Shown here one piece after another: positions 1 to 6,699 of a stretch of DNA of 6,699 bases (position 1 is its first letter; the number at the start of each line of letters is the position of its first letter). The notes beneath the pieces were generated by a model that saw only the letters and a list, made by a program, of their open reading frames with translations, made no database searches and was not told where the DNA came from. The position numbers and the translations under genes were made by a program. The stretch is taken from IMG/VR virus record IMGVR_UViG_3300001522_000241; one strand, given 5' to 3'. This stretch comes from a virus.

Positions 1-31
1 CTGAGCCTGGGTCTCATCCCATACGGGTAAC
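1..31. repeat. Left copy of a 31-bp terminal direct repeat, identical to 6669-6699
   Basis: ctgagcctgggtctcatcccatacgggtaac occurs at 1-31 and again at 6669-6699 with no mismatch. This fits end overlap of a circular contig; att duplication is a less likely alternative. Confidence 0.95.
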
Positions 32-82
32 GGTCCCTCGGACCTCCGGGGCAAAGCCCCTCCGCGCTCCGCTTGGCGAAAA

Positions 83-370
83 TCACGCAGTCTTAGCCGC
101 TGACAGGGACTTTTCAGCGACAAGACGAATCTCGAAGCGATTAATCTCGAGGCTGCCGAAACGGTTAACGCTGAACGAACCGGGGTGCAGGGTGTACTCG
201 CCTACTGGGTAAGCATCGCCGTGGCTGTTCAGTGGAATTTTAAATTCCACGGGGAAAGCGCCACCCATGTGTGCGTACGCGGTTTGTTCGTGAATCGTTT
301 TCTGGCCAGTCTGAGTAGTGATCATCCGGGAGATGGGCTGCTCATGGCCTTTGATAATTTCAATTTTCAT
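83..370 (-). CDS. gV: ssDNA-binding protein, homologous to Ff (M13/fd) gene V protein
   Basis: 95 aa, directly downstream of gII. It aligns by eye with M13 gVp along most of its length: MKIEI vs MIKVEIK, FPVEFKIPLNSHGDAYPVGEYTLHPGSFSVNRFGSLEINR vs YPVLVKITLDEGQPAYAPGLYTVHLSSFKVGQFGSLMIDR, and IRLVAEK vs LRLVPAK. Confidence 0.9.
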   Translation of the reverse strand: MKIEIIKGHEQPISRMITTQTGQKTIHEQTAYAHMGGAFPVEFKIPLNSHGDAYPVGEYTLHPGSFSVNRFGSLEINRFEIRLVAEKSLSAAKTA

Positions 371-387
371 AACGTCTCTACCTATTT

Positions 388-1410
388 TTAAGCGGCGTGC
401 AGTTGCGCCCAGGAAGTCACCGCTTGCGCCTCAATAATGCGCTTGCGGATCGGAACGACCTGACCTTTGGCCAGATCGGCATCACCCAGGCCAGCAGCCC
501 GGAGAATCTTCAAATTGCGGTACCAGGTCGGGCGACTCTGTAGTTCACGAGCGGCTTCCCATCCGCGCGATTGAATCAGCGCCCACAGCCCGAGGGCGGC
601 TTTAGCCTGCCCTTCCGTCTTAGCCACCTGAAAAACACGTTCCTTGAGTTCGTCTTCGCCAGTCATATCCGCATCTCCAATCATTCGCTCGAAGTAGCTG
701 CTCCACTCAGCCTTCAATTCATCGGGTTTTAACGTTAGCCAGTCATGGCGCTCGAACCATGCGCGGCCGAGCTTCAATTCCAGGCGCAAGAGGCGGTTAG
801 CATCCGCGATCTCTTGCGCCGTGTAGTTGCACCCGGTGTAGTCGGGCTTTTTCATCATGTAAGTCAGGTGAGGCCCCTTCGCGTAAGCCTTGCCAGCACG
901 GTGCTTTGATCGGTGAGACCAGTAGACGGTATCGCCAGCCTGCTGGCTGACCCGGTACCGGCCACCCTCGCACTCACGCAAAATCGAAAGCGCCTGCCGC
1001 ACCTCTGCCAGACTCGAAAGCGCCAGGTTCTCGGTCACGTCGATGCGAGACAAAATCCAGGCTTCCGGGCCGGGCAGATCGGTGCCCAGGTAGGCAGCCA
1101 CCCACCTGATCATGTGATCGGCGCAGCCGCGCAGATCGAGCGCGGCAGACGCCCCGGCACCGAACACGGCGTCACCTCTGCCGATGACCCTGGCGGGTGA
1201 CCCCTGAATCCAGAGTTCGGCCCCGCCGGCTTTCAACGCGATCTGGTGAGAATCGCTCCGGATGCTGTCCCAAGCAGCGGACGTCCAGCGTTCATCACCT
1301 GTCTGGGGGCAGTAGCGGGTGATCCGGTCGCCAATGGTCAGGCACACGGCCCTGGCGTGATCGCTGAGCTTCTCGTACGGCACCCGGATGGTGACCCAGT
1401 CGATCATCAT
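388..1410 (-). CDS. gII: Rolling-circle replication initiation protein, Ff gene II / phage CRI family
   Basis: 340 aa. N-terminus MMIDWVTIRVPY matches gIIp MIDMLVLRLPF. Other blocks also resemble M13 gIIp: IQGSPARVIGRGDAVFG vs IKASPAKVLQGHNVFG, SRIDVTENL vs SRIDATF, TVYWSHRSKHRAGKAYAK vs TVTWNETSRHRTLVAYLK, and LLRLELKL vs LVRFEARI. A GGGGGTGA Shine-Dalgarno-like run lies upstream. The start overlaps the upstream stop as ATGA. Confidence 0.9.
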   Translation of the reverse strand: MMIDWVTIRVPYEKLSDHARAVCLTIGDRITRYCPQTGDERWTSAAWDSIRSDSHQIALKAGGAELWIQGSPARVIGRGDAVFGAGASAALDLRGCADHMIRWVAAYLGTDLPGPEAWILSRIDVTENLALSSLAEVRQALSILRECEGGRYRVSQQAGDTVYWSHRSKHRAGKAYAKGPHLTYMMKKPDYTGCNYTAQEIADANRLLRLELKLGRAWFERHDWLTLKPDELKAEWSSYFERMIGDADMTGEDELKERVFQVAKTEGQAKAALGLWALIQSRGWEAARELQSRPTWYRNLKILRAAGLGDADLAKGQVVPIRKRIIEAQAVTSWAQLHAA

Positions 1411-1847
1411 TCGCGGTCACCCCCTGGACAGTCGGAAGTACTGTCCAAACGGTCGGCGAAAGTCTCACTCATGAGACAAAGGGGCGGTGTTACAAGGACC
1501 GCCCCTTGCCGATCGTCCCGATCAGCAGAAGAAAAAGCCCCGGTGGGAGACTCGGGGGAAGACACCGGGGTGGGGAACAAATCGAGTTGCTGCTCGACCT
1601 GGTGCGAGCTGCTGGGCCGTGAAAGGCGTTGTTCAGGGCGGGGATTCCCGTTCGGTGCCGCAGCGGGGCGCCGGGCTGCCCGGAATCGCGCCAACGTGCG
1701 CTGAGAGGCCGTCTGGGGGCCGTGCGGGTCCCAGTGGGACCGGGGGCGAGGTAACGGCCGTGAAACGTCTGTGCGCTGTTCAGCCGCGTTCTGCGGCCTG
1801 TCATCGCCTACGGCGATAGGGTGCGGGATCGGATCGCGGCGCTTCAT
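1407..1847 (-). CDS. Hypothetical Pro/Arg/Ser-rich protein, predicted largely disordered, function unknown
   Basis: 146-aa ORF. AGGAG lies 8 nt upstream of the ATG. There are ATGA start/stop overlaps with both the upstream ORF (1844-1847) and gII (1407-1410). Third codon positions are mostly G/C when read by eye. No recognisable domain, and long ORFs arise easily in GC-rich DNA. Confidence 0.45.
   Translation of the reverse strand: MKRRDPIPHPIAVGDDRPQNAAEQRTDVSRPLPRPRSHWDPHGPQTASQRTLARFRAARRPAAAPNGNPRPEQRLSRPSSSHQVEQQLDLFPTPVSSPESPTGAFSSADRDDRQGAVLVTPPLCLMSETFADRLDSTSDCPGGDRE
1462..1507 (-). other. Tandem stem-loops embedded in the 146-aa ORF, 55-100 nt upstream of the gII start
   Basis: Perfect 10-bp inverted repeat aaggggcggt (1479-1488) / accgcccctt (1498-1507) with a 9-nt loop. 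An adjacent 6-bp hairpin is gtctca (1462-1467) / tgagac (1472-1477) with a 4-nt loop. Read on the minus strand, each is followed by TTT. Confidence 0.6.
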
Positions 1848-2242
1848 GAGCGGCGCTCCTGCTGCCGGCGAGGCCGGGCAGGCTCACGCCCTACCCTACG
1901 GCCTGCGGCCCGAATGCCATCCGACGCCAGCGCGTGTAGAAAATCGGGGTCATGGCTGAAACGCTGAGGCCGGCGAGGCGCGGCCATGTGGCCGAGGCCG
2001 CAGGAGGCCAATACCAACTCGACGCTTTCGGAGGGAGAACACAACATCTTGTGCGCCGGCGGAACGCCTTGTGCACAAGATATGGGGTTTGCGGCGGCGA
2101 GCTTGGCGCGGCGGCGCTCGATCCAGGCGACGACGTGGCCGTCGTGGAGAGCGTAGCCCTGGTGTTCCAGGCCAAGCCAGTAAACGCCGGACTCAGCTGG
2201 CGGCGCGAAGGGGGACATGTAGGGCGAGAGCTTGACGATCAT
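1844..2242 (-). CDS. Hypothetical protein, 132 aa from the MIVKL start, function unknown
   Basis: I prefer the internal ATG at 2242 to the track start at 2281. AGGGAG lies about 8 nt upstream and this ATG overlaps the upstream stop as ATGA (2239-2242). The first ~55 codons show strong C/G third-position bias. The bias weakens around the repeat element at 2041-2091. Confidence 0.5.
   Translation of the reverse strand: MIVKLSPYMSPFAPPAESGVYWLGLEHQGYALHDGHVVAWIERRRAKLAAANPISCAQGVPPAHKMLCSPSESVELVLASCGLGHMAAPRRPQRFSHDPDFLHALASDGIRAAGRRVGREPARPRRQQERRS
2041..2091. repeat. Copy A of a 51-nt repeated element, inside the 132-aa ORF
   Basis: Ungapped alignment of 2041-2091 with 3313-3363 gives 39/51 identities. 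Conserved blocks are GTGCGCC, AACGCC, CAAGATATGGG and TTTG. It contains a 9-bp inverted repeat atcttgtgc (2046-2054) / gcacaagat (2073-2081) and the palindrome ttgtgcacaa (2069-2078). Confidence 0.7.
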
Positions 2243-2427
2243 GGACGCAGCTCCCTTCGGAGATCCCACAAAGCAATCCAACCGATGAGCACACGGGTCT
2301 GATAATCAAAGAACAACGGACATGGCGAGGCAGTGGAATCAGTGATAGCGCGGTCTTCGCACTGGACGCACAGATCCCCGAGTTCGGCGGGCTCATCGCA
2401 AAGGCGGCAGCGTTCGGTCATCCCCAT
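2239..2427 (-). CDS. Small zinc-ribbon-like protein (CxxC-x9-CxxC), first gene of the leftward operon
   Basis: 62-aa ORF. The start may instead be the third codon, ATG at 2421, which has AAGGGG 6 nt upstream. Motif is CRLC-x9-CVQC near the N-terminus. The stop overlaps the next start as ATGA. Confidence 0.5.
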   Translation of the reverse strand: MGMTERCRLCDEPAELGDLCVQCEDRAITDSTASPCPLFFDYQTRVLIGWIALWDLRRELRP

Positions 2428-2465
2428 CCCCTTGTTCTAGTTAAACCCCTGTAGGTATGCGCGCA

Positions 2466-2495
2466 GATATAGCACTAAAGGGGTATAGGCATCAA
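2466..2495 (-). promoter_or_regulatory. Candidate sigma70-type leftward promoter (TTGATG-18-TATATC)
   Basis: Minus-strand TTGATG (plus 2490-2495) and TATATC (plus 2466-2471) are separated by 18 nt. AGGGGT motifs lie in the spacer, next to the -35 and downstream. Read by eye only. Confidence 0.3.
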
Positions 2496-2508
2496 GGGGT
2501 TTAGATAA

Positions 2509-2538
2509 TTGTAGGGGTTGAACGTTAAAGGCTAGTAT
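2509..2538 (+). promoter_or_regulatory. Candidate sigma70-type rightward promoter (TTGTAG-18-TAGTAT)
   Basis: TTGTAG at 2509-2514 and TAGTAT at 2533-2538, followed by AGGAGG at 2546-2551 and the ATG at 2560. The AGGGGT copy at 2513-2518 overlaps the -35. Confidence 0.3.
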
Positions 2539-2559
2539 TGCCCGCAGGAGGAACACCGA

Positions 2560-2955
2560 ATGAAAAAGACCCTGGATTACATCGACCAGCTGGCGGCGTT
2601 GAAAGGCTGGGAAACCGACTACCAGATAGCGAAAGGCCTAGGAATCAAGACGCCGACGATGACGAGATACCGTCGCCATGGCGGAACGCTGGACAATGAC
2701 ACGGCGTGGAAAGTGGCTGAAGGCTTGGGGATTGACGCAATGGAGATCATCGCGGCGGCTGAGATCGAGCGCGCGGAACGCGCAGATAACACGGAGAAGG
2801 CGGCCGTGTGGAAGCGCCGATTTCAAGCGGTAAGCCATTCTGCTGCAACGATTCTCGGAATTATTGCACTGCCCTATGGCATCTGGCTGGCGGATCGACT
2901 CTGTATATTATGTTCAATAGAGGATCGGCCCGCGTTAAAGCGTCAAGTAGCATGA
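2560..2955 (+). CDS. HTH (Cro/CI/XRE-like) transcriptional regulator, candidate phage repressor, with a hydrophobic C-terminal segment
   Basis: 131 aa with a strong AGGAGG RBS 8 nt upstream. It has an N-terminal helix-turn-helix-like segment DYQIAKGLGIKTPTMTRYRRHG and lies divergent to the replication operon. The C-terminal stretch AATILGIIALPYGIWLA is hydrophobic. Confidence 0.75.
   Translation: MKKTLDYIDQLAALKGWETDYQIAKGLGIKTPTMTRYRRHGGTLDNDTAWKVAEGLGIDAMEIIAAAEIERAERADNTEKAAVWKRRFQAVSHSAATILGIIALPYGIWLADRLCILCSIEDRPALKRQVA
2891..2918 (+). other. dif-like Xer recombination site (candidate attP): degenerate XerC arm, TGTATA central region, 10/11 XerD arm
   Basis: 2902-2918 TGTATA-TTATGTTCAAT matches the canonical dif central region plus XerD arm TGTATA-TTATGTTAAAT at 16/17. 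The 11 nt in the XerC-arm position (2891-2901, cggatcgactc) match GGTGCGCATAA at 2/11. The site sits in a local AT-rich patch. Confidence 0.6.
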
Positions 2956-2978
2956 TCTTCCTGTAACGGGAGATCGAT

Positions 2979-3305
2979 ATGGACTTCAGAACAGCGGCCT
3001 TCGGGCTGCACCCCCGCCAAATCGCCGACCTGATCGGCGTCCACATCAGCACCGCACGGAAATACCTCAGATCTAACCAGGCACCGGCCTGGGCGTTCCA
3101 ACTCCTAACCATCCATCGACACGGCCGACTGCCGACAGACTGCCCGACCTGGTCACACTGGCGAATATCCGGAAGCTTTCTAATCGACCCGGCCGGCGTC
3201 GAATACAGCGCCGGCGACGTAATGAGCCTTTGGATCGTTGAGCAGCTGAAAGTGGAGCTGGAACGAAAGCACCGCGCCCCGGTTCAGTACCTCCTCGACG
3301 TTTAA
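2979..3305 (+). CDS. Small HTH-containing phage regulatory protein, function unknown
   Basis: 108 aa with GGGAG 7 nt upstream of the ATG. It has an N-terminal HTH-like segment PRQIADLIGVHISTARKYL, and a Trp-rich centre WSHWRISGSFLIDPAGVEY. It follows the repressor-like gene on the same strand. Confidence 0.65.
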   Translation: MDFRTAAFGLHPRQIADLIGVHISTARKYLRSNQAPAWAFQLLTIHRHGRLPTDCPTWSHWRISGSFLIDPAGVEYSAGDVMSLWIVEQLKVELERKHRAPVQYLLDV

Positions 3306-3312
3306 ACCAAAC

Positions 3313-3363
3313 ACAAGATGTGGTGCGCCAGGTTAACGCCAGGCGCGCAAGATATGGGATTTG
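3313..3363. repeat. Copy B of the 51-nt repeated element, in the convergent intergenic region
   Basis: 39/51 identical to 2041-2091. It carries two direct CAAGAT-type motifs, acacaagat (3311-3319) and gcgcaagat (3345-3353). It also has direct cgccagg repeats flanking a gttaac palindrome. Confidence 0.7.
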
Positions 3364-3387
3364 GACAGCCGCGGGGAACGGCTAACA

Positions 3388-3428
3388 GCGGGCGGGGGTG
3401 CGTCGTTCCTCCGCCTCCCCTCGCCCGC
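3388..3428. terminator. GC-rich imperfect hairpin between convergent genes; possible bidirectional terminator or ssDNA structural signal
   Basis: gcgggcggggg (3388-3398) pairs with cccctcgcccgc (3417-3428), giving 11 bp with one bulged T and an 18-nt loop. There is no clear T-tract on either side, so terminator function is uncertain. Confidence 0.3.
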
Positions 3429-3430
3429 CG

Positions 3431-4438
3431 CTAGCCGTCATCGCCGGATGACCGAGAAGGGGATTCATCGGGGGGACGCGATGGCGCCGGATCGGCGCTG
3501 GCGAGGTGGTTGAAAACGCCGTCGGCCAGGGCGCGCTTGCACATCGACAGCGACATATCCCGAATGCGGGTGCCCTGCTGGGTGTAGCAGCGGCAGTCGG
3601 ACTGATTCGGCCGAAAGGCCATGCATCCGGAAACGACCGGCACCGCCTGGACGTTCATAGCGGCCTCGCGGTAGATCGGGGCGGTGTAGGGAACGCCGGA
3701 GACGGCAGGAGTCAGCAGCTCGGCCCAGGAACCGGGTGACTGTGTGGGCATTGTGCCTGGCGCCATGGGTACGCCCTGCTCGACCGTCTGTTTTGCAGCG
3801 TCGGGATCTACGCCGCCAATGCTGAAACTGCTAAAGAACCACCACCACGCACCCGCAGCCGTGAGGACCAGGGCGCCCAGGATGTACAGCATCTTGGGCG
3901 GGTTAAACTTATGGGTATGGACCTCGGCGGAGTGATACAGGCCGAACGCCGCTTTAGGGAGCGGCTTGCGCTTCTGCGAGCAGCGGGCCAGATCGGCGCG
4001 GTTGCTCGGTGAGATGGCGCCGGTACCGCAGTGATACTCGGTGATCATCGGCGCTTGGAACGGGCGCACGTAGTGAAAGTGTTCGTTTGCGATCTTGCGG
4101 GCGTGGCTGTCCAGCAAGCCGGGCTCCTGCGTAATAAAAAACACGTCATAGCCGTAATGACGGTGCGTTTCGAGCGCGGTTAAACCATCGGGTACCGGGC
4201 GACTGGAAGGACGTACCGGGAACAGCTGCTGCGCTTCGTCGATAATAACGACTGCGCCCTCAGGAACGTTCTGACGCCAGTCCTTCGCTTGATCATCGGT
4301 CAACTCGAACCAGCCGAGGTCTGGGCTCAAATCCCGGATACCCCTGTAAAACACAGGGCGATTCTTTACGTCCTTAAAGCGGAGCAACGTGCTGGACGTC
4401 TTGCCGGCGCCCGGTGTTCCGGTGACCAGGGCGAACAT
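3431..4438 (-). CDS. gI: Zot / gene I-like assembly ATPase
   Basis: 335 aa. Walker A is GTPGAGKTS at residues 7-15 and Walker B-like VVIIDEAQ follows. A central transmembrane segment MLYILGALVLTAAGAWWWFF precedes a C-terminal domain. The start overlaps the gVI stop (TAATG). It is in the canonical position after gVI. Confidence 0.9.
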   Translation of the reverse strand: MFALVTGTPGAGKTSSTLLRFKDVKNRPVFYRGIRDLSPDLGWFELTDDQAKDWRQNVPEGAVVIIDEAQQLFPVRPSSRPVPDGLTALETHRHYGYDVFFITQEPGLLDSHARKIANEHFHYVRPFQAPMITEYHCGTGAISPSNRADLARCSQKRKPLPKAAFGLYHSAEVHTHKFNPPKMLYILGALVLTAAGAWWWFFSSFSIGGVDPDAAKQTVEQGVPMAPGTMPTQSPGSWAELLTPAVSGVPYTAPIYREAAMNVQAVPVVSGCMAFRPNQSDCRCYTQQGTRIRDMSLSMCKRALADGVFNHLASADPAPSRPPDESPSRSSGDDG

Positions 4439-4749
4439 TATTCAGCGCCCTGCCCGGCCATGAACGACAGGCGCTTGAAACCGCTGGCAACCATGATCCA
4501 GGCCAGCAGACCAAGGTGGGCGGATATCACCAGACTGATGAACACATCGACACCGGCGATACTGGCCAGGGCTAGAACATCGGAGGCGGCGCCGAAGTGC
4601 TGGCTGACCAGGTTAACCAGCTGGTCGCCAAGTTCGACGACGCCGGTATAAGCGACGACGCCCATACCAAGGGAGACCAGCACACGGCCAACCATGCCGC
4701 TGATCGCGCCGAACAGCCAAACACCGAGGGTTTGCAGGAAAGCGGGCAT
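4438..4749 (-). CDS. gVI: gVI-like minor coat / membrane protein
   Basis: 103 aa, very hydrophobic with several predicted membrane helices. It lies between the gIII analogue and gI, with 1-nt overlaps at both ends (TGATG, TAATG). Assigned mainly from position and composition. Confidence 0.7.
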   Translation of the reverse strand: MPAFLQTLGVWLFGAISGMVGRVLVSLGMGVVAYTGVVELGDQLVNLVSQHFGAASDVLALASIAGVDVFISLVISAHLGLLAWIMVASGFKRLSFMAGQGAE

Positions 4750-6152
4750 CAGTCAGATCCTCCGGAGAATTTGCGCAGGATGATCAGCGCGGACATGAGG
4801 TAGCCGAGGGCGATAACGATCGGCCGGACCATCGCGGCCCAGTCGCAGATCGGCTCCCAGGACAGGGTAAAAGAGCCTCCGAAGGCTCCTGGCATCGAGA
4901 AAGTGCGATCAGCCGGGCACGCGAGATTGCCGAAGCTGATGGTGTCCTCTGAAAGACCGGCGACGACAGTGCCGGCATCGAGAGTGGCGGAGGGGATCGC
5001 GTTATCAGGCTGGCCGTCACCGTCGCCGTCCTCGCTGCTGGTGATCGAGGGGCCTTCGAGATATTCCTCATCGCCGACGAAATCCCGATGCTCGGTTGTG
5101 GCGTCACAACGGACGTGGAAAAGCTCGATCGCGAGAGCGCACTGGATGGCGTCCATATTGTCGGAGCACTCCGGCTCCACGCGCTCGCCGGGTTCGCAGG
5201 TACCGCCATCGTGATAGCCGTCGCCGGGTTCGTTGCCGTCACCCTCGCCGTCGTCTATGCCACCGGGCTCACCGTCGGGAATGCCGTTGCCGTCGCCGTC
5301 TTGCTCACCGTCCGGAGTGCCGTCGCCATCGGCGTCGGGATCATCAGGATTGGGGTCATCGGCGTTAGGAATACCGTCGCCATCGCTGTCGGCGCTGCCG
5401 TCGCTATCAGACGGTTCCTCATAATTGGGGTCATCCTGACCGCAGTACCAGTCACCGGTAGAACCACCGGCCTCATTACAACTTTCATCTGTTTCTGGTG
5501 CACGACAATAGGTCTGACCATTAGGAGCAGTAACGCTGTTTGGACAGCCGCCGCCACCACCGGGACAGTACCGACCATCGAACCCCTGATAACAACCATC
5601 CTCATCCGTATATTCGTCCCACGGTTCCGAAGGCTCAGCACCGTCAGACTCATCGCAGTAAACACCGGTGCTGGTGGCGTCGTAGAAATACCGCCGCACG
5701 CCGTTAACCTGAATCCAAGGCACTGAACCGGAGGAGCTCGTGGTCATTACGCAATTGGAATAACAGGCATCCGAACCAAGCGGAGAGGAGGAAACGACCT
5801 GCTGAGTCTCTCCGGCGGGAATCGGGCATTCAGTGATGGGACCGAAACACAAATAACCGCCAGGATTTGCGGGATCAGGTCCTAGACGAGGAAACGACGA
5901 TGACGAGCAATAAACCGCCCTATACTGCGTATTGCCGTTAGAATCAGTAAATGGATCGCAAACACCGCTATGATACGATGATAAAAACGCCCCACAATCC
6001 TCCTGATAATAAAATTGTTTAGTTAATGGAGCGACGCCCTCAGCGGCCGAAACAAACGACGCTAACGAACAGAGAGCAAGCCCCACAACGAGACCAGCAC
6101 AACGAAGAAGTAAAGCCACGGACCAAAATCCCCTTCCATAATCACCTCCCAT
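4749..6152 (-). CDS. gIII: gIII-like adsorption / minor coat protein with a Cys-rich N-domain, acidic repeat linker and C-terminal anchor
   Basis: I prefer the start at the ATG at 6152 (MGGDYGRGFWSVALLL), which has GGGAG 6 nt upstream. The track start at 6266 would run through the terminator and gVIII. It has a signal-peptide-like N-terminus ending VSA/AEG, many Cys in the first ~280 mature residues, and a D/G/P-rich tract. The C-terminal hydrophobic anchor is IVIALGYLMSALIIL followed by RK. Confidence 0.75.
   Translation of the reverse strand: MGGDYGRGFWSVALLLRCAGLVVGLALCSLASFVSAAEGVAPLTKQFYYQEDCGAFLSSYHSGVCDPFTDSNGNTQYRAVYCSSSSFPRLGPDPANPGGYLCFGPITECPIPAGETQQVVSSSPLGSDACYSNCVMTTSSSGSVPWIQVNGVRRYFYDATSTGVYCDESDGAEPSEPWDEYTDEDGCYQGFDGRYCPGGGGGCPNSVTAPNGQTYCRAPETDESCNEAGGSTGDWYCGQDDPNYEEPSDSDGSADSDGDGIPNADDPNPDDPDADGDGTPDGEQDGDGNGIPDGEPGGIDDGEGDGNEPGDGYHDGGTCEPGERVEPECSDNMDAIQCALAIELFHVRCDATTEHRDFVGDEEYLEGPSITSSEDGDGDGQPDNAIPSATLDAGTVVAGLSEDTISFGNLACPADRTFSMPGAFGGSFTLSWEPICDWAAMVRPIVIALGYLMSALIILRKFSGGSD
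5205..5432 (-). repeat. Asp/Gly/Pro-rich tract encoding tandem DxDxDGxxDxxD-type (thrombospondin type 3-like) repeats
   Basis: The translated tract includes DSDGDGIPNADD, DADGDGTPDGEQD and DGDGNGIPDGE (core at 5268-5390). A fourth copy, DGDGDGQPDNA, is encoded at 4995-5030. The biased composition also creates long spurious ORFs on both strands here. Confidence 0.6.
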
Positions 6153-6185
6153 TTTTATCTCCCAAAGACCGGTAGTCGCTCGGAG

Positions 6186-6210
6186 ATAAAAATGGCCCCC
6201 GAAGGGGCCA
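6186..6210 (-). terminator. Rho-independent terminator downstream of the major coat gene
   Basis: On the minus strand the stem is TGGCCCC-TTCG-GGGGCCA (7 bp with a UUCG-type tetraloop, plus 6193-6210). ATTTTTAT follows immediately. It starts 7 nt after the gVIII stop and lies upstream of the gIII RBS, the classic inovirus arrangement. Confidence 0.85.
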
Positions 6211-6216
6211 CCCTGA

Positions 6217-6348
6217 TTAACGTCCCAGCATGCTCTTGACTTGCCGGAACGCCCAGATGCCTGCAATCACAGTCACCACAGCCAGACCAATCGGAGACAG
6301 GTCGGTGAGTGCACCGGTGATCGCAGTATCAACGCCGGTAAAATCCAT
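6217..6348 (-). CDS. gVIII: Major coat protein, 43 aa with no signal peptide (gVIII analogue, Pf3-like organisation)
   Basis: Absent from the ORF track because it is short; I translated it by hand as MDFTGVDTAITGALTDLSPIGLAVVTVIAGIWAFRQVKSMLGR. It has an acidic N-terminus, a hydrophobic core and a basic C-terminus (R, K, R). GGAG lies 7 nt upstream and a strong terminator follows directly. Confidence 0.8.
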   Translation of the reverse strand: MDFTGVDTAITGALTDLSPIGLAVVTVIAGIWAFRQVKSMLGR

Positions 6349-6367
6349 GACGTTTCTCCACGCGAGG

Positions 6368-6571
6368 TTAAAATAATCTGCGAGCCTGCCGAACGCAGAA
6401 GACCGCAGCCCAAAGGATGCCGATAGAGGCTAGAAGCATATTGGCATCGTCGTACGTCATCGGTGGCAAACCAAAAGGACCACCACCGGGGACGTTCTGT
6501 AGCGTGCCAGCGCAGATAACTTCTCCGCCGGGGCCCTGTTGCCATTGACCATCACACGCTATTAATTCCAT
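6368..6571 (-). CDS. Small membrane protein, candidate minor coat protein (gVII/gIX position)
   Basis: 67 aa with AGGA 6 nt upstream of the ATG. It ends 19 nt before the gVIII start. The N-terminal part has two Cys and Gly/Pro-rich stretches. The C-terminus has a hydrophobic helix MLLASIGILWAAVFCV followed by a basic RQARRLF tail. Confidence 0.5.
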   Translation of the reverse strand: MELIACDGQWQQGPGGEVICAGTLQNVPGGGPFGLPPMTYDDANMLLASIGILWAAVFCVRQARRLF

Positions 6572-6668
6572 TGCTTTTCCTGTTCTAAAAACGGTTGTGT
6601 CCGTCCTGCGGAACGGGCCCTACTCTGTAACTGAGCCGTGCGGGAAACCCACAGGGCGCATAACATCG
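6572..6668 (-). other. Structured intergenic region, continuing through 1-82 on the circle; candidate origin or packaging-signal region
   Basis: About 180 nt with no convincing ORF between gV and the structural genes. It holds several short stem-loops: ggtcc-ctc-ggacc (32-44), ggggc-aaa-gcccc (48-60), ccgtcc/ggaacgg (about 6601-6616) and tgcggg-aaa-cccaca (about 6639-6653). Function is inferred from position only. Confidence 0.3.
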
Positions 6669-6699
6669 CTGAGCCTGGGTCTCATCCCATACGGGTAAC
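6669..6699. repeat. Right copy of the 31-bp terminal direct repeat, identical to 1-31
   Basis: Exact 31/31 identity with 1-31. Confidence 0.95.

What the first reader, a model, noticed from the sequence alone, without database searches (positions are those of the whole stretch)
1407..2427. About 1 kb (15% of the genome) of three ATGA-coupled genes of unknown function feeding into gII
Four consecutive minus-strand ORFs are chained by ATGA start/stop overlaps at 2239-2242, 1844-1847 and 1407-1410. They are a CxxC-x9-CxxC zinc-ribbon protein, a 132-aa protein, a 146-aa Pro/Arg-rich low-complexity protein, and gII. Three exact overlaps in a row are unlikely by chance. Two of the starts also have good AGGAG/AGGGAG sites.

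I recognise none of the three as a canonical inovirus gene, and they sit where some inoviruses carry regulatory or accessory cargo. They could be replication accessory factors, a switch component opposite the repressor, or host-modulating proteins. The disordered protein is the least certain as a real gene.
Basis: partly seen in the sequence, partly recalled or inferred. Interest (0 to 1): 0.65.

Follow-up and report, generated by a model that had tools for sequence, protein, structure and literature searches.

The report
Replication-operon leader that overlaps the phage origin
The three chained small genes in front of the replication gene of this marine filamentous phage are real, but the last third of the third gene is really the phage's probable replication origin, a two-hairpin DNA element conserved across dozens of related phages and always read through by a gene ending at the replication gene's start.

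Summary
Four minus-strand ORFs (A 2421/2427..2239, B 2242..1844, C 1847..1407, gII 1410..388) are joined by ATGA overlaps, each with a purine-rich Shine-Dalgarno (SD)-like site about 9 nt upstream.

- **ORF C.** Its 3' ~130 nt (about 1410-1545) hold a structured DNA element: hairpin 1 with an invariant GTAAC loop, then hairpin 2. It occurs once per genome, 34-180 nt upstream of gII, in all but one of about 50 Phage_CRI-type relatives. 9 of 14 stem pairs covary. It resembles the two-hairpin core of the M13 (+) origin, so it is most likely the pII nick and binding site.
- **A conserved reading frame.** An ORF reading through the element and stopping at the gII start is kept in 39 of 42 relatives, even where its protein is unrelated.
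- **C, the "least certain" gene, is the most widely conserved.** It is disordered apart from one helix (residues 39-70, dN/dS 0-0.14).
- **B** is a genuine gene (dN/dS 0.20) from a small orphan family found just upstream of rep genes of two unrelated families. One relative has lost it.
- **A's zinc ribbon** is fused to the C-like protein in relatives.

No function could be assigned to A, B or C.

The parts
2466..2495 (-). Candidate early promoter of the A-B-C-gII operon: -35 TTGATG at 2495-2490, an 18-nt spacer, and -10 TATATC at 2471-2466. It lies in the 132-nt divergent region facing the repressor gene.
   Evidence: Read by eye. The consensus scan did not report it. This is inference only.
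2239..2427 (-). ORF A, a small 4-Cys zinc-ribbon protein (CRLC-x9-CVQC). The likely start is the second ATG at 2421, giving 60 aa. The stop overlaps the B start in ATGA.
   Evidence: Homologues keep MTERCRLCDEPAELxDLCxxCEDRAITDFTASPCPLFFD and vary in the tail. Pfam gives only sub-threshold zinc-finger hits. Found only in L001 and L004 among the 25 viral relatives.
1844..2242 (-). ORF B, 132 aa, a portable accessory gene of a small orphan inovirus family.
   Evidence: dN/dS 0.20 against L001, with differences 5/5/21 by codon position. There are 6 close homologues and about 20 clusters at profile level. Homologues lie immediately upstream of Rep_trans or Phage_CRI rep genes. Deleted in L004. AlphaFold pLDDT 73 and pTM 0.30, with no fold match.
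1407..1847 (-). ORF C, 146 aa, a mostly disordered Pro/Arg-rich protein that reads through the origin element and stops in ATGA at the gII start.
   Evidence: AlphaFold pLDDT 60, with a single helix at residues 47-58.
1804..1818 (-). Small hairpin ATCGCC-GTA-GGCGAT inside the 5' part of C, followed by the conserved block GACAGGCCGCAG. Its role is unknown.
   Evidence: Relatives show compensatory stem variants: ATGCCC/GGGCAT, ATGGCC/GGCCAT and CCGGCC/GGCCGG.
1638..1733 (-). The conserved peptide core of C, residues 39-70 (WDPHGPQTASQRTLARFRAARRPAAAPNGNPR). This is the only part of C under clear protein-level selection.
   Evidence: dN/dS 0-0.14 and variable columns 5/3/18 by codon position. Invariant residues are A47, R50, L52, R54 and F55. 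Predicted helix at 47-58.
1575..1589 (-). QLDLF (C residues 87-91), which matches the bacterial sliding-clamp-binding consensus QL[SD]LF. This is a lead only.
   Evidence: The column reads ELQ(L/G/R/A)(D/Y)(L/F)(F/V) in alignment A4. It is absent from the L005 subclade. The consensus is recalled from memory and binding was not tested.
1508..1570 (-). Two further hairpins 5' of the origin core. One is CCCCGGTG/CACCGGGG (1570-1538) followed by a T-rich run. The other is GCTGATCGG/CGATCGGC (1526-1508). They are candidates for part of the origin region; a (-)-origin role is possible.
   Evidence: I13. The terminator-like score is no better than chance.
1479..1507 (-). Origin hairpin 1: stem AAGGGGCGGT / ACCGCCCCTT with the 9-nt loop CCTTGTAAC (1497-1489). 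The stretch GTAACAC is invariant. This is the probable pII nick site.
   Evidence: I8. Covariance-model hit at 1450-1509, 74.7 bits. The layout matches M13 hairpin A1 (PMC11765958).
1462..1477 (-). Origin hairpin 2: GTCTCA-TGAG-TGAGAC. This is the probable pII-binding hairpin. Several relatives repeat it as extra half-copies.
   Evidence: 5 of its 6 pairs change on both sides. Extra copies occur in L002, L003, L004, L042 and L057.
1425..1447 (-). Hairpin 3, TGGACAGT / ACTGTCCA, lying next to the gII Shine-Dalgarno-like GGGGG.
   Evidence: I14. A GGACAGT-type hairpin is also present in the L005 and L010 clades.
388..1410 (-). gII, the replication initiator that the chain feeds into.
   Evidence: Pfam Phage_CRI at E 5e-18 and phrog_702 at E 8e-38.

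Best explanation
The 1-kb stretch is the 5' leader part of the replication (early) operon of a temperate marine inovirus. The phage carries a repressor, a dif-like attP and a XafT-like gene.

**Proposed mechanism**
1. Transcription starts in the divergent region opposite the repressor and yields one mRNA: A-B-C-gII-gV (inferred).
2. Ribosomes are handed from A to B to C to gII through the ATGA stop/start overlaps (inferred from anatomy and conservation).
3. The last ~130 nt of C are first of all DNA information. They form the (+)-strand origin core, a nick-site hairpin with an invariant GTAAC loop followed by an initiator-binding hairpin, built like the A1/A2 hairpins of the Ff origin. The conservation and covariation are shown. 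The origin function is inferred.
4. Because the origin lies only 34-180 nt from gII, with no evident promoter between them, the gII message must cross it. Selection therefore keeps some ORF open through the origin to the gII start. What is selected there is the act of translation, meaning coupling and reinitiation, rather than the peptide.

**The three products**
- C also makes a real product: a disordered protein with one conserved basic helix (TASQRxLxRF).
- In relatives C is fused to a zinc ribbon like A's, so A and C probably act together as a replication or regulatory accessory factor.
- B is a separate, dispensable, horizontally moving gene. Its family sits directly in front of rep genes of two unrelated families, which points to a rep-linked role.
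For: **The origin element**
- It occurs once per genome and is always on the gII strand. It lies 34-116 nt upstream of gII in 23 of 25 IMG/VR relatives; the other two loci begin at gII and hold no upstream DNA. It is also present in all but one of the 24 genome loci, at up to about 180 nt.
- 96.4% of stem cells pair. 9 of 14 pairs change on both sides. 0 of 500 shuffles reach this, and slid controls pair at 37-55%.
- As single-stranded DNA the region folds with a z-score of -5.6.
- The covariance model hits no Rep_trans-type inovirus and not M13.
- Extra half-copies resembling iterons occur in L002, L003, L004, L042 and L057. Tandem duplications occur in L032 and L042.
- M13 has the same layout: agtccac-gttctttaata-gtggact with the nick in the loop, then tgttcca-aac-tggaaca, upstream of gII (PMC11765958). 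The initiator belongs to the same Pfam family.
- It is not attP. A dif-like site lies elsewhere, and integrated prophages keep the element intact and internal.

**The read-through ORF**
- The V-T-P frame stays open to within 12 nt of the gII start in 39 of 42 distinct loci. It is open for a median of 122 codons upstream, against 27 for the other possible frame.
- This holds although the upstream proteins are unrelated: C-like, B-like (P0013) or others.
- The L004 deletion keeps the chain in frame.
- Many relatives have no SD before gII.

**Coding status**
-.
- Zinc ribbon fused to the C-like region.
- B upstream of rep genes.
Against: - The nick site has not been mapped, and origin function is untested.
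- The public runs are held as contigs only. The contig break at hairpin 1 is a palindrome-driven assembly artefact and is not evidence of a nick.
- RNA folding does not show the gII start region to be less accessible than those of other genes: 0.30 against 0.22-0.46. A need for ribosomes to melt the hairpins is therefore not demonstrated.
- In the window gII has its own SD-like GGGGG.
- L032 (Thalassospira xianhensis) carries a 56-nt origin duplication that breaks the read-through frame. In L042 and L014 only a short stretch of that frame is open upstream of the element. Coupling is therefore not obligatory.
- The stop-free distance required is short (12-35 codons), and the relatives are not phylogenetically independent.
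- The promoter is a by-eye guess.
- No function is established for A, B or C.
Confidence: 0.6

Rival explanations
1. The conserved hairpins act at the RNA level. They would form a translational operator in the gII mRNA leader, bound by pV, by pII or by the zinc-ribbon protein. The last case would resemble phage Mu Com opening the mom start site. On this view they are not the DNA origin.
For: - The element directly precedes the gII start. In L039, L044, L045 and L050, hairpin 2 ends 4-6 nt before the start codon.
- A roughly 60-aa 4-Cys protein heads the operon. Zinc ribbons recur upstream of gII in 20 of 44 loci, against 0 on the antisense control.
- Covariation alone cannot tell RNA from single-stranded DNA.
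Against: - Iteron-like extra half-copies and tandem duplications fit an initiator site better.
- The layout and position match the M13 (+) origin.
- The loop sequence is invariant across pII proteins that are only about 46-50% identical, including the many loci that lack a zinc ribbon.
- A has no match to any Com family or other named zinc-finger family above threshold.
- The two roles are not mutually exclusive.
Confidence: 0.15
2. A, B and C are three independent trans-acting accessory or cargo proteins, and the whole 1 kb is ordinary coding sequence with no cis-acting role.
For: - All three show some sign of coding.
- B moves between phage lineages like cargo.
- The region between the switch and the C core is swapped in L002 and L003.
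Against: - The 3' third of C has dN/dS about 0.8-1.2 and a flat codon-position pattern, yet its nucleotide sequence is among the best conserved of all.
- The same nucleotides are conserved in other frames or outside long ORFs.
- Stem covariation.
Confidence: 0.1
3. ORF C is not a gene. The whole of 1407-1847 would be the non-coding intergenic region of the phage (packaging signal, (-) origin, (+) origin), and it is open only because of its 69-71% GC content.
For: - Several hairpins are present, and single-stranded DNA folding gives z = -5.6.
- Most of C has dN/dS 0.3-4.9 with flat codon positions.
- Other frames are also open in this GC-rich stretch.
- There is a compensated 1-nt plus 2-nt frame shift between clades.
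Against: - Residues 39-70 show 18 of 26 variable columns at third positions and dN/dS 0-0.14 in four comparisons.
- The frame stays open for more than 100 codons in relatives of only 46-55% GC.
- In-frame fusion to a zinc ribbon under purifying selection.
- An SD and an ATGA junction are kept.
Confidence: 0.08
4. The conserved element is the attachment site or the packaging signal.
For: It is a conserved structured DNA element in a single-stranded DNA phage.
Against: - A 16/17 dif-like site lies at 2902-2918, next to a XafT-like gene.
- Integrated relatives in contigs of 92 kb to 1 Mb keep the element intact inside the prophage.
- The element tracks the initiator family and is absent from the Rep_trans inoviruses whose lysogeny modules, or other genes, are related to those of the window.
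- A longer hairpin at 3363-3453 is a better packaging-signal candidate.
Confidence: 0.03

Closest known systems
Core (+)-strand origin of Ff phages (M13/f1 hairpins A1 and A2, also called D and E) with gene II protein
   Same: - Two adjacent hairpins on the viral strand upstream of gII.
- The first hairpin has a 9-11-nt loop that runs from pyrimidine-rich to A-rich. In M13 this is TTCTTT/AATA, which holds the nick. Here it is CCTTGTAAC.
- The second is a 6-7-bp hairpin with a 3-4-nt loop, starting 2-3 nt later.
- The initiator belongs to the same Pfam family, Phage_CRI.
   Different: - There is no alignable sequence identity, and the covariance model does not hit M13.
- The element lies inside a translated ORF, 34-180 nt from gII. 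In M13 it lies about 225 nt upstream, in a ~500-nt non-coding region that has its own gII promoter in between.
- No A/T-rich enhancer is evident in the window.
- Nicking is unproven.
CTX-phi / TLC-phi type temperate inoviruses (IMEX): rstR divergent from the rep gene, with a dif-like attP and XafT
   Same: - A repressor gene is transcribed divergently from the replication operon.
- A dif-like site lies between the repressor and a XafT-like gene (PMC6744903, PMC12715192).
- The initiator is of the Cri/pII type, as in TLC-phi (my own knowledge).
   Different: - Here about 1 kb of three chained ORFs lies between the switch and the rep gene.
- The XafT match is below the NCBIfam cut-off (32.8 bits against 70).
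phiX174 gene A, a rolling-circle origin embedded in a translated gene
   Same: An origin nick site lies inside coding sequence, so the same nucleotides serve both protein coding and replication (my own knowledge).
   Different: - In phiX174 the origin sits in the initiator's own gene.
- The initiator belongs to a different superfamily.
- Here the overlapping ORF is an upstream leader whose peptide is not conserved over the origin.
Phage Mu Com, a 62-aa zinc-finger translational activator of mom
   Same: A roughly 60-aa 4-Cys protein is encoded upstream in the same operon as a gene whose start lies next to RNA hairpins (a resemblance recalled from memory).
   Different: - There is no sequence or family match.
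- A is 1 kb from gII rather than adjacent.
- RNA binding is untested.
- Many relatives with the same hairpins lack a zinc ribbon.

Membership tests
Ff-type inovirus (+)-strand origin (pII nick and binding site) | A cognate initiator of the gene II / Phage_CRI family is encoded next to it | tested here: met
   gII at 388..1410 matches PF05144 at E 5e-18 and phrog_702 at E 8e-38. The element tracks this family and is absent from Rep_trans inoviruses.
Ff-type inovirus (+)-strand origin (pII nick and binding site) | Two adjacent hairpins on the viral (coding) strand upstream of gII | tested here: met
   Hairpins at 1507-1479 and 1477-1462. 96.4% of cells pair, 9 of 14 pairs covary, and 0 of 500 shuffles reach this. 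M13 has the same layout.
Ff-type inovirus (+)-strand origin (pII nick and binding site) | Repeated initiator-binding sequences | tested here: inconclusive
   Extra half-copies (right arm plus hairpin 2) lie downstream in L002, L003, L004, L042 and L057. In the window only the arms of hairpin 2 and a degenerate stretch are seen.
Ff-type inovirus (+)-strand origin (pII nick and binding site) | Site-specific nicking by pII in the loop, and origin activity in vivo | not testable with these tools
   The public runs are held as contigs, so read ends could not be used.
Named zinc-finger or zinc-ribbon families (Pfam/NCBIfam, including Mu Com, Ogr/Delta, TraR/DksA) | A profile match above the curated threshold | tested here: not met
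   Only zf-Tbcl_FmdE (16.4 bits against a cut-off of 23.2) and DZR_2 (14.6 against 27). No hit in NCBIfam or PHROGs. PDB profile E-values are 1.4 or worse.
Generic 4-Cys zinc ribbon | Two CxxC knuckles separated by a short spacer and conserved in homologues | tested here: met
   CRLC-x9-CVQC, with all four Cys invariant in 7 homologues. Metal binding was not tested.
Bacterial sliding-clamp-binding proteins | A QL[SD]LF-type pentapeptide in a disordered region, conserved among homologues | tested here: inconclusive
   QLDLF at C residues 87-91, in a low-pLDDT region. Homologues read QGDLF, QLYLF, QRDFV or QADFV. The motif is absent from the L005 subclade. The surrounding segment has dN/dS 0.33-0.86.
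Bacterial sliding-clamp-binding proteins | Physical binding to DnaN | not testable with these tools
   No interaction assay or complex prediction was available.
Any described protein family or fold, for ORF B | A sequence-profile or structural match | tested here: not met
   No hit in Pfam, PHROGs, NCBIfam or PADLOC. None in the PDB profile search. Foldseek best E is 6.7 against PDB and 3.0 against BFVD.
Translationally coupled operon (stop/start overlap) | An overlapping stop and start codon conserved in relatives | tested here: met
   ATGA at all three junctions in the window and in L001. The C/gII ATGA is kept in L002-L004. Overlaps of 1, 4, 7, 8 or 11 nt, or gaps of up to 12 nt, occur in 39 of 42 loci.
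Translationally coupled operon (stop/start overlap) | Downstream translation depends on upstream translation | not testable with these tools
   The folding proxy gave no distinction. A reporter assay is needed.

The most novel reading that the evidence does not exclude
The origin-spanning leader ORF would be a translation/replication switch found across a whole clade of marine inoviruses.
- pII could be made only when ribosomes run across the origin hairpins on the mRNA.
- The protein made on the way would be a new kind of inovirus replication accessory factor. It is a disordered polypeptide with a conserved basic helix, a QLDLF clamp-binding-like motif and a zinc ribbon (fused in relatives, separate here). 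It would tether the host replisome, for example the beta clamp, to the nicked origin.
- B would be a second, portable rep-associated factor that works with two unrelated initiator families.
Probability: 0.12. Interest if true: 0.7.

Novelty: new variant of a known kind. Interest (0 to 1): 0.45.

Why it matters
- **A testable origin for an uncultivated group.** Origins of replication are mapped for very few inoviruses. This work gives a precise candidate of about 50 nt, with a covariance model, for a widespread group. Its hosts include Thalassospira, Zhongshania, Halopseudomonas, Chromatiaceae and Methylococcaceae.
- **A caution for annotation.** An "unknown disordered protein" gene can be mainly a cis-acting DNA element overlapped by a leader ORF.
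- **If coupling is real.** It would show how a temperate inovirus places initiator synthesis under a single repressor-controlled promoter while the origin lies inside the message.
- **New families to study.** B, C and the recurrent zinc ribbon are rep-linked protein families with no known function. Isolates exist in which relatives could be studied: T. tepidiphila MCCC 1A03514 and T. xianhensis MCCC 1A02616.

Tried and rejected
- **INPHARED phage searches.** Megablast, blastn and tblastn found nothing for the genome, for the region or for gII. The lineage has no deposited relative.
- **Rfam.** Only two chance-level hits, neither in the region.
- **Family and fold searches.** Pfam, PHROGs, NCBIfam and PADLOC gave no family for A, B or C. 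The PDB sequence profiles (A and B) and Foldseek on the B model gave no match either.
- **Promoter and terminator scan.** It found no more sites than shuffled sequence. The terminator-like hairpin at 1553-1535 is not significant.
- **Hidden gII start region.** RNA folding showed no difference from other genes. I keep coupling as an inference from conservation only.
- **Read-end mapping of the nick.** This was impossible because all runs are kept as contigs. The contig break at 1477-1506 in the source run is a palindrome artefact.
- **RNA evidence.** One metatranscriptome contig covers 1859-2029 in B with one mismatch. Single-stranded phage DNA can carry over into RNA libraries, so I do not count it as proof of transcription.
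- **Alternative-frame ORF.** The 104-aa ORF at 1490..1804 is not conserved in L003. The third-position changes of C would be non-synonymous in it.
- **attP hypothesis for the hairpins.** Rejected.
- **A and C as two halves of one ancestral gene.** The fusion in relatives is shown. However, the zinc ribbons are too divergent to prove homology, so I claim only functional linkage.


Full report
**What the window is.** The window is a complete circular inovirus genome. Its first and last 31 nt are identical, and contigs in three runs close the circle, so the true length is 6668 nt.
- On the minus strand lie A, B, C, gII (Pfam Phage_CRI, E 5e-18) and gV. Across the junction follow a 67-aa ORF, gVIII, gIII, gVI and gI/Zot.
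- On the plus strand lie a repressor-like helix-turn-helix gene (2560..2955) and a 108-aa gene (2979..3305).
- The source run is a hydrothermal-vent metagenome, and near-identical sequence occurs in many marine metagenomes.
- Nothing similar is in the deposited phage collection.

**Check of the observation.** The four ORFs and the three ATGA overlaps are exactly where stated.
- A has CxxC-x9-CxxC.
- Each start has a purine-rich site about 9 nt upstream.
- Homologues show that A starts at the second ATG (2421) and B at the ATG at 2242.
- The junctions are conserved in relatives.
- In L004 a 335-nt deletion with CAGC microhomology removes B. It fuses B's first 16 codons in frame to C, so the chain to gII is not interrupted.

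**Relatives.** A gII-based scan gave 25 viral contigs with 49-99% pII identity. It also gave 25 loci in bacterial genomes: Thalassospira at 68%, then Zhongshania, Haliea, Porticoccus, Halopseudomonas, Methylococcaceae, Chromatiaceae and others. A tblastn search with all window proteins against the viral contigs gave these results:
- C-like sequence lies directly upstream of gII in L001-L012.
- A occurs only in L001 and L004.
- B occurs only in L001.

**The main finding: an origin-like DNA element inside the 3' end of C.** The ORFs upstream of gII in otherwise unrelated relatives all end with the same peptide-like string, AV(L/P)VTPPLC(L/P)M. In L019 and L024 the same nucleotides are read in another frame. 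The nucleotide element has three parts.
- Hairpin 1 is GGGGCGGT-CCTTGTAAC-ACCGCCCC (window 1507-1479, minus strand), with GTAACAC invariant.
- Hairpin 2 follows after 3 nt: GTCTCA-TGAG-TGAGAC (1477-1462).
- A third hairpin lies at 1447-1425.

The evidence that this is a structured, initiator-linked element is as follows.
- On 16 distinct sequences, 96.4% of cells pair and 9 of 14 pairs change on both sides. 0 of 500 shuffles reach this, and slid controls pair at only 37-55%.
- The region folds as single-stranded DNA with z = -5.6.
- A covariance model finds one strong copy upstream of gII in essentially every Phage_CRI-type locus. The exceptions are L049, and L018 and L020, which begin at gII and hold no upstream DNA. 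The model finds none in the Rep_trans-type inoviruses and none in M13.
- Several genomes carry extra downstream half-copies (right arm plus hairpin 2), like iterons. L032 and L042 carry tandem duplications of the core.

**Comparison with the M13 origin.** The M13 origin, read from the record, has the same build. It reads agtccac-gttctttaata-gtggact, then tgttcca-aac-tggaaca two nucleotides later, upstream of gII. The pII nick lies in the first loop (PMC11765958). I therefore take 1462-1507 to be the core (+) origin, with the nick probably in the CCTTGTAAC loop. This is an inference, because no nick was mapped. It is not the attachment site. A 16/17 dif-like site lies at 2902-2918, and integrated prophages keep the element intact and internal.

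**Is C still a gene?** Yes, in part.
- Over the whole ORF, dN/dS is 0.35-0.72 with flat codon positions. Synonymous divergence is lower than in the neighbouring genes.
- Split into segments, residues 39-70 (WDPHGPQTASQRTLARFRAARRPAAAPNGNPR) have dN/dS 0-0.14 in four comparisons, and 18 of 26 variable columns are third positions.
- The other segments, including the origin part, give dN/dS about 0.3 to 4.9 with flat positions.
- AlphaFold predicts disorder except for one helix at residues 47-58.
- The C family has 14 unnamed members. A47, R50, L52, R54 and F55 are invariant.
- In the Thalassospira-type clade the C-like region is the C-terminal part of a longer ORF that begins with a 4-Cys zinc ribbon. 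That ribbon is under purifying selection, with dN/dS 0.14-0.22.
- A 4-Cys motif occurs upstream of gII on the sense strand in 20 of 44 loci and in none of the antisense controls.

A and C are therefore probably functionally linked.

**A conserved property independent of the peptide.** Because GTAAC is invariant, one frame is always closed.
- Of the other two, the V-T-P frame is open down to within 12 nt of the gII start in 39 of 42 distinct loci.
- It is open for a median of 122 codons upstream, against 27 for the alternative frame.
- The upstream proteins are unrelated between clades: C-like, B-like in P0013, or others.
- Many relatives have no SD before gII.

This pattern fits selection for translation through the origin and reinitiation at gII. 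The caveats are these.
- The stop-free distance needed is short.
- The lineages are related to one another.
- L032's origin duplication breaks the frame.
- Predicted accessibility of the gII start is not unusual.

**ORF B.**
- Against L001, dN/dS is 0.20, with differences 5/5/21 by codon position.
- The family is small: 6 close homologues and about 20 clusters at profile level.
- It has a conserved N-terminus, MxV(K/R)LSPYNSPFxP..PGVYWLGLE..HDAHV, and a C-terminal DG(I/V)xAAxRR.
- Homologues lie immediately upstream of, and often ATGA-coupled to, rep genes of two unrelated families: Rep_trans in L027-L030 and L060, and Phage_CRI in L057.
- The AlphaFold model is of moderate quality (pLDDT 73, pTM 0.30) and has no structural neighbour.

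B is a real, portable and dispensable gene associated with rep genes. Its function is unknown.

**Mechanism proposed.**
1. An early promoter opposite the repressor drives A-B-C-gII. This is inferred, and the promoter is weak by eye.
2. The ATGA junctions pass ribosomes down the chain and across the origin hairpins to gII.
3. pII then nicks hairpin 1 on the replicative form.
4. A and C (zinc ribbon plus disordered helix protein) and B are trans-acting accessory factors of unknown role.

A QLDLF motif in C (residues 87-91) matches the sliding-clamp-binding consensus as I recall it. However, it is only partly conserved, so it remains a lead and is not a finding.

**Comparison with what is known, and verdict.** The element works like the Ff (+) origin and meets its structural and contextual criteria. 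Nicking could not be tested. Embedding of the origin in a translated leader ORF next to gII is a variant I did not find described. The lysogeny module (repressor, dif-like site, XafT-like gene) is of a known type (PMC6744903, PMC12715192). Overall this is a new variant of a known kind, of moderate interest.

Noticed in passing
window 2902-2918 (+), and 2979-3305 (+): TGTATATTATGTTCAAT matches the dif central region plus XerD arm at 16 of 17 positions, with 0 of 200 shuffles doing as well. It lies inside the 3' end of the repressor-like gene. The next gene (108 aa) matches the VC1465/XafT Xer-activation-factor family (E 6e-8, below the cut-off) and DUF3653. The phage is therefore probably an IMEX that integrates at dif, as in the repressor-attP-XafT module described in PMC12715192 and PMC6744903.
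   Followed up: partly
window 1-31 and 6669-6699: A 31-nt terminal redundancy. Contigs in three runs close the circle, so the genome is 6668 nt.
   Followed up: yes
window 3363-3453: A long imperfect hairpin (36-nt arms, 72% complementary) lies between the convergent ends of gI and the XafT-like gene. It also produced a chance-level Rfam miRNA hit. It is a candidate packaging signal or bidirectional terminator.
   Followed up: no
window 1790-1818 (-): A 15-nt hairpin, ATCGCC-GTA-GGCGAT, is followed by the conserved block GACAGGCCGCAG, inside the 5' part of C. Relatives keep the pairing with different stems (ATGCCC/GGGCAT, ATGGCC/GGCCAT, CCGGCC/GGCCGG), while the encoded residues change (IAVGD, MPEGH, MAAGH). 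In the L005 clade the 5' arm holds an in-frame ATG, at which the L010 ORF starts. Its role is unknown.
   Followed up: partly
L032 3850-3965 (Thalassospira xianhensis contig); L042 3805-3983: L032 has a 56-nt tandem duplication of origin hairpins 1 and 2 that shifts the read-through frame. L042 has a 16-nt duplication that starts exactly at GTAAC, plus two further half-copies (iterons).
   Followed up: partly
L050 3434-8000; L045 1997-5948: Tandem units of about 2.5 kb, each carrying gII, the origin element and a few small ORFs, in Chromatiaceae and gammaproteobacterial MAG contigs. They may be arrays of a minimal, satellite-like element.
   Followed up: partly
window 1459-1506 (run X1): The source metagenome holds a second, related phage: a 6317-nt contig at depth 10.6, against 32.4 for the window's phage. 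It shares the origin hairpin sequence but has a divergent gII.
   Followed up: no
window 1859-2029: A marine metatranscriptome contig (181 nt, one mismatch) covers part of ORF B. A transcriptome of a coded isolate ('organism A') holds contigs of a relative that are about 85-99% similar, including one spanning the B/C junction (1567-2173). Carry-over of phage single-stranded DNA cannot be excluded.
   Followed up: partly
L027 5567-6004; L002 2814-2972: The variable region between the switch and the rep gene is mosaic. A two-helix membrane protein with a GDDR...RPKPK tail like the N-terminus of C precedes B in the Rep_trans phages, and a similar membrane segment occurs in L002. L003 and P0044 swap other modules in directly after the shared MGMT/MTER start.
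   Followed up: no
window 4749-6266 (-): The C-terminal ~75 residues of gIII resemble the Neisseria TspB family at a marginal level (E 6e-4). The middle of the protein is a long Asp/Gly/Pro-rich low-complexity tract that differs strongly between close relatives (58-60% identity where neighbouring genes are 97-100%).
   Followed up: no

Follow-up and report, generated by a model that had tools for sequence, protein, structure and literature searches.

The window, that is, the whole 6,699-nt stretch of DNA analysed here, begins with 31 bases that recur at 6669-6699 as a terminal repeat attributable to assembly overlap, and therefore represents a circular, complete genome of 6,668 bp. Pfam and PHROG searches recovered a pII-type Rep, a ssDNA-binding protein, a coat B and a Zot/pI ATPase, which together with the small circular genome are the marks of an inovirus, and the window is an Inoviridae-like filamentous phage. 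A repressor-like gene and the ORF following it lie on the plus strand, opposite to the phage backbone genes. The features of the locus are as follows.

1-6668, no strand assigned: complete inovirus genome (terminal repeat plus Pfam/PHROG matches)
83-370, minus strand: ssDNA-binding protein (Pfam/PHROG)
388-1410, minus strand: pII-type Rep, the replication initiator (Pfam/PHROG)
2560-2955, plus strand: repressor-like HTH protein of 131 aa with the putative attP in the 3' end of its gene (PHROG 4441/638, HTH regulator)
2891-2901, plus strand: degenerate (pseudo-)arm CGGATCGACTC at the XerC-arm position (1-3/11 against XerC arms)
2902-2907, plus strand: central (crossover) region TGTATA (6/6 identical to host dif)
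2908-2918, plus strand: putative XerD-binding arm TTATGTTCAAT (10/11 against the host arm TTATGTTAAAT)
2919-2925, plus strand: AGAGGAT, the 7 nt past the XerD arm, resembling dif-flanking host DNA
2979-3305, plus strand: HTH + DUF3653 protein of 108 aa, candidate Xer activation factor (XafT-like)
3431-4438, minus strand: Zot/pI morphogenesis ATPase (Pfam/PHROG)
4438-4749, minus strand: pVI-like protein (Pfam/PHROG)
4749-6266, minus strand: pIII-like ORF (Pfam/PHROG)
6217-6348, minus strand: coat B, a B-type major coat protein (Pfam/PHROG)

None of the ten main ORFs scanned in this 6.7-kb genome matched an integrase, transposase or resolvase family, which agrees with a preliminary description of the window that had reported no integrase. 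No nucleotide-level relative turned up among GenBank phages in a megablast of the whole genome. At the protein level, matches to Ralstonia, Pseudomonas and metagenomic inoviruses did not exceed 37% identity, and the best Zot matches included Ralstonia inoviruses (34-37%). Therefore, the phage is without a characterised close relative. Searches of phages by tblastn with the repressor and with the DUF3653 ORF returned nothing informative. Identical proteins were found only on contigs of 2-7.5 kb that lacked host flanks and came from hydrothermal-plume and vent metagenomes. No host flanks were seen for the window phage itself either, and every integrated copy described below is a relative.

Positions 2891-2918 read CGGATCGACTC-TGTATA-TTATGTTCAAT. 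The 17 nt at 2902-2918, TGTATATTATGTTCAAT, match the central region and XerD arm of E. coli dif at 16 of 17 positions. This match, already pointed out in the preliminary description, proved to be the sole one in the window on both strands with up to three mismatches, and dinucleotide shuffles of the window produced a match in 0 of 200 cases. The earlier estimate of 4e-5 chance occurrences with at most one mismatch was reproduced under uniform composition and became 3e-6 at the window's 59.6% GC. Between phage and host, relatives included, the XerD arms differ only at the outer positions 7-8 with the six inner bases intact, and the C at position 8 of the arm serves as a marker of phage origin. 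The likeness to host DNA extends somewhat beyond the arm: the host flanks past dif read agaggatatg (L026, L036) or agaagataac (L042), and the BLAST alignments of the two prophage junctions overlap by 24 nt (2902-2925) rather than 17.

The XerC side is different. The agreement of only 2/11 with the E. coli XerC arm, which had also been noticed before, was confirmed, and the host arms ACTACGTGTAA and AGTACGTATAA are matched by 2891-2901 at 1/11 and 3/11 positions, respectively. At the five innermost positions, the pseudo-arm matches no XerC arm of either host or E. coli (0/5). The gamma-proteobacterial XerC-arm consensus RNTRCGYRTAA is absent throughout the window, and the host XerC arm joined to the central region occurs nowhere in it. 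A XerC-arm-like sequence, AGGGCGCATAA at 6650-6660, was considered as a partner half-site and rejected; it lies 3.7 kb away in a conserved intergenic region, with no central region or XerD arm adjoining. An inverted repeat around the site (GGC.GATC..CTCT / AGAG.GATC.GCC) was rejected as a functional element too, with a fold energy that is not significant and with the repeat missing in the relatives L049/L055, L051 and L058.

The site lies within coding sequence. Homologues of the repressor match Pfam HTH_3, and the attP stretch within the gene encodes ...DRLCILC, of which the pseudo-arm supplies ADRL as part of the C-terminus. The prophage form of the protein ends in ...LCILC*, with the stop codon TAA coming from the host XerD arm, and the free-phage form carries 13 extra residues, SIEDRPALKRQVA.

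Eight related prophages (L005, L012, L014, L047, L049, L054, L055 and L058) were found at dif in Alcanivorax/Alloalcanivorax-type chromosomes, and the lysogeny genes of some are 94-99% identical to those of the window. The closest Rep in a named genome, that of Alcanivorax sp. MM125-6 (76% identity), belongs to prophage L005, whose ends read CGGATCAACTC-TGTATA-TTATGTTAAAT and AGTACGTATAA-TGTATA-TTATGTCAAAT-agaggatcgg; the other seven were found by searching with the 108-aa ORF. Two junction types occur. One consists of the host XerC arm, TGTATA and the phage XerD arm with its phage-specific C, and the other of the phage pseudo-arm, TGTATA and the A-bearing host XerD arm. In L014, for example, host ...attcatg-ACTACGTGTAA-TGTATA is joined to phage TTATGTTCAAT-agaggatcggccc at 1813-1840, and phage ...ctggctga-CGGATCGACTC-TGTATA is joined to host TTATGTTAAAT-agaagataac at 7925-7952. 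The same hybrid pattern recurs in L012, L047, L054, L055, L005 and L058, and the contig of L049 is trimmed at the cores. The pseudo-arm stays with the phage, at the junction with the host XerD arm, in L012, L014, L047, L049, L054 and L055. In all prophages, the phage-type C of the XerD arm stands beside the host XerC arm, and the crossover is thereby confined to the interval from the XerC-arm boundary to XerD-arm position 7. Moreover, since window DNA aligns to the core from both sides (2742-2925 at one junction, 2902-3306 at the other), the site is collinear with a double-stranded attP. From 2902 onwards, identity to the window is about 94-95% in L047 as far as 5391 and in L054 as far as 5833, and the DUF3653 proteins of both are 99% identical to that of the window. 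Over genome parts, the integrated relatives reach at most about 95% identity, with the Rep region at 79-80%.

Matching empty sites were present in two named genomes. In A. profundimaris ST75FaO-1 (L046), the sequences flanking L005 are contiguous, with 100% and 99.9% identity and a 24-nt overlap; the empty site of A. venustensis ISO4 (L042) matches L014 and L047, as well as the right flank only of L054. The host dif reconstructed from these sites is ACTACGTGTAA/AGTACGTATAA-TGTATA-TTATGTTAAAT, and TGTATA is the same in attP, at both prophage junctions and in the empty dif of Alloalcanivorax genomes, the one exception being the left junction of L054 (TGTATG). When the dif 28-mer was scanned across one genome per species, a single copy was found in each of 32 genomes, including six named Alloalcanivorax species and several Alcanivorax MAGs, and it conforms to the gamma-proteobacterial dif consensus. 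GC skew flanking the 28-mer changes from plus to minus on average over the 32 loci, as at a terminus; at profundimaris-type flanks, of which a few kb are available, it is weak and has the wrong sign. Being weakly supportive overall and reversed in short flanks, it was not relied on as proof of a terminus.

Comparison of the prophage junctions with the empty sites thus demonstrates a precise and reciprocal insertion at dif, with the crossover inside the shared 17 bp, and integration at dif via this site is established by the same comparison. The preliminary description had proposed the site as an attP for integration at host dif, and had forecast one dif-like junction and one lacking a XerC arm; both expectations agree with the eight prophages, and the first also with the two empty dif sites. 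The checks that it had suggested, namely identifying the host through prophages, aligning the site with host dif and looking for copies flanked by dif/attP hybrids, led to Alcanivorax/Alloalcanivorax, to the XerD-arm and central-region agreement listed above, and to hybrids at eight loci. Judged from sequence comparison, the site is almost certainly a functional dif-targeting attP, and the host is likely Alloalcanivorax/Alcanivorax. The clade of Rep does not predict the integration module: among the relatives found through Rep, L006 and L008 each encode a tyrosine integrase and lack dif-like junctions, and no dif-like site was found in L009.

The next gene after attP is the ORF at 2979-3305, which starts 61 nt downstream of the XerD arm. 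The preliminary description had overlooked this HTH+DUF3653 gene beside the site. Hairpin-forming repeats lie just downstream of it, at 3310-3363. With 19.3 bits (E 1.2e-3), its own match to the DUF3653 Pfam model falls short of the cut-off of 22.4. Its relatives, of which a full HMMER search found 136, give a clearer picture: DUF3653 is matched by 44 of 52 aligned family members (best 1.1e-11), HTH_23 and HTH_17 by 15 of the 52 each, and hhalign of the family against PM2 gp a, annotated as DUF3653, gives a probability of 95.7%. An AF2 model of the protein (pLDDT 89) predicts helices at 12-48, the stretch that matches HTH families in relatives, followed by three short strands at 62-77 and a long helix at 78-99. 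PDB profile and BFVD fold searches with the protein returned only generic HTH or uncharacterised proteins, with no XafT structure among them. XafT of TLCphi is itself an HTH+DUF3653 protein; it binds XerD, activates it independently of FtsK and aids synapsis of imperfect sites (PMC6744903, PMC9226527). The matches among relatives and the predicted fold support the assignment to the ORF of a XafT architecture as published, with an N-terminal HTH and DUF3653 behind it. The gene always adjoins attP, as in the rstR-attP-xafT module, and its counterpart is the terminal gene of the prophage in L012 and L014, with the repressor gene at the other end. We regard this gene as the most informative clue to the mechanism.

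We propose that the double-stranded replicative form of the phage recombines with the chromosomal dif of its host. [quoted passage not shown] XerD would bind the intact phage arm and, because the XerC arm is absent, XerC would be brought in through protein-protein contacts with XerD. Binding of XerD to dif is stronger than that of XerC and is thought to dominate synapse assembly, and the six innermost bases of the XerD arm are the most constrained ones in TLCphi assays (PMC9226527). By analogy with XafT, the HTH+DUF3653 protein may activate XerD for the first exchange without FtsK and steady the imperfect synapse, and the fully matched central region would then permit the second strand exchange. 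That the DUF3653 protein drives such a XerD-first reaction is, in our judgement, evenly balanced. The mechanism would most likely be the mirror image of TLC-type integration, and we consider a dif-targeting attP with TLC-mirror integration, taken as a whole, to be a very probable explanation.

The crippled arm may also shield the prophage from FtsK-driven excision. Such excision is blocked by a crippled arm in TLCphi attP variants (PMC9226527), and the same has been argued for the gonococcal island (PMC5357621). The earlier suggestion that integration would be hard to reverse is accordingly expected to apply to FtsK-driven excision, by analogy with these two systems. It would not extend to excision driven by the phage factor: as substrates, the two junctions of a prophage do not differ from attP and dif, so that reversal should stay equally possible whenever that factor is made. 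In a lysogen, the working dif would keep its native XerC-side context, and FtsK arriving from the XerD side would first meet the XerC-less junction and the prophage.

Several other readings of these data have to be weighed against this proposal. The attP may be real and the DUF3653 protein a binder of a packaging signal, with integration left to basal or FtsK-activated XerCD and no phage activator. PSB15 of phiLf-UK provides the model, as it is likewise a 108-aa DUF3653 protein, binds a packaging hairpin and is dispensable for integration (bioRxiv 10.1101/2024.03.19.585677); the sub-threshold DUF3653 match of the window ORF and the hairpin-forming repeats just past it would also suit such a role. 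However, DUF3653 is N-terminal in PSB15, which has no HTH, and the window protein shows the XafT arrangement instead. The constant position of its gene beside attP, and at the end of the prophage, also speaks against a packaging factor, as does the finding that FtsK-driven recombination tolerates only near-canonical sites in TLCphi assays (PMC9226527). We therefore think it unlikely that packaging is the function of this protein and that integration proceeds unaided.

A further question is whether XerC binds its side of the site at all. Recombination without any sequence-specific XerC binding seems doubtful to us, and could take two forms. In the first, a XerD-only exchange would be activated by the HTH+DUF3653 protein and completed by replication, which, if true, would be the first XerD-only counterpart to the XerC-only route of CTXphi. 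In the second, the HTH of the phage factor, or of the repressor, would read the pseudo-arm and replace the contact between XerC and DNA. As a corollary of such recombination, dimer resolution in the lysogen would need FtsK to strip XerD off the crippled junction.

The specific case in which XerD alone exchanges one pair of strands, the Holliday junction is resolved by replication or host resolvases, and XerC is at most structural, would fit the unrecognisable XerC arm, in which even the five inner palindromic bases are missing. One exchange and two are indistinguishable from junction sequences, and in CTXphi a single XerC exchange plus replication suffices (PMC5357621). Nevertheless, the central region is identical to that of the host at 6/6 positions in Alcanivorax-type relatives, apart from the left junction of L054 noted above, and in the more distant L010, described below, TATATA likewise faces TATATA. 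Two exchanges require such identity and one does not, so that it counts against a single exchange. In addition, a crippled arm does not keep TLCphi, the most similar system studied so far, from completing both exchanges (PMC5357621, PMC9226527). On balance, a XerD-only reaction appears distinctly unlikely.

A CTX-type attP, in which the packaged single strand folds and two inverted half-sites build the missing XerC arm, is highly improbable. It would suit a ssDNA inovirus, and the region does fold on itself weakly; however, the window contains no second dif-like half-site and no match to the XerC-arm consensus, the local fold is not better than that of shuffles (z about -1.2), and the hybrids at the prophage ends are reciprocal, simple and collinear with the duplex site. 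The notion of a chance match, or of a passive scar of host DNA without a role in integration, can draw on the host likeness that extends 7 nt past the XerD arm and could reflect past capture, but it is contradicted by the junction data, in which the site forms the exact prophage ends at eight loci, by the failure of all 200 shuffles to give a match and by retention of the site in the free phages L050 and L051, whose DUF3653 protein is only 44-65% identical, and it can practically be dismissed.

Our results assign a host and an integration site, in the oil-degrading Alcanivorax/Alloalcanivorax, to a group of uncultured inoviruses present in hydrothermal-plume and other marine metagenomes. Free forms, integrated copies at eight loci and isogenic empty sites make this phage group a compact case that comparative data support well. 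The phage also combines the hallmarks of IMEX elements: no recombinase of its own was found among the ORFs scanned, and it has a dif-like attP, relatives at dif flanked by hybrid sites, and a matching empty dif. The IMEX classes dissected by experiment (CTX, VGJ, TLC and the gonococcal island) are all XerC-sided, and XerD-armed sites have been catalogued only.

The preliminary description had regarded the geometry of the site as the inverse of those known. That geometry has a precedent. According to a 2025 study of Vibrio prophage borders (Commun Biol, PMC12715192), PM2-like corticoviruses, other double jelly-roll (DJR) phages and Vibrio 'CTX-I' inoviruses have in common a lysogeny module of a RstR/P16 repressor, a dif-like attP and XafT/P15. 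Dif-type DJR phages are described there as carrying full-length, 'left-armed' or 'right-armed' 17-bp sites, and dif is written as ATTTAACATAA(N)6TAATRCG..., so that the left arm is the XerD arm; the PM2 site is given as ATTTAACATAATATAAA, between p15 and p16. In the main text of that study, the left-armed form is stated explicitly for DJR phages only (PMC12715192). On the coding strand of PM2, the HTH gene gp c is followed by CGTGCTTACGA-TTTATA-TTATGTTAAAT and then by the DUF3653 gene gp a. The window phage has the same order and orientation of repressor, attP and DUF3653 gene on one strand, and in both phages attP consists of a 17-bp XerD arm plus central region without a convincing XerC arm. 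As in this XerD-armed module, the site of the window lies between the repressor and the DUF3653 gene, both of them terminal in the prophages, and gp a is homologous to the DUF3653 family of the window (hhalign, as given above). Unlike PM2-like phages, the window phage has an inovirus backbone, its host is Alcanivorax/Alloalcanivorax rather than Vibrio or Pseudoalteromonas, and its attP lies inside the repressor coding sequence. The XerD-armed kind of site is thus already catalogued, and here it is carried by an inovirus backbone in a new host group.

Other Xer-exploiting phages share parts of this organisation. The Xanthomonas and Stenotrophomonas phages Cf1c, phiLf and XacF1 are also integrase-less inoviruses at dif, with a repressor and DUF3653 on the reverse strand. 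In contrast to the window, they have HTH and DUF3653 in separate ORFs, and their DUF3653 protein PSB15 serves packaging rather than integration. The core of their attP comprises the XerC side and the central region. The Ralstonia phage phiRSS0 resembles the window in carrying a dif-like attP inside a reverse-oriented repressor ORF (ORF13), and we know of no link between this phage and DUF3653. Like the window phage, CTXphi and VGJphi are inoviruses that exploit Xer to enter dif. The CTXphi site forms by folding of ssDNA and is recombined by a XerC-only exchange (PMC5357621); the window has a single site, lacks a partner half-site and shows no local fold of significance. In VGJphi both arms are present, and mismatch of the central region on its XerD side enforces XerC-first catalysis (PMC5357621), whereas the window lacks the XerC arm and its central region is identical to dif. 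In general, the classical IMEX classes retain the XerC side of dif (PMC5357621).

TLCphi, a satellite in V. cholerae, is closest in mechanism to what we propose, as it depends on host Xer and combines one crippled arm with a central region matching dif and an HTH+DUF3653 factor. However, in TLCphi and in the gonococcal island it is the XerC arm that is good and the XerD arm that is poor (PMC5357621), whereas in the window the XerD arm is the one retained (10/11) and the XerC position is degenerate (1-3/11). Because arm retention is reversed, the functional dif of a lysogen would lie on the opposite side of the prophage from that of TLCphi. The TLC geometry itself occurs in a Rep relative of the window phage (L010/L011, from a marine MAG, 60% identity), which is integrated at a dif of the form ACTGCG(Y)ATAA-TATATA-TTATGTTAAAT. 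Its attP, ACTGCGCATAA-TATATA-AACCGCCAAAA, has a good XerC arm and no XerD arm. This site again falls within a repressor-like gene, at its 3' end, and the 141-aa ORF that comes next is a homologue of the DUF3653 family of the window (hhalign 97%). In both phages, the degenerate arm points toward the repressor and the intact arm toward the DUF3653 gene, the intact arm being XerD in the window phage and XerC in L010/L011. [quoted passage not shown] The window lineage and L010/L011 thus form a natural pair for asking how a DUF3653 factor copes with the loss of either arm and why one arm is sacrificed.

Integration at host dif alters the repressor whose 3' end contains the phage attP. The C-terminus of the free form reads ...LCILCSIEDRPALKRQVA (window 2919-2955), whereas that of the prophage form reads ...LCILC and takes its stop codon from the host XerD arm (7948-7950 in the related prophage L014). 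The free form carries a 13-residue tail that the prophage form lacks. Just beyond the phage XerD arm, AGAGGAT (window 2919-2925) resembles the agaggat or agaagat flanking host dif, as compared in L026, L036, L012 and L042, the last being the empty dif of A. venustensis ISO4. In a dif scan, many gammaproteobacterial dif flanks had GATA(T) in common, located a few bases past the XerD arm. The phage XerD arm may have been captured from a host chromosome.

Two inoviruses that belong to the window's Rep clade (62-64% identity) have their own tyrosine integrase in place of a dif-like site, and among close relatives that are elsewhere 91-96% identical to the window, nucleotide similarity is gone over the N-terminal part of the repressor and the sequence upstream of it:
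L006 6719-7558 and L008 15418-16260, tyrosine integrase of the Rep-clade inoviruses
window 2439-2742 (against L048) and 1830-2415 (against L047), stretches of lost similarity
The presence of an integrase despite the shared Rep clade means that the integration module has been exchanged independently of the replication module. The attP-bearing 3' end of the repressor is still conserved in L047 and L048, which diverge upstream, and this divergence looks like immunity-region swapping.

Several sequence elements were also found:
window 2038-2091 and 3310-3363, a partly palindromic 54-nt element that occurs twice, with 78% identity between the copies
window 6650-6699 and 1-85, intergenic stretch 98.8-100% identical to L005 (Alcanivorax sp. 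MM125-6) and L049
window 6149-6195, viral strand, strong hairpin with 21-nt arms, flanked by the coat gene and the pIII-like gene
Both 54-nt copies end in CAAGATATGGGRTTTG and enclose the lysogeny-gene region; the second directly follows the stop of the DUF3653 ORF and is kept in L005 as a longer hairpin (14895-14950). Possible roles for the element are convergent terminator, operator and packaging signal. The intergenic stretch, beside which the genes reach only about 72-77% identity with L005 and L049, is a candidate for an origin or for a packaging signal. Within it lies a XerC-arm-like AGGGCGCATAA (6650-6660), kept in relatives, which is not a dif partner. The hairpin (DNA fold -15.6 kcal/mol; z = -5.1; 0/200 shuffles equally good) might terminate transcription or act in packaging or at the origin. 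The pIII-like gene itself contains several imperfect direct repeats (window 5013-5440), whose Asp/Gly/Pro-rich product with GDG.P.. units is probably a flexible linker; the L005 pIII-like protein is far shorter (311 aa).

In L054, a type II CBASS operon (3155-7938; CD-NTase, E1/E2, JAB and SAVED effector) separates the prophage from the host flank. The phage-proximal junction there, TATACGTGTAA-TGTATG-TTATGTTCAAT, has a XerC arm and central region unlike those of the host, and the CBASS stretch may represent a second element associated with dif, as part of an array.

A Rep relative from a marine MAG (60% Rep identity to the window) has a TLC-type attP:
L010 9107-9134 and 15579-15606, and L011 6518-6545, ACTGCGCATAA-TATATA-AACCGCCAAAA
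Its XerC arm is good and its XerD arm absent, the mirror image of the window attP. As in the window, it falls within the 3' end of a gene resembling a repressor gene, and the adjoining DUF3653-family ORF is homologous to the window family (hhalign 97%). Such a mirror-image site in the same gene setting shows that one lysogeny module occurs with either the XerC arm or, as in TLC-type geometry, the XerD arm sacrificed.

Follow-up and report, generated by a model that had tools for sequence, protein, structure and literature searches.

CTX-phi is the best-known dif-integrating inovirus; to our knowledge, how dif-integrating filamentous phages sense or stabilize lysogeny is little understood outside this phage. 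In the int/sib arrangement of phage lambda, a gene and an RNase III site further downstream are separated by the attachment site; the RNase III site works through mRNA stability, and integration changes the output of the gene.

A precedent for a regulator gene that is altered by integration at dif is ORF13 of the Ralstonia phage RSS0, in which integration creates a new stop codon and shortens the product from 156 to 130 aa (Yamada 2013, Front Microbiol 4:325, PMC3816273). Its authors proposed a functional difference between the full-length and the truncated forms; the junctions had been obtained by inverse PCR from a single strain, and unpublished data were cited for the functional work (PMC3816273). 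No follow-up of this 2013 hypothesis was found in the literature searched. For PM2-like double jelly-roll (DJR) phages, a module of a repressor gene, a 17-bp one-armed attP (half-dif) and xafT has been described, in which attP is placed between p15 and p16 and both genes form the prophage termini (PMC12715192); an overlap with the repressor ORF, a truncation or stop codons are not mentioned in that paper (0 occurrences). TLC-phi of Vibrio cholerae likewise integrates at dif and has an HTH-DUF3653 protein (Midonet 2019 PNAS PMC6744903; Miele 2022 NAR PMC9226527). One of the two arms of its site is degenerate, and its central region is fully homologous to dif, so that complete, reversible recombination is possible. 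XafT activates XerD and tolerates varied XerD arms (PMC6744903, PMC9226527).

Organization of the Phage Genome

The stretch of DNA analyzed here (the window, 6,699 nt) has a 31-nt terminal overlap, which gives a complete circular genome of 6668 nt. We regard it as the circular replicative form of a 6.67-kb inovirus (filamentous phage) of Alloalcanivorax/Alcanivorax, oil-degrading marine bacteria. Pfam and PHROG matches among the window ORFs include Rep, G5P, Zot, DUF2523, coat and HTH proteins, and the same scans revealed no element-encoded integrase or recombinase. A megablast search of the whole window against 50,697 phage records gave no match, and thus no close cultured relative; a search of 185,579 representative genomes with the repressor alignment gave no relative either, so that prophages of this phage family are seen only in metagenome assemblies. 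The features of the locus are collected in Table 1. The control region separates the repressor gene from the leftward genes, and scans of positions 2200-3500 for sigma-70 promoters and intrinsic terminators returned nothing, a consensus scan being weak evidence on promoters.

Table 1. Coordinates of the features discussed, as positions in the window.
Feature	Position	Strand	Basis or remark
Rolling-circle replication initiator	388..1410	-	PF05144 Phage_CRI, E 5e-18; phrog_702, E 8e-38
Divergent control region, presumed operator/promoter	2428..2559	.	Repeated GGGGT-type motifs, read straight from the sequence
Repressor-like HTH gene, 131 aa in the circular (episomal) form	2560..2955	+	ATG start, TGA stop; ORF listing, PHROG, AlphaFold2
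attP left flank at the XerC-arm position, CGGATCGACTC	2891..2901	+	Coding A111-D-R-L114; 9/11 mismatches to E. coli dif
attP central region TGTATA, codons C115 and I116	2902..2907	+	Identical to host dif; inferred strand-exchange site
attP XerD-binding arm, TTATGTTCAAT	2908..2918	+	10/11 positions as in canonical/host TTATGTTAAAT; C2915 gives TCA instead of TAA
Episome-specific tail, codons 119-131, SIEDRPALKRQVA	2914..2952	+	Moved to the attL end of the prophage on integration
HTH + DUF3653 gene, 108 aa, XafT-like (ORF108), candidate Xer recombination activation factor	2979..3305	+	Starts 23 nt after the repressor stop
Zot/pI-type assembly ATPase	3431..4438	-	PF05707 Zot, E 1.5e-20; phrog_197, E 1e-64

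The N-terminal part of the repressor matches the phage HTH regulator families phrog_4441 (E 3.9e-17) and phrog_638 (E 1.2e-15), and residues 1-74 form a confident five-helix HTH domain in the AlphaFold2 model. Approximately residues 78-118 make up a long hydrophobic helix, followed by a basic 13-residue tail (S119-A131). From residue 93 onwards the pLDDT of the model, based on 11 sequences, is below 50, and the model says nothing on the tail or on membrane insertion. The Kyte-Doolittle hydropathy of residues 98-116 is borderline at 1.64, and lower in the group of contig L019; that the repressor is membrane-anchored is our conjecture. For codons 84-114, just 5' of the site, dN/dS was 0.06-0.49 and pS 0.24-0.70 in 11 pairs of relatives. 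A reading of 2560-2955 as a chance ORF was rejected on account of the PHROG regulator matches and the low dN/dS. Homologues of the repressor are also found in PM2-like contigs (L112, L113), and three homologues (P0002, P0003, and P0005) are exactly 118 aa long.

The attP Site Inside the Repressor Gene

As the preliminary description had stated, the repressor ORF is in frame across the site, with C115 (TGT) at 2902, I116 (ATA) at 2905, L117 (TTA) at 2908, C118 (TGT) at 2911 and S119 (TCA) at 2914-2916. Base 2915 is indeed the only mismatch to the canonical XerD arm, which would place TAA at codon 119. Together, TGTATA and TTATGTTCAAT are identical to the dif central region and XerD arm at 16/17 positions. 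The sequence TGTATATTATGTTCAAT at 2902-2918 is the sole match to TGTATATTATGTTAAAT with at most two mismatches on both strands of the window, and none of 200 dinucleotide-preserving shuffles contained a match.

The designation of the site as dif-like holds for the central region and the XerD arm and fails on the XerC side. There, the left flank CGGATCGACTC is unlike the host XerC arm ACTACGTGTAA, and the left flanks of relatives (CCGATAAACTC, CCGATCAACTC and similar) vary like coding sequence. As these 11 nt lack likeness to dif, the site is a one-armed 17-bp attP and not a full 28-bp dif. The preliminary description mentioned neither the absent XerC arm, nor the RSS0 precedent, nor the XafT-like gene that is cut off by integration.

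Junctions of Integrated Copies

In metagenome contigs, prophages of the phage family occupy the dif of Alloalcanivorax/Alcanivorax in at least three host contexts. The host dif reads ACTACGTGTAA, TGTATA and TTATGTTAAAT; the last of these, which recurs at 85 genome loci and at each attR junction, is the arm that had been presumed from the phage sequence. Every right junction recovered (attR; L001, L002, L003, L005-L009, L011-L013, L015, L018, and L111) consists of the phage left arm, TGTATA and host TTATGTTAAAT, and ends TGT TAA. The shortening of the repressor on integration, proposed beforehand, is thus borne out: the ORF is 116-119 aa long at attR and 129-134 aa at attP, and none of these right junctions carries it at full length. 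That a host base creates the stop at codon 119 is thereby confirmed at the level of junction sequences.

The left junctions all retain the phage arm, a tail of 12-16 codons (13 in the window phage) and the next gene, with attL remnants of the form ...TGTATATTATGTTCAATAGAGGATC...GCATGA in L001, L002, L006, L011, and L012. Hybrid attL and attR sites at dif were present in L001 (attL at 3710, attR at 10343), L002, L005, L006, L011, L012, L015, and L018. These hybrids place the crossover within 13 identical bases, TGTATATTATGTT, shared by the site and the host dif, which is consistent with the earlier proposal of an exchange in the central region. A. venustensis ISO4 (L092) has an empty attB (ACTACGTGTAATGTATATTATGTTAAAT); compared with the host DNA on either side of prophage L006, its flanks are identical at 95.4% on the left and 97.6% on the right. 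On L011, attL, attP, and attR all lie on one contig. We downgraded a real tandem prophage as the explanation, as both copies are 100% identical; the contig could be an assembler path through a prophage and a free replicative form.

The element thus has no recombinase of its own, carries a dif-like attP and is found as a prophage at dif between hybrid attL and attR sites, as expected for an IMEX (integrative mobile element exploiting Xer). We infer that integration depends on Xer from the site alone, that is, from the likeness of attP to dif. In the mechanism that we propose, host XerC/XerD would integrate the integrase-less phage at dif, the chromosome dimer-resolution site. The control region, the repressor gene and, 23 nt further on, the XafT-like gene would form the module, with the last 17 repressor codons crossing the one-armed attP (TGTATA and TTATGTTCAAT). 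As the junction sequences show, exchange, placed in the central region, joins the repressor gene to host TTATGTTAAAT and changes codon 119 from TCA to TAA, so that the prophage encodes a 118-aa repressor ending ...LCILC. The 13-codon tail and the XafT-like gene are carried to the opposite end of the prophage, at a distance of ~6.5 kb, where host DNA precedes them. This explanation as a whole, an IMEX with its lysogeny module laid out as one rightward unit and a repressor that is truncated by integration at dif, is in our judgement very probably correct.

A site of the CTX-phi type, suggested by the prominence of that inovirus among dif-integrating phages and requiring an ssDNA hairpin that pairs two inverted dif-like half sites for a single strand-pair exchange by XerC, is highly improbable and was rejected, because the window has a single dif-like site, neither strand of 2870-2960 folds better than shuffled sequence (z-scores -0.55 and -0.49), the central region is identical to that of the host, and the junctions are simple reciprocal products.

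Comparison With Described Systems

The locus closely resembles that of RSS0. The HTH regulator ORF13 of RSS0 (GenBank JQ408219) is homologous to the repressor (pairwise BLASTP E 2e-12; 31% identity over 98 aa) and likewise has a hydrophobic segment after its HTH domain; in both phages, the gene runs counter to the structural genes. In both phages, a dif-like attP in the 3' end of the regulator gene, in the same frame (ATC TTA TGT then AAA in RSS0, host TAA), leads to a new stop on integration, and attP is without a XerC-like arm (AGGTCAACGA in RSS0). The two differ in host (Betaproteobacteria for RSS0, Gammaproteobacteria here), in central region (TTTATC versus TGTATA), in the substitution that removes the stop (T7-to-A, Lys, versus A8-to-C, Ser) and in the length of the tail (26 versus 13 aa). 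No XafT-like ORF was seen downstream of ORF13.

With the PM2-like/DJR phages, the locus shares the order of the three components, the 17-bp one-armed attP, integration at dif without a phage integrase, and the fate of the repressor and XafT-like genes as terminal prophage genes, whereas attP here lies inside coding sequence. The arms are the reverse of those of TLC-phi, where the XerD arm is degenerate and the XerC arm intact; here the XerD arm is conserved at 10/11 positions and the XerC side is unrelated. In addition, the similarity of ORF108 to XafT is distant (32.8 bits versus a family cut-off of 70). The VGJ-phi type, with both arms and a central region homologous to dif on the XerC side alone, does not fit the site either, which lacks a XerC arm and shares all 6 bp of TGTATA with the host. 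As in lambda int/sib, attP parts a gene from a downstream element, so that expression reflects integration, but the parts affected here are a stop codon with a C-terminal tail and possibly a downstream cistron, and the systems are not homologous.

Stop-Removing Arms and the Tail

All phage-side arms from circular contigs or attL remnants carry a stop-removing TCA or CAA, followed by a tail of 12-16 codons. At least 19 phage-side arms in the frame of the window were checked and all remove the stop: TCA is found in the window, L016, and L019-L022, CAA in L014, L017, L110, and the attL of L015, and AAA in RSS0. The three different substitutions all fall within the 3-nt TAA of the 11-nt arm, and the three variants may not be independent events. 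Two relatives in which the site is read in other frames (L112 in frame 2, YIMLN; L114 in frame 3, VYYVK) served as controls; in both, the homologous repressor gene contains TGTATATTATGTTAAAT without any deviation, and the genes downstream of the site are phage genes. Because all arms in the frame of the window are altered within the would-be TAA and the relatives in other frames keep the canonical arm, we consider it probable, though well short of assured, that selection keeps the frame open in the episomal form. There are 26 family representatives that end at xILC, of which part were checked at the DNA level; the argument for selection would lose strength if some of them were canonical-arm episomal phages, which they could be.

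The overlap of repressor gene and site may also be incidental, a reading that we take seriously and place somewhat below an even chance. Repressor function would then extend no further than residue 118, the short and the long form (118 and 131 aa) would be equivalent, and the tail would be a harmless run-on, so that integration would have no regulatory importance at the protein level. The deviation of the arm would be drift, tolerated because XafT-assisted recombination is permissive at the outer arm positions, and XafT is known to widen the range of usable XerD-arm sequences (PMC9226527). The tails themselves agree with such a reading in that their sequences diverge freely (SIEDRPALKRQVA, QIDHRSSLRARLGF, SIDYLSGKGARSAF, and QIGHGRRFGRMA), with three non-synonymous changes versus one synonymous change among close relatives; the tail offers too few sites for dN/dS, and the divergent tails do not align. 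At the G+C content of the window, 12-16 open codons in a row are ordinary. When stops were counted in the three frames 3' of the site, one frame always stopped at ATAG and the other was as open as the coding frame, so that the length of the open frame is no evidence of selection. Moreover, the prophage, the state that needs the repressor, manages with the 118-aa form. The preliminary description had named relatives in which the ORF ends well upstream of the site as evidence against a link with integration, and one such case exists: in the distant Vibrio DJR phage PQ189321, ~70 nt separate the end of the repressor gene, with a 90-aa product (42% identical over 57 aa), from the dif-like site downstream of it. 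All close relatives and RSS0 run through the site.

What speaks against an incidental overlap is the uniformity of the arms. Neutrality, combined with any preference of XerD for its consensus, predicts that canonical arms should be common in the frame of the window, whereas the stop is lost in each of the arms checked there and the canonical arm is retained in the other frames. The tails also keep a narrow range of lengths (12-16 aa in the clade) and a net positive charge, if not their sequence. That the basic tail alters the activity or the membrane association of the repressor, in which case the protein would be a read-out of the integration state, is doubtful, if possible; the data speak neither for nor against the suggestion of the preliminary description that the C-terminus reports integration.

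The XafT-Like Gene and Possible Operon Continuity

In all relatives in which downstream sequence is present, the site is followed after 58-83 nt by a homologue of ORF108. ORF108 matches NF040522 of NCBIfam (VC1465 family Xer recombination activation factor; E 5.9e-8) below the curated cut-off, with residues 8-93 aligned on positions 8-94 of the 111 of the profile. For DUF3653 (PF12375), 10/10 family members scanned match, with a best E of 3.6e-8; the window protein scores 19.3 bits, the cut-off being 22.4. A tblastn search of ORF108 against the phage records gave no match. From these similarities, we classify ORF108 as a probable distant XafT/VC1465-family (DUF3653) protein and a putative Xer activator. 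It is the terminal gene at attL, the opposite prophage end from the repressor, and therefore integration also separates ORF108 from the repressor gene.

If ORF108 activates Xer, the switch could be transcriptional or translational instead of C-terminal. The repressor gene and ORF108 would be one operon across attP, in which translation must reach to within ~20-30 nt of the ORF108 start for efficient expression, and the TAA that would otherwise stand 65 nt upstream is removed for this reason. Integration would cut the operon, silence the putative Xer activator and lock in the single-copy prophage, and tandem copies or the replicative form would restore it. Between the repressor stop and the ATG of ORF108 the window has 23 nt, the L014/L019 group ~18 nt and L017 30 nt, and no terminator-like or promoter-like site was found in the scan between the two genes. 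The host gene that precedes attL in L001 points the other way, so that ORF108 receives no read-through. In PM2-like phages, p16 and p15 are one operon flanking attP (PMC12715192). On the other hand, in L005 and L013 the two genes are 49 nt apart, with a small palindrome in between, so that not every case shows tight coupling; consensus scans carry little weight as evidence that a promoter is absent; and ORF108 may serve in packaging after induction, for which it would need a promoter of its own. Both the placing of the switch in the operon and not in the C-terminus, and the broader proposal that repressor-xafT continuity across attP matters, with integration switching off the putative Xer activator and stabilizing the single-copy prophage, are doubtful, if possible. 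The effects proposed for the tail and for operon continuity are not mutually exclusive.

The packaging role brings in a counter-example. PSB15, a DUF3653 protein of the Xanthomonas phage phiLf-UK, binds the packaging signal, is needed for assembly and is dispensable for integration (bioRxiv 10.1101/2024.03.19.585677); DUF3653 alone is thus no proof of an Xer activator, which would bind XerD and stimulate its catalysis without FtsK, and ORF108 may not be one. That ORF108 is a PSB15-like protein binding a packaging signal, with a position beside attP unrelated to recombination, would fit its scores below the curated Pfam and NCBIfam cut-offs. We consider this unlikely, as ORF108 aligns over its full length with the VC1465/XafT profile, resembles XafT in having its HTH domain at the N-terminus and DUF3653 at the C-terminus (in PSB15, DUF3653 is N-terminal), and always adjoins attP, like xafT in CTX-I and DJR IMEXs.

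Occurrence and Significance

The layout is not new in kind, given the RSS0 precedent of 2013 and the published repressor-attP-xafT module. What appears to be new is the breadth of dif-encoded C-terminal peptides across the family: approximately two thirds of the 149 best representatives of the family, which has 3111 members, have one, in all six frame/orientation classes. A generalization of this, which we regard as speculative and rather improbable, is that a very large Xer-exploiting family, with inoviruses as well as PM2-like double jelly-roll phages, conserves the placement of the repressor 3' end across a dif-like attP as a design, which would then be more than the oddity of a single phage. 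The tail of a regulator with a hydrophobic and perhaps membrane-inserting helix would be swapped or deleted, the Xer activator would be unlinked, and frame-specific arm changes that avoid a stop would be selected. Under such a design, the regulator would differ according to whether the genome is free, tandem, or integrated as a single copy, and the tail would be swapped, or deleted where the host arm supplies TAA.

The junctions described here give a sequence-level example, from independent metagenomes, of a regulator protein that is rewritten by integration, with a host base providing the stop. Different base changes maintain the layout in phages of Beta- and Gammaproteobacteria, which have it in common, and hundreds of repressor clusters show it again in other frames, which turns an anecdote into a testable general question. 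A C-terminal ...ILC, or YIMLN, VYYVK, IHYAQ, or YTLC in other frames, marks the exact prophage boundary, and such ends tell integrated from free copies in metagenomes.

The repressor gene and its one-armed attP

ORF131 is a genuine gene, since it matches the HTH regulator families phrog_4441 and phrog_638, its residues 1-74 are modeled by AlphaFold2 as a confident five-helix HTH domain, and codons 84-114 are under purifying selection (dN/dS 0.06-0.49). The site is read in frame, as described from the sequence, with TGT ATA TTA TGT TCA encoding C115-S119, and the C at position 2915 is what sets TTATGTTCAAT apart from TTATGTTAAAT, the canonical XerD arm, with which codon 119 would be TAA. The site had been described as dif-like; this holds for the central region and the XerD arm, but the 11 nt on the XerC side, CGGATCGACTC, are ordinary coding sequence. 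The 17-mer is the sole match in the window at up to two mismatches, and matches were obtained in 0 of 200 dinucleotide-preserving shuffles. A folded single-stranded site of the CTX type was rejected, as the window has one dif-like site and neither strand of 2870-2960 folds better than shuffled sequence. The likeness between phage and Alcanivorax runs a few bases past the XerD arm (2919-2925; AGAGGAT in the phage, AGAGGAT or AGAAGAT in the host loci L041, L045, L074, and L092), possibly the sign of a longer recognition sequence or of an earlier exchange with the host.

Integration shortens the repressor

Close homologues found by protein search are of two kinds, of 129-134 aa with a tail after ...LCILC and of 116-119 aa ending at ...LCILC. 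In junctions read from the fetched contigs of homologues and from related viral contigs, the short forms were without exception located at right prophage ends, where the phage left flank is followed by TGTATA, TTATGTTAAAT and host DNA, and the ORF ends TGT TAA (L001, L002, L003, L005-L009, L011-L013, L015, L018, and L111). The left junctions of the same prophages consist of host ACTACGTGTAA, TGTATA and phage TTATGTTCAAT (or TTATGTCAAAT), after which come the tail codons, now orphaned, and the next phage gene. Together, the two junctions place the crossover within the common TGTATATTATGTT, the position expected of a central-region exchange. With attP, attB, attL, and attR all recovered, the attR junctions bear out the proposal of the preliminary description that integration creates a stop codon that shortens the repressor.

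One contig (L011, 43-13133) contains, in order, attL, a phage copy, an intact attP with the 131-aa ORF, a second copy, and attR with the 118-aa ORF. Its two copies (6532 nt each) are 100% identical, so the contig represents a genuine tandem prophage or else a path taken by the assembler through a prophage and the free replicative form. At the right junction of L111 (1505-1530), which has the same A. venustensis-type host flank, the central region is TATATA instead of TGTATA (...LYILC instead of ...LCILC); phage and host can thus differ at the first base of this region.

In a scan of representative genomes the reconstructed host site was intact in Alloalcanivorax, Alcanivorax, and Marinobacter salicampi, and many Pseudomonas carried it with a slightly altered outer XerC arm. 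Both flanks of the intact site in A. venustensis ISO4 are 95-98% identical to the host flanks of the L006 prophage, and this site is an empty attB. For the clade of the window, the host flanks were of at least three kinds; more distant relatives added two further ones, with a CGCATAA-type XerC arm. The unusual XerC arm ..ACGTGTAA instead of ..GCGCATAA is common to Alcanivorax/Alloalcanivorax, M. salicampi, and many fluorescens-group Pseudomonas, and GTTACGTGTAA occurs in 62 of the 85 loci of the genome scan (L023-L102 range). The phage-type XerD arm (C variant) adjoined that XerC arm in none of the representative genomes scanned, so none of these holds a prophage of this family.

Relation to RSS0 and breadth of the overlap

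Truncation of the repressor by integration has already been described in a homologous phage. In the Ralstonia phage RSS0, attP (dif) lies inside ORF13, an HTH regulator in reversed orientation; integration "creates a new stop codon," shortening the protein from 156 to 130 aa, and a possible functional difference between the two forms was proposed, with support cited as unpublished (Yamada 2013, PMC3816273). No later paper on this proposal was found in the literature searched. ORF13 is homologous to the window ORF (31% identity over 98 aa, pairwise E 2e-12), its site is read in the same frame (TTT ATC TTA TGT AAA, the host arm giving TGT TAA), and its attP likewise has no XerC-like arm. In 2025, a study of prophage borders in Vibrio described dif-like attP sites that are one-armed and 17 bp long, together with a repressor-attP-xafT module conserved across inoviruses and PM2-like phages, with both genes as prophage termini; it makes no mention of an overlap with the repressor ORF or of truncation (PMC12715192). 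As truncation and module are both published, the window is not the first of its kind.

Apparently new is the removal of the would-be TAA in three ways, all inside its three bases: TCA (window and many relatives), CAA (L014, L017, L110, and the attL of L015), and AAA (RSS0). A repressor profile search of 1.84 billion cluster representatives yielded 3111 family members (503 at E <= 1e-10). Among the best 149 of these 3111, 26 end at xILC, in 21 the xILC continues with Q, K, or S and a tail, and many others contain dif-core peptides from other frames or the opposite strand (YIMLN, VYYVK, IHYAQ, YTLC). A five-residue window encodable within one nucleotide of the core is present in 47 of the 149, compared to 0.8 expected from shuffled sequences, and overlap is found in approximately 95 once xILC ends are included. 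Three of the other-frame or other-strand cases were checked on DNA: the site is read in frame 2 in L112 (a PM2-like phage), in frame 3 in L114, and in L116 (an inovirus prophage) from the opposite strand across the XerC side. In L112 and L114 the canonical arm brings no in-frame stop, and the attP core matches the canonical sequence throughout (17/17). This small natural control favors the earlier view that the deviation in the window would exist to keep the frame open. The breadth of this overlap seems new so far as the searchable literature goes, and it merits systematic study across the family.

Homologues of the window repressor are also found in PM2-like double jelly-roll phages that have P2 capsid domains and in contigs with phage lysozyme (L112 6661-7158, L113, L114 89-544), each time reading through a one-armed dif-like site, in agreement with the published transfer of lysogeny modules between inoviruses and these phages.

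The XafT-like gene and the repressor tail

In all relatives for which the downstream sequence is available, the site is followed at 58-83 nt by a homologue of the XafT-like gene (ORF108). ORF108 aligns over its full length to NCBIfam NF040522 ("VC1465 family Xer recombination activation factor"; E 5.9e-8, short of the curated cut-off), and Pfam DUF3653 is matched by 10/10 family members scanned (best E 3.6e-8). VC1465, the XafT of TLC-phi, activates XerD in an FtsK-independent manner and broadens the set of XerD arms that can be used (PMC6744903, PMC9226527). As a caveat to such a role for ORF108, PSB15 of Xanthomonas phage phiLf-UK, a DUF3653 packaging-signal-binding protein, is dispensable for integration. 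In the integrated form the XafT-like gene is at the far prophage end, downstream of host DNA, and in L001 the adjacent host gene is in the opposite orientation; a scan of the interval between repressor and XafT-like gene in the circular form found no terminator-like or promoter-like site. From this arrangement, integration probably breaks an operon besides shortening the repressor.

The tails fall within a narrow length range (12-16 aa in the clade of the window, 26 aa in RSS0) and stay net positive in charge, but their sequences drift. Tail substitutions among close relatives are few and mostly non-synonymous, and one alternative frame is as open as the coding frame. By its hydrophobicity, the C-terminal helix is borderline for a membrane segment in the window and RSS0, not in the L019 group, and the AlphaFold2 model is uninformative over this helix. 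We consider selection for read-through of the site fairly probable. That the overlap is functionally silent at the protein level is somewhat doubtful. That the tail modifies the repressor protein is rather unlikely, as is the reading in which what matters is operon continuity with the XafT-like gene. The functional interpretation first offered, that the C-terminus of the regulator would report the integration state, is plausible.

Organization of the phage genome

Identical 31 nt at both termini of the 6699 nt indicate that the window is a circular genome of 6668 nt. It codes for an inovirus gene set, with no integrase or other recombinase found among its genes; none of 50,697 deposited phage genomes is a near relative.

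Features of the phage genome
Feature	Position	Strand	Remark
ssDNA-binding protein	83-370	minus	PF02303
Rolling-circle initiator	388-1410	minus	PF05144
Repressor (ORF131)	2560-2955	plus	131 aa
attP	2902-2918		
XafT-like gene (ORF108)	2979-3305	plus	108 aa; starts 23 nt past repressor stop
Zot/pI ATPase	3431-4438	minus	PF05707
DUF2523 protein	4438-4749	minus	
Receptor-binding-type protein, large (pIII-like)	4749-6266	minus	505 aa
Coat protein B	6217-6348	minus	43 aa

The pIII-like protein contains an extended Asp/Gly/Pro-rich tract of imperfect repeats (approximately 5013-5435; DGDGxPD-like, resembling calcium-binding motifs), and its C-terminal 75 aa show weak similarity to Neisseria TspB (E 6e-4). 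It is the hypervariable part of the genome, as the homologue in close relatives is far shorter (314-324 aa versus 505 aa), and is probably a host-range determinant. Within the 5' part of the listed ORF, just 3' of the coat gene, lies an inverted repeat (6149-6195; 21-nt arms, 86% complementary, 5-nt loop), probably a terminator or attenuator behind the major coat gene, which points to a true pIII start 3' of the listed TTG.

The divergent control region (2428-2559) contains several GGGGT-type motifs (AAGGGGTATAGG, AAGGGGTTTAGA, TAGGGGTTGAAC, and inverted AACCCCTGTAGG) that look like operator repeats; a sigma-70 consensus scan of this region found no promoter. A 54-nt direct repeat (2038-2091 and 3310-3363, 78% identical), each copy of which is itself a hairpin (arms 2038-2054/2073-2089), encloses the entire lysogeny module, from the leftward small ORFs and the control region through repressor and attP to the XafT-like gene. 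Its core, CAAGAT[AG]TGGG, occurs twice at matching positions in L001, L011, and L016 and once in L002, and is absent from L005, L014, L019, and L020, which are more distant. Recombination at the repeat could delete the module (compare RSS1, which is without the 626-nt ORF13/attP element of RSS0); alternatively, the repeat could be an origin or packaging element.
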